DNA of 64,000 bases from Candidatus Woesearchaeota archaeon. GTDB lineage: Archaea; Nanobdellota; Nanobdellia; Woesearchaeales; UBA10216. The notes under the pieces are model-generated. The model saw only the letters and a program-made list of their open reading frames with translations. It did not search any database and was not told the origin of the DNA. Position numbers and translations under genes: made by a program. Location of the stretch: positions 103,391 to 167,390 of the forward strand of contig JACPBS010000004.1 of assembly GCA_016180195.1 (NCBI GenBank). The letters run 5' to 3'. Below are positions 1 through 64,000 of the stretch, one piece after another. Each line of letters opens with the position of its first letter. Position 1 is the stretch's first letter.

Positions 1-101
1 AGCAGGGATACGAGTATCTGCTCAATGGTTTCTTCCTGGCCGACTATGATCTTTCCCATCTCTGATTTCAGATCTTCAAATGTTTTTTTGTAAGCTTGCA
101 T
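1..101 (-). CDS. MoxR-family AAA+ ATPase, N-terminus only (runs off the window)
   Basis: Not in the ORF track. Manual translation from the ATG at 101 gives MQAYKKTFEDLKSEMGKIIVGQEETIEQILVSL, a typical MoxR start (IVGQ..). It follows VWA/BatA-type genes in the same operon. Confidence 0.75.
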   Translation of the reverse strand, partial: MQAYKKTFEDLKSEMGKIIVGQEETIEQILVSL

Positions 102-109
102 TTGTCCTA

Positions 110-916
110 TCACCCTTTTGCTATTGCTGTAAAGTAGTTCTTTACTATTTCCTGTTGTTCCTTAGGTATTTTTTCCTCGAACACTGATGCAGTCACTGCC
201 TGCACTTCGCTTGCATAGTTTTCTGAAAATTCCCTTGTTTTGATTTCCTGCGTCTGTCTCACATTTATCGTGTCCCCTGCGGGCCTTATCACGAGATTCA
301 GCTCATCTTCCCCTAGTTTTGCCATTGATGAAACCCCATAAATATCGAACTCGCCCGGGATTATTGCACCATCCTTGTTCCCTCCCGCTCCTTTTCCCGA
401 GGGCTGGTCCGAGAAGTCCAGTGACACGTTTATTTCTGTCGCTATCCTGGCCTTATCTAGGACTGGCTCTGCAAAATCAAGGCTGATTGAAACGGGTGAT
501 ATGAGGAGGATCATGAGGCACAGGAGAGCGATTATTCCTGCCTTCGAAACCAGTTTTCTTTCATCTATGAACTCCGATTCCTCGACATTCCTGAGATCAC
601 CTATGACCTGAAGGTGCAGCTCATTGACAACAGGGTTGTCTGCCATGGAATATTCCTCGGCTGTCCTGAGCTTTTCATTTAGCTTGGGGTAGTATGCCTC
701 AACCTCCCTTACTTTGTCCATTCCAGCCCTTCTCGAAATGTCAAATATGAGGTAGGCTGCTGTGATGGCAAGAGGTATTATTATTGGGATGCCGAATAGT
801 GACATTGCCAAATAAGCGGCAAGGAAGATCATTATTGAGTTGACCATGCCTTCGAATATGGAGGTTTTCAGTACGGAAAACTTGACTTCCAGGAATGCGG
901 CTTTTATTGCTTTCAT
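110..916 (-). CDS. Membrane protein of the MoxR/VWA operon
   Basis: 268 aa, three hydrophobic segments, C-terminal 'IPKEQQEIVKNYF' tail of the kind seen in MoxR/VWA-associated membrane proteins. Confidence 0.6.
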   Translation of the reverse strand: MKAIKAAFLEVKFSVLKTSIFEGMVNSIMIFLAAYLAMSLFGIPIIIPLAITAAYLIFDISRRAGMDKVREVEAYYPKLNEKLRTAEEYSMADNPVVNELHLQVIGDLRNVEESEFIDERKLVSKAGIIALLCLMILLISPVSISLDFAEPVLDKARIATEINVSLDFSDQPSGKGAGGNKDGAIIPGEFDIYGVSSMAKLGEDELNLVIRPAGDTINVRQTQEIKTREFSENYASEVQAVTASVFEEKIPKEQQEIVKNYFTAIAKG

Positions 917-919
917 TTT

Positions 920-1414
920 TCAGCAGGTTTCATTCAGTCTTTTCCTCACTGCACAAACCTCAGACCTTAGGCCGGATATTGTTCCCTGGAGGTCCAGCGA
1001 ATATTGCTGCTGGGTCTTTAATGCGCTTTTTGTTGTCTCTAGCTCGCTTTTTGTGTCTTCAAGGTCTGATTTTACGTTTTTTAGCTCTGATAATGTCTGG
1101 ATGAGCTCTTTTCTGGTGCTTGTCAGGTCTGATGAAATTGCCTCATTGTAGTCTGTTATGTTTGCGTATAGCTGGTCGAATTTCGCCTTCACGGCTGATT
1201 TTAGCTTTAGTTCCTCGTTTAGCTGGCTGAGCTGGGTTTTTTGCTGGGTGAGGTTTTTGTTCATCTGGTTAAGCATGGTGAGCTTTTCATTGTAGCTCAT
1301 AGATAGGTTCTTGTATGTTGTCTGGTAATAAGTGCTGAATCCGGCAAACGCCCCAAGGGTGATTATTATCAGCATGAGCAGGAGAAGGTTTGTGTTTTTC
1401 TTGATATATGCCAT
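920..1414 (-). CDS. Membrane-anchored coiled-coil protein
   Basis: N-terminal TM helix followed by heptad-rich Q/K/E/L sequence. Confidence 0.65.
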   Translation of the reverse strand: MAYIKKNTNLLLLMLIIITLGAFAGFSTYYQTTYKNLSMSYNEKLTMLNQMNKNLTQQKTQLSQLNEELKLKSAVKAKFDQLYANITDYNEAISSDLTSTRKELIQTLSELKNVKSDLEDTKSELETTKSALKTQQQYSLDLQGTISGLRSEVCAVRKRLNETC

Positions 1415-1428
1415 TTTTCAATAGTGCC

Positions 1429-3822
1429 TCACTGGTTTTTTATTCTTTTCGTTTCGATTGCTTTTCTTGCTGCTATCTCTATGAGGAAGATTGACAGCGC
1501 TGAAAGCACAAGAATCCATGAATAGCTTTTGCTTTGTGTTGTTATCCTTTTTGAATCCTGCTTTACTTTGTCAATTATCCCTTGTATGTTGTCCGGTTCG
1601 AAGACCTCCCCGTTGGTTACCCTTACAAGTTTTTCAAGGGAAGGGTTTGTCCCTACTTGGCTTATTTCATTTTCGTAGTTGACTGCGACAACTGCATCGA
1701 AGAATTGGTAGAATCCTGTGCTTTGCGGCTTGTACGCAGCCATGTATCTTCTATCGCCTGTTTTTGTGAAGTTAAGGTCAGGTGATTTTGGTATTGCGCT
1801 TGCTACAATGCCTATTTCCAGTTCTTCTCCCAGGTAGATGTCATCCATCTGCACGTCGAAGTCCTTGTTCCTGCTCAGGTCGCCGACTGCCCAGTTCGTG
1901 ATCCTCGAGAGCATTGCTGAGTTTTGCTTTCCCAGCATTTCGCTGTTCCAGGCAGATCCATCGTCGGTTGATAGCACTGCTATCCTGCCAAGCCCAAACC
2001 TCCAGACTGATAGGATTGGCTCCCCGTTCCCTGTTGTTAAAAGTAGCTGTGACTGGCTTTTTGGGAGGACATAGTTGTAGCCGCTTACTGATGCTGAAAG
2101 CTTCATGTTTTTAGTTATGAAGTGGTGGTTGTCTAATACTTCAAGCTTGAATGTGTCGTTTGCCTTTTCGGATTCGCCCAGGATCATCTTTATCCGTTCA
2201 GTTTCCTTGGGTTCAAAAAAGGCTCCTCCTCCTGCAGCTGCTATGTCCTGCATGTGTCTTCTTTCAGTGTTTTCGCCGACGCCAACGGTATATACCCTTA
2301 TCCCGTTTGCGTTTGCTGATTTTGCCTTCATTATGTCGTCTGCAGGCGGACCTCCGGTGATCCCGTCTGATATAAGGATTATGCTCTTGCTTCCGTGCGC
2401 GTTGGACAGCAGGTCAATTGATGCTGATAAGCCTGATGCGATGTCTGTTCCTCTCCCGTGCGACAGGCTTTTGATATCGTTTTCAAGCTCTGGCTTGTCT
2501 GAAAGCTTTGAAAGTTCTGAAACAATGTGTGGGCTTGACTCGAATGCGACCACGCCCACCATGCTGCTCTTTTTGATGTCATTGAGGATCGAGACAGCAA
2601 GGGCTTTCTCGACTTCCTTTACCGAATTTGGGCTGGACTTGTCGAACATGCTCCCTGTGCTTCCTGATATGTCTATCAGGATGACCACGTTGACTTCTTT
2701 TTTCGGCTCCTCCTTTCCGCTTCCGATAGTTACTGGAAGCAATGCCTCGTAGGTCTTGTATTCGGGTGATTTGTAGTTGTCCCTTTCAAATGAGCTTTTC
2801 CCCCCGATTATGAACAACCCATTACCTGCCAGGACATATTCGGTAAGTTTTTCCACGTTGAGTGATTCAACTTTTATGTCATCTAATATTATGGCTGAAT
2901 ATTGTCCGAATTGTGATGGAAGGGTTTGTGAATATGTCATGTCGTAGATTGGGGTGAAGATTCCTGAAGCAGGGGAATTTTTCTGCGAGATGAAAAGTAT
3001 CTTTGGCTTTGGCTGTACCTTGACTACTTTCATGAAGCGGTTGTTTCCAACGAAGTGATCCTTTGGATCTATTTCCGCAATTATCTTATGGTATCCCTCT
3101 TTCAGTTTTCTTGTGAAAATGAATGTTTTTACCTCGGATACAGCCTCTTCAGCTATCTGCTCATTGTCTACCCTGACTTTTAGCGTGTAAGGCATCATGT
3201 GCCCTGTCTGGGATACGCTCACTTCGAATGTGTTGTCATTATCCGCTGTTGTCTCGGCCGGGCCTTCAATCTTGACCAGGGCGTCCTTGTTTACAGGATT
3301 CAGGTTGATGCTGCTTATGGTCGTGTTTAGGGATGAGGCGAGAAGCATTATGTCTCCAAATGACCTTCCATGGTTGTTGTTTCCGTCCGTAATCAGAAGC
3401 ACGTTGTCATTGCCCTGTATGTTGGCAAGTATCGAGTCTCCTATTGCAGACCTGTTGTGTTCAGCTATCGTTCTTGACGTTACTGGGATGGTCCTGGATA
3501 TCTCCTCAACAAGCCTGTCCGATATGTTTTGGTCATAAATGCTGAAGGAGGAAGACCTGTCAACCAGTATGTTTAGTGATGGATTGCCCGGCATTGTTTG
3601 CCTTTCAAGGGTGAATGGCTGCGCAAGGGCTGCTATCAAAAGCGCGTATATTATCGCTCTTGATGAGAATATAAGTATCCTGTCAAGCCTCTTTTCGCTG
3701 GAAAACCTGAATTGTTCCCTGTAGTCGTCAAACTTTACAAAGTTCCTTCTTGTTATGAAAAACAGTATTACTACTGCGGGTATTATTGCGAAAAGAAGGT
3801 CGGGGTACTTGAAGCTTATCAA
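1429..3822 (-). CDS. VWA-domain membrane protein (BatA-like N-terminus, two VWA domains, GATase-like segment)
   Basis: MIDAS-like motifs DRSSS and DISGST; LLITDG and LISDG; 'WRFGLGR...W' GATase-like segment; N- and C-terminal TM helices. Confidence 0.8.
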   Translation of the reverse strand: MISFKYPDLLFAIIPAVVILFFITRRNFVKFDDYREQFRFSSEKRLDRILIFSSRAIIYALLIAALAQPFTLERQTMPGNPSLNILVDRSSSFSIYDQNISDRLVEEISRTIPVTSRTIAEHNRSAIGDSILANIQGNDNVLLITDGNNNHGRSFGDIMLLASSLNTTISSINLNPVNKDALVKIEGPAETTADNDNTFEVSVSQTGHMMPYTLKVRVDNEQIAEEAVSEVKTFIFTRKLKEGYHKIIAEIDPKDHFVGNNRFMKVVKVQPKPKILFISQKNSPASGIFTPIYDMTYSQTLPSQFGQYSAIILDDIKVESLNVEKLTEYVLAGNGLFIIGGKSSFERDNYKSPEYKTYEALLPVTIGSGKEEPKKEVNVVILIDISGSTGSMFDKSSPNSVKEVEKALAVSILNDIKKSSMVGVVAFESSPHIVSELSKLSDKPELENDIKSLSHGRGTDIASGLSASIDLLSNAHGSKSIILISDGITGGPPADDIMKAKSANANGIRVYTVGVGENTERRHMQDIAAAGGGAFFEPKETERIKMILGESEKANDTFKLEVLDNHHFITKNMKLSASVSGYNYVLPKSQSQLLLTTGNGEPILSVWRFGLGRIAVLSTDDGSAWNSEMLGKQNSAMLSRITNWAVGDLSRNKDFDVQMDDIYLGEELEIGIVASAIPKSPDLNFTKTGDRRYMAAYKPQSTGFYQFFDAVVAVNYENEISQVGTNPSLEKLVRVTNGEVFEPDNIQGIIDKVKQDSKRITTQSKSYSWILVLSALSIFLIEIAARKAIETKRIKNQ

Positions 3823-5582
3823 ATGTCACCCCTCCATTTTATGTAAAGCAGCTCCAGGAGCAGTATTGCCGCTCCTGCGATGATGAGGTATTGTTCAAGT
3901 TTTACATCCCTTTTTTCCTTGGATTCTTTTATGTACAGTGCCTTTTCCTCTTCAAGAACATTGACATCATCCTTGCTTATGTCGGATTCAAGTGAGTTGA
4001 TCAGGCTTGCAGAGACCCTGTTTCCTGACACTGTATAAAATCCTGCCTTTTCAAGATATTGCTTTCCTGAAGAATCCGAGTATATCTTTCCCGTGTTGAA
4101 GTTATATTCCTTCAGGTCTTCTGTTCCCGTGAGGAAATTGATTAGCTTGTTCCAGAAGATTGGATAAGATACTGTTGTCTTGAAATCGCTGTATTCATCA
4201 ATTATTCCATAGTAAATGATTTTCCCATTGCCCTCGTCTTTCATTGTAAGGGCTGCGGATCCGTCCCCCTCGGCGATTACGGTCGCTCCCTTTTTTACCG
4301 AGGCATTTGGCAGCATGAATGATGTCCCAAAATCAACGTCTGACGTAAACTTGTTTATTATGACCGTGCTTATTTTTGAGTTGTTTATTCTTCCTTCCAG
4401 CCTTACTGGAAGAAGAGGGTTGGATTCCACATCTTGCTGGTATGTTATTATTATTGAGCTGCCATTTCTGGCTTTCTTTAGCGAGTCCTGGTAAAAATCA
4501 GGCAAAATGAGCTGATAGGATGCTGAATGTATTATTATTATGTCATGGTTTATTTCAGGTATGATTGGAGGCTCTGCTATTTCCAGTTGTATGTCCTTCG
4601 ATGACTGTAGCGCTGTTTTCAGGTAGCTTTTTTCCGAATTCGTTACAAGCAGCACTTTTATTTTTTTGATGTTTTCAGCAGTTATGTATGCATGGTTGTC
4701 AGTTTCAAGGTCGTCTTTTTCCTCAAGCCTGAGTTCTGTCTGTCCGGAAGGTGTATTGAACTCTATTGTTTCTATGGAGTTGGCGAGGATTTTCTTCATT
4801 ATGTGATTGGTGCCCTGGCTGTTCACTATGCTTAGCGTCGCGGTCCTTTCCTCTTCATCGTAGTTTTTTATTACTGCTGTTGACTTGAGCTTTCCAACGA
4901 TGACATCCACGATTGCAGCATTCCTTCCTTCTGATGTGACACTGATGAATTCTACAGGTATCCCTTTTGATAGCAGTATCCTTTTTGCCACGAGGGGGTC
5001 CGGTCCTTCGGTTGCAATGAAATCGCTGATCACGTAAACCTTCCCGATCCGATTTCCGATTAGATCAGCAGCAAGAAGCATGGAGTCGCCAAGATTGGTT
5101 GATGTATGCCTTGGCTCCAAAGTTGATAGTATTTTGGTTGCCTCTTCCCTGTCTCCATTTTGCAGCACTTGAACAGGATAGTTCTGTGCCAGTATTATGC
5201 TTGTTTTCCCATTTATTTTGCCTTTTGCAATATCTATGGCCTTGTTGAACCTTCCGTTTGCTCCCATGCTGGCAGAAGCGTCAAGCACTATGACCGTGCT
5301 TTCTATGGACTGTTCGCCATACATGGTCGTGAACGGCTGTGTTGTTGAGAATGATAGAACACCCAGTGCAGCAAATTGAAGAAGGAAAAGCAGGCTTCCC
5401 AGGAAGAACAGGAAGAATGTGGATTTTCTGCTCAATCCTTTCTGTTGGATGAAAAACATCAGCGATGGGATGTTTTTTTCCTGGGGCTTTGGCCTCATCA
5501 GGTATAGGAGGATGAGGAGTGCCAGGCTGGTAAATGCATACCAACCTAGATTGTTTATTACGTTTATTCCGAATGGCAGCAT
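3819..5582 (-). CDS. BatA/VWA-domain membrane protein
   Basis: BatA-type N-terminus (LLYLMRPKP...PSLMF), VLDASASM MIDAS, ISDF motif, C-terminal TM helix. Confidence 0.8.
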   Translation of the reverse strand: MLPFGINVINNLGWYAFTSLALLILLYLMRPKPQEKNIPSLMFFIQQKGLSRKSTFFLFFLGSLLFLLQFAALGVLSFSTTQPFTTMYGEQSIESTVIVLDASASMGANGRFNKAIDIAKGKINGKTSIILAQNYPVQVLQNGDREEATKILSTLEPRHTSTNLGDSMLLAADLIGNRIGKVYVISDFIATEGPDPLVAKRILLSKGIPVEFISVTSEGRNAAIVDVIVGKLKSTAVIKNYDEEERTATLSIVNSQGTNHIMKKILANSIETIEFNTPSGQTELRLEEKDDLETDNHAYITAENIKKIKVLLVTNSEKSYLKTALQSSKDIQLEIAEPPIIPEINHDIIIIHSASYQLILPDFYQDSLKKARNGSSIIITYQQDVESNPLLPVRLEGRINNSKISTVIINKFTSDVDFGTSFMLPNASVKKGATVIAEGDGSAALTMKDEGNGKIIYYGIIDEYSDFKTTVSYPIFWNKLINFLTGTEDLKEYNFNTGKIYSDSSGKQYLEKAGFYTVSGNRVSASLINSLESDISKDDVNVLEEEKALYIKESKEKRDVKLEQYLIIAGAAILLLELLYIKWRGDI

Positions 5583-5604
5583 GAAAACTGTATTGACCTC
5601 TTTT

Positions 5605-5874
5605 TTATTTGATGCTTTCAGCGCATTTGTTGGAGCAGAACCTGTATGTTTGTCCCTTTATTTCGCGTTCCACGAAATTTTCCAGCAGAACTTGGCCGCA
5701 TTTTGCGCATTCAGCCATTTTTTTACCTTCTTCATAGCCCTTCATGAAGCCTTCATCTTCAGGGGTGATTTCATCCTCTTCTTCCTCTAGTTTGTTTCTT
5801 TCCTCTTCATCGTAAATGTCCTCTTCATGGTTTTCTTCTGTGTATTCCTCTTCCTCATCCTTCAAAAGAATCAC
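5605..5874 (-). CDS. Small acidic protein with C-terminal TRASH-like Cys4 metal-binding motif
   Basis: E/D-rich N-terminal half; CAKC...YRFCSNKC. Confidence 0.65.
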   Translation of the reverse strand: MILLKDEEEEYTEENHEEDIYDEEERNKLEEEEDEITPEDEGFMKGYEEGKKMAECAKCGQVLLENFVEREIKGQTYRFCSNKCAESIK

Positions 5875-6009
5875 CTCTGTTGTTTATGATGTTCGGAAGC
5901 AGGTTTTTATTGTTTTCCATTACATTTTATAGCAAAATAGTTCGTATAATAATCCGATGCGGTTTTCTGTGTAGAAAAAATGATATCAGATAGTCAGTAA
6001 ACCAGACTA

Positions 6010-6188
6010 ATGGGAGGCAAATCTGTCGGAATAGTTGGATTCGGCCAACTTGGGGGATTTTTAGCAAAGCATCTCAGAAATGATTTTGACATTTTTGTTT
6101 CCGGGACATTCAGGTTTTGAATCCTTATGCTGAAAAAGGAACATTCGTGTCAAAGATTGAAGATATTAGGAAAAAGCTTAAGGATTAA
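6010..6188 (+). pseudogene. Internally deleted prephenate dehydrogenase (TyrA)-like remnant
   Basis: 6010-6120 reads MGGKSVGIVGFGQLGGFLAKHL.. (Rossmann GxGxxG). A second frame, 6099-6188, reads FRDIQVLNPYAEK.., resembling the TyrA C-terminal DIQxxNP motif. Confidence 0.55.
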
Positions 6189-6889
6189 TTTTCATCCCAT
6201 CCAGAAAGATCTTTCTGGAATTCTCCACCTTTCACCCTCTTATATGGCATCCAGCTTTTCCTGAAGATCTCATGATGCGTCTCGTGGTTTTTTTTAAGAA
6301 ATGCCTGTGTAAGCGGGTCTGTAAGGTAGCCTGAGCCAAAATTGATCCCTATTTTTTTTTTGATTTTCCCTATTTCATCCTCCCTTGTGACCTTTGCCAG
6401 TATTGATGCAGCCCCGCATTCAATGTGATTCAAGTCAGCCTTGTGCTCCACAGAAACATCGATCTCCTTGTTATCAAGAAGTTTCATCAGGTATCTCTTG
6501 TAGTTGATTATGTTGTTGCTTGGGCTGTCTATTATTGCCTTCTGGGGCTTCAACGAGTTTATTATCTCTGCAGATTTGTGTGCCTCAAGCCAGTTGAGGT
6601 TAAGGTCATCAGACTGAAGGGCAGCATCTATTTCAGAAGGCTCAATGACAACTATTTTCCATTTTATGGCGATGGTTTTTATCTTGTCAAAAAGAGTTCT
6701 CATCTTCACGATTGACAATAGCTTAGAGTCCTTCACGCCAATTGATTTGAGGCTTTCGCTTCCTTCCTCATCTAACAGGACTCCTGCCATGACCATCGGA
6801 CCTATGATGGGGCCTTTGGGTTTACTTAAGCTCGAAAATCATGCTTAAAGTAATCTACCTGCCTCATCAATGCCGCAAACCACAGTCAT
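6185..6889 (-). CDS. rnhB: Ribonuclease HII, two exons (6889-6855 and 6815-6185), 221 aa after splicing
   Basis: Exon 1 MTVVCGIDEAGR joins exon 2 GPIIGPMVMAGV...GVKDSK...EHKAD...AASILAKVTRE...GSGY.TDP. The ATG at 6889 overlaps the upstream stop (ATGA). The ORF track calls only 6185-6796, which lacks the catalytic D/E. Confidence 0.92.
6816..6854 (-). other. Putative bulge-helix-bulge intron (39 nt) in rnhB mRNA
   Basis: AGGU-AG^A-UUACUUUAAGC...GCUUAAGUAA-ACCC-AA^A. The insert contains in-frame UAA and UGA, and its removal restores DEAGRGP. Confidence 0.8.
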
Positions 6890-7167
6890 ATTGCTATCAC
6901 ATTTTTGTTTAAATTTAATTTCCACATTTTTTTATCGGTCCGTATGACTAAACCTAATTTTTCGAGTTCTTTTAATCTTCGAAATGCAGATTTCCAAGAA
7001 ACGCCCAATTTTTCGGCCAATTCCTTAGTATGTTGACAATCTTCCACCAGAATATTTAAATATTTATACTTTAAATGCGATATAATAATTGCTTTTTTAG
7101 TTTTAATAACCCAATATTGTGAACTTTTAACCCTAAAATTCTCAATAATCATTTCTTTTTTGAGCAT
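6886..7167 (-). CDS. Small winged-helix DNA-binding protein
   Basis: TKELAEKLGVSWKSAFRRLKELEKLGLV HTH signature. Confidence 0.65.
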   Translation of the reverse strand: MLKKEMIIENFRVKSSQYWVIKTKKAIIISHLKYKYLNILVEDCQHTKELAEKLGVSWKSAFRRLKELEKLGLVIRTDKKMWKLNLNKNVIAI

Positions 7168-7322
7168 GGATTCGCATTCTTCAGTCTTTTGGATAATCCT
7201 CTGAGATTATTTTGTTTCCATCAGTATGCTGAAAGTGTCTATGTCTGATTCAGGGATTTTCAGCATCTTGGTTTTTTCGCTAAAAATTCAATGTCGGTTG
7301 TTGCTTCGACGATTTTTTCAAC

Positions 7323-7377
7323 ATAAATTTCGACCTAAATGATGGGGCTTTGAACCCAACGCGAAATTTATTTGTAA
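7323..7377. repeat. Dispersed palindromic repeat, copy A (short)
   Basis: Core GGGCTTTGAACCCAAcgCGAAATTTATTTGTAA shared with 12869-12901 and 49339-49371; inverted repeat ATAAATTTCG...CGAAATTTAT. Confidence 0.8.
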
Positions 7378-7386
7378 GAATCCACA

Positions 7387-8412
7387 TCACACATTCTGCA
7401 TATCTTTAACCAAACAATCCGGAAAATAAGTGTATTTAACCTCATCCAGTATGATTAGCAACTCGCTTCTTTTCAGCACGCCTTTGAGTATGCCCCTGAT
7501 GCCCAAGACTACCTCATTCAGCTTATCATTGGTCTTTGCCCTTATCTCAACATGCATATCGCTGCCTCCCACCGTCCTGTAGAAATAAGTTACATTCGGA
7601 TTTCTTTTCAAAAAGTCTTTTATTGCCACTTCGGCATGCCTTGTCAGTTTCTCTGTCTTCAATATGAGGAAATACCAGTTATAGCCCATCATTTTTGGCA
7701 AAACATCAGGCCTGTATTTCAGTATTATTTTCTTCTGTTCAAGCTTCTTCAGATGGTACTTTACATTGTCTCTTTGTGCTGCCAGCTTTTGAGCGAGTTC
7801 AGATATGCTCATTCTCGCATTTTTTGCCAGTATTTTCAGCAGCTTAAGTTCAAACTCTGTTAGTGCCTCTTTTTCGGGGTTTCCCCTGGTTATGTAATCA
7901 GGATTTCCGATTTTTCCGAAAACAAATGAGAATGGAACTGCGGCTTCCTCTATTATGTAGTCGAAATCATACCCGTCAAAATTTGTTTTGTATTTCTGCT
8001 CAATGTCCTTCATTATTGTTTCGATTTCGGCATAATTCCTGACAAACACCTTTATGATAGCATCATGGTTCCCAATGCATTTGAACAGCTGTGCTACATT
8101 CTCGTGGTTTTTGAGGTAATCAAGGATCTCTTTTTCCTTTTCATAGTCCAAGTCCCTGAACCTTATGAACACAAAGAACAGTTCCCAACCCATTTTCTTT
8201 ATATCAAGGACCGTATTAAATCCCACTATCAGTCCATTGTCCATCAGCCTGTTAAGCCTGTAGCCCACCGATTCCTTGCTGAGCCTTGCCTTCCTTCCAA
8301 TTTCCGACAATGGAGCCCTTGAGTTGTCAAAAAGCGCTGCAATTATCTTTTTGTCTTTCACGTCCAATATTAATTGCTTTTCATGAGCATTGTCAAGCAT
8401 TTCTTGAATCAT
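7387..8412 (-). CDS. Tandem (double) Lrp/AsnC-family transcriptional regulator
   Basis: Two HTH + RAM units: LDVKDKKIIAALFDNSRAPLSEIG.. and LTEFELKLLKILAKNARMSISELA.. Confidence 0.88.
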   Translation of the reverse strand: MIQEMLDNAHEKQLILDVKDKKIIAALFDNSRAPLSEIGRKARLSKESVGYRLNRLMDNGLIVGFNTVLDIKKMGWELFFVFIRFRDLDYEKEKEILDYLKNHENVAQLFKCIGNHDAIIKVFVRNYAEIETIMKDIEQKYKTNFDGYDFDYIIEEAAVPFSFVFGKIGNPDYITRGNPEKEALTEFELKLLKILAKNARMSISELAQKLAAQRDNVKYHLKKLEQKKIILKYRPDVLPKMMGYNWYFLILKTEKLTRHAEVAIKDFLKRNPNVTYFYRTVGGSDMHVEIRAKTNDKLNEVVLGIRGILKGVLKRSELLIILDEVKYTYFPDCLVKDMQNV

Positions 8413-8517
8413 ATAAGGGATTTTTAAAAATTTTTTTCTTATTTGATAAAATTTTTATGGGAAATATTAATATATTCTGACCAATAATTGCTACTATGAA
8501 GTTACAAGGGGGTAAAA

Positions 8518-8967
8518 ATGGGGGAGGAAATGCTGGGGGGAGCGAAATTGGAGGATACGTGTGAGGCATTGGGATATGATATAGTTAAAGTTAGCACCAT
8601 AGTAGACATGCTAAGCTCGCAACCTGACCTGGAGAGAGTAGCCGCCGCTGCTTATCACCTTATAAACTACAACCTTCACATAACCGCCGATTATACAGGG
8701 CAAACAAATATGCATGATGCAACAGAAGCAGGAAAATGTTTTGATGATTTAGCTAAACGTACGGGGATACGCTTTATAGACCCGACACACAGGTTCAGGG
8801 GAGTGAAGTCAGGAATGGTTTATGCAAAAGTCGATGTAACCGGAAAACATGCCAAGAGATATCCAAAGGACGGAATGGGACGGACTCTTTGGAATCAGCC
8901 GTATTACGAGGATTTAAAGGAAAGTAAGTATTTGGAAGTTTTGATCCATTATAGGCGTCAGGAGTGA
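8518..8967 (+). CDS. Hypothetical protein
   Basis: 149 aa ORF with a GGGGT RBS-like element upstream; no recognisable motif. Confidence 0.55.
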   Translation: MGEEMLGGAKLEDTCEALGYDIVKVSTIVDMLSSQPDLERVAAAAYHLINYNLHITADYTGQTNMHDATEAGKCFDDLAKRTGIRFIDPTHRFRGVKSGMVYAKVDVTGKHAKRYPKDGMGRTLWNQPYYEDLKESKYLEVLIHYRRQE

Positions 8968-9082
8968 AAAACCCAAGAAAATGATTCGATAAAGATGTGA
9001 ATATACTTCAAACTAATAGTTGTCAATATCAAGTTACTAAGAGGGATAAAAGCGAATTGGATTTCGTGTAAAATTAAATAAA

Positions 9083-9418
9083 ATGACAACAATAAACAAG
9101 CAGATTACAGCACTTTTGGACGAGATAACAGAGAAGACTGCAAAAACTTCTGGAATTGCAGAAACAATAAATGGATTGTTTTTAGGCGCAAGAGCAATAA
9201 TGAAAGCTAATGATTATTCGCATGCTTCAAGCTATATCCATAATGTAGCTTATGTGGTGGCTTTGGAAATCTTGGTTGATAGTCTGCATCTTGAAGGAAA
9301 ACCAAAAGAAATCATTAATGCTGTTGCAGACGCTCATATTAAGAGAGTAGGGGATCGTGATTATGGTATGCCAGATCTTGCAAATCTACTTTACAAAATA
9401 GTGCATAGAGACAGATAA
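9083..9418 (+). CDS. Hypothetical helical protein
   Basis: 111 aa ORF with AT-rich codon use. Confidence 0.55.
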   Translation: MTTINKQITALLDEITEKTAKTSGIAETINGLFLGARAIMKANDYSHASSYIHNVAYVVALEILVDSLHLEGKPKEIINAVADAHIKRVGDRDYGMPDLANLLYKIVHRDR

Positions 9419-9465
9419 AATAAAATGTATCAAAACTGGATGAAACAAAAATACGGAGAAAAAAA

Positions 9466-10269
9466 ATGATTCGACTAAGATTTGAAGGGGATCGAGGATT
9501 TGTTGAGGATGCTCCAGAAGGATATGTCATTCACTCCTTATCAAAAGATCCCTCAACTGAAGATTATTATCTTGTTCTTGAAGCTGGAAAGAGATTATTT
9601 AACGAAACTGAAGGATCAGAACGCTTTTTGTTATATGTTGGGGAGCGTGAGGGATTGAAAAGGGTTGAGCTTGCAGCAGTCAAATTGGAGAGTGTAATGG
9701 ATTGTTTAACTTTTGTATCAGATCGAGGAGAAACAGCATTAATTATTCCAAATAAGCTTTTTTCAAGTTCTTCACCGCGTTTGCAAGGAAATAAACGCTT
9801 AAGACTCGAAGGAATAGTGAATCCGAATGACACTGCAAAAGAACGCCTTTATGGTTCCTATGTATGGAGAAATCCGGAAAAAGAGATGGATCATAGGCTT
9901 TCTCAATATGGAGGATATGATCCTGTCAGGGTTAGGAATTTGGTTGACAGGTTAAGATCTTGCCGTGATTTGGATAATGTCAGTCTTGTTGAAAAAATGA
10001 ATTCGCTCGATACTATGATTAAGGGGGATTACATGGGTGATATTAATTTTCTTACAGGTACTCGGAAAGATGTCGAGGAAAAAGTGAAGGGTTACTATCA
10101 GGAATTAGGTAAAAGGGTGGAAAGGTATTTTGAAAATGTCCGGGTTCCTTGGGTAACTGAGGATGGTTCAGGGAATATGCTTTTTATTCAGTTTTCGGGG
10201 GAAGTTGAAAGCGGTAAAGCGCATAAAAAGAGATATATTGAAGTGGCTTTGACCCAACGCAAAGGATAG
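9466..10269 (+). CDS. Hypothetical protein
   Basis: 267 aa ORF with GGAG upstream; no recognisable motif. Confidence 0.6.
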   Translation: MIRLRFEGDRGFVEDAPEGYVIHSLSKDPSTEDYYLVLEAGKRLFNETEGSERFLLYVGEREGLKRVELAAVKLESVMDCLTFVSDRGETALIIPNKLFSSSSPRLQGNKRLRLEGIVNPNDTAKERLYGSYVWRNPEKEMDHRLSQYGGYDPVRVRNLVDRLRSCRDLDNVSLVEKMNSLDTMIKGDYMGDINFLTGTRKDVEEKVKGYYQELGKRVERYFENVRVPWVTEDGSGNMLFIQFSGEVESGKAHKKRYIEVALTQRKG

Positions 10270-10309
10270 ATTTCTCGAAAACCTTCTGAATTATTTAAAG
10301 CAGAAAAAA

Positions 10310-10441
10310 TAGCGGGGGCTGGAGTTTCACACAGTTCAGATGAACTGAGGTTTGAACCAACGACCTATGGGTTATGAGCCCATCGGGCACTCCTGGTTAG
10401 GCGGATACAGCGCAAGTCTATAACCTCTGCCCTACCCCGCT
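10310..10441 (-). tRNA. Initiator tRNA-Met(CAT) with two non-canonical introns (10397-10426 at 15/16; 10324-10350 at 59/60)
   Basis: Spliced sequence AGCGGGGTAGGGCAGCCAGGAGTGCCCGATGGGCTCATAACCCATAGGTCGTTGGTTCAAATCCAGCCCCCGCTA. A1-U72 pair and three G-C pairs in the anticodon stem mark it as the initiator. No encoded CCA. Confidence 0.93.
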
Positions 10442-10465
10442 ATTAGTCTGGGTGTAGTGCAATAA

Positions 10466-10473
10466 TTTATAAA
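10466..10473. promoter_or_regulatory. Palindromic TATA box, likely serving both tRNA-iMet (-) and the EamA gene (+)
   Basis: TTTATAAA lies about 25 nt from the tRNA 5' end (10441) and from the ATG at 10498. Confidence 0.55.
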
Positions 10474-10497
10474 TGTTTACTTGGAACTCCATGATTT

Positions 10498-11352
10498 ATG
10501 ATTCCGGTTTTCATGGCCGTCGGTGCGGCTTCATTGTATGCCGCTTCAAGCATCTTTGTAAGGAGGGGTTTGCATGGCTCGAATCCACATGCGGGCGTTG
10601 TTTTCTCAACCATTGTAAATGCAGTTTCGATGTGGCTGCTTTTTTTCCTCTTGGTTCCTTTAAGCTTCATTCTTAACTGGAAGGCTGTTGCTGTGTTTGC
10701 AGTGGCAGGCATACTCGCCCCGGGATTTGCGAGGATGTTAAGGTATGCCAGCCTGGAAAGGATGGGCATCGCAAGGACAGGGCCGATTACAGCAACTTCC
10801 CCTATCATCTCGACTGCAATCGCTGTCTTTTTTTTGGGTGAACATTTGACACTTGCAATCGTGCTTGGAACGCTCCTTATTCTGGGGGGGATATTGGTTG
10901 CATCAAGAAAGGACCTGGATACCAACCGGGAGGACATGATATTCGCTTTCGGCGCAGCTGTTCTTGTTGGAATCGCGCTTCCAATAAGGAAATATGGGTT
11001 GTCGCTGCTTGACTCTCCTATTCTTGTAGGAACAGTCACTGCGACAATCGCTCTTTTCATCGCCATTACGTTGATCGGATTTACAGGCAACTTGTCAAAG
11101 GTCAGCTATAAGGACAGGAACATGAAGTTTTATCTCGCAGCAGGCGTATGCACGAGCGCTGCATTTGTTCTGAATTACTATGCAGTATCCTCGGGCAATG
11201 TTTCAACAATTGGCCCTTTGCTTCAGACAACAGCCATTTTTGCCCTGATATTCAGCCAGCTGTTCATAAGGCATCTGGAAGGCTTGACAAAGGAAGTATG
11301 GATTGGGACAATTGTTGTTGTTGTTGGCGCTATCCTTGTTGGGACAGGTTAG
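10498..11352 (+). CDS. DMT/EamA-family transporter
   Basis: About 10 TM helices in two repeats; 'SPIISTAIAVFFLGEHLT' EamA motif. Confidence 0.88.
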   Translation: MIPVFMAVGAASLYAASSIFVRRGLHGSNPHAGVVFSTIVNAVSMWLLFFLLVPLSFILNWKAVAVFAVAGILAPGFARMLRYASLERMGIARTGPITATSPIISTAIAVFFLGEHLTLAIVLGTLLILGGILVASRKDLDTNREDMIFAFGAAVLVGIALPIRKYGLSLLDSPILVGTVTATIALFIAITLIGFTGNLSKVSYKDRNMKFYLAAGVCTSAAFVLNYYAVSSGNVSTIGPLLQTTAIFALIFSQLFIRHLEGLTKEVWIGTIVVVVGAILVGTG

Positions 11353-12494
11353 ATATGTTCGGCTATGTTTCTTATAGCCTTGGAAGTGATATCATACAAA
11401 GGATCAGATATCGGCAACTTGCAAAGGCAGGCATTAGCAGCCTCCAAAATCACTTTCTTGTATTCTGTTCCTCCATTAAGCTGTAAATCATGTCTAGATC
11501 CATCTGCACCGATCATTATGACCCTCTTGACACCAGAACCTCTTTTCCCTGCAAAGTCAAATCCCCTAACTGCGAGACAGAACGGCTCCAATGCAGCTCC
11601 TCGATTTTCCGGGTCAATCTCGCCCAATCTTTGGAAATACGCAAGGTAATGATATGTTGCAGGCCTGACTTCATTTATGATCTCTGGAATTAAGGAATTA
11701 AAATATTCTGCAGCTTCAGAAGGTGATTTCAGGATGTTTGAATTATATGTTCCTGAAATGAACTCTAGTGCTTTTCTGACTAATCTATATTGCACCCGGT
11801 CCTTTGGCTCTATCGTGTCTGTTGCTGACAAGCATGCCCTGAATGCTGAAGCTGAATTTGAAAGCGGCCCTGCTATAAGCTCAATCATTGAAGGTGACAG
11901 CCTATATTTTTCTGAGGTTTCAATTAATCTTGATATCTCATCACGGATTGTCAGCTCTCCATTGTGGTATTTTGCGATCTTGTTCGGAGTTGCTCCAAGC
12001 TGTTCGATTGGAAGCCCCGCAAGGATATTTGCTATTCCCGCGATTACTACTAAGGGATCAATCTGAATGTCATTCCCATAATAGGCTGCTTTGCCCATAA
12101 GCCTTAAAGATGCTTCAATCGCACTTTTCTGTTCAGCAGAAAGCTTGTTGAATGTTCCAAGCAATTTTACAGCCATTTGTTCGGTTTGTGAGGGGTTGGT
12201 TATTTCTGCAAGGCTCCTTGCTCTTTGGGCATTTTCTAGAACTGATCTGTCAAGGTGAATATGCATTCCTGTTTCTTTTAAGTAAGGCGCCAGGAATCCG
12301 TTTACCAGTGCTTCTGCCTGGGCTCTCGCTGCATCCTGTTTTTCAACTAGTTCCGAAGGAGACCATGCTTGGTTGCACTCTATGATTGTGTCAATCGTAC
12401 CCCCCAGCTTTAGAACACGTCCTGTTTGTTTCCCGGTTGGATATATTCCTGCATATACCTCTTCAAATGTATTTGGCTGAGGGACATGGACCAT
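11349..12494 (-). CDS. Hypothetical protein
   Basis: 381 aa ORF with a TATA-like TTTATAAA upstream; no recognisable motif. Confidence 0.6.
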   Translation of the reverse strand: MVHVPQPNTFEEVYAGIYPTGKQTGRVLKLGGTIDTIIECNQAWSPSELVEKQDAARAQAEALVNGFLAPYLKETGMHIHLDRSVLENAQRARSLAEITNPSQTEQMAVKLLGTFNKLSAEQKSAIEASLRLMGKAAYYGNDIQIDPLVVIAGIANILAGLPIEQLGATPNKIAKYHNGELTIRDEISRLIETSEKYRLSPSMIELIAGPLSNSASAFRACLSATDTIEPKDRVQYRLVRKALEFISGTYNSNILKSPSEAAEYFNSLIPEIINEVRPATYHYLAYFQRLGEIDPENRGAALEPFCLAVRGFDFAGKRGSGVKRVIMIGADGSRHDLQLNGGTEYKKVILEAANACLCKLPISDPLYDITSKAIRNIAEHI

Positions 12495-12610
12495 AAATTA
12501 ACAAAAAAAACACCCGGTTTATAAATTTTTTTAGCAGGACTACTTTTAAATAACTACATCGATTTTTTATGCAAAACTATAAAAAAGGCCATTCTACTCT
12601 TCACAACCAT

Positions 12611-12782
12611 GCCGAGGTCGCATAGCCTGGCCATTGCGGTAGATTGCTAGGTGCTTCTTGTGCCTATGAAACTTTCAATGGCCCACAGAAATCTACTGTC
12701 CGAAAGGGCACGGGAGTTCAAACAAACTCACTGGCGTGAGATGCTCTCAATGCCAGGAGCATTGAAAGTCTCCCCCTCGGCG
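12611..12782 (+). tRNA. tRNA-Ser(GCT) with two introns (12650-12690 at 37/38; 12723-12768 at 59/60)
   Basis: Acceptor stem GCCGAGG/CCTCGGC with G73; anticodon arm GTAGA-TTGCTA^A-TCTAC; long variable arm TGTCCGAAAGGGCA; T arm GGGAG-TTCAAA^T-CTCCC; TATAAAAA at 12578. Confidence 0.92.
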
Positions 12783-12826
12783 CTTTTATTTTAAGTAGAG
12801 CATCCTGGGGTATCCAAGAAAAAAGC

Positions 12827-12901
12827 AACAAAGATCCGCCTCTCGGAGCTATCCTCGGCATTAAGGGCGGGCTTTGAACCCAACACGAAATTTATTTGTA
12901 A
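12827..12901. repeat. Dispersed palindromic repeat, copy B
   Basis: AACAAAGATCCGCCTCTCGGAGCTATCCTC...AAGGGCGGGCTTTGAACCCAACACGAAATTTATTTGTAA; both ends match copy C. Confidence 0.85.
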
Positions 12902-12919
12902 ATCAATCAAGAAACGAGG

Positions 12920-13450
12920 CTATGCAAGCTCTTTCCTCAATGTTTTGACAGCCCAGTTTATCTGCTTGAACTTTTCATCGCTTCCTTCGGGCATGTCAGG
13001 GTGGGATTGCTTTGAAAGGCGCTTGAACTGAAGGTTTATTGCATCAATGTCCTTGCAGTCCTGAGAAACCTGAAGTATCTCGCGGGCTTTTAGTCTTTTG
13101 TCTTCGAAGTCGTGGTCCTCGGAATACTCAAAAATAAGCTGCTCGACAGTCTTTTTCCCATCCATGACAAGGCCCACTTCATGCTCTATTACCCTGCAAA
13201 GTACATGCAGGTTGTCAATGTACCTTGCCTGCTGGGAATGGCTGAAGTTGCAGTGGTTGCCTTCTATATACCATGATACATGGGCCTTTTCCCTTTTGAC
13301 TGGGTTAGCCTCATTACTTATCTCTATATCATCAACAGATATGCCTAGCTTGGTGAATGTTGAGATGATCTGGTTTGCGAATCTCACCGCTCTCCTTACA
13401 TAAGAGTCTTTTACTGGCTGTATCTCGAATTCATATCCGCGGACGTTCAT
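12920..13450 (-). CDS. Protein with C-terminal J domain
   Basis: AREILQV...FKRLSKQSHPD...GSDEKFKQINWA (HPD motif). Confidence 0.85.
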   Translation of the reverse strand: MNVRGYEFEIQPVKDSYVRRAVRFANQIISTFTKLGISVDDIEISNEANPVKREKAHVSWYIEGNHCNFSHSQQARYIDNLHVLCRVIEHEVGLVMDGKKTVEQLIFEYSEDHDFEDKRLKAREILQVSQDCKDIDAINLQFKRLSKQSHPDMPEGSDEKFKQINWAVKTLRKELA

Positions 13451-13676
13451 AGGTAACGGGATTAAGCTCTTATTTTTAATTGTTTGGACGGCGAAAGGTT
13501 CTTAGGTTTTCCTCTTGGTCGTGCTGTCTTCCAAATCGCTTGTTTTTGCCGTTGTATAGCCATGCCAAAGACAAGCCTGTTGTTCTGGATGCCCTGAAAA
13601 ATGCAGACCAGGCCTTGATGCCTTCGGTGGCTGATTATTTGGAAATTTTTTTATAGGGGGTTTGGATAATGTTTCT

Positions 13677-14924
13677 ATGGAAAAGCGGCATGTCGGGTTT
13701 GCTTTATTAGCTTTCCTTGCTGCCCTGCCATTGCTTGTTATTACACCTTTCAGTCAGGGTTTTTCAAGCCCGGAAGCAGGCTTTCTCTATCTTGGCAGGG
13801 CTTTCGCGCTTTCAGGTGTTATTTTATTCTCGCTTAATTTCGTCCTTAACTCAAGGCTGCCTTTTTTGGAGGATGTTTTTGGCGGGCTGGACAGGGTTTT
13901 GCGGGTTCATCACTTTGTTGGTGTGGTTTCTTTCGCTTTGCTTTTGCTCCATCCTTTGCTTCTTGCTGCAGGGTTCAGGTCTCTTGGATTCCTTCTTCCC
14001 GGTCCTTTTTGGCCGAAAAACTTCGGGATAATTGCCTTGTCTCTTCTGGCATTGCTGCTTCTCATCACCCTTTTCGCCAGGATCAGGTATCATAACTGGA
14101 AATTTTCACATCAGCTCATCGGTGTCGCTTTATTTATTGCCGCAGTTCATGTGGCGACAATTCCGAGCGACATTTCCAAGAATATTTTTTTGAGGGTTTA
14201 CATTTTTTCTATCGTAACCCTCGGGCTTGTTTTCTATGTTTACAGCACTATCTTGCAAAGGCCTTTTCATAAGAGGCTTCATTATTCGGTTCAGGGTGTT
14301 AAAAGTGTGGGCAGGGATGTTTATGAGCTTGTTTTTGCTCCGAAAGGCAAGTCTTTGATTCATACACCGGGACAGTTTGTTTTTTTGACTGTTAAGTCTA
14401 AGGCAATTCCTGGTGAATCCCATCCTTTTACAGTAAGCTCAGCGTCTAACGACCATCTTCTTAGATTCACCATAAAAGCTGTCGGTGATTACACTTCCTC
14501 AATTCAGAACCTTAAAAAAGGCGATGAAGCTGAAATTGAGGGCCCTTATGGCAGGTTCTTCCCTAAGGTTCATGGGAACCAGATTTGGATTGCCGGAGGC
14601 ATAGGGATCACTCCTTTTCTTTCAATGATCCGAAGCATTAAAGGCAGGGAGTCCGTAGACCTTTACTATTCAGTTCATAACAAGGATGATGCGGTTTTCC
14701 TTGATGAGCTTCTGGAGTTTTCCCGAAAAATGCCTAATTTTAGGGTTCATCCCCATTACAGCGGGGTTAATGGCCGTATCTCTGCCAGGGATATTTTGGA
14801 TTTCAGGGAAAGGGATATTTTTATCTGCGGCCCTGTGCCGATGATCAATTCATTCACTGCCCAGTTTTTGTCAATGGGTGTTGATCGTAGCAGGATATAT
14901 TTTGAGAAGTTCAGCCTGAAATAG
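13677..14924 (+). CDS. Ferric reductase-like membrane oxidoreductase (heme-b TM domain plus FAD/NAD-binding domains)
   Basis: Paired His residues in TM helices; PGQF, HPFT, EGPYG, IAGGIGITPF, FICGP, EKF motifs. Confidence 0.9.
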   Translation: MEKRHVGFALLAFLAALPLLVITPFSQGFSSPEAGFLYLGRAFALSGVILFSLNFVLNSRLPFLEDVFGGLDRVLRVHHFVGVVSFALLLLHPLLLAAGFRSLGFLLPGPFWPKNFGIIALSLLALLLLITLFARIRYHNWKFSHQLIGVALFIAAVHVATIPSDISKNIFLRVYIFSIVTLGLVFYVYSTILQRPFHKRLHYSVQGVKSVGRDVYELVFAPKGKSLIHTPGQFVFLTVKSKAIPGESHPFTVSSASNDHLLRFTIKAVGDYTSSIQNLKKGDEAEIEGPYGRFFPKVHGNQIWIAGGIGITPFLSMIRSIKGRESVDLYYSVHNKDDAVFLDELLEFSRKMPNFRVHPHYSGVNGRISARDILDFRERDIFICGPVPMINSFTAQFLSMGVDRSRIYFEKFSLK

Positions 14925-15077
14925 ATTATTCTTGTAGACTTCCCGTTTACTAGGTTGTTGGCTTCTTTTCGCGGTAGCCGCTTTTCCGGAGCATCCCATG
15001 AATATGAGCTTTCTCATTACTCTTTGACTTTAAGCCCGATCAATTAATATATATAATGAAATGTTTTTTCGAAGTGC

Positions 15078-16250
15078 ATGGTTGAAGCGGTAATTTCAAG
15101 GATTGAGTTTCAGATGACCCTTCTCTTGTTTGTTGCTCTTGCAGGGTATCTGCTTGCCTCAAAGATAAACCAGTCGGCTGTTATCGGGGAGATCCTGGTC
15201 GGGCTTCTGATTGGCCCGAGTGTTCTGGGCTTGGTTACGTATTCTGAATTCATAGAAAACATTGCGCATCTAGGCGCAATCATCCTTTTGTTTGTGATAG
15301 GCCTGGAATTCAAGCTAAGCGATGTTTTTAAGCCGAGATACGGCTTGATTGCCATTGTCGGGGTGATTGTGCCTTGGCTTGGAGGCTTTTTAATCGCTAA
15401 GGTTTTCGGCTTCGGGTTCGGAAGCGCTGCTTTTGTAGGGACAGCCTTAACTGCAACAAGCATTGCTATTACCGCCAATGTTCTGAGGGAGATGAACCAG
15501 CTTCATACAGAGGCTGCAAAGGCTATTATTGGGGCTGCTGTGATTGACGATGTCCTGAGCCTGCTTGCATTGTCTATAACGAGCCAGACAGTGTCAGGCC
15601 AGTTTTCCTTTTTGGAGACGTTCCTTGTTATTTTCAAGTCAGTCATGTTTATAGGCGTAGCTTCGTTTGTCGGCATAAAGTACATCAACCCGATTATTAA
15701 TAGGATTGATAAAAGCAGGTTTGTCTCCAAGTTTCCGGAGTTTGTTTTTATTTTTGCAATGATGATCGCATTTCTTTATGCGTTGGTTGCAGAAATCATT
15801 CAGCTTTCGTCTATAATTGGCGCATTCATTGCAGGAATGGTCTTGGAAGGTGTTGTAGTAAGGCATGGGAAGGATTATAGGGAAGGGGCAGAGTACCTTC
15901 ATATCATTTTTGCATCCGTTTTTTTCGTCTCATTGGGAATCCTTGCTGACCTGAAGGCGATAACCTGGCCCATTTTGGGATTTCTTTTAGCACTGGTTTT
16001 GGTGGCTGTCCTGACCAAGCTGATAGGCTGTTATGTGCCTGCCCGGCTTCTTGGGCTTGGGAATAGGTCGTCCGCCATTATAGGGTGGGGCATGTCTCCG
16101 CGTGGCGAGGTTGCAATGATAGTTGCCATGATCGGGCTTAATGGCGGGCTGATAAAGCAGGACATCTTCATCAGCATAATAATGATGAGCCTCGTTACAA
16201 CAATTCTTGCCCCTGTTATCCTTAGAAGGATCCTTGTAGAGCATCGTTGA
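15078..16250 (+). CDS. Cation:proton antiporter (CPA2/NapA-like)
   Basis: GEILVGLLIGPS, TATSIAIT, AAVIDDV, PRGEVA motifs. Confidence 0.92.
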   Translation: MVEAVISRIEFQMTLLLFVALAGYLLASKINQSAVIGEILVGLLIGPSVLGLVTYSEFIENIAHLGAIILLFVIGLEFKLSDVFKPRYGLIAIVGVIVPWLGGFLIAKVFGFGFGSAAFVGTALTATSIAITANVLREMNQLHTEAAKAIIGAAVIDDVLSLLALSITSQTVSGQFSFLETFLVIFKSVMFIGVASFVGIKYINPIINRIDKSRFVSKFPEFVFIFAMMIAFLYALVAEIIQLSSIIGAFIAGMVLEGVVVRHGKDYREGAEYLHIIFASVFFVSLGILADLKAITWPILGFLLALVLVAVLTKLIGCYVPARLLGLGNRSSAIIGWGMSPRGEVAMIVAMIGLNGGLIKQDIFISIIMMSLVTTILAPVILRRILVEHR

Positions 16251-16331
16251 TTTTTCGGATTATTTTTGCTTTTTCCTTTTCATTAAATGTATGCCAAATA
16301 GTTATTTAAATATCCAGGTCTTGTTTTTTTC

Positions 16332-17060
16332 ATGGAACTGATAAATGTCAATGGCGTTTCAAAAAAGTTCATGAAGGATGGGAAGGAGTTTTATGCGTTG
16401 AGAGACATTAGTTTCAGGATCGAAGAGGGGGAGATTTTCTCGGTTTTGGGGCCGAATGGCGCGGGAAAGACAACCTTGCTGAATATCATGATGGGCATTT
16501 TGATACCTGATTCTGGCAGCGTCAGGATATTCGGTAAAAATGCAGGGTCGTCAGATGTCATGGAGAGGATTGCCTATGTTTCGGGTGAGGAGCGTTTTCA
16601 TTGGGCTCTGACAGTGAAGGATATCCTTAATTTCGCCTCCATTCTTTATGGCGTATCCAACAAAAAAGGCAGGGTTTCGGAGATCGTTGATTTTTTCGGC
16701 CTCCAGAATGTTTTCAACTCAAGGTTCGAGGTGCTTTCGACCGGGGAGAAGATGAGGCTTGCTTTTGCACATGCGGTTATTGGAAGTCCTAAGATACTGT
16801 TTTTGGATGAGCCAACCCTTGGTATGGATCCTGATATCTCTATTAAGGTAAGGAAGCGAATTAAGTCAATAAATAAGGATTTCAAAACAACCATTATTCT
16901 TACCAGCCATTATATGAAGGAGGTTGAGTTCCTGTCAAGCAGGGTGGCGTTCATAAACAAGGGGAAGCTGATAGATATAAACACCGTTAAGGGGATCAAG
17001 AGGGGTTATCCTGATCTCGAGCGGTATTTCATGGGGATGGTGGGTGATGAGGCTGCATAA
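16332..17060 (+). CDS. ABC transporter ATP-binding subunit
   Basis: Walker A GPNGAGKTT, signature LSTGE, Walker B FLDEPT, switch TSH. Confidence 0.93.
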   Translation: MELINVNGVSKKFMKDGKEFYALRDISFRIEEGEIFSVLGPNGAGKTTLLNIMMGILIPDSGSVRIFGKNAGSSDVMERIAYVSGEERFHWALTVKDILNFASILYGVSNKKGRVSEIVDFFGLQNVFNSRFEVLSTGEKMRLAFAHAVIGSPKILFLDEPTLGMDPDISIKVRKRIKSINKDFKTTIILTSHYMKEVEFLSSRVAFINKGKLIDINTVKGIKRGYPDLERYFMGMVGDEAA

Positions 17061-17814
17061 GGTGTTTGCCCTTTTATACAGGGACCTGCTGATAATAAGA
17101 CGTTCGAGATGGCGGGTTGTTGAGCTGATTTATTTCCCGTTGACAACTGTGCTTATCTGGGGTTTTTTTTCTGTATATTCAAGGAGGTTTTCAGTTGAAG
17201 CTGGCCTTATTATTCTGATAATTAACATTTTCTGGAACTTCGCATTCGTTGCCCAGAGCACTGCAAACATGCAGATAATGGAGGATGTTTGGTCAGGAAG
17301 TCTGAAGCAGCTCCTGGTTTCAGGGATTTCAGAGGTTGAGTACATGGTTGGAAGGATGATCACTGCTTCGATTGTCTCATCGATCATACTTGCTTTGATG
17401 GTGCTGACTTCTCTTTTGTTCAGCAGCCAGCAGCTTTACTTCAATCAGCAGTTTATTGTCATTTCCATTCTTACCCTTTTGGTTTCTCTGGCTATGGCTG
17501 TTTTGGTTTCTGCGATGATTGTATCGCTTGGAAAGAGCTATGGATTCCTGGCGTGGAGTGCGCTGCAGGCCTTCGTTTTCCTATCCGCCCCGTTTTTCCC
17601 AAAAGAGACTTTTCCAGGGGTCATAAGTGCTGTTTCCGCTGTAATGCCCTATACCTATATTTTTGAGTCTGCAAGGGCTTTGTCCTACGGGGAAAGCATG
17701 CCTTTGATGGCTGCTTTTATCACTGTTGTAGCTTATTCAGTCCTTGTTTGGCCGATTTACATCTATCTTTTTAGGAAGGCAAGGAAGAATGGCAATCTAG
17801 TCAGGCTAGGGTAG
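17044..17814 (+). CDS. ABC-2 type permease
   Basis: About 6 TM helices, overlaps the ATPase gene, 'FLSAPFFP...MPYTY' ABC-2 pattern. Confidence 0.88.
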   Translation: MMRLHKVFALLYRDLLIIRRSRWRVVELIYFPLTTVLIWGFFSVYSRRFSVEAGLIILIINIFWNFAFVAQSTANMQIMEDVWSGSLKQLLVSGISEVEYMVGRMITASIVSSIILALMVLTSLLFSSQQLYFNQQFIVISILTLLVSLAMAVLVSAMIVSLGKSYGFLAWSALQAFVFLSAPFFPKETFPGVISAVSAVMPYTYIFESARALSYGESMPLMAAFITVVAYSVLVWPIYIYLFRKARKNGNLVRLG

Positions 17815-17870
17815 TTTTGCAGAAGGAAAATGTGAGGGCATCGATAACTATTCGCAGGATCTGCAGGCTG

Positions 17871-18038
17871 TCAGTTAAGAGTTCCTTTAAGCTCAAGGTA
17901 TTTCCTGTATTTCTTGGGGCTGAGGTCTTTTTGTTCCATTTCCTTGATGCATTTGTCGCAGTATAATGGGCTGTCATACTCGAGCTTGGATACCTTGCCT
18001 TTGCATATCTCGCATGCTTCGTAGTCCTTTGAATGCAT
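17871..18038 (-). CDS. Small Cys4 zinc-finger protein
   Basis: CEIC...YCDKC in 55 aa from the ATG at 18038. Confidence 0.6.
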   Translation of the reverse strand: MHSKDYEACEICKGKVSKLEYDSPLYCDKCIKEMEQKDLSPKKYRKYLELKGTLN

Positions 18039-18076
18039 GGCCTTTTCATGCAGGCCTTGTTTTAAAAATCTTATGA

Positions 18077-18541
18077 TCAAAGTATGATGCCTAGTGCAAA
18101 TGCTGACAGAAGGAGCGGGAAGATATCTGCAACGCCTTTTCCCAGCAGGCTTTTGATGCCCAGCTTTCTGTTGTTCGCAGTTAGGATGCTTCCTTCGGCA
18201 ATCCCTATGATGAATACCATCGAAGTTATTATTATCAGTGATTTTTGCGAAGGCGATGCCAGGAATATCATCAGTCCAAGAAGGGAGTAAATGATGATGT
18301 TGTTCATCTCGATGTAGAGAAGTGCAATTGCGGCAACATAAGCCAATAGCTTTATGGTTGTGCCCGCGCCAATTATGTTCAGGATTAATACTGTTGATGC
18401 TGCAAGAAGGGCTTTCTTCAGTATTACGAAATAATCCTTTCCTTTTTTTAGTTCCTCTTTCGCAGATGTGGATATCATTATTCCTGCTGCTATGCCGAGG
18501 CTGGATGCGATAACTGATAGGAAATAGCTTGTTGTCTGCAT
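18077..18541 (-). CDS. Hypothetical membrane protein
   Basis: 154 aa, 5-6 hydrophobic segments, abuts rpiB. Confidence 0.65.
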   Translation of the reverse strand: MQTTSYFLSVIASSLGIAAGIMISTSAKEELKKGKDYFVILKKALLAASTVLILNIIGAGTTIKLLAYVAAIALLYIEMNNIIIYSLLGLMIFLASPSQKSLIIITSMVFIIGIAEGSILTANNRKLGIKSLLGKGVADIFPLLLSAFALGIIL

Positions 18542-18542
18542 A

Positions 18543-19010
18543 TTACGTGCTCTCGAACTGGTATATTATTTTCAGCCTTCTTTCGTGGCGTTTGTCATGG
18601 CTGAATGGCGTGCTTATCCACTGGTCAATGATTTTGAATGCATCAGCTTCGCTTGTGCGGTCTCCTGATATTGCAAGGACATTTGAGGCATTGTGTTCCC
18701 GTGAATGCCTGGCGGTTTCCAAGTCGAATGCTGCCACAGCCCTTACTCCCTTGACCTTGTTTGCTGCTATCACCATGCCGGCTGCTGATCTGCATATCAG
18801 AATTCCCTTTACATCGTCCTGGAAGATTTTTTTTTCTTCGGCAGCCCCGACCTTTTTAGCCACATTTAATGCGAACGGGGAATAGTCATCTTTTGGGTCC
18901 AGGGAATGGGCGCCCTCGTCCATGATTGGCATTCCTTTCCCGGAGAGGTGCTCCTTTATTTTTTCCTTAAGCTCGTATCCCCCGTGGTCCGCTCCGAGGA
19001 TTATCATCAT
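18543..19010 (-). CDS. rpiB: Ribose-5-phosphate isomerase B (RpiB/LacA/LacB family)
   Basis: GADHGG, DDY, GILIC.S..G, ANKVKGVRA, REHNASNVL, RHERR motifs. Confidence 0.92.
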   Translation of the reverse strand: MMIILGADHGGYELKEKIKEHLSGKGMPIMDEGAHSLDPKDDYSPFALNVAKKVGAAEEKKIFQDDVKGILICRSAAGMVIAANKVKGVRAVAAFDLETARHSREHNASNVLAISGDRTSEADAFKIIDQWISTPFSHDKRHERRLKIIYQFEST

Positions 19011-19041
19011 GCAGGCATACTCTGGAAGCTAATATTAATAG

Positions 19042-19341
19042 TTATTCGTTTTTTCGGGATAGCTTGCTAAGCCACAGCGTGACTATCACAACAGTTATTG
19101 TCACGAAGAGGGCATAAAGAAGTTTTGCTATTATTCCCTCCCCCTTTTCAATGGGAAAGTATTTGTCAAATAGCGCCTGGATTGCGCTGTTCCATGCCAG
19201 GGCAGCGATCAAGCCGAATGCTGATATCGCAAGCGCATTCATCCTGTCTACAACTTCCCTGCCTGTTTCCCTCACAGGTTCGGCCACTGGCAGGAAATGA
19301 TCGGGTTTTCTTCTTGCCATGGCTTTTTTAGGGCTTGGCAA
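19042..19341 (-). CDS. Small two-TM membrane protein (DUF5654-like)
   Basis: 'SAFGLIAALAWNSAI...YALFVT' pattern. Confidence 0.7.
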   Translation of the reverse strand: MPSPKKAMARRKPDHFLPVAEPVRETGREVVDRMNALAISAFGLIAALAWNSAIQALFDKYFPIEKGEGIIAKLLYALFVTITVVIVTLWLSKLSRKNE

Positions 19342-19371
19342 TTAATATTGGTTAGTTTGCTGATTTTGATT

Positions 19372-19623
19372 TTATCGCCATTTTGAATGGCCCCAGTGGA
19401 TTATTAAGTCAACGCCCAGCTTTTCTATATGCAAGGGCACATCGCATGCCCCGAAGCAGGTTCCTGCCCATATTAGAATCCTTGCGCCAGTCCTGGATTC
19501 AAGGTATCGCTGTATTTCAGCCGCCTTTGGCCTTAACCCTGATGGCAGCTGTATGCATACCAGGCTTGCGTTCTCCGACTTTATCTTGTCCACTGCTGCA
19601 TCTAGCTCCAGGTCGTATTGCAT
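19372..19623 (-). CDS. dph2: Diphthamide synthesis Dph2, stand-alone N-terminal domain
   Basis: IQLPSGLR, TCFGACD and IIHWGHS motifs; only 83 aa. Confidence 0.8.
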   Translation of the reverse strand: MQYDLELDAAVDKIKSENASLVCIQLPSGLRPKAAEIQRYLESRTGARILIWAGTCFGACDVPLHIEKLGVDLIIHWGHSKWR

Positions 19624-19747
19624 TTGAGTTAGAAAAATGATATGGCTTAAATCTGTTTTGGTTTTGAATAATCAAGCGCTCCTTCGAGGACAAGGAAATT
19701 CGTGCGAGGTGAATCCCGAACAACATCACCTGTGGCTAAAATTCAAC

Positions 19748-20179
19748 TCACCACCATCTTTGTTCAGGGAATTTTCTTGTCAAATCACCATTTGTTTCTT
19801 TTATTCTAGCTATTAGTCCTTCCCCGCAATCTTCTCGAAAATGTCTATCCATGTCTTTTGTAACCGTACCAGTTCCGCTTCGGAGTGCAATCTTCTTTGG
19901 TCTCTCAATAACCACTTGGTTCAGGATACCATTTCCTAGCCCTCCATTCGAATAGTGAATTTGGACATCTCCTTTTTCGGCTGCAAATCTTTCCTCGGTG
20001 CCCCATATTCCATAATCTATGGTGCTTCTTTCAACAGAATATCCACAACCCGTAAACATCTGTAATCGAGCTGCATTTAATCTTTCAAGTTCTGCCTGAT
20101 AGCCAGGAGTATTAACGTATCCAAAAAATCCAATAGCCGCTGCGGCAATTCCTGCCGTTAAATAATCAAAAAAACCCAT
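19748..20179 (-). CDS. Hypothetical membrane-anchored protein
   Basis: AGGAGG RBS and N-terminal hydrophobic anchor. Confidence 0.6.
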   Translation of the reverse strand: MGFFDYLTAGIAAAAIGFFGYVNTPGYQAELERLNAARLQMFTGCGYSVERSTIDYGIWGTEERFAAEKGDVQIHYSNGGLGNGILNQVVIERPKKIALRSGTGTVTKDMDRHFREDCGEGLIARIKETNGDLTRKFPEQRWW

Positions 20180-20197
20180 TTTAAGCCTCCTTTTTGT

Positions 20198-20383
20198 TTA
20201 TGCCATTACCTCATCAAGTTCTAACTTGCTTAGTTTCTTCTTGTTCAATATTGTTGCGAAGCTCTTGTTTCTTGATTTGTTTGCCTTCTTAAGCTCTTCT
20301 ATTGTTTCCTTGTCCGAGTCCTCTTCGTTGTCTATGAAGAGGTCGTAGTCTATGTCTTTCATGAGGGGTGTTTTGCCCCTCAA
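20198..20383 (-). CDS. Small hypothetical protein
   Basis: Charged 61 aa ORF, co-oriented with its neighbours. Confidence 0.45.
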   Translation of the reverse strand: MRGKTPLMKDIDYDLFIDNEEDSDKETIEELKKANKSRNKSFATILNKKKLSKLELDEVMA

Positions 20384-20398
20384 TTTATAAATCTTTCG

Positions 20399-20731
20399 CT
20401 ACTTGGAAGTAGTCAAATTATTTTCTCTTTGGTAGGGGTATCTGGTGTATTTTTTGCATGCCCTGCAGTAATACACAACCTTGCCTTTTGCAAGCCTTAT
20501 CCTGGAGTTTGAAGAAGTGAAGTATGTATTGCAGTGCTTGCAGAACCTTATCTTAAGCTCCTTTGGGAGCCTTATCTTGTGCTTCATGGCCAATCTCCTG
20601 GCCTTCCTTACGTTCCTGTCCGCAACTTTTTGTATTGCTGTTTCTGATTTTTTGAACAATTCCTTTATTTTCTTATCTGCTTCCTCTTTTTTTGCCTGCT
20701 TTAGTTTTTGAAAATATCCCTTGCTTTTCAT
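20399..20731 (-). CDS. rnp4: RNase P protein component 4 (Rpp21)
   Basis: ARRLAMKHKIRLP..K.RFCKHC...RIRL...YCRACKKYTRYP. Confidence 0.9.
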   Translation of the reverse strand: MKSKGYFQKLKQAKKEEADKKIKELFKKSETAIQKVADRNVRKARRLAMKHKIRLPKELKIRFCKHCNTYFTSSNSRIRLAKGKVVYYCRACKKYTRYPYQRENNLTTSK

Positions 20732-20795
20732 GCTGCTCTCCTTGATTCCAAAGAACGAGTTTTTAACAAGAAAAGGCCTATAAATATTATTCGGG

Positions 20796-21041
20796 CTAGG
20801 CTGTTCCGAGCTTTGCGCAGCATACCATGCCTTCGCCCTTGCAGTTGAAGCTTACCTGCACTTCAGTTCCTGCAAAGCATGAATCTTTGCATGTGCCTTT
20901 GACAGGCTCGCAGCTGTTTGTGTTGTTTAGCCAGTTTCCCATGGCTCCTGTGAAAATAAGTATGAGCACTACCAGCACAGTAAGTGCTATTAGTGCGATG
21001 ATTATGGTGTTTATCGAAAGTCCTTGTGCTTTTTTGTCCAT
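20796..21041 (-). CDS. Short type IV pilin-like protein (class III signal peptide)
   Basis: MDKKAQ-GLSINTIIIALIAL.. followed by a small six-Cys domain. Confidence 0.75.
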   Translation of the reverse strand: MDKKAQGLSINTIIIALIALTVLVVLILIFTGAMGNWLNNTNSCEPVKGTCKDSCFAGTEVQVSFNCKGEGMVCCAKLGTA

Positions 21042-21087
21042 TATGTGCGCCTTTTTTGTTTTTTTGTCGCTTATTTATATATAAACT

Positions 21088-21603
21088 TTATGATTTGGTG
21101 CATATATTGAGCACTGTGAATACTGTTCCGTATTCTGTTGGGAGGGGATATATTACCTGGGTCTTGTCCTGCCTGCACATTCGCTGGTTGCTCACGTCCT
21201 CGATCACTGCTTTTCCGGGGGCACAGTTTTTCAGGTCCTTGCTGCATAGGTAAAACTCATATTCCTTTTTCCTGGGCTTTAGCGAGCCTTCAAGTATGCC
21301 TTTTATTACTGTTTCCGCCTTTTGGCAGTATGTTATTGTGTTGTCAGCACACCTGTTTGGGAGTTCCGGGGGTGTTGAGCAGTCCTGGATCAGTTCCTTG
21401 AGTTCAACCCCTACCTTGCATTCGTTCACTTCAAGCTTGTCTGAAAGCAGCGTGTTGAGGAATGCGGTTGCAACCTGTTTGTCCCCTGCGTCAGACAGTA
21501 TTTTTGGCTCCTTTATTAGGAATTTCATTGCGAATACCATTCCGATTATCATTATGAGGACTATTATTGCGAGCCCTATCATCTCTGTCTGCGCCCTACT
21601 CAT
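21088..21603 (-). CDS. Pilin-like protein (class III signal peptide)
   Basis: MSRAQ-TEMIGLAIIVLIMIIG. Confidence 0.7.
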   Translation of the reverse strand: MSRAQTEMIGLAIIVLIMIIGMVFAMKFLIKEPKILSDAGDKQVATAFLNTLLSDKLEVNECKVGVELKELIQDCSTPPELPNRCADNTITYCQKAETVIKGILEGSLKPRKKEYEFYLCSKDLKNCAPGKAVIEDVSNQRMCRQDKTQVIYPLPTEYGTVFTVLNICTKS

Positions 21604-22069
21604 ATGCGTCCACCGTTAGTATCGCGAAGCTGGTTCCGGTTAGCGGGTCATTTAGTGCAACAGGAACCCATATGGATTGCTTTGATGTTGTTGCCGGATT
21701 TTTCCTGGAATAAACCTGTACCTTGCCTTTACTGGGGTATATTTTTTCAAGGGTTATTTCGCTGTATCTGAATACCTCAAAATATTGGTTTTTCGGGACT
21801 GATCCAGAACTGAATGCTGTTATTTTGCTCTCGTCAAAGCAGTATGTCTTGCCGTTACATTGGAGTTCTGGCAGGTTCAGTGCTGATTTTGCGATTTTGA
21901 TGGCTTTTGCGTTCTTCTCCTCCATGTATTTGGTTTCCGTGTTGCTTTTCTGCATGTTGGCGTAAAACACGAAGCCGAATGCCACTAGCATGAAGAATAT
22001 GAGTATTACAGCTATTGTTTCCAGCATTCTTGTCTGGGCTTTTTTCTGCTTTAGTATATTGTTGGGCAT
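21596..22069 (-). CDS. Pilin-like protein (class III signal peptide)
   Basis: KKAQ-TRMLETIAVILIFF; start moved to the ATG at 22069. Confidence 0.7.
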   Translation of the reverse strand: MPNNILKQKKAQTRMLETIAVILIFFMLVAFGFVFYANMQKSNTETKYMEEKNAKAIKIAKSALNLPELQCNGKTYCFDESKITAFSSGSVPKNQYFEVFRYSEITLEKIYPSKGKVQVYSRKNPATTSKQSIWVPVALNDPLTGTSFAILTVDAYE

Positions 22070-23019
22070 GACTGAAGTAGCGCATCCCTGTTTTGCTGGT
22101 CTAGGGCTGCCTTTGCCTCCTTTAGCTCTTCGATTCCTATGTTTTGTTTCTTTAGCTTGTCTATTTGGGCTATGCCGTATTTGTCCTTGCATTTTTCATC
22201 GTTTTCGAATGTTTTTGCGAGTTGTTCTGCTTTTATTGAATATATTGCGCTTACTGAGTTCATTCTCTGGTATGCTTTCATCATGGAGCATTCAAAATCC
22301 TTTTTGTTCCCTGAGTATATGGCCGCTACCATCATTGCTTTACCTGTGTACTGGATCTCATTGTTCGGTTGGAATATTATTTTCCCTTCCTCCAGGTCTG
22401 AGGTTTCTGGTATTACCTGGATTTGAATTAGCTCTTTTGGCCTGGGTTGGGGGGCTGCTGGCTGTATTCCCGCGCCTATCACTACAACGCGGTTTGCGTT
22501 TTTGGTCTGTATCGGCCTGCTGGCGTCTTGTATTGCCTTGTTGGACTGCTCGGGAAGTTCCCTGTATATCTGTTCCGCTACGTTTCTTGTGTCCGCGTCA
22601 TTGTACAGGACAACATATCTTGTGTCATTTGCTGTGAGGTATATGAAGTTGGATGCTTTGAATGGCACGTTCCACTCGTTCGTCATGGCTATGATTTCAT
22701 TGCTCTTGATTGATTTTGGCGAGAATACAGGCTCTGTTGGCTCAAGGGGGCTGGTCTGGCCTATCTTTATGTATGTTTTTCCTGAATCGCAATTTACCTT
22801 CAAGTCTATTCCCGGCAGGCGTACCAGTTGGGAGCTTCTGGAGGGCTGGAACATGAGCTCGTCTATGGTCTTAAGCTCTTCTTCTGCACGGCTTTTTTCC
22901 ATCTCGTTTTTTTGCCTTATTCCTATGGTTGCAAAGAACGCTATTATGACTGAGCCCGCTATTAGGACATATATCCAGTTGACTTGTTCGCCTAGCATAC
23001 CTTTCTTTTTCATGTGCAT
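22051..23019 (-). CDS. Pilin-like protein (class III signal peptide)
   Basis: KKKG-MLGEQVNWIYVLIAGSVII. Confidence 0.65.
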   Translation of the reverse strand: MHMKKKGMLGEQVNWIYVLIAGSVIIAFFATIGIRQKNEMEKSRAEEELKTIDELMFQPSRSSQLVRLPGIDLKVNCDSGKTYIKIGQTSPLEPTEPVFSPKSIKSNEIIAMTNEWNVPFKASNFIYLTANDTRYVVLYNDADTRNVAEQIYRELPEQSNKAIQDASRPIQTKNANRVVVIGAGIQPAAPQPRPKELIQIQVIPETSDLEEGKIIFQPNNEIQYTGKAMMVAAIYSGNKKDFECSMMKAYQRMNSVSAIYSIKAEQLAKTFENDEKCKDKYGIAQIDKLKKQNIGIEELKEAKAALDQQNRDALLQSCPTIY

Positions 23020-23513
23020 AATGTCAGTGTTGTTTCAGTGGATGGTGATTGCATGATGTAGGTTTTGTCGCCGCATCCGAAAAGGTCTATTGCAATCTTC
23101 CCTTTTCTAGTTTCAATGCATTCGTATCCGGTTTTCACGGCCAGATCCTCGATGAGGAACCATTCGTTGTCGCATTTTCCCTGCTTTGGGGTTAGGAAAG
23201 TGTTCGTTGTTTTTGTTTTTGCGCTATCCCTGATTATGCGGTTTGTTATTAGCTGGGGGTCTTTTTCGAGGTCCGCAAAGCATACGGATGTGTACTCTGG
23301 TGGCAGGTAGAATGGCTTGTTCTTTTTCTCGGTTCCGTATCCCTGGGCATCCTTTACTGCATTGGATATCTTGCTTTTGAACTGTGATACTTCCCCGCAT
23401 TTGCCCATGTTTGTAAGCTGTGTCACGGCTTTCCATCCGAAAATCAGGACAAGGCTTACTACTAGCATGGCGAATATGTATATGAAGATCTGCCCTGATA
23501 CTTGGGCTTTCAT
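23010..23513 (-). CDS. Pilin-like protein (class III signal peptide)
   Basis: MKAQ-VSGQIFIYIFAMLVV. Confidence 0.7.
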   Translation of the reverse strand: MKAQVSGQIFIYIFAMLVVSLVLIFGWKAVTQLTNMGKCGEVSQFKSKISNAVKDAQGYGTEKKNKPFYLPPEYTSVCFADLEKDPQLITNRIIRDSAKTKTTNTFLTPKQGKCDNEWFLIEDLAVKTGYECIETRKGKIAIDLFGCGDKTYIMQSPSTETTLTLCT

Positions 23514-26500
23514 TTTTTCTTCCCTTTTATTTCTGAGGTCTTGCTTTTCAATTTTTTGAATACATCGTCTTCATCAGGCTTTTTTTCTTCCGGTGCGGCT
23601 TCGAACTGCTTTATGACGTCCTTTCTTTTTTGCTCCAGGTCCTTCTCCCTTTTCTTGAGGATTGCGTGTTCTGTTTCAGGCCTTATCCTTTGCTGCGGTG
23701 GTGTTGGGGGCTGTATCCTCATAGGGGTGAATGGCTGGTTTTCATTCTGTTTTGAGGGCTTGGCGTTTTTCTTCTTCAGGAGCCTGTATGTTACAGCGGC
23801 TATTCCGATCAGCGTGATTATTCCCAGTGCCCAGAATATGAGCTTTGTGTTTATGCCGCCTGTTGATGCCTTTTCCTCGTCACACTCATCCCCAAAGCCG
23901 TCATCATCAGTGTCTTTCTGGTCTGGATTGCGGTCGTTTACGCAGTTGTCCGCGTTGTCGTTCACTCCATCTCCATCAGTGTCCTTGTCCTGACCATCAT
24001 CATCCTGCTTGCATTTTCCGGCCAGGCATTTTCCTGACTTGCAGTCTGTCTCTTCTGTGCATTGCTTTCCGGAATCGCACTTCTTTCCCTTCAAAGAGCA
24101 TTGGTTTCCGCAGTCAACATCAGATTCCGTGGCTGCATCAAGCCTGTTGTTTGAGCATGTGTCCTGTGTTGATGAGCATTTCTGGTTCGCGCAGCTGAAT
24201 GACATGCAGTCCTTGTCGCTGATGCATGCCTTCGTGTTCTCGCAGCCAACACAGTTGCCTCCGCAGTCTATGTCGGTCTCGTTCTGGTTTTTAATGTAGT
24301 CGAAGCATGTTGGTCTTGTGCATGTCCTGTTCACGCATGATCCGCTTTCGCAGTCCCGGTCTATGCTGCAGGTGTTGCATGCGCTACATTCCCTGCCTCC
24401 GCAATCTATTCCTGTTTCATCAGCATCCTTTCTTCTGTTTGTGCAGTGATCGGAGTCTGATGAGAATGACACATAGACGCCATCGCTTTTACCGGTTCTG
24501 CTCCATAGGTTTGCGTTATTGAGCGCCATGACATTGATGTAGTACTCGTTTCGGTCGGTGAGGTTCAGGTTTCTTATTGTTTCCCTGTTTCTGGTTGTGT
24601 TCACCCAGTTAAGGATGATTTTATCTGTGCTTTTTTCGACAACTTGGTATTGGTACAGCTTTATCCCTGATTCCGGGTCTGTTGAGTTCCATGATGCTGT
24701 AAGCTGCCTTCGATCATTTGATGTTTCGCCGTCATCAATTATTGGGGAAGTGGGTGCTGTTTCATCTATTGTAAACTCTGCCGCGGCTTCCCTTGTTTCC
24801 TTGTTCGGGAACGTGCACCTGATGTGATACCTGTAGGCTCCTGGCTGAAGGTGCAGCCTTGTCTGGTGTATTACGCCTTTTCTTCCGAACGAGCTGTTCC
24901 CTGTATAGATGCTATTGTTAGCGTAAATGCATTCAGCTTCCTTGTTTGTTGTTGCAGTCAGGTCTGCGCTCCTTGTTGAGTAGTATTCCTTGTATTCCAG
25001 GGTGAGCTGCGGGCTTAAATGTGCATTCACGGTTATTGTTATTGTCTTGTTCTCAGATAATGACCCTGCCTTGTTTTTGCACGTTACAAAAATGGTGTTT
25101 TGCCCGTTTTCGAGCTGCGTGCTTGTCATGTTCTGCTGTACCTGCTTGCTGTATGATTCGGGAATGTCTTCGTCAGTGCCCTCAAACAAGGTCATGTCCT
25201 CATACTTCATCTCGTTCTTGGAATGCCTGCATGCGACTTCCTGGTCAGATTCTACTGTGAGGTTGGAGACCACTGGCTCTGCCCATATTATTTGGGGGTT
25301 GGCGAATAGTTTTATGGTAGGGTTGCTTTCTATTAGCTGTATCCTGGCTGTTTTTGACGCGACATCCCCCCCGAAATCCTTGCATTTGATGTATATGGGC
25401 ACGTTTACTGTGGAGAACCTTCTTATTGAGTGAAGCATGTTGCCTTGCGTCGTGAAGAATGTATGCATTGAGTCGTATGGGGTGTCGCTTGTTGAAAGCT
25501 TGCATGTGGCCTGCTTGTTGGTCTCCACGGCAAGGTCGTATATCCTTGTCATTGTCGCCATCAGCCTTGGCTCGATTATGCTTATTTCGAGGTTTGCCTC
25601 TGCTCTGATAGGAGTCATTACTACCCTGAGTATTCGCTTTTCAGAGGGATTTATCAATACCTCTCCAAAGGAGTCATTGTAGCCCTGTTTTGTTATGTTG
25701 TATTTGTGTATTCCCGGGGTCAGTCCTGTTATTGTTACCGGGGTTATCAGCTTTTCCGCGCCGTCGATGGATGCCTCTGCAAAAATCCCTTTTTCTGTTG
25801 CTGCATCTGTTGTTAGTATTGACAGGTTTCCTGTTCCTGCCGGGCCGGGTAGCGGTGTCAGGCTTATGTTGAGGTTCGTATTTGAGTTTACGATGATTTC
25901 AAAATTCCCGGTTGCTGTCCTGTATCCTGATTTTGATATGGTAAACGTGTGTGTCCCTTTTTGCATGCCTGATTTAGTCATAGGTGTTGTGCCTGAATTT
26001 TCGCCGTCTATGGAAATGTCAGCCATTATGCCGATTCCTATTGTGCTGTCATGCGCGCTTGCTGTCAGGTTTCCTGTGTTTGGTGGTGGCGGAAGTGCGC
26101 TGATTGTCGCGTCTATTCTTGTTGTTTCCGCAGGCCTGATTGTGAATTTGCCTGTTGTGGTTTTGTATCCTTTCTTTTGGATCTGGTAATTGTGTTCGCC
26201 GGTTCTTAGCGATGCTGTAAGGGGTGATAGCCCTTTGTGCTTGCCGTCAACATAGATATCTGCGGCTATCAGATCGCTGTTCTGGCCGTCTTTTACTGAG
26301 ATGGACAGGGTTCCTTCTGAAGGTATGACTAGTATGTCTATTGATGCTTTCTTTACTCGTTCGAGGTTCTTGTTTTCATCCACGCTGTAGAAGCTGAACT
26401 GGTTGTTTCCATTGGTCACAATGCCCAGGTCCGCAAGTTCCTGTATGCTTATGAGTTTTTGTGTGGTGCTGTATGGAAAGGTTGATGCATCATCGCATTG

Positions 26501-28210
26501 CTGGGAGTCCTTTTCCACACAAATGTATGTTGTAAGCGTGCTCGCTTCCTTTCCGTAATCGGTGGTGTTCTTCCTGTCATATGTCACTATCCTGATTTTT
26601 TTATCTTCTTTTATCAGCTCTGTTGAGGGTGGGAAGTAGTCCGCCTCGCATATTGAGTTTTGGCAGTCTTCCTTTGGGTCCCTGTCCGCATTCTTTTTGC
26701 ATGTTCCTGAGGCGCTTTCCACTGCCCCGTACCATTTGCATGCATTGAGCCCGCATTCATCATACTGGTTCGGGACCAGGTAATTGTCTTCTGAGATGCT
26801 GAGTGGTGTGTGCAGGTCGCATTCATCCCTGCTGAAGTCGAGGCATATTCGGTCACAATTTTGCTGTATTGCACTGCAGTCGAACAGGTTGGTTGAAAGT
26901 GATTTCAGCTTTTCCGGGCTGCATGCTTCAAATATTTCATTGTACGCCCTGTTGCTTTCGATACCGATTGTGCCCTCAGGCCTGTCAAAGCACCAATCGC
27001 AGTTGTTTTTTTGCAGGTCTATGCAAGCCCCTGTACCCAGTTTATCGTTTACCGGTTTCCACTCGCAACTTCCTATTCCGCAGTTGTTTGTTTCGCATGA
27101 GTCTCTTGTCTTGTAGTCATAGCAGCTCATCTTAAGCGTGCAGTTGTAGCAGGCATTCACGTTTCCCTGTGACTTGTCATAGAAGCAGTATTTTCCATCC
27201 TCGCAGCCAGCCTTCGACATGAAGAGTCCGAATGGCTTCCCTATTTCAGAGCATGTTGTCCTATCAATGCATTTTGCCTCGTCTTGGGGGGTTACAGTGC
27301 ATACCTGGTTGGACACGCATTGTGGCCTTGACTGCTTGAGGACGTTGTTGTCATCGCACCTCATGGCTGTGTTGAATTTGCTGCTGAAGTCGTTCACAAC
27401 CTTTTCAGAAAAGTCCGCTTCATCTGAAGGGTATTTTAGCACGGATATCAGGTATCCTTTTATCGGGTCATCTGTGTACAAGTATTCGTGTACGCAGAAG
27501 TTGCTGTTGCTGTATCTTTTCCAGCACTCGATATCGCCTGTATATGCGTATTTTGTGATGCTGTGGTATTTGTCGTTTATTTTCGCGGTTACGTTATATG
27601 TGTAAAATTCCATCCATTCCAGCGAGGGATCTGTGTCCTTGTAGTAGCTTGCATAGATCGTTCCCGATAGGGGCTGGAAGTTTTTGCAGTTTTTGCCCTT
27701 GCACCTGGAAATTTTATATGAAGTGGCCTCGCATTGGCTCTGCCAGTTTAGGTCAATTTGTTTCTCTCCTTTTATGCTGTTCGCTGTCAGGGTTAATCCG
27801 GATGCGCACCCAGTGTCTGGTGGTGTTCCTGTTCCGCATATCTCTGTGCAGCTCCTTGCCTCGTTTGGGCCTGGCTTGAATGTCTCGTTGCAGGCTGCCC
27901 CGTATGTCGGGGATGCTGTGTTGTCCGAGTAGCAGCAGCATCCAACTGTTGAGCAGAGATTTGTGTTTTCGCATAAGTTATTTGATTTGAAGAAGTACTG
28001 GATGCATGACTGCTTGCTTGTAACGTTTTGTTGGTAATACGATGGGAAGGCAGCGGGTTCGGGGCAGCATTCTTCCTGCTCGGCGTCAGTGCATGTTGCA
28101 GGGGGATTCGGGTTTGTGCAGCACCCCTGGACTGCTCCTGCAATTTTTATTGCGGCAGCCAGGGCAAGGATCAGTGCAGCTAATATCGTGATTTTCGCGG
28201 CTTTGTTCAT
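23510..28210 (-). CDS. Giant Cys-rich surface protein (FN3/Ig-like, three PEGA-like domains, ETDxDCG repeats, TSP3-like repeats, C-terminal TM anchor)
   Basis: Signal peptide; three 'A.I.IDG...G.TP.T...L..G.H...I.K.GY' units; DPESGI; DTDGDGVNDNADNC..NPDQKDTDDDGFGDECD; TM helix followed by a basic tail. Confidence 0.85.
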   Translation of the reverse strand: MNKAAKITILAALILALAAAIKIAGAVQGCCTNPNPPATCTDAEQEECCPEPAAFPSYYQQNVTSKQSCIQYFFKSNNLCENTNLCSTVGCCCYSDNTASPTYGAACNETFKPGPNEARSCTEICGTGTPPDTGCASGLTLTANSIKGEKQIDLNWQSQCEATSYKISRCKGKNCKNFQPLSGTIYASYYKDTDPSLEWMEFYTYNVTAKINDKYHSITKYAYTGDIECWKRYSNSNFCVHEYLYTDDPIKGYLISVLKYPSDEADFSEKVVNDFSSKFNTAMRCDDNNVLKQSRPQCVSNQVCTVTPQDEAKCIDRTTCSEIGKPFGLFMSKAGCEDGKYCFYDKSQGNVNACYNCTLKMSCYDYKTRDSCETNNCGIGSCEWKPVNDKLGTGACIDLQKNNCDWCFDRPEGTIGIESNRAYNEIFEACSPEKLKSLSTNLFDCSAIQQNCDRICLDFSRDECDLHTPLSISEDNYLVPNQYDECGLNACKWYGAVESASGTCKKNADRDPKEDCQNSICEADYFPPSTELIKEDKKIRIVTYDRKNTTDYGKEASTLTTYICVEKDSQQCDDASTFPYSTTQKLISIQELADLGIVTNGNNQFSFYSVDENKNLERVKKASIDILVIPSEGTLSISVKDGQNSDLIAADIYVDGKHKGLSPLTASLRTGEHNYQIQKKGYKTTTGKFTIRPAETTRIDATISALPPPPNTGNLTASAHDSTIGIGIMADISIDGENSGTTPMTKSGMQKGTHTFTISKSGYRTATGNFEIIVNSNTNLNISLTPLPGPAGTGNLSILTTDAATEKGIFAEASIDGAEKLITPVTITGLTPGIHKYNITKQGYNDSFGEVLINPSEKRILRVVMTPIRAEANLEISIIEPRLMATMTRIYDLAVETNKQATCKLSTSDTPYDSMHTFFTTQGNMLHSIRRFSTVNVPIYIKCKDFGGDVASKTARIQLIESNPTIKLFANPQIIWAEPVVSNLTVESDQEVACRHSKNEMKYEDMTLFEGTDEDIPESYSKQVQQNMTSTQLENGQNTIFVTCKNKAGSLSENKTITITVNAHLSPQLTLEYKEYYSTRSADLTATTNKEAECIYANNSIYTGNSSFGRKGVIHQTRLHLQPGAYRYHIRCTFPNKETREAAAEFTIDETAPTSPIIDDGETSNDRRQLTASWNSTDPESGIKLYQYQVVEKSTDKIILNWVNTTRNRETIRNLNLTDRNEYYINVMALNNANLWSRTGKSDGVYVSFSSDSDHCTNRRKDADETGIDCGGRECSACNTCSIDRDCESGSCVNRTCTRPTCFDYIKNQNETDIDCGGNCVGCENTKACISDKDCMSFSCANQKCSSTQDTCSNNRLDAATESDVDCGNQCSLKGKKCDSGKQCTEETDCKSGKCLAGKCKQDDDGQDKDTDGDGVNDNADNCVNDRNPDQKDTDDDGFGDECDEEKASTGGINTKLIFWALGIITLIGIAAVTYRLLKKKNAKPSKQNENQPFTPMRIQPPTPPQQRIRPETEHAILKKREKDLEQKRKDVIKQFEAAPEEKKPDEDDVFKKLKSKTSEIKGKKK

Positions 28211-29208
28211 GTGGTGCACTCCTGTGAATCGGTGAACTGGCTGTCAGTTACGGTTATCCTGTTCGCTGACAGTTGCTTGTCAAGATCATCTTCATCAGGG
28301 TCGTATGCTATTATTCTGTTGATATCTGAAGGGCATGTGCTAGCATATTTGATTGCAGGCATCCTGTTCTGCCTTGCGAAGGAGAATTTCATTCCCGTTT
28401 CAGGTTCCTGGATGATTATTACGTCATCATGCTGGAACACGTCCTTTTCTATGCTGATTGCAAATCCGTTCATCTCGAGATTGTTTGAGAGGTTGAAAAG
28501 GAAATCCTGGTTGTCCTGGTCTATGATGTATCTCGCGGTTTCATGCATTTTCCCAAGGCTGCTTCTGGTTGATGTTTGGAAACCGCGCAGCTTGAATAAC
28601 GCTCCGCTTGCTGTGTCTGCAATTTCCATCGGGAATTTTAGCCTGACTGCAACTTCTGTGTTCGTGATTGTGACTGTCGCTTTTGGGCTTGAGAAGTTTA
28701 CATCATATCCCTTTACGTTGTCCGAAAAACTGCATTCTGCGCCCATTTTGTTTTCGATGAAGAATTCAAGTTGCCTTTCCAGTTGTCTTTTTGTCTGAAG
28801 GCTTGATGCTCCTATGGAGTATTTGAATGATTGTGATGCTGGCGGGGTCAGGGGGAATAGTTTCCAAGGGTATTCCGGCTTTGGCGCTGCTCTCTTTATC
28901 AGGTAATGCAGGGGTTTGTTGTTGTAGATGAGGTGCGTCTTTCCTATGTTTTTTTGTTCAGGGTCAATCGTTGAGCCTCCCTCGCTCTTGAACAGGTATC
29001 CTGCTTGGGCGCCTGATTGCCTGACCCCTCTTTCCAGGAATCCTTTAAGGCATTCGCTTGTATAAGTTGCTACCGGGGATGCGTCTCCGTGAATAGGCTC
29101 CTTCCTTGCTTTTGCCTCCTTTAGGATGTAGAGCAGTATTCCTGACGCTATGAGGACCAATATTCCTGTGATAATGAAAAGGGTGATTTGTGATTTTTTT
29201 GTTTTCAT
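28207..29208 (-). CDS. Pilin-like protein (class III signal peptide)
   Basis: KKSQ-ITLFIITGILVLI; C-terminal AYDPDEDDL. Confidence 0.7.
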   Translation of the reverse strand: MKTKKSQITLFIITGILVLIASGILLYILKEAKARKEPIHGDASPVATYTSECLKGFLERGVRQSGAQAGYLFKSEGGSTIDPEQKNIGKTHLIYNNKPLHYLIKRAAPKPEYPWKLFPLTPPASQSFKYSIGASSLQTKRQLERQLEFFIENKMGAECSFSDNVKGYDVNFSSPKATVTITNTEVAVRLKFPMEIADTASGALFKLRGFQTSTRSSLGKMHETARYIIDQDNQDFLFNLSNNLEMNGFAISIEKDVFQHDDVIIIQEPETGMKFSFARQNRMPAIKYASTCPSDINRIIAYDPDEDDLDKQLSANRITVTDSQFTDSQECTT

Positions 29209-32200
29209 CTTATCCTTAGCTTTGCTGTCAGCTCCTTCCAGAGCCTGAATAACCTGTTCTCCTCATTTTTCTTTTCTGTTGCAACCCTGTACACCTGGCC
29301 ATCCCTTGCGCAGCTTCCGTCCTGGATCTGGCCTGTCTTTTCGCATATGTTGGCATCTGTATTGTATGCGATGGCCATTTTCGGTTTCTCTCCGCATTTG
29401 GCTGTTATGTTTCCGATAACTTTTTTTGAAGAAAATGATTTTTCCAGGTCAAATTCGTCCTTGTTCATTAAGTTCTCTCGCCATTTTTGCGGGCTTAGAG
29501 TGATCGGTACTGAGCTGTAGATGAACATTCTTGTCTTCCTGTCATACCATAGCCTGTCATTTACTCCTTGGCTACATGGCCTTATTGCTGTGGATGCGGG
29601 ATCAAGCCCATGCGTGCAGCCTTTGTCATAGTTTAACATTTCCTTTAGCTCTGTTTCGCTCGGGTCCCTGTTGAATGAGCCTGATATCGCAATCCTGCCT
29701 TCTGATGCCATTGCGCATAGGTCATTTATGCAGGGGCCGTCCCCTTTTCTGCATTCAACTTCAAGGTATCTTTCTGCTATTATGCTTCTGATAGGATACG
29801 AATAGCTGTTTAGGATTTCTTGGTATGTTCCGCATGAAACAGAATCATATCCCAGTTCTGAAAGTGTCCTTTTCCCCAGGGATTTCCTGTTCACCCAGTC
29901 TCCGTTTTCGCAGTATTTGTTTCCTGACAGCGAGCCTGAGTTTATGCAGCCGGCTGAGGAATCAAAGCATTGTGAGGGTCCGCAGCAACCTGTTGAGCAC
30001 GTTTCCGGGTCATATTTTACAAGTTCTCCTGTGTCGTCCCCGCAGCACAGCTTGGTTTCTTGGACCCATTCATTCGTGCGCAGGGTCGTGTCATGGAATA
30101 TCATTGCCCCATTCTGTTCGAGCTCGTTGTTTGCTTCAGCTAGGTCTATGTTATCAAATGCGTCTGGTCCGCTTCCATGGTCTATAAGCACTCTTTTTTT
30201 GTCGTCCCCGTATATTTTTGTGCCGTTCAGGTTTACGTAATCTATATACAGGTTCCTGTCTGAGCCCGGCCCTGCATTATAGTCGTTGGTAAAAACTACA
30301 GCCACTTTTTGGCCTGGCTTGAATGAAGGTACTGTGGCAAGGAAGGTCTTGTATTGTGGTGACTGGACAGTCCATTCTCCTTGTTTTTGCCAGGTTGAGT
30401 CTTTGGTCCAAAGCTGCATCACCGGCCATCCTTCTGCTTGTGTGCCTTTCGCTCTTACATCAATTGTTACCCGGGAATCTAGAGGGTTTCCAGATTCAGA
30501 TACATCATCTGCAAGTTCCCATGCACCGCATCCTGCGAAGTTCACCCCTAGGGGAAAGTTGCTGTTCATCGGGCACTTTCTGTTCCATGACCGTTGCTGG
30601 TCCATGTGCCTGAGCTTCTGCACAAGAAACAGATTTCCTGACCGGTCGGTGAATTTATACGATGCAATGGACGTGAATCTTGGGTCTGATGGTTCTGGTG
30701 TTGTTAGTTCAAGTGTTTCAAATGCGCCACACTCTTCCCATTTTATACCTTCGTTGTTGCTTGAGATCATGGGGCATTTCTGTACAGATCCTGTGTTGCC
30801 TGCTGAGTCTATGAAGCTTCTGACCAGGTATCTGCTGCCTGACCCGTCATAGAAATCGTATTCATCGCAGCTGGGGAACCTTTGGTTTTGTTGGCCGATT
30901 GAATCGTCTTTTAGGTCATGGAAAGTCCATGGTGTGCACGATTCCCATCTGATTCCGTTGTAAGGTTCTTTCATGCAGCTTGTTCCTAGACTTGAAGGCG
31001 AGTCCTGATTCGGCCTTACAGGCGGAGATGCTTCGGTTTTGTCGCCTGAAGAGGAGCAGGAAAAGCTTCCTCCATAAGACCTCCTTTTCAAGGAGTCATA
31101 TGTTGTTCCTGTTGGGGTTGCCTGCACGCTCCATCCGTAGTTGCTGCTCGGTGAAATGTAGGCTTTGAATGAGGTTGAAGCGGTTGTTGCTATGAAGTCT
31201 CCTGAATATTGGTCTCCGCATACCTGGCTGTCGCTGCACTCTGCGGGCGCCCATACATCCTGCTCCTTATTTACCCTAACTATATATGTTATCTGCGTTC
31301 GGGCATTGGTGACGTAAGCCCAGGAAAGTTTTGCGTTCACTATGTTTGAATTTTTTGCTATGCACTCGACATTCAGGGTGCTTGGGATTTCCGTGATCGA
31401 AGGACTTAGAACTGCATTCTCTGTTTTGACTCCTGATGCTGAGCATGAGAAGCTGCCGCCTCGTGTTCTTCTTTTTGAAGGGTCATATGTTTCCCCTGAA
31501 TGAACTGCCTGCACGCTCCATGAATATGTTTTTCCTGGCTCAAGGGCTGCTGTATGCTCTTTTGCTGAAACGTCCACCACAAAATCTCCGCTTCCGCCAA
31601 AGCCGTTGCATATTGCATTCGCATCGTTGCATGGCTCAGGGGCCCATACGTCCTGTTCTTTGTTGACCCGCAATATGTACGCTGTTGTCTGCCCTGTCTG
31701 CGGTGGTGACCATGAGAATGTTGCAGGATTATACTGGGGGTCTGCTAATGGGCAGTTTCTTTTCCAGCTCTTTCTTCCATCAGTATTTATCAGCTTTTGG
31801 GCGATATATGGGTTTGTATCCGTGCCTTGAAAATTATGTGAGCAGTATCCTGAGTACTGGGACGTGCTTGGATTTTCCGGGCCTCCTGTATGGTCAATTG
31901 TGTACCACGGTTCGCATTTCTGCCAGTCAATCCCGAATTTCCTGCTTCCATCAAGAGGGCAAATCCTGCCAAAGCTCCTTTGGCCATTATAGGAAACCAG
32001 GCTCTGGGCAACCTTAAGCGTCCCATCTCTGTTGGTGAACTGGAAAAATCCTTCTGCTATGTAGCCTTTTTTTGAATCTTCACAGGTGTTCTGGCATATG
32101 TCGGGATCTACCCCGCCATACGGGTCTCCATCACAGTCAAAGTCCGCAGGGCCGCAGTCCTCATCCGCTCCCGGGTGTGAAGCCCCTATGGTCTCGTCGC

Positions 32201-32951
32201 AGTCCCCGCCGCATAATGTATACCCATCTCCATCCGGGTCATAGTTATTATCTACTATCCCGTCGCAGTCATTGTCAACCCAGTCGCATGTCTCGGCTGT
32301 TGGCCCTAGCCCGTCTCCATCAAAGCAGTTGCAGTATTTGTTCACTGAACTCGGGTTGAGGTTTGGGTTGTTGTCATCGCAGTCGCCTGTTCTACCGCTG
32401 CAGCCTGCATCAACGCAGCAGCTTTGGGATCCGTCAGAGTCATCGTCCTTGCATGTGGTTGATACGGTTTTCGGCCTTACCCTGAACCATGTGTGCCTGC
32501 TGTCCAACCCGTACACCTTCACGACCGCTGTGCAGCCTTCTCCTCTCACATAATCAAACCCGCTTCTCCCGCCCCATATTGATGAATCCCACCATTCGCA
32601 TTCAAACCCTTCAGGAGGGGTTAATGTTATGGAGTTCAGGCCGTCTGGAACTGTTGCCTTGTAATATGGCTCGTCATTGCAGCCCCATTCCGCTTCAATT
32701 CCAGAAGCAATTACCCTCATGTCCCTGGAATTAAGGTAGGTTATTGGTGGAACTGCAGGGCAGCTTCCGGTTGTTTTCTGGAATCTTACATATTCATCAG
32801 ATGAAAGAACTACCCTTCCCATTACTTGGGCTGCAATTGCATCTGATGGCACAATAAAGGCTATTGCAATTATCAGGAACGCTGCAAAAATTTTTTTGTA
32901 CAGGAAGCCTAAATTATAGCAAACTCCCCTTCCCCTTTTTTCCATTTGCAC
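29205..32951 (-). CDS. Large secreted Cys-rich protein with MopE-like metal-binding repeats, internal repeats and a CBM60-like carbohydrate-binding module
   Basis: DCDDNNPNLNP, ETCDWVDNDCDGIVD; duplicated RVNKEQDVWAP units; AKGTQAEGWPVMQL...FTNDY...DRNLYIDYV. Confidence 0.8.
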   Translation of the reverse strand: MQMEKRGRGVCYNLGFLYKKIFAAFLIIAIAFIVPSDAIAAQVMGRVVLSSDEYVRFQKTTGSCPAVPPITYLNSRDMRVIASGIEAEWGCNDEPYYKATVPDGLNSITLTPPEGFECEWWDSSIWGGRSGFDYVRGEGCTAVVKVYGLDSRHTWFRVRPKTVSTTCKDDDSDGSQSCCVDAGCSGRTGDCDDNNPNLNPSSVNKYCNCFDGDGLGPTAETCDWVDNDCDGIVDNNYDPDGDGYTLCGGDCDETIGASHPGADEDCGPADFDCDGDPYGGVDPDICQNTCEDSKKGYIAEGFFQFTNRDGTLKVAQSLVSYNGQRSFGRICPLDGSRKFGIDWQKCEPWYTIDHTGGPENPSTSQYSGYCSHNFQGTDTNPYIAQKLINTDGRKSWKRNCPLADPQYNPATFSWSPPQTGQTTAYILRVNKEQDVWAPEPCNDANAICNGFGGSGDFVVDVSAKEHTAALEPGKTYSWSVQAVHSGETYDPSKRRTRGGSFSCSASGVKTENAVLSPSITEIPSTLNVECIAKNSNIVNAKLSWAYVTNARTQITYIVRVNKEQDVWAPAECSDSQVCGDQYSGDFIATTASTSFKAYISPSSNYGWSVQATPTGTTYDSLKRRSYGGSFSCSSSGDKTEASPPVRPNQDSPSSLGTSCMKEPYNGIRWESCTPWTFHDLKDDSIGQQNQRFPSCDEYDFYDGSGSRYLVRSFIDSAGNTGSVQKCPMISSNNEGIKWEECGAFETLELTTPEPSDPRFTSIASYKFTDRSGNLFLVQKLRHMDQQRSWNRKCPMNSNFPLGVNFAGCGAWELADDVSESGNPLDSRVTIDVRAKGTQAEGWPVMQLWTKDSTWQKQGEWTVQSPQYKTFLATVPSFKPGQKVAVVFTNDYNAGPGSDRNLYIDYVNLNGTKIYGDDKKRVLIDHGSGPDAFDNIDLAEANNELEQNGAMIFHDTTLRTNEWVQETKLCCGDDTGELVKYDPETCSTGCCGPSQCFDSSAGCINSGSLSGNKYCENGDWVNRKSLGKRTLSELGYDSVSCGTYQEILNSYSYPIRSIIAERYLEVECRKGDGPCINDLCAMASEGRIAISGSFNRDPSETELKEMLNYDKGCTHGLDPASTAIRPCSQGVNDRLWYDRKTRMFIYSSVPITLSPQKWRENLMNKDEFDLEKSFSSKKVIGNITAKCGEKPKMAIAYNTDANICEKTGQIQDGSCARDGQVYRVATEKKNEENRLFRLWKELTAKLRIR

Positions 32952-33039
32952 CTCGTCTTTGCAACCCTTTTTTTCAGTATTTAAATGTTATGTCAGCGAC
33001 TTGTCAAGTATTAAATATTGGAGCATTATCCTTTTTCGG

Positions 33040-33888
33040 ATGAGTGAAAGCAGGCTTTTTGAGGCAAAGGTAAGAAAGACCATAAGGCGTTTTGGCTTGT
33101 TCTGCAGGGATGATCGGCTTGTGGTGGCTTGCAGCGGTGGGAAGGACAGCACGGTTGTTCTTTCCATTCTTGGAAAGTTCGGGTATGATGTTGAGGCCCT
33201 GGCTGTTGATGAGGGCATTAAGGGTTATAGGGATTCCACGCTTGAGGATATTTCCGATTTTTGCAAGGATTCAGGGGTGCCTTTAAGGGTTGTTTCCTTC
33301 AAGGAAGAGTTCGGTCTTTCCCTTGACAGGATTGCCAGGAAAAAAGGGATAAGGCCTTGCGCTGCATGTGGCGTTCTGAGAAGGTACCTGATCAACAAGT
33401 TCGCAAGGGGCTATGATGCTGCAGTAACTGGGCATAACCTGGATGATGAGGCACAGTCCATTATCATGAATATAATGAAGTCTAATGTCCATTTGTTGCC
33501 GAGATTGGGCCCGAAAACAGGGCACGTTTTTGACAGCAAGTTCACGAATAGGGTGAAGCCTCTGTATCTTTGCCCGGAGAAGGAGGTTGCAGCTTATGCT
33601 TTCCGGAAAAAGCTTAAGATCAGGTTCACAGAGTGCCCTTATTCCGGGTCTTCATATAGGGCAGCTGTAAGGGATTTCCTTAACGGCCTGGAGGCTGAGC
33701 ATCCGGGCACGAAGTTGGGTATCATCAGTTCTTTCCTTAAGCTTATGCCCGCCCTTAGGAAACTTCCGATTTCAAAACAGTTAAATTATTGTAGTTGCTG
33801 CGGTGAGCCTGCAGGCAGGAGTGTTTGCAGCGCATGCTGCATTGTATTGGAAAATGTTCACGGATATTGTAAAGCCAGAAAACAATGA
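33040..33888 (+). CDS. tRNA 2-thiolation protein (TtuA/NcsA/Ctu1 family)
   Basis: PP-loop SGGKDS, CAACGVLRR, TGHNLDDE, ECPY, C-terminal Zn finger. Confidence 0.9.
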   Translation: MSESRLFEAKVRKTIRRFGLFCRDDRLVVACSGGKDSTVVLSILGKFGYDVEALAVDEGIKGYRDSTLEDISDFCKDSGVPLRVVSFKEEFGLSLDRIARKKGIRPCAACGVLRRYLINKFARGYDAAVTGHNLDDEAQSIIMNIMKSNVHLLPRLGPKTGHVFDSKFTNRVKPLYLCPEKEVAAYAFRKKLKIRFTECPYSGSSYRAAVRDFLNGLEAEHPGTKLGIISSFLKLMPALRKLPISKQLNYCSCCGEPAGRSVCSACCIVLENVHGYCKARKQ

Positions 33889-34366
33889 AATTGAGCTTTT
33901 CAGGATGGCTGAAAGGCTTGGTGTTAAGTCTCTTGCTCTTTATTACGAAATGCACCGTGACCTTTTTGATCTGCAGATGCAGACCCCGATAAAATTATGC
34001 ACAGCCGGGAAGTCTAAGGCTGATGTCATTGTGAAAATGTTCGGGGAACCCGGGCGGGCACAGATAATGATTGGCCCGGAGCATCAGCAGAAGCATTCCT
34101 TATATGCAGAACTCTCAAAAAAGAAAATTGCGCTGTGCTTTCCGCTTTCATCAATAATTGATTCAAAGCCAGAGAAGAAAGTATCGCTTGTGGAGAATTT
34201 CTCAAGGCATATCCGTCTTTGCAGGAAGCACAAGGTCAGGATCGTTGCCGCAACATTTGCTTCGGATCCTTATCATTTGAGGAGCGAGCATGACATAAGA
34301 TCGCTGCTGACTGTCCTGGGCATGGGGACAAGGGAGATCAAGGAAGCTTTGGACGGGTTATGTTAA
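33854..34366 (+). CDS. rnp3: RNase P protein component 3 (Rpp30)-like
   Basis: C-terminal 'IRLCRKHKVRIVAATFASDPYHLRSEHDIRSLLTVLGM' Rpp30 pattern; shortened. Confidence 0.75.
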   Translation: MFTDIVKPENNEIELFRMAERLGVKSLALYYEMHRDLFDLQMQTPIKLCTAGKSKADVIVKMFGEPGRAQIMIGPEHQQKHSLYAELSKKKIALCFPLSSIIDSKPEKKVSLVENFSRHIRLCRKHKVRIVAATFASDPYHLRSEHDIRSLLTVLGMGTREIKEALDGLC

Positions 34367-37300
34367 TGCCCTGCATGTTTCTGATATTGCGGGCCTTTCC
34401 GCCACATTCTTTGCGTAAGCGCATGTTGACACTCTCCTGTCAAATGGGGGTTTCTGCTTGAGCATGTTTCCTTCTTTTTCCCAATTGTTCTGCTTGAACG
34501 GATCAGTTGCTATGAACCAGCATACGGGTCCTGTCCAGTCATTCCATTCTGATGTCGCGGTCCTATAGCCTTTGAAAAGCCTGACTGCCTGCCTTGTTTC
34601 CTCCTTTTTTTCTTCCTGTGGGTTGTTCATGTCAAAAAGGGAAACTGCCGAGCCTCCGCTCTCTTTAATGTAGCTGTTAAGGTAATAGCTGAACTCAGTT
34701 AGCATAACCTGCTTGTTTTTCATCCTATTCCTATCAATCTGTGTTTGCCTGAATAGCCTTACCCTGTCAAGGCCCCAGCACCCGCCATTTACGAGATAGC
34801 TTACATCTGCCCCTGTATAAGGGCTTATTATCCTGCTGGACGGATCGCACTTGACATCAGGAAAGTCCAGGCTTTCCGGAGAAGTTTCAGAATAAGGATG
34901 CGAATTAACCCCGACAACATCAAAATAGTTCTCAATAAGCGGATCCGCCTCATAAAGCTTTTCAACAAAATCAAATTCGCTCATTGACAAATACATATTA
35001 TCAGAACTAGGATTCTTGCAAACATCCCAGTCCGGGTTATGTTTCTCGCAGTAAGCATTGAACATGATGGTTGACGTAGGCGCCAAACCTCCCATAATAA
35101 CCTTAGTGTCCGGATTTCCCGTCTTCACAGCTATGTACGCTACCTTAAATAACTCAGCGTATTCAGCAGGATTAGGCCCTTTTGATGACCACTCTTCCGC
35201 CAGGTTCGGCTCATTCCATATCTGCACATAATCAGGCTTATACCTGGACGTGAATTCCCTCACATAATTGCCAAAATCAGCAAACCTTGCCCTGTCCGGA
35301 CGGGTAGCAAAACCAGTATCATCACCTCTCCTAAAATTAGTATTGACCCCTTTCTCAGTCTTTGCCCAGCTAGGGGCGTATGATATTCGAGGTATTATCT
35401 TGAGCCTTTTTTCGTTGGCTCTTGCAAACCATAAATCGAAAAGTCCCCAATCATACTTTCCTGGCGCAGGTTCTCCTAAGCTCCATGGGAAACTTTGTTT
35501 AATGTACGTCGCACCTATCTCTCTTGCAAGCTCCAGCTGCTTGTAATCCTGCGGGTACCCTAGCTCAGTATGAAGGCAAAGCTTGTCTTTCTTAAGGTTG
35601 GCAGTTTGGCACGGAACTGAATAAATCCTTCCATTGCAGCAGTACATCTCTTTCCCTTCAATCTTCTGGTTTTCTGATTCGCAGGATAGCCATTTTTCCT
35701 GGTTTCCTGTGCATATGTAGTCTTTGCCTTTTGCCTCCATTATGGTGTCTTCGGTAACATGCTTGACTGTCGCGTCTTCCGCGTTTTCCTGTATTCCGTT
35801 TGAGTTGCATGTTACATAATGCATCTTTCCTTCAGGCTCTTTGTAACAGAGAAGATCGTAGTTTGTCTTTCTGTTTACAGCATAGGTTTTGCCGACTTTC
35901 GAATCGTCGCAGTATTCCCACTTCTCATTTCCGGAACTGTCAGTTCCCAAATATAATCTCTGCCCTTTCGTGTCAGTTACCAGCTTTCCTTCTGGCAGCG
36001 TGCTTTTTATGGGCGGGATTTCTCCTCCACCAAGGTCTCCAAGCTTTCCAAGATAAGCGTCAGCAGGATTGTCCGGGTATTCAACGGAACTTATGATGCC
36101 GATAGGTCTGAATGAGGAGCGGGCATGGTCATACATTGGGCAGCATGTTGATTTTAGCTGTGTCCCTTTGCTGCCTTTAAATTCCTTGACACAGAATCTG
36201 AGTGATGAGGCCCTGCCTGGCTCCCAGTAGGTTGATGCAGAATTCTTGGTCATCCTTAATGCTTTTCCGCCACATGCACATTCACCGTATTCAACTTCTA
36301 TCCTGAATTTTGCAGGATTGCCATTGGCATCTTTGTTTAGTTTATCCTCAAATACTGCATATGAGCCTGGAATAAGTGATGGCATGTTGTATCTGGAGTC
36401 CAATACGCTTTGGCCTGAAATTTGCCGGGGCGCATTGGCTTTGTTTTGAGTTGCGACCAGGCTACCGCTGACAGAACCTCTTTGGTTCATGTCGCGGGCT
36501 TGCTTCACTGAATCATCTCTTGAAAATGTCAGTTCGTCTGACCAGGGTATTGTTTCTATGTTTGGCTGGTCTATTTTTTCAAGCTTCTTTGAAACATCAA
36601 TGTTCTGGTTGCTTGCCTGAGGCCTCATCATGAACTTTACTGTTGCTTTGTCATCCAAAGCCCCAATCCATGCAGATGATTTTATGACAATATCTTGGCC
36701 TGCTATGAAGACAGGATACCCGTCGACAGTCCATACTTTGTTTGGATAGACCTGGATGAACCCGAAGTAGGGTTCGTTTTTCTCTGTTGTGAACCTGAGT
36801 CTGTAGCTTTCTTTTCCTGATAATATGATGTTTTTTGAAAGCGAACCATCTGGAAGAACAAAGTTGACACTGAGCTTTGATGGGAGGAACTCATATTTTC
36901 TTACACCTTCTGAGGTAAGCATGCCTTTATCAGGCGTGCTGCATGTTTGCTCGCATTTCCACCCTTTGCAGCCAACGCATTCTGAAGGATAGCTCATGCA
37001 ATCGTTCTTTTTCCAGCAGGTGTTCATGTCATTAGGTGTCCCGAATCTTGATACCTGCTTGATGTATATGGGCAGGTTGTCTCCCCATTCCCAGTCTTCC
37101 CTCAGTGAAGACCATTGATCTTTGAGTTCAGGCGGATTGCTTTTGTAGCCATCTTCTACATACCTTACAAGTATTAGGCCCCCGTGTTCAGGGGGTTTAA
37201 CATCCACGTGCCAGCCTGCTGTGTCTGATTTTCCGAAAGCATAGGCATTTTCTACCCAGGTTATCCAGTTTTGTGAAAACTCAACCATTCCCGGGCCTGG

Positions 37301-39292
37301 TACAAGGCCATAGTAATAGTGGTCGGGGTCATTGGTTGCGCTTGTGCTGCAAGCCAGTGGACCTTCACTTATCTGTGCAGTTTTTTCTTCCTTTTCAGGT
37401 TCTTCTGGTTTGGCAGTCGCTTTTCCGCAGGCACGGTTTGAACTGTACTTTCCTCCTTCACTGTATTCATGAATCTCGTCCAGTTTGATGTTCCTGTCGC
37501 GTTTTGATAAGAGTCTTAATTCTTCTGAAATATCAGGATCCGAAAACCCAACAGGTCTTCCTGACGAGACTCCGCTGCATTGCGGGAATATCGGGTTGTA
37601 ATTCTCATCGTTGTTCCTGCCGTATTTGCACAGATGATTTATTCGTTCCTGGACAGTGCAATCCTGGCCCGCAGCAGGCTTATTCGCAGGTTCTTTCTTG
37701 GCGCCACACTCTGTTTTGGATATCTGCCCTGTGCAGCAGTATATCCTGTTTTGTGCAGGTATTGCTTCCTTAAGTTCGCTGTCTGTCAGCTCTGTGAATG
37801 TCTTTTTCTGCTTTTCCATGGTCTCAAGAAGCTTTTCCCTGTCATAGTCTATTATCGCGTTTGTTGAGCCGCATATGCAGTTTGATACGATTTCGCCTTC
37901 CCTGCATGTGGGTAGCAGCCCATATCCTGTGAATTCTATTTTTCCGTTTGCCCCCGAGCAGTGCGCTTCCTTGTTTATTACATCCACCTCAACAATATTC
38001 GTTTTCCCTGTTTCTGCAATTTGCTCGATCTTTACAGCAAATTTTCCATCCTCGCCTTTTTCAAGCGGGTTTCCGTTGAATTTAACCTTGCATTCGTCAT
38101 CGCATTTGAGGTCCAGCTTTACTGGGTCTTTCTCATACACGCATACGTTGTTGCCGTCCTGCACGAATTTCATGTAAAAGTAGCCCTTGCCTCCTGCTTC
38201 AGATGCTGATTTATAGCCGTAAGTGTACTGCGTTTCCGGATTCTTGTCCCAGTCGCCATAGTAGCATTTGGGCTCTTCGAGTGAGTATCTTGAATCAATC
38301 TTGACGTCAACTCCTTGCGGCGCATAGAGGGCTCCATCGCTTCCCTCTATCCATTTTGGGGTGCAGGAGATTTTTTCCCTGCTGCCTGAGTAGCATGGTT
38401 CCCTGTAAAGCCATCCTGTATGGGTTACCTGTGGTGATGTCTTTTGCGACGGGCCACATCCTGCTGTGACTGCAAGCGGGCTGAAGTGCCTGATCCTTGC
38501 TTTTATTTTGTTTGCCGCAGCATCAACTTCGCTCTCTAGTCCGACCCACCTGCTGTTTTCTTCGTCATAGTACGCTATTGTTAGTGAGCCTTCTTCATCT
38601 CCGACCGGGATGTCATTCTCATCATATCCGATCGTGATTTCTGCATAAGGGTCGAATGTTGCTCCGTCAGGCTGCCCGTCATACACTGTTGATCCAACAA
38701 CTACCGCGTTGACCCTGTTGTCGAAATTCCTTTCCCTTAGCTTGAGTTCTATGCTTGAAAGCAAGTTTCCGTCCTTTTTTACAATGGCTCCGGTTGGCAA
38801 CCTTATCTCCGCTTTTCTGTCTGATGACCTTAATACGTTCCCTGTTGATATTTCCAGGTATGAAGTGATTTTTATCAGGTAGGAAAAGGAGGTTATGGTT
38901 TGGCCTTGGTCTTTTGCAGTTATTGTTATGGGGAATTTTATGCTTGAGAGTATAACTTCATCATTTGGCTTCATTTCAGACTCAGGATTTCCGGTTTTCA
39001 CATTGAATCCCTGTCTTTTTATCGCTGTGAAGTCAGCGCATTTGGGCAGTTCTTTTTCAATGTATTGTTCCTGAAGATCGCTGTTCTCGTCTTTTATAGG
39101 GTATCTTTCAATTGCTTCTAATGTTTTGGTTTCGAGGCATGACTCAACTATTGTCTTTGAGGCAAGCATGGCCTGGTCAATTCCAGGAGACATTCCAGTT
39201 TTCCTGTTCTGGAAAAGCAGCAGGAGCCCCACCAATAGGATAATTACAAGTCCTATTAAAATAAACACCGAAACTTGGCTTTTTTTGTTCAT
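34358..39292 (-). CDS. Giant pilin-like-anchored surface protein with C-terminal clan GH-A glycoside hydrolase domain
   Basis: KKSQ-VSVFILIGL N-terminus; EPAPGKYDW, QIWNEPN (acid/base), NSHPY, MLTEFSY (nucleophile). Confidence 0.85.
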   Translation of the reverse strand: MNKKSQVSVFILIGLVIILLVGLLLLFQNRKTGMSPGIDQAMLASKTIVESCLETKTLEAIERYPIKDENSDLQEQYIEKELPKCADFTAIKRQGFNVKTGNPESEMKPNDEVILSSIKFPITITAKDQGQTITSFSYLIKITSYLEISTGNVLRSSDRKAEIRLPTGAIVKKDGNLLSSIELKLRERNFDNRVNAVVVGSTVYDGQPDGATFDPYAEITIGYDENDIPVGDEEGSLTIAYYDEENSRWVGLESEVDAAANKIKARIRHFSPLAVTAGCGPSQKTSPQVTHTGWLYREPCYSGSREKISCTPKWIEGSDGALYAPQGVDVKIDSRYSLEEPKCYYGDWDKNPETQYTYGYKSASEAGGKGYFYMKFVQDGNNVCVYEKDPVKLDLKCDDECKVKFNGNPLEKGEDGKFAVKIEQIAETGKTNIVEVDVINKEAHCSGANGKIEFTGYGLLPTCREGEIVSNCICGSTNAIIDYDREKLLETMEKQKKTFTELTDSELKEAIPAQNRIYCCTGQISKTECGAKKEPANKPAAGQDCTVQERINHLCKYGRNNDENYNPIFPQCSGVSSGRPVGFSDPDISEELRLLSKRDRNIKLDEIHEYSEGGKYSSNRACGKATAKPEEPEKEEKTAQISEGPLACSTSATNDPDHYYYGLVPGPGMVEFSQNWITWVENAYAFGKSDTAGWHVDVKPPEHGGLILVRYVEDGYKSNPPELKDQWSSLREDWEWGDNLPIYIKQVSRFGTPNDMNTCWKKNDCMSYPSECVGCKGWKCEQTCSTPDKGMLTSEGVRKYEFLPSKLSVNFVLPDGSLSKNIILSGKESYRLRFTTEKNEPYFGFIQVYPNKVWTVDGYPVFIAGQDIVIKSSAWIGALDDKATVKFMMRPQASNQNIDVSKKLEKIDQPNIETIPWSDELTFSRDDSVKQARDMNQRGSVSGSLVATQNKANAPRQISGQSVLDSRYNMPSLIPGSYAVFEDKLNKDANGNPAKFRIEVEYGECACGGKALRMTKNSASTYWEPGRASSLRFCVKEFKGSKGTQLKSTCCPMYDHARSSFRPIGIISSVEYPDNPADAYLGKLGDLGGGEIPPIKSTLPEGKLVTDTKGQRLYLGTDSSGNEKWEYCDDSKVGKTYAVNRKTNYDLLCYKEPEGKMHYVTCNSNGIQENAEDATVKHVTEDTIMEAKGKDYICTGNQEKWLSCESENQKIEGKEMYCCNGRIYSVPCQTANLKKDKLCLHTELGYPQDYKQLELAREIGATYIKQSFPWSLGEPAPGKYDWGLFDLWFARANEKRLKIIPRISYAPSWAKTEKGVNTNFRRGDDTGFATRPDRARFADFGNYVREFTSRYKPDYVQIWNEPNLAEEWSSKGPNPAEYAELFKVAYIAVKTGNPDTKVIMGGLAPTSTIMFNAYCEKHNPDWDVCKNPSSDNMYLSMSEFDFVEKLYEADPLIENYFDVVGVNSHPYSETSPESLDFPDVKCDPSSRIISPYTGADVSYLVNGGCWGLDRVRLFRQTQIDRNRMKNKQVMLTEFSYYLNSYIKESGGSAVSLFDMNNPQEEKKEETRQAVRLFKGYRTATSEWNDWTGPVCWFIATDPFKQNNWEKEGNMLKQKPPFDRRVSTCAYAKNVAERPAISETCRALT

Positions 39293-39296
39293 TTTT

Positions 39297-39605
39297 TTAA
39301 ATGCAGTTAGGACCTGTCTTAATTTCTCCTTTGCAGCAAGTGATATAGTCGCCGTAATTTTTCCATGTCAATTGATCGCCACAATAGCAAACCGCACCCC
39401 CATCCTCTGGGTATTTGCTTATCGTTTCTCCTTCGAAGCAGTCATCATGTGGGCACCTGTCTGACCTTACCTCTTTTTCTCGTGACGGGCTTGGCCCAGA
39501 GGTTTTTTTTGCACAGCAGTATTGGCCCGGCTGCGCTTTCAGGTTTCCGCATAGGCATTCAGCGCTTGTAAGTCCATGATAGCAGTCATTCAGGGGCGGG
39601 TTCAT
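39297..39605 (-). CDS. Cys-rich ORF, probably the frameshifted C-terminus of 39602-43183
   Basis: No signal peptide; 12 Cys in 102 aa; joined in frame if the A10 tract at 39608-39617 becomes A11 or A8. Confidence 0.6.
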   Translation of the reverse strand: MNPPLNDCYHGLTSAECLCGNLKAQPGQYCCAKKTSGPSPSREKEVRSDRCPHDDCFEGETISKYPEDGGAVCYCGDQLTWKNYGDYITCCKGEIKTGPNCI

Positions 39606-42600
39606 TGTTTTTTTTTTGGTACATCTGTTGGAGTGCAGGAATTTGAATTATCGAAAGCTGCAAAATCATTATTGTTGATTATTATTTCACAATAGTTGGA
39701 TTCTATACTTTCGGCTTTTTGTTTGCATATGTCGAAACAGTTTTCAGGCTTTTTGCTTATTTCTCCAACATTGGTAAGTGAAGGGATTCTGTAGGTATCC
39801 CCTGCTTTGTATGTTTCTCCTTCAATAATAGCATTACAAACTCTTCCTTCGGTATTTGAGAATCCCATTTTGCAAGTACAGCAGCCTTTGCATCTGTTTC
39901 GGGTGAATTCCCATCCAAAATATTGAGTTTTGCCTAAAACGAAAGTTGTATATTGTGAACATTTCTTATAAGCATATGAAAGCTCAAAAGCGGACTTATC
40001 GCAAACTAAATCCCCAAGATTTTTATAGATCCCGTCATGAATACAATTATTTTTTACTGAAAGTTTCTGCTGACAACATTCCCGATCCGATCTACCACAA
40101 GTAAGTCCTTTATTTCCGATCCACCCTTCATCACAAGTTGGACTTTCTTTACACATTCTGAAAGAAGATTCATCAGGTAAACAAGTATTTTGACCGGGCG
40201 CTTGAACATCAACATATATTGCTCTTTTATTTTTGTCGTAATCAGTCTCCACAATATTTTTTTCGCTATTGACTTCAAAATGGACTATTAATCTTTCAAA
40301 ACCAGCAATCACCGCACCCCATTCAAAACTAAATACTTGGGTCCCTCCTTTGTCAAGTCCTTGGGAATAGCTTTGATAGCCTCCTTTTTCTGAAGGCACA
40401 GAATTACCATCAATCAACCATCTTGAATTGAAGGGCATTCCTTTAGGAATGGCTTTTCCTTTATTTGTAACTGTTGCCGTGAATTTGACTTTATCTCCTT
40501 CATAGATGTTTTCTTTATCTTTGGTTATGCTTGTTACCTCAAGGTCGTAGCCTTGTGATTCGGTGGTTTTGCATTCGCCTTTTTCGCAGGCTTTTCCTGT
40601 GCAATCCTCCTGTAATAATCCTCTGCCCTTGCCTGTGCATAGCACAGCGTTGCCTTGTGAATTGCATGCCTTTTCATTTCCTTGGCTGCATCCAGCAACA
40701 TCAATTGGCAATTTGCCTTTTTCAAAGCATTCCGCAGTTTGTTTGGCGACTGGGTCTGTTGTTGTAGAGCTGCATATTTTTTTATTGTCGCAGGGAACTC
40801 TCTCCCATGCATACCCTGCATATATTTTTGCGCCTTCAATAAATACGCATGCTTCCTTAAATGCGGCATCAGATGAGCATTTTGTTTTGTAAAGGCTTGC
40901 TGAATCGCATCCATCGCTTTTGCATGCATAACCGTGTGTTGCGCATTCGCAGTTTTTGGTTAGTTTTATATATCCTTTCTCTTCGCTATATCCGCAATAG
41001 GAAAATATTCCATCTGAACATTTACTTTCAAATGTTTCAGGCTTGCATTTTTCAGTTGTTGTTTTCTCGCATTTGTTTTGAGCATTGCATACCTGTCCTT
41101 CATTGCAGCCCTTATCCTCGCTGCACTCGTTGCATTTTCCGTTTGTGCAGCCATATTGACAGTTGTTGCATCCTTCCTTGCCTTGATCTTTTATCTGGTC
41201 TGCCTTGACTCCGCACGCTGCTGTTAGGAATGCTGTCCTGCCTCCTCCTGTCCCTGTGCATTTCTGCTTATTTTGCGCTGTTTTGCTTTCTTTTATCTCG
41301 TTTCCGGTGTATGCCCATAAGTATTGGTTCCCTTTTTTGCATACCACAGCTTCGCACCCTTCCTTTCCCGATTCGCTGGATATTTGGGGGTATACTTCGG
41401 CAGTATTGCAGCAGGCAATAACCTGTTTGTCATCCTTAAGCAACGATTCGAAAGTGCCTTTTGAGGTCTCTGTCTGCCTTTTCTCCTGTTCGTATTGTTC
41501 ATGGCTCTTGACGTTGTTGTTTATGCAGTACTGCCTTGTTGCCACTGCATCTTTTAGGAGCTTAATCTGTTCGTCGTTGGGCTTCTGTGCCTCTATTGCT
41601 CCCTTTGATTCCGGTTTTTTTTGCAGTTTTTCTTCATCATAACTAACCTGTACGTTTTTGTCATTGCATTTGCAGCTTTTATATAAGAAGTCGTTTCCCT
41701 CAGGGCATTTATCGAAAATCCCTTTTCCATTTAGGGTGAATGTTCCGCTCGCTCCTGAGCATGCTTCGTAGAGGTTGATCACTGTGAATGCCAAGGTATT
41801 GTCTTCTTTTGACCTGAGCGCATCTGCCGGGAATGTTAGCGTGTATTCATTTCCTTCTTTTTCTTTTTTTATTGCCCCTTTCCCATTTAGTTCAAAATCA
41901 GCGCAGTCATCATCGCACCTTATCTTGAATTGTGCATTCTTTGCGCATGAGTTTCCCTTCTCCTGAAGCTTGAAGGTGAACTTCGCCCCTTTTTTCTTGC
42001 TTCCTGCATCACTGACTTTTCCATACCCATACCTGTCTGCTGGCGCCCCTGTTAATCCGGTCTTGCACTCGCCCAGGGAAATATCCTTGTATTCGTTAAA
42101 TATCTTTACAGTTTGTCCTTCAGGCGCATAGATTGGCCCGTCCTCAGGCATTTGTCCCTGCAGGTTAGGCTTTCCTTTTTTGACGTCATCTTCACTTCTG
42201 AGGGAGCTTCCATCCTGCTTTTTTATTACCCATTGCGGGCATCCTGTTATTCCCTCAACATAGCACGGCGCCTGGTATATGTATCCGAGTTCGGTTGTCT
42301 GCTGGTCTTCTTTGCTTCCCCCGCATCCCACTACTATTGCGAATTTTGAGAAGTGGCTCACTGTGGCTTTTACCTGGTTATTATCTTGGTCAACTTCGCT
42401 GTCCAGCGTGATCCATAGGTCTTTGTCAGGGTCATGGTATGCTATCACTAGGCTTTCCTCGGGCGTGCCTGGCGGCAGTAGGCTTGGATTGTAGCTGATG
42501 GTCATCTTGATTGCGGGGCTAAAAGAGGCACCTTCTGGAAGGGCTTCGTACACGACTCCTCCGAATACAACTGAGTTTTCCAGGTTGTCGAATTTTTTGT

Positions 42601-43183
42601 CCAGCATCCTGATGCTCATTCCTGAGATTGCGCTTCCATCCCTTGTTGCTTTTGTTCCTGCTTCTATTTTTATTTCAGCATTCTTGTCTCCGGATAGGAG
42701 TATTGTTGGTTCAGTTACCTCTGTTTGGTCCTGGCTGAATGCTGTTGATGATTCCCTTTTTATGTACTCGTTGAAGTTCTGGAAGCTTATGGTTCCGCCT
42801 TTCCTGCTTATCGTGATGGGATATGTTGTCTTCGCTGAGAATATTTCATCAGATAGCCTGATTTCCGTGTTTATTGCTGATTGGTGTATCTCCAATCCAT
42901 TCTTGTTGAATTGGGATAGATCTGCGCATTCTCTGAGCTTGGCCTCTATGTATTCGCTTTGGATTTCATTAACATCGTTGTTAAGCCCGAATGATTCCGC
43001 TTCGACCAGCTTTTCCCTGAGGCATGTTCCCACGTAGCTTTGGATGAACAGGCCTTCCTGCTGTAGCTCTATTTTACCTGAATTGGCCTGGGGAGGGTTT
43101 CTTGAGATGATGAGAAGTCCTGTTACAAGAAGGATTATCAGCCCTATTATTATGAATAATGAAACCTGCCCTCTTTTCAGCAT
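39602..43183 (-). CDS. Giant pilin-like-anchored Cys-rich surface protein with CARDB-like domain; paralog of 34358-39292
   Basis: KRGQ-VSLFIIIGL; shared N-terminal region (..HFS..A...GCG); DLEVTSI..ATVTNKG..IVETDYDKN CARDB pattern. Confidence 0.82.
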   Translation of the reverse strand: MLKRGQVSLFIIIGLIILLVTGLLIISRNPPQANSGKIELQQEGLFIQSYVGTCLREKLVEAESFGLNNDVNEIQSEYIEAKLRECADLSQFNKNGLEIHQSAINTEIRLSDEIFSAKTTYPITISRKGGTISFQNFNEYIKRESSTAFSQDQTEVTEPTILLSGDKNAEIKIEAGTKATRDGSAISGMSIRMLDKKFDNLENSVVFGGVVYEALPEGASFSPAIKMTISYNPSLLPPGTPEESLVIAYHDPDKDLWITLDSEVDQDNNQVKATVSHFSKFAIVVGCGGSKEDQQTTELGYIYQAPCYVEGITGCPQWVIKKQDGSSLRSEDDVKKGKPNLQGQMPEDGPIYAPEGQTVKIFNEYKDISLGECKTGLTGAPADRYGYGKVSDAGSKKKGAKFTFKLQEKGNSCAKNAQFKIRCDDDCADFELNGKGAIKKEKEGNEYTLTFPADALRSKEDNTLAFTVINLYEACSGASGTFTLNGKGIFDKCPEGNDFLYKSCKCNDKNVQVSYDEEKLQKKPESKGAIEAQKPNDEQIKLLKDAVATRQYCINNNVKSHEQYEQEKRQTETSKGTFESLLKDDKQVIACCNTAEVYPQISSESGKEGCEAVVCKKGNQYLWAYTGNEIKESKTAQNKQKCTGTGGGRTAFLTAACGVKADQIKDQGKEGCNNCQYGCTNGKCNECSEDKGCNEGQVCNAQNKCEKTTTEKCKPETFESKCSDGIFSYCGYSEEKGYIKLTKNCECATHGYACKSDGCDSASLYKTKCSSDAAFKEACVFIEGAKIYAGYAWERVPCDNKKICSSTTTDPVAKQTAECFEKGKLPIDVAGCSQGNEKACNSQGNAVLCTGKGRGLLQEDCTGKACEKGECKTTESQGYDLEVTSITKDKENIYEGDKVKFTATVTNKGKAIPKGMPFNSRWLIDGNSVPSEKGGYQSYSQGLDKGGTQVFSFEWGAVIAGFERLIVHFEVNSEKNIVETDYDKNKRAIYVDVQAPGQNTCLPDESSFRMCKESPTCDEGWIGNKGLTCGRSDRECCQQKLSVKNNCIHDGIYKNLGDLVCDKSAFELSYAYKKCSQYTTFVLGKTQYFGWEFTRNRCKGCCTCKMGFSNTEGRVCNAIIEGETYKAGDTYRIPSLTNVGEISKKPENCFDICKQKAESIESNYCEIIINNNDFAAFDNSNSCTPTDVPKKKQ

Positions 43184-43704
43184 TTTTCACTTCTATTCAG
43201 GTTGTTATTTAAATATTTGTCTTTGGATAATGCAGTCAATAGCCACGGCACATATTTTTTTTTGTCAGGTTGGATTTCCTCTTTTTTTGCTTTTTTTAGT
43301 TCTGAGATTTCCTCAGAGTCCGGGTTTATTTTCCCGTTATGGCTGCATTCCAGCACTGCGCATATCTCGTTTTCGATTCCCTTGTTGTCATATTTTGCTG
43401 CATACCTGAACTTGAACCTGTATTTCGGATCGCAGCTTATCCCTAACTCTTCTTTTATCCTTCTTTTTGCTGCCTGCTCGTACGTTTCGCCTTCCCTAAC
43501 ATGGCTTGCTACCGTTCCATCCCAGTAGCCTGGCCAAAGCCTTTTTTTCTTGCTTCTTCTCGCAAGGATGAGGTTTGAGTCTGAATCGTAAACCATCGCA
43601 ATAAATCCGCGGTGCAGAATCCCCTTGCCATCGTGGCACTTTTCCTTGTCTTCGGTTCCCAGAAAGTTGTCTTTTTCATCTACCACCACTATGTCTTCCC
43701 TCAT
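43177..43704 (-). CDS. idi: Isopentenyl-diphosphate delta-isomerase type 1 / Nudix-fold enzyme
   Basis: KEKCH...LHRGF, K.LWPGYWD.TVASH, AAKRRIKEELGI, ENEIC, PW motifs. Confidence 0.72.
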   Translation of the reverse strand: MREDIVVVDEKDNFLGTEDKEKCHDGKGILHRGFIAMVYDSDSNLILARRSKKKRLWPGYWDGTVASHVREGETYEQAAKRRIKEELGISCDPKYRFKFRYAAKYDNKGIENEICAVLECSHNGKINPDSEEISELKKAKKEEIQPDKKKYVPWLLTALSKDKYLNNNLNRSEKC

Positions 43705-43783
43705 GGTCTTTTTTCAGGTCGGGGATTATTTAAATTATTCGGTGAAGAAAATTATATAAAACATCCGGGTTATTCTGTTTTCT

Positions 43784-45157
43784 ATGCATGGGAAGCTTAA
43801 GGTGGGCCTGGAGGTTCATGGGTATTTGAACAGCGGCTTCAAGCTGTTCTGCAATTGCAGGGTAGATGCCAATGCCCCGCCTAATACGACGATTTGTCCT
43901 GTTTGCACTTCGCAGCCAGGGAGCAAGCCCATGCTTCCATATCGGGGCGCGTTGGATAAGATTGTTGCTATTGCTCTTATGCTTGGCTGCAGGCTTAACA
44001 GGCGGCTTCTTTTTCAGAGGAAGCATTATTCGTGGCCTGATCTCCCAGCAGGTTATCAGAGGACGATTTCGGGAAGCTATTCGTTTCCTGTCGGTGTTGA
44101 TGGCAGCTTTTTGGGGATAGGTATTTGTGATGTGCATCTTGAGGAGGACCCTGCAAGGTGGGATCCTGAGACTGGCTTTGTGGATTACAACAGGTCAGGA
44201 TATCCTCTTGTGGAGATCGTGACCAATCCCGAATTTGTTTCTTCTGCTCAGGTCAGGGATTGGCTGAAAAAGCTTCTTACCACTTTGTCTTACATCAAGG
44301 CTATAACTCCTGATGCAGGCATTAAGTGTGATGTTAACGTTTCAGTGGGACCTGAATTCAAAAGGGTGGAGATTAAGAACGTGAATTCGTTGAAGGCGAT
44401 TGTTTCCGCAATTGATTATGAATCCAGGGTTCAGCTTAAGGCAATAGGTCTTGGAAAACAGGTTCTGCAGGAGACTAAGGCTTGGGATGACCGTCTTCAG
44501 GAGACTGTTTTCATGAGGGCTAAGGAGGCTGCAATGGATTATATGTTTATCCCGGAGCCCGATCTCCCTGTAATCACCATTACCGAGGCTTATTCTAAGC
44601 AGATCGAGTCTTCTCTTCCTGAAAAGCCTCACGATAAGCTGGAGAGGTATGTTAATGATCTTGGGGTTGAAAGGTCTGATGCAGAGGTTATTTCATCAGA
44701 TATTTTGCTGGCCGGGCTTTTTGAGAAGGTTTGCAGGAATATAAGCCCGGTGTTTGCTTCGCGCTGGTTCAGGAAGGAGCTTCTGAGGGTGATGAATTAT
44801 TTGAAGAAGGATGTGGATGAACTGGGTTTTGATGAATCGCACATCACGCAGCTGCTTGCCCTTTTGGTGTCCAGGAAGATTAGCGATGAGACCGGAAGAT
44901 CTTTAATTGAAAAGCTTGCTGAAGGGCCTTTTGATGTGGATAAATTTGTCAAGGAAGAGAATCTCGAAATCATTTCCGCTGAAGAAGACATCGGAAAGCT
45001 GTGTGATGAAGTAATTAGGATGAGCCCTCAGGCAGTGAATGACTACAGGATGGGGGAATCCAGGTCTCTAAATTTCCTTGTCGGTCAGGTTGTCGCAAGA
45101 ACAAGGGGAAGGGCTGATGCCCGGATTGTCAGGGAGATTATTCTAAAAAAATTGTAG
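43784..45157 (+). CDS. gatB: Asp-tRNA(Asn)/Glu-tRNA(Gln) amidotransferase subunit B
   Basis: GLEVH, KLFC, RKHYSWPDLP, HLEED, DYNRSG.PLVEIVT, VEIKNVNS, YMFIPEPDLP. Confidence 0.95.
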   Translation: MHGKLKVGLEVHGYLNSGFKLFCNCRVDANAPPNTTICPVCTSQPGSKPMLPYRGALDKIVAIALMLGCRLNRRLLFQRKHYSWPDLPAGYQRTISGSYSFPVGVDGSFLGIGICDVHLEEDPARWDPETGFVDYNRSGYPLVEIVTNPEFVSSAQVRDWLKKLLTTLSYIKAITPDAGIKCDVNVSVGPEFKRVEIKNVNSLKAIVSAIDYESRVQLKAIGLGKQVLQETKAWDDRLQETVFMRAKEAAMDYMFIPEPDLPVITITEAYSKQIESSLPEKPHDKLERYVNDLGVERSDAEVISSDILLAGLFEKVCRNISPVFASRWFRKELLRVMNYLKKDVDELGFDESHITQLLALLVSRKISDETGRSLIEKLAEGPFDVDKFVKEENLEIISAEEDIGKLCDEVIRMSPQAVNDYRMGESRSLNFLVGQVVARTRGRADARIVREIILKKL

Positions 45158-45284
45158 GTCTTTTATGGTTGCAGTTTTTTTCTGAAGAATGTACGGGTTT
45201 TGCCTGGATTTTTGCATTTTTTCGCCACTGTTTTCCGGTTTTTCACCCGTAAATCTTGTTTAATTAATATTCCATAATTCAATT

Positions 45285-46472
45285 ATGGCATCGTATCGCG
45301 TCCATTATCATAGGCTTGAGCTGGCAAGAAGAAATATTCTTGAGAAGGAAATTATTAGGGGGAAAAGGGAGGGGAATTCATTGGAGGTGATTGTCGAGTT
45401 TGAATCCGGGAAAAAAGACAGGGCTTATTCCAGGCTTTCATCGCTAGGCAGGGTCAATCACGTTTTCGATTTTATCCCATATATGTCATTATTGGCAGAT
45501 GCTGCTGATTTGGAGGGCTTGCTGAAGGGGTGTAGCAGGGGTTTTTCGGAGTTGAGGGGATTTGTGAGGAAAGTTGAGTTTTCGTCATGTTTCTCCATCC
45601 CTAAGCCGTCAAAAAGAAGGCTGGATCGCGATGTTTGGAATCTTGAGAACATTGGTGTTTACGATGCAAGGCAGTATTGTGATGGTGAGGGCGTAAAAAT
45701 CGCAGTCATTGATACTGGGGTTGATTACACTCATCCAGAGGTAAGGGGGAGGTTTGGCAGGGTTAAGGGTTTTGACTTTGTCAAGAACTGTGACAACCCG
45801 ATGGACATGAATGGGCATGGCACGCATGTTGCAGGGATTTGTGCAGGAAATAATTACGGAATTGCAACAGGATCTGATTTGTATGCAATCCGTGTGCTTG
45901 ATGAAAACGGTTCTGGTTCTGAGAGCAACGTGATAGCGGGAATTGAGTGGGCTCTGAAAAACGGGGCTGATGTTGCCAATCTGAGCCTTGGAAGCCCTGT
46001 TGCTTCAAGCGCGTTTGAGGATATCTGCTATTATTCGTGGAAGCACGGGTTGATTATTGTTGCCGCAGCCGGGAATAACGGAGGGGAGTATGCAATGTAT
46101 CCGGCTGCTTTCGGCGAGCCTGTAGTCGCTGTAGCAGCGGTTGACCGGTATAACAATCATGCTGGCTTCAGCAATGTATGCATAACTAATGATGTTTCTG
46201 CTCCTGGTGTCTCGATTACCTCTGCTTATCTTAACGGTTCGTATGCAACTTTGGATGGGACATCTATGGCGTGTCCTCATGTTTCAGGATCGCTTGCTTT
46301 GGCAGTTCCTTTGCTGAGGGGCAGGGATCCTTTCAAGGTATTGGAATCCAGTTGCGAGGATATAGGTTCAGACCGCGAGGTTTTCGGGGCAGGCCTTATT
46401 CGCGCGGATCGCATGGTTTTGGATTTGCAGCCAAGAGGATTTGCTGAAAGGCTGAAAAGCCTTGTTTGGTGA
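45285..46472 (+). CDS. Subtilisin-like serine protease (S8), no signal peptide
   Basis: Catalytic triad in VIDTG, HGTHVAG and GTSMACPHV; oxyanion AAAGN. Confidence 0.93.
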   Translation: MASYRVHYHRLELARRNILEKEIIRGKREGNSLEVIVEFESGKKDRAYSRLSSLGRVNHVFDFIPYMSLLADAADLEGLLKGCSRGFSELRGFVRKVEFSSCFSIPKPSKRRLDRDVWNLENIGVYDARQYCDGEGVKIAVIDTGVDYTHPEVRGRFGRVKGFDFVKNCDNPMDMNGHGTHVAGICAGNNYGIATGSDLYAIRVLDENGSGSESNVIAGIEWALKNGADVANLSLGSPVASSAFEDICYYSWKHGLIIVAAAGNNGGEYAMYPAAFGEPVVAVAAVDRYNNHAGFSNVCITNDVSAPGVSITSAYLNGSYATLDGTSMACPHVSGSLALAVPLLRGRDPFKVLESSCEDIGSDREVFGAGLIRADRMVLDLQPRGFAERLKSLVW

Positions 46473-46672
46473 TGTTTATGGAGGGTGGTTATTACATATG
46501 CTTGGATAATTTAGAGGATGCAGGGAGGATTGTTTCTGAATTCCGCATAAGCGAATGGAGGCTTTTCGAGGGAATAAAAAGGATGTATGTAGTCATTCCT
46601 GATGATTTGGCTGAGAAGCTTTCGAGATCATACTTGGTAGAGCGCGAGCCTAAGCCCGGTGTGTGGGTTTGA
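46472..46672 (+). CDS. Small protein coupled to the subtilase (possibly I9 propeptide/inhibitor-like)
   Basis: TGATG overlap with the protease stop; 66 aa alpha/beta pattern ending YLVEREPK. Confidence 0.5.
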   Translation: MFMEGGYYICLDNLEDAGRIVSEFRISEWRLFEGIKRMYVVIPDDLAEKLSRSYLVEREPKPGVWV

Positions 46673-47852
46673 TGCTGATGCCGAGAACTGCTTCTGCCTC
46701 ATCAATTATCCTTCGCTCAAAGTCAGCCAGCCTTTCACCTTCTTCTTTTTCCATGCTCAGGGACTTGACCAGTCCAATGATCTTTTCGGTTTCATTTTCC
46801 ACGGTTCCTGTTTTTCCATGTTTGCTTATCAATGATTGCTCTATCTCATCTACAGTCCCCAGCTCTTCTTGTTTTGAGTCATTGAAGAACTCGCTGGAGA
46901 GTGCAGAGGTGTTCTTGAGTATGCAGTGGCATCCTTTAGTGTAGAATGAATCGAAAACGCTTTTCATGTTTATGTCTGTTGTCTTTCCGGATTTTATGAG
47001 CCCTGAAAGCCTGATTGTAAGGATGGTGTTTATGTACTCTCTTCCTTTTGTCTTCTCAATCAGTTCATTTTCAATCTGCGGAGGCGTTTTTCCTGTGCAG
47101 TTCATGTTGATTGATTCAAAGTTGTGCAGGACTATGGGCTTGTAGCTCGCCTTGAGCTCTGTTCCTGTTTCAACAATGTAGAATCCTCCGTTCCCTGTTT
47201 TTTCAAGCTCTTCAAAATTGTTGGGGAATAGCGGGCCAGGGTATGCGATAAGGCCATAGCCTTCTTCATGCTTCTTGAATGCTGAATGTATATGCCCTCC
47301 TGCATAGTAGCTGAATTTCTTCGGGAATCTGGTTATGGAAATCGCATCGATTTGCTGTTCGGGCATGTATTCCTTTATCCCTGAGTGGAACATGAATATC
47401 TTGAACCCGTCCTCTTTTTCCAGTTCCTCTTTTTGCATTTCTGTGTATTCCGATTTTTCCAATCCCCCTTTTTTCCCCAGGATTCCGGCTATCTTTGCTC
47501 CTGTCCGTATGTCCAGGGTGAAGGAGTTTTTTTTAACGCTCTTGAAAAGGCCTGCTTCCTCAAGAACGTCCAGCATCGTTTTTCCGGTCGGGCTGAAATC
47601 ATGGCTTCCTGCTATTACATAGACCGGGATTCCTGATTCCTTGGCTTCCTTGAGCTTGGAAACAGCGCTTTTAAGCTTGTCTATAGCGGGGATGGAAGTG
47701 TCAAATAGGTCTCCTGAGATCAGTATGAAATCTGTTTTTTCCTTGATGCAAATATCTATTGCATGGCAGAACGCATTTATGCTTGCATCTGAGAGCTTGG
47801 AAGTCCTTTGCCAGCTCCCGATGTGGCAGTCAGCAAGGTGGGCGAACTTCAT
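46650..47852 (-). CDS. mre11: Mre11/SbcD nuclease
   Basis: ADCHIG, SGDLFD, AGSHD, FMFH, GGHIH, YPG phosphoesterase motifs. Confidence 0.9.
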   Translation of the reverse strand: MKFAHLADCHIGSWQRTSKLSDASINAFCHAIDICIKEKTDFILISGDLFDTSIPAIDKLKSAVSKLKEAKESGIPVYVIAGSHDFSPTGKTMLDVLEEAGLFKSVKKNSFTLDIRTGAKIAGILGKKGGLEKSEYTEMQKEELEKEDGFKIFMFHSGIKEYMPEQQIDAISITRFPKKFSYYAGGHIHSAFKKHEEGYGLIAYPGPLFPNNFEELEKTGNGGFYIVETGTELKASYKPIVLHNFESINMNCTGKTPPQIENELIEKTKGREYINTILTIRLSGLIKSGKTTDINMKSVFDSFYTKGCHCILKNTSALSSEFFNDSKQEELGTVDEIEQSLISKHGKTGTVENETEKIIGLVKSLSMEKEEGERLADFERRIIDEAEAVLGISIKPTHRA

Positions 47853-47899
47853 GGAACAACAGCGGTTTTGTTGGCTATAAATAGTTTTAGACTGGCGAA

Positions 47900-48931
47900 T
47901 TAGATTATCTTCATTGACTTAATGATTTGTCCTGCATATCTTGTTAATGCACTGAGTCCAGTATTCCCCGCGTAAATGTAGCAGTTGTAGAAGCACCCTT
48001 TGCATTGCCTTCTCGCATCTGCTATGTTCTGCTGAAATTCCGGTGTGGATGCTATTGAGTCTATTGATTTCACAGAGAGGAATTCAATCCCTGTTTGCCT
48101 CCATTCCTGGCATGGATGCATTCTTCCTTCTGGCCCTATGGTTACGAACTTGTTTCCGTTTGGGTCGCAGTGGAATCCTCTTTCATAGTTGTCCGCTAGG
48201 TTGGGTGATTCCCCGTATTCCTTCACGATTGAGAAGAAGTTGGCTATTCTCCCGAGAGACGCAAGCCCGCGAACAGTCTTCTCAATGTCCTCCCTGTCAG
48301 GCCTGGCTTCATCATTGGATGAAAACTGCCCGTTGTTATATGTGGGAAGGTGGAGGTTGAAGAAAGCGCCTGACGCAATTGTTGACCTTGCAACTTCGAC
48401 AGCTTCCTCTGCATGCCCTGCCTCAAGCAGGTAGTTTACAAACGGAAGTATTCTGGGTATTCGTCCGTTCTTTGCCCTGCGGGGATTTCTCATCCTTCTC
48501 ATGATTTCCAGGAGTTCTGGCCAGTTTCTTTGATTATGATAGGATATATTGGCCCGTATAAGCCCGTTGCACGCAAGGAACTCTGCAATGTCCAGATCAA
48601 GCTTTTGTCCGTTTGTGTTTATTACGATCTCCAGCCCTGCCCTGTATCCGTAATTCACTATCTCTATTATGTTCGGGTGCTCCAGCGGCTCCCCTCCTGT
48701 CAGACTTACATACCTGGCTCCGAGGTCGGTTGCGTGGTCGAATACCTGTTTTGCCTTTGCCACGCTCATTTCATTTCCTTGCCCAAGTTTGTTGTTGCAA
48801 TGGGTGCATGACATCCCGCATTGTTCTGTTATAACAACCTGCAGTATCTTGATCTTGGATTTCCAGATGCCTTGTGCAAGCATTAATTCATTGAAATATC
48901 CCTTTGTCCCTGCCTTGAATGTTATGTCCAT
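47900..48931 (-). CDS. Radical SAM protein with C-terminal SPASM/twitch-like Cys cluster
   Basis: CGMSCTHC, TGGEP, NTNG; C..HPC..CKGCFYNC. Confidence 0.88.
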   Translation of the reverse strand: MDITFKAGTKGYFNELMLAQGIWKSKIKILQVVITEQCGMSCTHCNNKLGQGNEMSVAKAKQVFDHATDLGARYVSLTGGEPLEHPNIIEIVNYGYRAGLEIVINTNGQKLDLDIAEFLACNGLIRANISYHNQRNWPELLEIMRRMRNPRRAKNGRIPRILPFVNYLLEAGHAEEAVEVARSTIASGAFFNLHLPTYNNGQFSSNDEARPDREDIEKTVRGLASLGRIANFFSIVKEYGESPNLADNYERGFHCDPNGNKFVTIGPEGRMHPCQEWRQTGIEFLSVKSIDSIASTPEFQQNIADARRQCKGCFYNCYIYAGNTGLSALTRYAGQIIKSMKII

Positions 48932-49003
48932 GCGCTTGGCCTGAAATTTAAAAATAAAAAAGTTTTTATATTACCCTCTTCATAGATTCGTTAATAAAAA
49001 GAG

Positions 49004-49225
49004 GTGAAGTATTTGCCTGCAGATCTGCAAGTAATTATATTGTCAATAATCATTGGAACCCTGCTCGCCATAGTTTGGTCTCTGCGGGTGCTTGTTCTGA
49101 TGGAGAGAAGGATTGCCCGGATGGATGAGAATCTCCTCAAGATAGCTAAGAGAATAGCAAGGGAAGAGTTCAAGATTGAGAAAGAGGAGAAGAAGATAGA
49201 GAGGGAAATCAGGAAAAGGAAGTAG
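49004..49225 (+). CDS. Small single-TM coiled-coil protein
   Basis: IIIGTLLAIVWSLRVLVLMERRIARMD followed by a charged tail. Confidence 0.7.
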   Translation: MKYLPADLQVIILSIIIGTLLAIVWSLRVLVLMERRIARMDENLLKIAKRIAREEFKIEKEEKKIEREIRKRK

Positions 49226-49371
49226 TAACAAAAATCCGCCGCTCGGAGCTATCCTCTCATTTCAATGGCGGATCCCAATTTGAACAGAATTCAAATGGTC
49301 CCAATCGCAAAACGATTTGGGTTTCGCCCTAAAGGGCGGGGCTTTGAACCCAAGGCGAAATTTATTTGTAA
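49226..49371. repeat. Dispersed palindromic repeat, copy C (longest; stacked hairpins)
   Basis: ATCCGCC..GGCGGAT; ATTTGAA..TTCAAAT; AATCG-CAAAA-CGATT; CGCCCT-AA-AGGGCG; ends shared with copies A and B. Confidence 0.85.
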
Positions 49372-49372
49372 T

Positions 49373-49774
49373 TCAGTTGTTGCTTGTCTTGTTCCCTGCC
49401 AGTTCGTTTATGCTTAATCCCTTGTTTCGTGCAATGTCAAATGAGACCATCAGGCTTTTCCCTGAGTCTTTGAGTTCGTCGAGGGCTAGGAAAAACCAGT
49501 CTGCATTGTGCCTGAATCCAACCCATGGCTCTGCGTTGAACATCCTGGCGAATGCTGCAAGGTCATCTATCTGATCCTTAGTTATGTATCTTTTTTCATC
49601 AGAGCTTGATTTGCATTCTATCGCCAGTCTACGGATACCGTTTCCTGCCACGATGTCAGGGCATGGGTATTTTGATGAGCCGCTCCCCGCAACCCTTATC
49701 GGGAACCATCCCCTTTCCCAGAAAAGGTGTGTTAGTTCGCGTTCCGCATTTATTCCCTTGGCTTTCCTGTTCAT
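49373..49774 (-). CDS. hjc: Holliday junction resolvase
   Basis: KGINAEREL, RVAGSG, PDIVAG, AIECK. Confidence 0.93.
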   Translation of the reverse strand: MNRKAKGINAERELTHLFWERGWFPIRVAGSGSSKYPCPDIVAGNGIRRLAIECKSSSDEKRYITKDQIDDLAAFARMFNAEPWVGFRHNADWFFLALDELKDSGKSLMVSFDIARNKGLSINELAGNKTSNN

Positions 49775-49778
49775 ATGA

Positions 49779-50669
49779 TCAAATCCTTGTCTTCATGAGG
49801 TCAAAGGCGCATATAGCTCCGCTGAACACGGTTCTGGCGTCTTCCTCTATCTGGCTTATGGTCTTGTATCGTTGTGAGAAGTGTGTGAGAACCAGTTTTT
49901 TTGCGTTTGCGCTGTTTGCGATCATTGCAGCCTGCCTGGCTGTCAGGTGCTTGTTCTTTTCTGCTTTGTCCTCAAGGTCATCAGCGTATGTTGATTCGAT
50001 GATCAGCATGTCTGAGTCCTTTGCAAGCTCCACTGCGTTGTTGCACACTGCGGTGTCGGTTACATATGCAATCTTCTTTCCGTGTTCGACATATGATACC
50101 TGATCCGGATCGATTCGTTTGCCCTGCCACTTTATCGGATAGCCATCCTGTAGCTGTCCTATTAGCGGTCCTTGCGGTATGCCTGCTTTCTTTATGGCCT
50201 CCAGATTTATCTTCCTTTTTCCTTTCTGGACGATGCTGTACCCGAGGCAGGTTGTCGTGTGGTCTAGCGGGAGCGCTTCAATCGAGATTGTTTCTGAGTC
50301 ATGGAACTTTCTTTTTGCTACGTCAAAAACCTGGACTTCTGAATTTTCCTCGAATACAAATGCTTTTTTCAGCATTCCGAATCTTTTCTTCGTTCCCTTT
50401 GGTCCGTAGATTTTAAGCGATTTTGTCGGATCCATTGACGCAAGGCTCTGGACCAATCCTGGCAGGCCGAGCACGTGATCCCCGTGCCAGTGGGATATCA
50501 GGATGATTGACAGCTTGGTCAGGCTTATTCCTGCATGCCTGAGTTGCCTTTGCACCCCTTCGCCGCAGTCCAGGAGAATTCCTTGGTTTCCGCAGCTTAC
50601 AAAGACTCCTGCGTGGTTTCTTTCCTTAGTGGGCACCATTGAGCCTGTTCCCAAAAAAACTGTTTCCAT
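49779..50669 (-). CDS. rnz: Ribonuclease Z
   Basis: FLGTGS.VPT.ERN, LLDCGEG.Q, SHWHGDH, GP-rich exosite, EST, THFSQRY. Confidence 0.95.
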   Translation of the reverse strand: METVFLGTGSMVPTKERNHAGVFVSCGNQGILLDCGEGVQRQLRHAGISLTKLSIILISHWHGDHVLGLPGLVQSLASMDPTKSLKIYGPKGTKKRFGMLKKAFVFEENSEVQVFDVAKRKFHDSETISIEALPLDHTTTCLGYSIVQKGKRKINLEAIKKAGIPQGPLIGQLQDGYPIKWQGKRIDPDQVSYVEHGKKIAYVTDTAVCNNAVELAKDSDMLIIESTYADDLEDKAEKNKHLTARQAAMIANSANAKKLVLTHFSQRYKTISQIEEDARTVFSGAICAFDLMKTRI

Positions 50670-50719
50670 GCTTTTAAAGAAGAGTGGTTGTTATTTAATA
50701 TTTGTTAATTCAGTCAATA

Positions 50720-50812
50720 GCGACAGAGCGTCGTTCGTTTTAGTCGTGCGCTGGGGGAGGGTTGTTCCTTCGGAAACCCCCAGAGCCTTTCCCAAAAGGG
50801 GAAAGGCGTCGC
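50720..50812. ncRNA. Candidate structured RNA of unknown class
   Basis: GC-rich island: closing GCGAC/GTCGC, AGCG/CGCT, CTGGGGG/CCCCCAG, GCCTTTCCC-AAAAG-GGGAAAGGC. Confidence 0.45.
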
Positions 50813-50902
50813 ATCTTTAGAAAAAGAACTTCAGAAAGCTAACTGCTTAATTCAGGTCGTTAATTCAAAAGCCTTTTAAATCAGCATAAAAAAACAGTAT
50901 TC

Positions 50903-51436
50903 ATGACAAAAGAGATCGTTAATGCGTATCTTTCAGAGGAAAGGGTGGTAACAGAGAACTCTGACGCTGCCCGGGAGTTGTATAACCAGGCAAGGTATGG
51001 GAAGATAACGAAGGATAATTCTGTCCAGCTTTCGCTTATAGAGGCATTTTACCTTAATGAGAAGCAGAGGATTGTTGTTCTTGACAAGAAGGGGAAGGCT
51101 GTTCCGGCCGAGACTTTCATGAAGAAGGCTTCGCGGAAGGAGCCTGGCTTCTGGGTCAGGTACTCAGTGTATAAGGACATTCGTGACAGGGGTTACATAA
51201 TAAAGACTGCCCTTAAGTTCGGTGCTGATTTCAGGATTTATGACCGCGGAGTGAAGCCCGGCGAGGATCATGCCAGGTGGATAGTATACCCTGTTTACGA
51301 GGCTGAGAAGCTGACTTGGTATGAGTTCGCTGCGAAAAACAGGGTTGCTCACTCTACTAAAAAAAGGCTTCTGATAGGTGTTGTTGATGACGAAGGCGAT
51401 GTTTCCTATTGGGAATGCAGGTGGCTGAGGCCTTGA
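50903..51436 (+). CDS. endA: tRNA splicing endonuclease (single-unit, 177 aa)
   Basis: LSLIEAFYL, VYKDIRDRGY, KFGADFRIY, H, RVAHSTKK: Tyr/His/Lys catalytic triad present. Confidence 0.95.
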   Translation: MTKEIVNAYLSEERVVTENSDAARELYNQARYGKITKDNSVQLSLIEAFYLNEKQRIVVLDKKGKAVPAETFMKKASRKEPGFWVRYSVYKDIRDRGYIIKTALKFGADFRIYDRGVKPGEDHARWIVYPVYEAEKLTWYEFAAKNRVAHSTKKRLLIGVVDDEGDVSYWECRWLRP

Positions 51437-51474
51437 ATGCGGAAAAATATAAATAGTTTTCAACGATCCGTATC

Positions 51475-52353
51475 GTGATGAATCAGGATCAGGTGCTTCA
51501 GATAATCAGGACGCGAGGGCCTATCATACCCTCGCAGATATCCAAGGAATTAGGGACTAATATTTTGTTTGCATCAGCCATTCTTTCCGAGTTTGCGTCC
51601 CGAAATCTCGTTAAGGTATCAAACTTGAAGATAGGCGGTTCTCCTTTGTACTACATGATTGGCCAGGAGGAGCGGCTGTTCGAGTACATAGACAGGCTCC
51701 CTGAAAGGGAGAAGGAAGCATGCCTTCTCTTGAGAAACAGCAGGATTCTTAGGGACAGCATCCTTGATCCCGTGAAGAAGGTTGCGCTTAGGCAGTGCAG
51801 GGATTTTTCCAAGCCGCTTGAGGTTACTATTAACGGGCAGAAGGAGATTTTTTGGAAGTGGTATATGGTTCCAAATGATGAGGCTGAAAAATCAATAAGG
51901 CAGGAGCTTCTTCAGCAGAAAAGAGTGGAGCCGATGCCAAAGGAATTAAGGACAGAACCGAAAGCTGTTGAGCAGGCTGAGCCTAAGAAAAAGGAAATAA
52001 GCGAGGTGCATCCTGCTGACCAGGATTCGAAGCCTCAAAAGAGCCTGTTTGGCAGGGTATTGAGCGATTATTTCCATGATAGGAAAATAAGGGTTTTGGA
52101 GGAACAGGTTATAAAGAAAGAGAAAGAGCTGATGTTCACTTTGAGGATTCCGAGCCCTGTTGGTGATTTGCAGTACCTGTGCGTCGCTTTTAACAAGGTT
52201 AAATGTAATGAGTCTGATTTGAGCTATGCGTTCGTCCAGGGGCAGATCAAAAGGCTGCCTGTCTTGTTGGTGGCAAGGGGCGAGCTTACAAAAAAGGCAA
52301 ATGAGTTGCTTGTGTCGAAAGAGTTCAGCAACCTGACTTTTGTGAAGGTATAG
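51475..52353 (+). CDS. Hypothetical protein with N-terminal winged helix
   Basis: IIRTRGPIIPSQISKELG..ASAILSE..KIGGSPLYY; directly upstream of fen. Confidence 0.7.
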   Translation: MMNQDQVLQIIRTRGPIIPSQISKELGTNILFASAILSEFASRNLVKVSNLKIGGSPLYYMIGQEERLFEYIDRLPEREKEACLLLRNSRILRDSILDPVKKVALRQCRDFSKPLEVTINGQKEIFWKWYMVPNDEAEKSIRQELLQQKRVEPMPKELRTEPKAVEQAEPKKKEISEVHPADQDSKPQKSLFGRVLSDYFHDRKIRVLEEQVIKKEKELMFTLRIPSPVGDLQYLCVAFNKVKCNESDLSYAFVQGQIKRLPVLLVARGELTKKANELLVSKEFSNLTFVKV

Positions 52354-52358
52354 GCTTT

Positions 52359-53372
52359 ATGGGAGTTCAAATAATTGACATATTGAAAAGGCACGAAGTG
52401 GGTTTGGATTTTCTTTCTGGAAAGGTGATTGCGATCGACGCATCAAACCATCTGTACCAGTTCCTTACGACGATAAGGGCTCCTGATGGGTCGCCTTTCA
52501 CCGACTCGAAGGGCAATATCACATCCCACTTGATCGGTCTTTTCAGCAGGACTGCGAATCTTATGCAGAAGAACATCAGGCTAATTTATGTGTTCGACGG
52601 GCCTGCGCCCCGCCTGAAGCATAGGGAGCTTGAATCGCGGAAGGAGGCTAAAAGGGCTGCTGCGGAGAGATATGAGGCTGCAATTAAGGCAAATAATTTG
52701 GAGGATATGAGAAAGTTTGCTGGAAGGTTTGCCAGGCTTACTCCTGATATGGTTTCGGAATCAAAGAAGCTTCTTGAGGCTCTTGGGATTCCCTTCATTG
52801 ATGCGCCTTCGGAGGGTGAAGCCCAGGCAGCCCATATTGTAAAGAAGGGCAACGCGTTTGCGTCCGCATCCCAGGATGCTGATTCCCTGCTTTTCGGTAC
52901 AAAGAGGCTTGTGAGGAACCTTTCGATTACTGGGCGGAGGAAGAAACAGCTTTCGTATTCTGAAATCTCGCCTGAGCTTATCGTGCTTGACGAGAATCTC
53001 TGTGAGCTGGGTATAACTCAGGATCAGCTCATAGCTTTGGGGATGCTTGTCGGGACGGATTATAACAGCAGGGGCATAAAAGGAGTGGGGCCTGTAAGGG
53101 CTTTGGAGCTTGTGAAGAAACACGGAGATAGCTTCAGCAAGCTGTTTGAGGAGGTTTGCTGGGATCGGTGTTTCGATGTTCCCTGGACTGAGATTTTTGA
53201 TTTTTTCAAGAATATTCCTGTGACAGACCAATATGAGCTTTCATGGGGGGAGCCTGACAGGAATGCTGCAGTATCCCTTTTATGCGGCATGCATGATTTT
53301 TCTGTCGAGAGGGTTGAAAAGACGATGGATGCCCTTTCCAAAAGGCAAAAGGGACTGGGTGAGTATTTCTGA
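52359..53372 (+). CDS. fen: Flap endonuclease 1
   Basis: IDASNHLYQFL, VFDG, APSEGEAQAA, SQDAD, GTDYN, C-terminal PIP-box QKGLGEYF. Confidence 0.96.
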   Translation: MGVQIIDILKRHEVGLDFLSGKVIAIDASNHLYQFLTTIRAPDGSPFTDSKGNITSHLIGLFSRTANLMQKNIRLIYVFDGPAPRLKHRELESRKEAKRAAAERYEAAIKANNLEDMRKFAGRFARLTPDMVSESKKLLEALGIPFIDAPSEGEAQAAHIVKKGNAFASASQDADSLLFGTKRLVRNLSITGRRKKQLSYSEISPELIVLDENLCELGITQDQLIALGMLVGTDYNSRGIKGVGPVRALELVKKHGDSFSKLFEEVCWDRCFDVPWTEIFDFFKNIPVTDQYELSWGEPDRNAAVSLLCGMHDFSVERVEKTMDALSKRQKGLGEYF

Positions 53373-53373
53373 A

Positions 53374-54162
53374 ATGGGCGCCGTAGGAAAGATAGATGAA
53401 AGAAGGAGCTTTGATGTAGTCGGTAGCATCGCCATAATTGAGGTTCCGCGAGGGAGTGGGAGGAAAGAAAAGGCTGTGGCAGAGGGGATATTATCAATGC
53501 ATAGTAACATCAGGACGGTTGTTAAAAAGGTGGGTGCCCATGAAGGTGCTTTCAGGATCCAGAAGTCAAAGTTTATCGCGGGAGAGAAGACCAAGGAAAC
53601 TGTTCATAGGGAAAGCGGAGTGCTGCTGAAGCTTGATATCAACAGGGTTTATTTCTCGCCTAGGCTCTCTGGCGAGAGGCTTAGGATTGCAAGTCTGGTG
53701 AAAAGGGGGGAGAGGGTTCTTGTTATGTTTTCAGGATGCGGGCCTTACCCTCTTGTAATATCAAGAAATTCTTTGGCAAAGGAAGTGGTCGGGATCGAGC
53801 TTAACAGGAAAGCACATGAGTATGCTGAGTTTAATGTGAAGCTCAACAAGCTGAAGAACATCATCCTCCTGAATGGGGATGTCAGGACTGAAGTGAAGAG
53901 GCTGAAAGGCAAGTTTGACAGGGTTGTCATGCCCCTTCCAAAGGGCGGTGAGCTTTACTTGAAAGAGTCTTTTTCTAGGGTGAAGAAAGGGGGCACGATC
54001 CATTTTTATGTTTTCCTTCAGGAGGAGCGGATTCCGGAGGGCGGCTTAGAACTGGTCAGTCAGGAATTGAAGCCAGGGAAATTCAGGATATCCAGGGTGG
54101 TTAAGTGTGGCCAGGTTGCCCCCAGGTGCTACAGGGTTTGTTTTGACATCAAGATTTTGTGA
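53374..54162 (+). CDS. Trm5/Tyw2-family tRNA methyltransferase
   Basis: SFDVVGSIAI, HRESG, VYFSPRLSGER, MFSGCGPY, FDRVVMPLP; start moved to the ATG at 53374. Confidence 0.88.
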   Translation: MGAVGKIDERRSFDVVGSIAIIEVPRGSGRKEKAVAEGILSMHSNIRTVVKKVGAHEGAFRIQKSKFIAGEKTKETVHRESGVLLKLDINRVYFSPRLSGERLRIASLVKRGERVLVMFSGCGPYPLVISRNSLAKEVVGIELNRKAHEYAEFNVKLNKLKNIILLNGDVRTEVKRLKGKFDRVVMPLPKGGELYLKESFSRVKKGGTIHFYVFLQEERIPEGGLELVSQELKPGKFRISRVVKCGQVAPRCYRVCFDIKIL

Positions 54163-54232
54163 TTATCGTTGCAGCTGCGGAGATGCTGCTATTACCCAAA
54201 TGCTTAAATAGAATGGTTCATTTCGTGGTTTT

Positions 54233-54302
54233 GCGCGATGATTTGGTGAACACCCGCTAAGGCCTAAAGCCGATGAAGAACGGAAGTAACTTATGAGCGC
54301 GC
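54233..54302 (+). ncRNA. Candidate C/D-box sRNA
   Basis: Terminal GCGC/GCGC stem; C GCGATGA, D' CTAA, hairpin GGC-CTAAA-GCC, C' CCGATGA, D ATGA; TATA-like CTTAAATA at 54203. Confidence 0.6.
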
Positions 54303-54303
54303 T

Positions 54304-55452
54304 TTATCCAAACATGTGCATGTAGTTCTTTTCCTCGATTTCAGTCATTCTCCTTATTTTGCTGACCGCGTTGAGGAAATCCTCGAATGTAACTTTTGAC
54401 CTTCCTTGCCTTATGGCGAAGTAGCCTGCTTCTGTGCATACTGCCTTTATGTCTGCTCCTGAGAAGCCTTCGCTTAGCTCGATGATCTTTTCAGTGTTCA
54501 TTTCCTTCGTGTTCATTTTGCCTGCATGGATCTCAAATATTTCCTTTCTTCCTGTTCTGTCAGGGAGAGGGACTGGTATTTGCCTTTCAAGCCTTCCCGG
54601 CCTGAGTATTGCGGGGTCGAGTATGTCCTTCCTGTTTGTGCAGCCTATGATTTTAACATTGCCCAGTGCCTTGAATCCGTCGATTTCAGCAAGCAGCTGC
54701 ATGAATGTCCTTTGCACTTCCCTTTCTCCGCTGGTTCCGAGCTCTATTCTTTTCGCGGCTATGGAATCTAGCTCGTCTATGAATATGATCGAGGGGGATT
54801 TTTCCCTGGCAAGGCTGAATACGTCCTTTACCATTTTCGCCCCTTCGCCTATGAATTTCTGCACTAGCTCTGACCCGACGATCTCGATGAACGTGGATTT
54901 GGTGCTGGCTGCAACGGCTTTCGCAAGCAGCGTCTTTCCTGTTCCCGGGGGGCCGTGGAGGAGGATTCCTTTTGGTGGCTCGATGCCCACTTCTTTGAAT
55001 AAGTCGGGATTCAGCAGGGGTAGCTCTATGACTTCTTTTATCTCTGATATCTGTTCAGCCATGCCGCCTATTTCCTTCCAGTTCACTTGGGGCTTTTCTA
55101 TTATTACGAACTTCTCCACGTTGTGCCTTTTTACGCTTCTTGCCTTTCTTACAACCATCAGGTTCTTTTGGTCGACGAATACGTGGTCTCCGGATTTAAG
55201 TGGTTCGCATGTGGAAGATACTTCAACGAAGAACTGGTTGCCGTTCGGCACCTTGATGACTGCATTATGTCCGCTTGCTTCCCTTACCTCGCAAAGCATG
55301 AGCGGGGGTCTTTTGTATCTCTCAAGCTCGTTTCTGAGCTGGTTGATTGTTTCCCGCAGTATATTTCCTTCTTCCTGCATCTGGTTTGCGTATGAGCTGT
55401 ACCCGTACATTACCTTGTTGAGATTTTCTTCTTCGCTTTTGATCTTGATCAC
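54304..55452 (-). CDS. pan: Proteasome-activating nucleotidase
   Basis: Coiled coil plus OB domain, GPPGTGKT, FIDELD, EREVQRT, RPGRLER; likely GTG start overlapping the upstream stop. Confidence 0.93.
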   Translation of the reverse strand: MIKIKSEEENLNKVMYGYSSYANQMQEEGNILRETINQLRNELERYKRPPLMLCEVREASGHNAVIKVPNGNQFFVEVSSTCEPLKSGDHVFVDQKNLMVVRKARSVKRHNVEKFVIIEKPQVNWKEIGGMAEQISEIKEVIELPLLNPDLFKEVGIEPPKGILLHGPPGTGKTLLAKAVAASTKSTFIEIVGSELVQKFIGEGAKMVKDVFSLAREKSPSIIFIDELDSIAAKRIELGTSGEREVQRTFMQLLAEIDGFKALGNVKIIGCTNRKDILDPAILRPGRLERQIPVPLPDRTGRKEIFEIHAGKMNTKEMNTEKIIELSEGFSGADIKAVCTEAGYFAIRQGRSKVTFEDFLNAVSKIRRMTEIEEKNYMHMFG

Positions 55453-56762
55453 TCCGTTGATTTGGTTATCGGGACTTTCCTTACCAGTATTTGCGGGACT
55501 GTTATCGGGCTTTCTATTTCCCACCCTACTATTTGCCTTTGCTCGTTGCTTGCGGAGGTAATATTCCTTAGCATTCTGAGCATGTTGTCGTTGATTCTTA
55601 TGCCTTTGACAGGCTTTTTTATCCTTCCGTTTTCAACCAGAAAGATTCCGTCTCTTGGGATTGTTGAAAAGTCGCCTGATGCCTGGTTTTGGAACCTCGT
55701 ATACCACAGATTCGTTACGATAAGTCCTTTTTTTATTTTGCCTAGCATTTCTTCTTTATTAAAATTTCCTTTTTCAACTACCGGGTTTATTGCCCTGGGC
55801 GCAAGTATGCCTGCGTTTGCCGTTGTTTTTGTCTTGTATTTCGACGCTGTTGACGTGTTGTGAAGATATGTTTTGAGCACTCCTTTCTTGATTATCTCTG
55901 TTTTTTTGCATGGGACTCCTTCTTCGTCGAATCTTCTTGAGTTGATGCCCCAGTCTGCTGTTGCATCGTCAACCATGGTGAGGCTTTCGCTTCCGACTTT
56001 TTTTCCAAGTGACCCTATGAAGAATGAAAGGCCTGCCTCCACATTGAACATGGACGATGAGTTTGATGCGTTTTCAAGTATGTTTGCGGATGGTAGGTGC
56101 TCAAAAAAGATATCATAGGTTCCTTCTTCCAAAGTTGAAGGGTTTCTCGCCAGTAGTGCTATGGTTGAAGACTCAATGGCTGCTTTTCTGAAGTCAAGCC
56201 CTTTGAGGTTTCGGGAGGCTGAAACGCTGTGTCCGGACGCGTCCTTGCTGGAGAAAGACCTTATTGAGAAGTATGCGCGGGTCATTTCATCCCGTGTATC
56301 AATTCCTCCAGTGCTTTTTAGGGTTATTTTTAGGACTTCTTTTTCAAATACACCTGAGCATCTTAGAGCACCGTTTGTTGTGGCTTCGTTTATTGAGGCT
56401 TCAACTGCGTCTGCCATGTCCATTTTCGAGAGCTTCTTGTCGAATATCTGGCTCTTTCCGTATGTGAAGGGCCCTCTTGCTATTCCATGATAGTCCTCGT
56501 TTTTTGCGAGTGATGATGCGAACTTAACTATTCTTCCTATGGATTTATCTATTGGTTTTTTTTCAGGCGACACTATTGTGGATACTGTCCTGTTCTTTAT
56601 GGATGCGAATATGGTGATGTGGCTTGCAATCCATCTTTGTGTTGTGCTTACTTTGTTGTTGGAGAACTTTATCTGTGCAATGTTTGTTTCATCAAGCGAT
56701 GCGATGGCATCGTCACTAACTTTTCTCAGTTTCCTGAATGCGTAGTCCAGCGCATCAGTCAT
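55449..56762 (-). CDS. TldE/PmbA-family protein
   Basis: FDEEGVP, GVLKTYLHN, TTANAG, GDFS; no HExxGH; follows the TldD gene. Confidence 0.88.
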   Translation of the reverse strand: MTDALDYAFRKLRKVSDDAIASLDETNIAQIKFSNNKVSTTQRWIASHITIFASIKNRTVSTIVSPEKKPIDKSIGRIVKFASSLAKNEDYHGIARGPFTYGKSQIFDKKLSKMDMADAVEASINEATTNGALRCSGVFEKEVLKITLKSTGGIDTRDEMTRAYFSIRSFSSKDASGHSVSASRNLKGLDFRKAAIESSTIALLARNPSTLEEGTYDIFFEHLPSANILENASNSSSMFNVEAGLSFFIGSLGKKVGSESLTMVDDATADWGINSRRFDEEGVPCKKTEIIKKGVLKTYLHNTSTASKYKTKTTANAGILAPRAINPVVEKGNFNKEEMLGKIKKGLIVTNLWYTRFQNQASGDFSTIPRDGIFLVENGRIKKPVKGIRINDNMLRMLRNITSASNEQRQIVGWEIESPITVPQILVRKVPITKSTE

Positions 56763-58168
56763 CTTAGCCTTATCCCCCTTATTCTCATGGACGGTCCTCC
56801 GAACCAGACAGGGAGTGCCTGCATGGGCTCTCCCTTCCCGCACGTGCCTGCATGGTATTCAGTGTTGTTTGCTACAGCATCAATCGAGGAGTAAAGGGCA
56901 TTGGTCGTTATCTCTATGGTAGGCTTGGAAACAGGGCCCAGGATTCTTCCTTCTTCTATCATGTACGCTTCAGCACCTACGTACTTCTGGTTTTCCCTTT
57001 TGTCGTCTATGTTCCATTCTGTGAAGGTTTTTATGTAGACGCCTTTCTTTACGTCCTCGATCAGTTCCTCCTCTGTTTGGTCTCCTGGTTCTATGAAAGT
57101 ATTTGACATGCGAACGATTGGTTCGCGGTCAAAGCCTGTTGTTCGTCCTGATGCGTTTGAGTCTATATTGAAAACAGATGCAGTTTCCCTGTTGTGCAGG
57201 AAATTCGAGATTATGCCGTTCTTCACAAGCTGTTTCCTTTGCGCTTTTACCCCTTCATCATCATAAAGGTAGAAGCCGAAGCTGTTAGGTATTGTCGGGT
57301 CGTCTGAGATGTTCACTGCATCGCTGCCGATCCTGCTTCTCACCAGGTCGGGGGTTATGAATGACTCGCCCGCCTGCGCTGCTTCCCTTCCGAGGATCCT
57401 GTCGGCTTCATATGGGTGCCCGCCGCTTTCATGTACCATTATCCCTGTGATTTGCGGTGCCACTATGACATCTGTTTTTTCGCGCGGTGGCTTGACAGCA
57501 TGTTCAATGTTTTTCTTCATGCTCAATACGTCATTGGATAGTGTTTCAGGGAAACCAAACTCGGTTACTGCTTCAAATCCCCCTGCTTTTCCATACTGCC
57601 AGTATCTTTGTGCTGTTTTGCCTCTGCTTGCTATGGTTATGAAGTAATAAAAATTGACCCTTGGCACGATTGAGGTTACCTTTGAGCCTTCGCTGTTGCA
57701 GTAGTATTTTTCATCAACTGAATCCGACAGGTAAAGATACCTGAATGGCACCTTGACTCCGGTTGATAATAGGGCCTTCTCTATATCGAATAGGCAGGTT
57801 ATGTGCTGGTCAGATCCCACTTCCTCGATTTTTATCTTTTCTTTCACTGAGTATTTGGATATCGCAGGGCTGCTTTTCCTAAGGAAGACTCCGTTATTAA
57901 GTCCGGAGATGGCTTTTGAGTCGCGAATTGCAAATTCAACCGCCTTTTTTATTCCAATTCGTGAAAGCGTGTTGGTGCATGCAAATCCGACTGTTCCATT
58001 TATATTCACCCGAACCCCTATGCCCTCGAACTCTTCAAATGCGGAAGACTGGACGATTCCGTTTTTTAGAAGGAATCCATTATACAGCTTTTTCTCGTAT
58101 CTTGCATCCGCGAAGGCAGCTCCCTTCCTTGATGCAAGTTCGATTGCATAATCTGCAAGATCTTCCAT
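56759..58168 (-). CDS. tldD: TldD-family metalloprotease
   Basis: HESGGHPYEADR, YDDEGV, PIVRMSNT, CGKGEPMQ...GGP. Confidence 0.92.
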   Translation of the reverse strand: MEDLADYAIELASRKGAAFADARYEKKLYNGFLLKNGIVQSSAFEEFEGIGVRVNINGTVGFACTNTLSRIGIKKAVEFAIRDSKAISGLNNGVFLRKSSPAISKYSVKEKIKIEEVGSDQHITCLFDIEKALLSTGVKVPFRYLYLSDSVDEKYYCNSEGSKVTSIVPRVNFYYFITIASRGKTAQRYWQYGKAGGFEAVTEFGFPETLSNDVLSMKKNIEHAVKPPREKTDVIVAPQITGIMVHESGGHPYEADRILGREAAQAGESFITPDLVRSRIGSDAVNISDDPTIPNSFGFYLYDDEGVKAQRKQLVKNGIISNFLHNRETASVFNIDSNASGRTTGFDREPIVRMSNTFIEPGDQTEEELIEDVKKGVYIKTFTEWNIDDKRENQKYVGAEAYMIEEGRILGPVSKPTIEITTNALYSSIDAVANNTEYHAGTCGKGEPMQALPVWFGGPSMRIRGIRLR

Positions 58169-58279
58169 GAGTGCTCGGATGGATGGGAGTTTTTTAAATT
58201 GTTCGGTTAAATGATGTCAAACATGGCACACTAAAGTGCGAGTTCGGGGTCCTATTTAAAACCTGATTCGCATTTGTCA

Positions 58280-59329
58280 CTAAAATAGGATAAGTTCCTT
58301 CGTGAATTTGTTGAGGGCTTCAAATCCTGCTTTTTTGACTAGTATGTCATCCTCAATCCTGATGCCCAGCTTTGATGGAAGATATATTCCGGGTTCTATT
58401 GTCACAACCATGTTTTCCTTAAGTATGCCTTTTGATCCCGGTGATATCCTGAATCCTGGGTCGTGGACCTGCACTCCGATATGGTGGCCAAGCCCGTGTA
58501 TGAAATTCTTCTCATGCATGCCCAGTGAGCGCCTTGCTGCAGAATCAATGAGTCCTGCTTCTGCTCCTTCCTTCACGTGTTTCAGGCTTTCTTCCATTGC
58601 CTTCCTTACTGCGTTATAGCACATAATATCCTGTTTTCCAGGCTTTCCAACAAAAAAGGTCCTTGTAATATCAGAGCAATACCCTTCATTTTCAATTCCG
58701 AAGTCCAGTATGCAGAATCCACCCAATTTCCCCTCGCAATAAGAATAGTGTGGAATCGAGGCATTTTGCCCTGAGGCGATTATGGGATCGAATGATAGCT
58801 TCTTGCCTTGTATTCTTGCTTCATGTTCAATGAAGTCCCTTAATTGGGACTCTGTTTTGAAGTCAAACTGGCAGGTTAGTTTTCTCAGTATCTTGTCTGA
58901 TATTTCGCACGCTTCCCTTATCCTTGAGATTTCCTCGTCTGTTTTAACCTGTCTTAGTTCTGTGAGGATTTCGTTGACGTCTTCGGTGCGCATGTTCGGC
59001 TTCAGAATGTTGATTAGCTCGAGTTCGGATATGGTCATCCGCGTTTTGTTGATTCCTATGCATTTTCCCGATATTGCTTCTTTTAGAATGTCGTTCTTTT
59101 CTTTGGCTGTCCTGTATTCCATGACTTTTTTGATCTTGGAGTACTTCAGGACTCTTTCCTTCTCCAGCTCATGGATGATGAAGAAAGGATCGGACTTTTC
59201 CCTGATGATAAGTGCACATTGTTCGAGTTTGATGCCTGAAAGATATTTGATGTTGGGGTCTTCGTTGGTTAGTATGCAGGAATCAATGTTTCGGGAGCCC
59301 AGGCGTTTCCTGAACTCTTGCATCTTCAT
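58280..59329 (-). CDS. Xaa-Pro peptidase (M24B)
   Basis: SIPH, DFG..GYCSDITRT, HGLGHHIG..VHD, TIEPGIY, GIRIEDD. Confidence 0.92.
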   Translation of the reverse strand: MKMQEFRKRLGSRNIDSCILTNEDPNIKYLSGIKLEQCALIIREKSDPFFIIHELEKERVLKYSKIKKVMEYRTAKEKNDILKEAISGKCIGINKTRMTISELELINILKPNMRTEDVNEILTELRQVKTDEEISRIREACEISDKILRKLTCQFDFKTESQLRDFIEHEARIQGKKLSFDPIIASGQNASIPHYSYCEGKLGGFCILDFGIENEGYCSDITRTFFVGKPGKQDIMCYNAVRKAMEESLKHVKEGAEAGLIDSAARRSLGMHEKNFIHGLGHHIGVQVHDPGFRISPGSKGILKENMVVTIEPGIYLPSKLGIRIEDDILVKKAGFEALNKFTKELILF

Positions 59330-60402
59330 CTGGTTACCTCGAAACTCCTGACCTGCTCAAGAAGCTTTCTTGCCCTTGCATCTTGAGCGAAATGTTTCCT
59401 TACAGGCTCTATTAGCATGTTGATGTGCGCTGATACCGCCTGCTTGAGGTCTGTGGGATGGATGCTTCCTTTTCTGTATTCTTCCTGCAGTGATTCGAAG
59501 GTTTCAAGCACTATATCCCCGCCATACTTCGCGGGTCTTTTGATCTCTAGTGAATCGAATTTTTCGAAAATGATGTATTTGCAATACTCCATTACAGGGT
59601 TGTCCTCGGTCTTCTTGTCAGGGCAGTATGCCTTGCTGATTTTTCTTGTTACTTCCTGTTCCGAATCAGTCATGAATATTGCGCTGTCAGGTTTGGATTT
59701 GGACATTTTCATCGCTATTGCCCGTTCAGTCGGGTCGGAAATCCCGCTTTTCGGCTCAGTAAGTCCCATCAGCATGTGGTGCGTGACCACGATAGGCTTC
59801 CAGAAGCCTATTTTGGGACCGATCTCTCTTGCCAGCATATTCACCTTGCGCTGGTCCATGCCTAGTTGGCATATGTCTGCTTTCAGGTTGAATATGTCCG
59901 CGCTTTGCATGCAAGAGTATACAACCATTGAAGACTGCTGCATTTCGGATTCCTTCCTGCCCATTATTTCGCCTGTCCTTATTATCCTTGCAATGCTTGC
60001 GTTCCTTGACACTTGGACGACTGTTTTCCAGTAATCTATTTTGCTGACAAGGTCTGAGCTTCTTACAAATTCGACCTTTTCCACATCCATTCCTGATGCT
60101 TTCCATACTTCTACAAAATAATCGCCGCAAACCTGTATATTTTCAAGGTTTCCACTGAGCTTGTTGTTGGCCCACGCATGCCAGTCTGCTGCGAGAAGCT
60201 TGAAGTGAATTCCTGCCTTGATCATCTTGTTTACATTAATGGCCCTCATTATGCCTTGGGCAATGTGCATCTGTCCTGAGGGTTCAAACCCATCATAGGC
60301 TATTGGCCTTTGCTTGGTCTCGATGAGTGTTCTTAGCTCTTCTTCGGTGATTATTTCCTCTCCTACCTGCCTGATCAGTTCAAGTCTTGATTCTGTATCC
60401 AT
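59326..60402 (-). CDS. tyrS: Tyrosyl-tRNA synthetase
   Basis: AYDGFEPSG.MHIAQ, ADWHA, GMDQRK, KMSKS; start moved to the ATG at 60402. Confidence 0.95.
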   Translation of the reverse strand: MDTESRLELIRQVGEEIITEEELRTLIETKQRPIAYDGFEPSGQMHIAQGIMRAINVNKMIKAGIHFKLLAADWHAWANNKLSGNLENIQVCGDYFVEVWKASGMDVEKVEFVRSSDLVSKIDYWKTVVQVSRNASIARIIRTGEIMGRKESEMQQSSMVVYSCMQSADIFNLKADICQLGMDQRKVNMLAREIGPKIGFWKPIVVTHHMLMGLTEPKSGISDPTERAIAMKMSKSKPDSAIFMTDSEQEVTRKISKAYCPDKKTEDNPVMEYCKYIIFEKFDSLEIKRPAKYGGDIVLETFESLQEEYRKGSIHPTDLKQAVSAHINMLIEPVRKHFAQDARARKLLEQVRSFEVTR

Positions 60403-60508
60403 GATCCGAAAAAAGATGTTTGGTTTAAAAATTTTTTTCGATATCGTGGCGCAGTGGACACTGGACATGTCCCCGGAAGTTTTTTAAATCACCTGGCAAA
60501 GCAGGCTT

Positions 60509-61294
60509 ATGATAATCAGTGTTACTGACCTTTCAGCCTACTTCTTTTGTCCTAGGGCACTTTACCTTCAGAAGGTCATGGGTTTTCGCCAGCCTCCAAC
60601 ACAGTCTATGGTTGTGGGGATGTTCAAGCATTCTGTGCTGGAGAAGGCAAATTTGGCTGAAAAGGATGCTGTTCTTTCGATCAGGAAAGATATGCGAAGG
60701 GAGGATTATGAGAGGGTTATTTTTGATTCATACATGCGTGTTTTGGAAAGGGAGATTGGGGTCAGGGAGTGTCTCTTTCAGGAATTCGGAACAAGTCCGG
60801 GATTGGTCAGGGAACAGATGGCGGCTTTGTTAAGGCTTGAGGCTGCTGCGAGGGCCGGTGATGTTTATGATTTTGCCTTGAATACGGGCTTGTTCGGGGA
60901 TTCGCTGTGGGAGAGCCTTGTTCCTAGGATTCTTATGGAGGTGAGGGTCAAGTCAGATGAGCTAATGTTGCGCGGGAGGATTGACAAGGCGGAACTCTTC
61001 AAGGACAGGTGCGTAGTTCATGAGATTAAGACAGGAAGGGTGCCTGCGGGAAGCATCTGGCCCTCTCATCGCGTTCAGGCTTCAGCGTATTGTATGCTAG
61101 CTGAAAAGCATTTCAACGTTAAGTCAGACGAATCAGTCCTTAATTATTCAGGGATCGAGAGGATCGTTAGGCTCAATCCTTTTAGTGTGCGTGAAGTTAT
61201 CGAGACCAGGGATCAGGTCATGGGCCTTTTTGAGTCTGATGAGGCTCCTGAATGCAAAAGGCCTAATTGCAGCTGCAGAAATCATGATTTGTGA
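60509..61294 (+). CDS. Stand-alone Cas4-like (PD-(D/E)xK, Fe-S) nuclease
   Basis: FFCPR, GRID, EIKTG, Q...Y, C-terminal C..NCSC. Confidence 0.82.
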   Translation: MIISVTDLSAYFFCPRALYLQKVMGFRQPPTQSMVVGMFKHSVLEKANLAEKDAVLSIRKDMRREDYERVIFDSYMRVLEREIGVRECLFQEFGTSPGLVREQMAALLRLEAAARAGDVYDFALNTGLFGDSLWESLVPRILMEVRVKSDELMLRGRIDKAELFKDRCVVHEIKTGRVPAGSIWPSHRVQASAYCMLAEKHFNVKSDESVLNYSGIERIVRLNPFSVREVIETRDQVMGLFESDEAPECKRPNCSCRNHDL

Positions 61295-62346
61295 AGCAAT
61301 ACTTTTCTTGTTGGGAATGATATCTCTATCTTTTCCTTCTTGAATTCCTTGACAGTCTCCTTTATGAAATCGTGTGTTATCTGGGCTTTATCGGCAAATC
61401 CTGTTGCCTTGAATGAGGCTGTGAAATTTATATTTGATTCTCCGAATGAAGTGAAGAAGACTTGGGGTTCGAATTCCTTTACCGCGCCTTCGGATGATTT
61501 CAATACCTTGGATGCTATGGATTTTGCAATTTTTTCAACCTTTTCAAGGTCGCTGTCATATGATACTGCGCATTGTAGCGAAAATGAGGTTTCCTTTATT
61601 GGCAGGTTATAGTTGACTATTCTGTTCTGGGCCAGTTTTGAGTTGGGTATTATGAGTATGTTTCCTGACCCTGTCTTTATTTTTGTGCTTCTCCATCCTA
61701 TGTCCTGCACAGTACCTTCTTCTGATGTCTCCAGCTTCACATAGTCGCCGGGCTTTACGGGCTTGTCTGCCATTATGTAGATTCCCGCAAAGAAATTAGA
61801 CAATGTTTCCTGTAGTGCGAGGGCGATTGCAAGGGATGCTACGCCCAGGCTGGCTACAAGCGCGGTAACTTTTATTCCGATCTGGTCGAGAATCAGTATG
61901 ATGCATAGGACATAGATGAATATTGACACGATTTTCCTGATTATCGGCATGAAGTGGTCCACTACATCGTTTTTTGTGGTGGCGGAAAGGTTTGTAGCAT
62001 ACCAGTTTATTAGCGTTGAAATCAGCCTGGAAAGGGTGAACGCGCCTACTGCAAGCATGGCAAGCACGAAAGTTTTCTGGAGTGTTTCTGAATATTTGAC
62101 AAGCATCTCCACTTGCAGCAGGGAGAAATACACGCCCACTACAATTGACACAACATATATGGGTTTTTTAAGGGCGTAAAGCAGCTCGTCATCAAGTGTG
62201 GTCTTAGTTGCCTTGGTAAGTCTGGAAATATAGGTTTCAAGTATGAAATAAAGCACCTTTGCTCCTAAAAGGGATAGTGTGAGCAGTGATATCGCTGTAA
62301 GAAGATCGTTTTCAAGCACAATATCAATGTAATCTTGGAGTGCCAT
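61282..62346 (-). CDS. Small-conductance mechanosensitive channel (MscS family)
   Basis: LGVASLAIALALQETLSNFFAG, GTVQDIGWRST, IPNS, ISFP. Confidence 0.93.
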   Translation of the reverse strand: MALQDYIDIVLENDLLTAISLLTLSLLGAKVLYFILETYISRLTKATKTTLDDELLYALKKPIYVVSIVVGVYFSLLQVEMLVKYSETLQKTFVLAMLAVGAFTLSRLISTLINWYATNLSATTKNDVVDHFMPIIRKIVSIFIYVLCIILILDQIGIKVTALVASLGVASLAIALALQETLSNFFAGIYIMADKPVKPGDYVKLETSEEGTVQDIGWRSTKIKTGSGNILIIPNSKLAQNRIVNYNLPIKETSFSLQCAVSYDSDLEKVEKIAKSIASKVLKSSEGAVKEFEPQVFFTSFGESNINFTASFKATGFADKAQITHDFIKETVKEFKKEKIEISFPTRKVLLHKS

Positions 62347-62476
62347 TTTGACAAAAATAAACATCGGATTTAAATATCTTTTTTCAGCCCATTCAAAACA
62401 TTTAAATATAACTGCATCTTAAGATTTTACTACGCATAAAAGAGAAAATTAAGTGCTAAAGTTTTTTTGAAAGGTT

Positions 62477-62746
62477 ATGACAATGGCAGAAGAAGAAAAG
62501 AAATTCTCAAGGCAGATCATAGGGAAGACTGTTGTTAGCAAGACAGGCAAGAGGTTTGGTGAAGTCGGGGATCTTATTTTCGAGGCAAAGACCGGGGAGC
62601 TTATCCACATGGTCCTTTCAAAGCCAACTCCTTACATTGAGAAGCTGAACCTGGAAAAGGACAAGGACGGCAGCATCCTTATCCCGTACAGTGCAGTTAT
62701 TGCCATTGGCGACTTCATGGTTATTGCCGAAGAGGATATTGTCTAA
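62477..62746 (+). CDS. Single PRC-barrel protein (CdpB-like)
   Basis: IIGKTVVSKTGKRFGEVGDL...IPYSAVIAIGDF. Confidence 0.85.
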   Translation: MTMAEEEKKFSRQIIGKTVVSKTGKRFGEVGDLIFEAKTGELIHMVLSKPTPYIEKLNLEKDKDGSILIPYSAVIAIGDFMVIAEEDIV

Positions 62747-62750
62747 TAAG

Positions 62751-63206
62751 ATGAAGGCTTATTCGCAGGCGCAGAAGAAAAATGCTGCAGATATTCTCAG
62801 AAGGATGGATTCTGCAAAAGAGGTCTTTAATCTTTTCCACAAGACAGTCATGTCAATGGATGATTTTAATCCCATAAATAACAAGGAAATGTACAACAAT
62901 ATGAAGGATAAGTGGTTCCTGGTGATTGTTCAGATATCTATGAGTTTGCCGAGTGATTTCCCGCGGGGCGGTTTGAGCGGTGACATTATGAAAGCTGCGA
63001 AGCTGATCGAAGGAAAATGGTGGGGTTCTGACAATGAATGGAAGGGTGGGGCAGCACGGATGTCTTTTTATAAGAACCTTTTCAATGGATTCAGGGGAGG
63101 GTTATCAGATATCGTGTTTGGGCGAAATAGAATAGCTGATTTGGCCCGGGATTTTAATGGCTTCTGTGAGTTGGTTTATGCTTCCTGCAGGGAAGTTTTG
63201 GGTTAG
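62751..63206 (+). CDS. Hypothetical protein
   Basis: 151 aa from the ATG at 62751, between the PRC-barrel gene and rfcS. Confidence 0.55.
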   Translation: MKAYSQAQKKNAADILRRMDSAKEVFNLFHKTVMSMDDFNPINNKEMYNNMKDKWFLVIVQISMSLPSDFPRGGLSGDIMKAAKLIEGKWWGSDNEWKGGAARMSFYKNLFNGFRGGLSDIVFGRNRIADLARDFNGFCELVYASCREVLG

Positions 63207-63245
63207 GTCAGAAAATTTTATATTTGGTTGCGGTTTATCCTTTTC

Positions 63246-64000
63246 ATGAACTCGATCTGGACTGAGAAGTACAGGCCTTCTGATTTCGATGAGGTTATGG
63301 GCCAGGATGAGATTATCAAGCGCATTAAGTCTTTTGTTGAAAAGGGCAATCTTCCCCATATCATGTTTTCAGGGCCTGCAGGTACTGGAAAGACAAGTCT
63401 TGCCATCATAATTGCGAAAAAGCTGTTCAGGGATGATTGGAGGCATAATTTCCTGGATCTTAATGCGAGTGATGAAAGGGGGATTGATATAATAAGGAAC
63501 AAGGTTAAGGATTTTGCCAGGACCAGGGCGATAGGCAATGTTCCTTTTAAGATAATATATCTTGATGAGTCTGATTCACTTACAAAGGATGCTCAGCACG
63601 CCCTGAGAAGGACAATGGAGAATTATGCTGCCACTTGCAGGTTTATTTTGAGCAATAATTATTCTAGCAAGATCATAGAGCCCATCCAGTCCAGATGTGC
63701 TGTTTTTCGCTTCAGGCCTCTGGATGAAAACAATCTTGGGAGGATAATTGAGCGGATAAGCCATGAGGAAGGGCTTGAAATTGACAGTGATGCGAGGAGT
63801 GCCCTGATAAGGGCTTGCGAAGGCGATGTCAGGAAGCTTGAAAACCTTATGCAGAGCTGCTCTGCAAGCTCCACAAGGCTTACAGAGGAGCTGGTTTATG
63901 GTGCGGCTTCTATGGCAGAACCAAAAGAAATAAAAGATGTGATTTCCCTGGCAATTGGAAACCGGTTCAGGGAAGCTAGGGATAAGCTGCTGGATATAAT
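63246..64000 (+). CDS. rfcS: Replication factor C small subunit (runs off the window)
   Basis: Missing from the ORF track. Manual translation: MNSIWTEKYRP..GPAGTGKT..LNASDERG..LDESD..ALRRTME..IQSRC. Confidence 0.95.
   Translation, partial: MNSIWTEKYRPSDFDEVMGQDEIIKRIKSFVEKGNLPHIMFSGPAGTGKTSLAIIIAKKLFRDDWRHNFLDLNASDERGIDIIRNKVKDFARTRAIGNVPFKIIYLDESDSLTKDAQHALRRTMENYAATCRFILSNNYSSKIIEPIQSRCAVFRFRPLDENNLGRIIERISHEEGLEIDSDARSALIRACEGDVRKLENLMQSCSASSTRLTEELVYGAASMAEPKEIKDVISLAIGNRFREARDKLLDI

Follow-up and report, generated by a model that had tools for sequence, protein, structure and literature searches.

How can an archaeon make RNase HII from a gene whose DEAGRGP motif is broken by a short insert with stop codons? 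The question is posed by rnhB in a window of 64,000 nucleotides from a metagenome-assembled genome of a groundwater Candidatus Woesearchaeota (DPANN). The gene lies on the minus strand, with its ATG at 6889 and its stop codon (TAA) at 6185-6187, and 39 nucleotides at 6854-6816 split the arginine codon of the motif after its second base, introducing an in-frame TAA and TGA. A sequence-only reading had described this insert, which the sequence bears out, and had taken it for a BHB-type intron that is removed from the mRNA by the tRNA splicing machinery.

Organization of the split rnhB gene

The locus comprises the following parts:

6886 to 7167, minus strand: small winged-helix gene (MarR/HTH_24-like) upstream of rnhB; the start at 7167 is guessed (first Met)
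6855 to 6889, minus strand: rnhB exon 1, ATG and 10 further codons (MTVVCGIDEAG), then bases one and two of the Arg codon
6816 to 6854, minus strand: putative BHB-type intron, 39 nt, with in-frame TAA and TGA; boundaries set by the rule of cutting after the second bulge base
6185 to 6815, minus strand: rnhB exon 2, beginning with base three of the Arg codon and continuing as GPIIGPMVMAG... up to the TAA at 6185-6187

Because the bases flanking the insert repeat, the alternative boundaries 6853-6815 give an identical product. Both exons are otherwise intact, as had been claimed. Exon 2 alone matches the Pfam family RNase_HII (PF01351, 3.8e-32) over profile positions 9-197 of 199, and the start of the profile that is missing from this match is the part encoded by exon 1 (GIDEAG); solved RNase HII chains likewise align to exon 2 from their residue 10-11 on. 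Together, the two exons encode a full-length RNase HII domain including its N-terminal Asp-Glu pair, which is located in exon 1 and which we take to be catalytic. The proposed translational coupling of the start is also present, the TGA of the winged-helix gene overlapping the rnhB ATG as ATGA, and the insert sits 35 nt into the open reading frame, adjoining this coupled start.

Neither Rfam nor ARAGORN returned a match on the window. Within the genome the insert is single copy, with a best other match of 15 nt, and this lack of a second copy rules out a mobile repeat as its identity.

Fold of the insert

The flanks of the insert fold into a helix, a 3-nt bulge, a 4-bp helix, a bulge and a further helix, with these elements:

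6861 to 6869, minus strand: 5' strand of the outer exon-exon helix, UGAUGAGGC, 8/9 pairs with 6805-6813
6857 to 6860, minus strand: exon strand of the central 4-bp helix, AGGU, pairing with 6818-6821 (3/4 pairs)
6854 to 6856, minus strand: 5' bulge, AGA; EndA is expected to cut at the 6855/6854 bond
6822 to 6853, minus strand: hairpin of the intron; 6853-6843 and 6831-6822 form a stem of 10 bp with one bulged U, capped by the loop 6842-6832
6818 to 6821, minus strand: intron strand of the central 4-bp helix, ACCC, pairing with 6857-6860
6814 to 6817, minus strand: 3' bulge, AAA at 6817-6815, with G 6814 also unpaired; EndA is expected to cut at the 6816/6815 bond
6805 to 6813, minus strand: 3' strand of the outer exon-exon helix, GCCCCAUCA, partner of 6861-6869

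All three helices of the sequence-only reading were found with the pair numbers it had given, the central one containing an A·C mismatch. Of the two 3-nt bulges it had described, the 5' bulge stands, whereas G 6814, unpaired in both the MFE and the consensus fold, brings the 3' bulge to an effective 4 nt; this extra unpaired base makes the motif a slightly relaxed rather than a strict BHB. The cutting rule it had invoked, between the second and third bases of each bulge, agrees with the BHB rule as set out in passages of PMC2738675 and restores the arginine of DEAGRGP in the window.

Taken alone, the fold in the window exceeds chance by a modest margin. For a 75-nt segment the z-score was −2.62, with 3/200 shuffles folding as well, and for a 91-nt segment it was −1.38, with 22/200. 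It is the comparative data, not the single fold, that take the rnhB structure beyond chance.

Inserts at the same codon in related genomes

The sequence-only reading had named, as a check, an alignment of rnhB from relatives for covarying inserts, and these do exist. We fetched 110 rnhB loci of relatives labelled Woesearchaeota or Nanoarchaeota, of which 92 were distinct. An insert at exactly the same position occurs in 14 of these (7 of the first 30 examined); the other 78 are without it. Among metagenome rnhB loci, 9 of 75 assessable ones carry a same-site insert, five more having been left out as too short upstream. The inserts are 20-45 nt long (22-45 nt in the 14 genome loci) and unrelated in sequence; what they share is limited to short stretches, for the most part where the helices and bulges lie. 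Most of the lengths are not multiples of three, so that only removal restores the reading frame. An apparent second intron in one locus (L027) was rejected, the TAG inside it being the normal stop codon.

Four cutting offsets were tried on the 14 genome loci. A single one, the cut after the second bulge base, gave a 4-bp central helix together with an Arg codon (AGA or CGA) in all 14, and the other three gave no helix. The helix has 4/4 pairs in 13 loci and 3/4 in the window. For the metagenome loci, where the BHB-rule offset was the only one tried, a 4/4 helix and AGA were obtained in 9/9. In silico, the cut by this rule rebuilds the frame and the DEAGRGP arginine in 14/14 genome and 9/9 metagenome loci. 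The 5' bulge measures 3 nt in all 14 genome loci (AGN in 13, CGA in one), and the first base of exon 2 is always A.

With no structure supplied, RNAalifold returned the order of outer helix, 3-nt bulge, 4-bp helix, bulge and inner helix, 8 of its 16 pairs being changed on both sides. Paired cells amounted to 94.2% (77.7% in shuffles) and the covariation score to 0.545 (0.204 in shuffles), with 0/500 shuffles as high in either case; since the relatives are not independent, these shuffle tests, like the one below and the codon counts that follow it, overstate significance. Sliding the partner by 1-3 columns left 29.5-52.3% of cells paired. Of the flanking helices, the inner one was paired in 95.7% and the outer one in 90.8% of cells. 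A separate count over the 14 loci found 55/56 paired cells in the central and 67/70 in the inner helix, values of which neither was reached in 2000 shuffles. All of the first five inner-helix pairs are changed on both sides, and the outer positions of the central helix covary.

The exons also carry a signal. All 14 insert-bearing loci keep the same 11 codons in exon 1 (start ATG in 13, TTG in one), and pairwise differences by codon position are 70/70/300, a pattern indicating that exon 1 is under purifying selection. The exon-exon helix has a mean of 6.3 of 8 pairs in insert-bearing genes; part of it is a by-product of the conserved protein motif, because intronless genes already form 4.8 of 8. 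Beyond this, synonymous sites favour the helix in insert-bearing genes, which use GAG in 13/14 cases (27/78 in intronless genes), GGC in 10/14 (27/78) and CCC in 9/14 (14/78).

These comparisons bear on whether the gene is simply decaying, with the insert as junk in a pseudogene, or with exon 2 alone translated from an internal methionine and lacking the catalytic Asp-Glu pair. The two stops within the insert, an in-frame ATG a few codons into exon 2, two 1-nt homopolymer frameshifts in other genes of the same genome and the gene loss that does occur in small DPANN genomes would all be in keeping with decay. We nevertheless consider it highly unlikely, given that both exons have stayed open, with the same geometry around unrelated inserts, in 14 genome lineages and 9 metagenome loci, that the helices covary and that exon 1 evolves like coding sequence. 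Moreover, rnhB is present in 38 of 41 genomes of the group, and the window's genome, at 97.5% completeness, has a single one and hence no intact back-up copy, the existence of which the sequence-only reading had named as evidence against its proposal. Because the different inserts of relatives keep the BHB shape at the same spot, splicing of a protein-coding message is very probable in these archaea.

Splicing enzymes of the host

50903 to 51436, plus strand: endA, tRNA-splicing endonuclease, 177 aa, N-terminal and catalytic domains (PF02778, 1.8e-15; PF01974, 2.7e-28)

The endonuclease that had been assigned to these coordinates matches both Pfam domains. It is the one PF01974 match in the genome (99.3 bits) and can be aligned from end to end with the homotetrameric enzyme of M. 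jannaschii (1a79); it looks like a single-gene, alpha4-type EndA and is presumed to be the cutting enzyme for the rnhB insert. RtcB is likewise represented by one match (PF01139, 567.5 bits, contig C19, 41491-42780), and the host encodes both a splicing endonuclease and an RtcB-type ligase. The tRNA introns of this genome are abundant, occurring in 12 of the 22 tRNAs found by ARAGORN, and our BHB parse recovers them at the ARAGORN boundaries, for example in tRNA-Gln and tRNA-Tyr.

Passages of PMC5829648 and PMC2738675 describe alpha4-type EndA as strict for the canonical BHB and propose hetero-oligomeric, (alpha-beta)2 endonucleases as a prerequisite for pre-mRNA introns; according to the former, many disrupted tRNA genes occur where DPANN alpha4 enzymes have an extra loop.

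A probable second host gene and the search for further introns

The sequence-only reading had suggested that other genes in such genomes may hide tiny introns. This is supported by cysS, because an insert of the same design as that of rnhB is found there in 3 of 30 relatives. In these three the same geometric rule, which puts the 5' cut 1 nt ahead of the inner helix and the 3' cut 6 nt past it, restores the motif CGPTVY, with two different inner stems.

A search for such inserts across the genome had been proposed as well. A naive scan of the window's genome (G000) for a 4-bp helix with bulges and inner and outer helices, combined with merging of open reading frames, yielded 1050 candidates against 1040, 1064 and 1003 in decoy registers, and is therefore without discriminating power for introns of this kind. 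Running tblastn both ways between G000 and a relative (G015), we looked for in-frame inserts, matches split into two HSPs, open reading frames without a start and missing ends in other frames. One such intron emerged per genome, in rnhB of G000 and in cysS of G015, from a comparison that by design misses introns common to both genomes or in genes without an ortholog. The other rows examined, part of long lists, were off-frame spurious open reading frames, gene boundaries and the two homopolymer frameshifts mentioned above.

The cysS inserts also help to judge recoding, in which the ribosome would cross the 39 nt by translational bypassing, or read on by some other means, and no RNA would be spliced. 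Phage T4 gene 60 is a case of bypassing, and the rnhB message resembles it in having a stop codon shortly past the take-off region, then a hairpin, and Gly codons on both sides of the gap. However, a hop from Gly to Gly would drop Arg-Gly and leave DEAGRGP unrestored. Bypassing also gives no account of the covarying 4-bp helix that ties the 3' end of the insert to exon 1 or of the fixed 3-nt bulges, and the same geometry recurs in cysS in a different sequence context; we hold it to be very improbable.

Proposed mechanism

We consider it likely, with a good deal of confidence, that the rnhB coding region holds an archaeal BHB intron, the 39 nt at 6854-6816, which EndA cuts out before RtcB joins the exons, and we infer that both steps take place in the cell. 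In the pre-mRNA, the 4-bp central helix would arise between the end of exon 1 and the intron's own 3' end, the intron would make its own hairpin and the two exons would pair together. The single EndA of the genome (50903-51436) would cut after the second base of each bulge and RtcB (contig C19) would ligate the exons, rebuilding the AGA codon and the frame for a full-length RNase HII with the DEAGRGP motif; the intron would come free, probably in circular form. As an archaeal cell lacks a nucleus, its ribosomes could read the unspliced message as well, on which they would stop after 14 residues. We count this against splicing, along with the A·C mismatch, the extra unpaired G and the modest single-sequence z-scores of the window, and also its single-gene type of EndA, as opposed to the hetero-oligomeric enzymes proposed for pre-mRNA introns.

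Cutting at the BHB might also serve mainly as a switch, most transcripts staying unspliced or being destroyed, which would set the level of RNase HII. The proximity of the intron to the translationally coupled start would suit such a role, and there is a precedent in Haloferax HVO_1309, whose 5' UTR contains a BHB intron that affects expression according to part of PMC7714728. We give this very little credence: no result of our analysis indicates regulation, 78 of the 92 loci manage without an insert, and its scatter over the 92-row rnhB gene tree (14 changes) makes it look like a dispensable element. An assembly or sequencing artefact can practically be dismissed. Although the window stems from a metagenome-assembled genome, possibly built from two of the four sequencing runs compared, 6413-7000 is spanned with 0 differences and 0 gaps by contigs of two studies, the second one included, and independent assemblies of many other organisms have inserts of their own at the same codon.

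Returning to splicing, putative BHB introns of this design are a recurrent feature of the lineage, because the same design is found at the same rnhB codon in a patchy minority of genomes and in cysS of other relatives. Tentatively, and with considerable doubt, we suggest that the protein-coding genes of Woesearchaeota may be host to a population of mobile mini-introns, of BHB type and 20-45 nt long. These would repeatedly enter, leave and be exchanged at a few sites within highly conserved catalytic-motif codons of housekeeping genes, travelling with the flanking exon like homing elements and being processed by a single-gene EndA. Two sites have been seen so far, DEAGRGP in rnhB and CGPTVY in cysS. 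If this were true, splicing of pre-mRNA by the tRNA machinery would be routine in the gene expression of a major DPANN lineage, and intact genes would lie behind many that are called 'truncated' or 'frameshifted' in such genomes.

Comparison with known systems

In the literature we searched, we found no BHB intron in rnhB, cysS or any DPANN mRNA, and cbf5 is so far the only other archaeal coding region reported with one; a passage of PMC7714728 likewise names cbf5 of Crenarchaeota as the only archaeal coding region known with a BHB intron as of 2020. Confirmed splicing would make rnhB and cysS the second and third host genes for such introns, extend the phenomenon into DPANN and undo the tie that has been proposed between hetero-oligomeric endonucleases and mRNA introns. 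A further gain would be more than 20 sequence-diverse natural substrates at one site for the study of mRNA recognition by EndA and of intron gain and loss. Gene callers will call such genes truncated or pseudogenes, skewing capability estimates for very small genomes.

The rnhB insert shows the features of an archaeal BHB element: bulges around a 4-bp helix in relaxed form, flanking helices, a functional product in silico and compensatory change. It shares with the canonical tRNA and rRNA introns (hBHBh', EndA and RtcB) the two bulges around a 4-bp helix, the flanking helices and the cutting rule, and it has the topology of a tRNA 37/38 intron, its 3' end being paired to exon 1. Unlike these, its substrate would be an mRNA without a tRNA body, two coding exons supply its outer helix and its 3' bulge has one extra unpaired base.

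In eukaryotes, the IRE1/RtcB system is regulated by stress. It splices HAC1 and XBP1 mRNA in that an endonuclease cuts out a small structured intron, an RtcB-type ligase joins the ends and the frame changes (parts of PMC13149111; for RtcB in XBP-1 splicing, of PMC8718801); its endonuclease and RNA motif differ from those of the rnhB case, and the analogy is one of mechanism only. Closer to our case, part of PMC7714728 reports that EndA acts on the HVO_1309 mRNA of Haloferax volcanii, with cleavage shown in vitro and in vivo. There the intron lies in the untranslated leader and leaves the reading frame uninterrupted, whereas the rnhB insert interrupts it.

The nearest counterpart is the cbf5 pre-mRNA intron of Crenarchaeota (Desulfurococcales and Sulfolobales), described in passages of Yokobori et al. 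2009 (PMC2738675), citing Watanabe et al. 2002. Both are short, of BHB type and located in a coding region, with the same predicted cut site; in both the motif is often relaxed, the distribution is lineage-specific with losses, and gene prediction is confused. They differ in host gene (rnhB, and cysS in relatives, versus cbf5) and host lineage (Woesearchaeota, a DPANN group, versus Crenarchaeota), and the rnhB insert is far patchier. The splicing of cbf5 is tied to a hetero-oligomeric enzyme and was confirmed by cDNA, whereas splicing of rnhB is deduced from sequence and its 97.5% complete host genome has one endonuclease-domain gene, which, as far as oligomeric state can be judged from sequence, argues against an (alpha-beta)2 enzyme. 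As the cbf5-type family is defined by cbf5 as host gene in Desulfurococcales or Sulfolobales, the rnhB insert, by its predicted features, works like the cbf5 intron and stands outside that intron family.

rnhB and the insert in its catalytic motif

On the minus strand of the window, rnhB, the gene for RNase HII, is interrupted by 39 nt (6854-6816) within the arginine codon of the DEAGRGP motif.

From ATG 6889, minus strand: rnhB exon 1, an open reading frame encoding MTVVCGIDEAGR, followed by in-frame TAA and TGA
To TAA 6185-6187, minus strand: rnhB exon 2, in which the frame resumes 39 bases on as GPIIGPMVMAG...

Excision of 6854-6816 unites two bases of the Arg codon with its third base and yields DEAGRGP. 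Exon 2 by itself is clearly recognizable as RNase HII (Pfam PF01351, 3.8e-32) and covers positions 9-197 of the 199 in the profile, so that just the extreme N-terminus is absent; its alignment to solved archaeal RNase HII chains begins at chain residue 10-11. The rnhB ATG shares the bases ATGA with the stop codon of the gene upstream, a small MarR/HTH_24-like winged-helix gene (6886-7206, minus strand), and a two-domain Lrp/AsnC-type regulator lies further 5' on the same strand (7387-8454). The genome, G000, comprises 1.23 Mb, is 97.5% complete and has a single rnhB; the window belongs to its contig C21. Read on the minus strand, the window bears out every sequence statement that the sequence-only reading had made about rnhB and its insert.

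The sequencing runs that contain the window DNA are groundwater metagenomes. The insert region is spanned, with 0 differences and 0 gaps, by contigs of four runs that come from two studies; two of these runs may be the assembly's own source, and the remaining two belong to a separate study. An artefact is ruled out by independent assemblies.

Predicted fold of the insert

RNAfold predicts the following elements for the window.

6869-6861 with 6813-6805, minus strand: outer helix, pairing exon with exon
6859-6857 with 6821-6819, minus strand: short central helix of three pairs, or four with A6860·C6818 included
6856-6854, minus strand: 5' bulge of 3 nt
6853-6843 with 6831-6822, minus strand: intron stem of 10 bp with one bulged U

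The helices and the 5' bulge are those of the bulge-helix-bulge (BHB) structure proposed earlier; the 3' bulge, proposed at 3 nt, is effectively four bases, since three A and G 6814 are unpaired. Taken alone, this single-sequence fold is not striking, with z-scores of −1.38 over 91 nt (22 of 200 shuffles fold equally well) and −2.62 over 75 nt (3 of 200).

Inserts at the same site in relatives

Exon 2 served as query against 40 related genomes, and we read the DNA 5' of every match. Of the 30 loci listed, G000 included, seven had an insert in the same codon. Adding 80 loci from public genomes gave 92 distinct loci in all, 14 with an insert (22, 22, 27, 28, 30, 31, 31, 31, 33, 34, 35, 38, 39 and 45 nt) and 78 without. 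From metagenomes, 80 loci were taken, and an insert of 20-38 nt was found in nine of the 75 that could be assessed. Different inserts have almost no sequence in common, and most of their lengths are not divisible by three, so rnhB cannot be saved by readthrough. Other contigs of the sequencing runs mentioned match the window solely at 6678-6695 and 6854-6879, with a spacing 17 nt shorter; they probably stem from a co-occurring relative, whose insert would measure about 22 nt.

Cutting rule and covariation

According to the published BHB rule, in the passage cited here (PMC2738675), the cut separates the second bulge base from the third. When all four divisions of the Arg codon between the exons were tried at each of the 14 genome loci, this division was the sole one that works, and it did so in all 14: it produces AGA or CGA throughout, and the 4-bp helix adjoining the bulges has 4/4 pairs in 13 loci and 3/4 in the window. 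In the metagenome loci, to which only the rule division was applied, the helix is 4/4 and the Arg codon AGA in nine of nine. The same rule recovers the tRNA-Gln and tRNA-Tyr introns at the boundaries assigned by ARAGORN.

The outer two pairs of the central helix, which use third positions of the Ala and Gly codons, covary with the intron, as A-U, C-G, U-A and G-U at one and C-G, U-A, A-U and U-G at the other. RNAalifold, supplied with no structure, recovered the same architecture, with changes on both sides in 8 of 16 pairs. Paired cells amounted to 94.2%, compared with 77.7% in shuffles, and the covariation score to 0.545, compared with 0.204 (0 of 500 shuffles as high in either case), figures that overstate independence because the sequences are related; sliding the pairing partner by 1-3 columns left 29.5-52.3% of cells paired. 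In the inner helix, both sides have changed at all five pairs despite this relatedness. Ribosome hopping, by which translation would bypass the insert, would not restore Arg-Gly and has no need for an exon-intron helix.

The exons as one coding gene

Each of the 14 insert loci has an exon 1 of 11 codons with a start codon (ATG in 13, TTG in one), and differences over its last seven codons concentrate at third positions (70, 70 and 300 at codon positions 1, 2 and 3, respectively). Insert-bearing genes prefer synonymous codons that lengthen the exon-exon helix: GAG occurs in 13/14 of them vs. 27/78 intronless genes, GGC in 10/14 vs. 27/78, and CCC in 9/14 vs. 14/78. On average, 6.3 of the 8 helix pairs form with an insert and 4.8 of 8 in the intronless loci, the latter because of the codons for IDEA...GPxI; the helix is therefore partly a by-product of the protein motif, and another part looks to be under selection. 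The rnhB site may be inherently receptive to a BHB intron.

A decaying gene would leave the intact exons, the selection on exon 1 and the covariation over more than 20 loci unaccounted for. A regulatory role of the insert is possible. The feature is real, and we consider it very probable that it represents a spliced BHB intron in rnhB.

Distribution on the gene tree

In a maximum-likelihood tree of the exon-2 proteins (92 rows, IQ-TREE quick, LG+G4), the insert-bearing genes are scattered, requiring 14 changes against a mean of 13.2 for shuffled labels, and at least four on well-supported branches; the tree does not discriminate loss from gain of the insert. In a comparison of 5' ends (L013, L014 and L002), identity between two rnhB genes from a single genus was 86-92% in exon 2 but fell to 64% in exon 1 and 43% in the intron; the 5' end of one of the two resembles that of a gene belonging to a different genus (exon 1 83%, intron 74%). 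These short stretches hint that a block of exon 1 plus intron may have been exchanged.

Splicing machinery

50903-51436: EndA, the splicing endonuclease, 177 aa with N-terminal and catalytic domains; sole gene of G000 with an endonuclease catalytic domain

The whole of EndA can be aligned with the homotetrameric M. jannaschii enzyme, and its top match is the N. equitans catalytic subunit; G000 has one gene for the ligase RtcB. ARAGORN found just 22 tRNAs and predicts introns in 12, several of these introns lying at non-canonical positions; the endonuclease is thus heavily used. Given the completeness of the genome, many tRNAs are probably too disrupted for detection.

Other interrupted genes

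A motif-plus-ORF scan of G000 gave candidates no more numerous than in decoy registers. We therefore rely on tblastn comparisons, in both directions, of G000 with the whole genome of relative G015. On the G000 side, rnhB was the sole interrupted gene recovered. On the G015 side, cysS, the gene for cysteinyl-tRNA synthetase, has a 31-nt insert (L202:1468-1498, contig C14) within the CGPTVY motif, a little ahead of HIGH. If the 5' cut is set one base ahead of the intron hairpin and the 3' cut six bases beyond it, as in rnhB, the reading frame and Pro-Thr-Val-Tyr are recovered. The central helix has 3/4 pairs, and the fold a z-score of −2.77; RNAfold favours a central helix of 3 bp, and cutting according to that version would disrupt the frame. 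Inserts of 31-33 nt occur in 3 of 30 relatives' cysS loci (in G015, G007 and G022; L202, L201 and L197), the 33-nt one of G022 having a different, fully compensated inner stem; cysS of G000 itself is uninterrupted.

At least two protein genes are thus interrupted in the lineage. The wider suggestion that further genes hide tiny introns gains support from cysS in the relatives; within the reach of this comparison, interrupted genes are few per genome.

Two other sites in G000, both outside the window (contig C5, near 45,360, and contig C2, near 19,590), are not introns; each is a single-base shift in a homopolymer, the runs being A5 and T6, and may reflect assembly error, real decay or programmed frameshifting. 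The two genes affected are one for a tRNA-binding-domain protein and one for a dTDP-glucose 4,6-dehydratase-like protein.

Comparison with known mRNA introns

The passages cited here from PMC7714728, PMC2738675 and PMC5829648 name just one coding region of archaea with a BHB intron, that of cbf5 in Crenarchaeota, and just one further case in an mRNA, the 5'-UTR intron of Haloferax HVO_1309. The literature searched, subscription journals and supplements aside, contained no report of a BHB intron for rnhB, cysS or DPANN. The probable rnhB intron is an addition to this very small class: it would work in the same way as that of cbf5, but differs from it in host gene and lineage, in its much patchier occurrence and in having a host with only one endonuclease gene.
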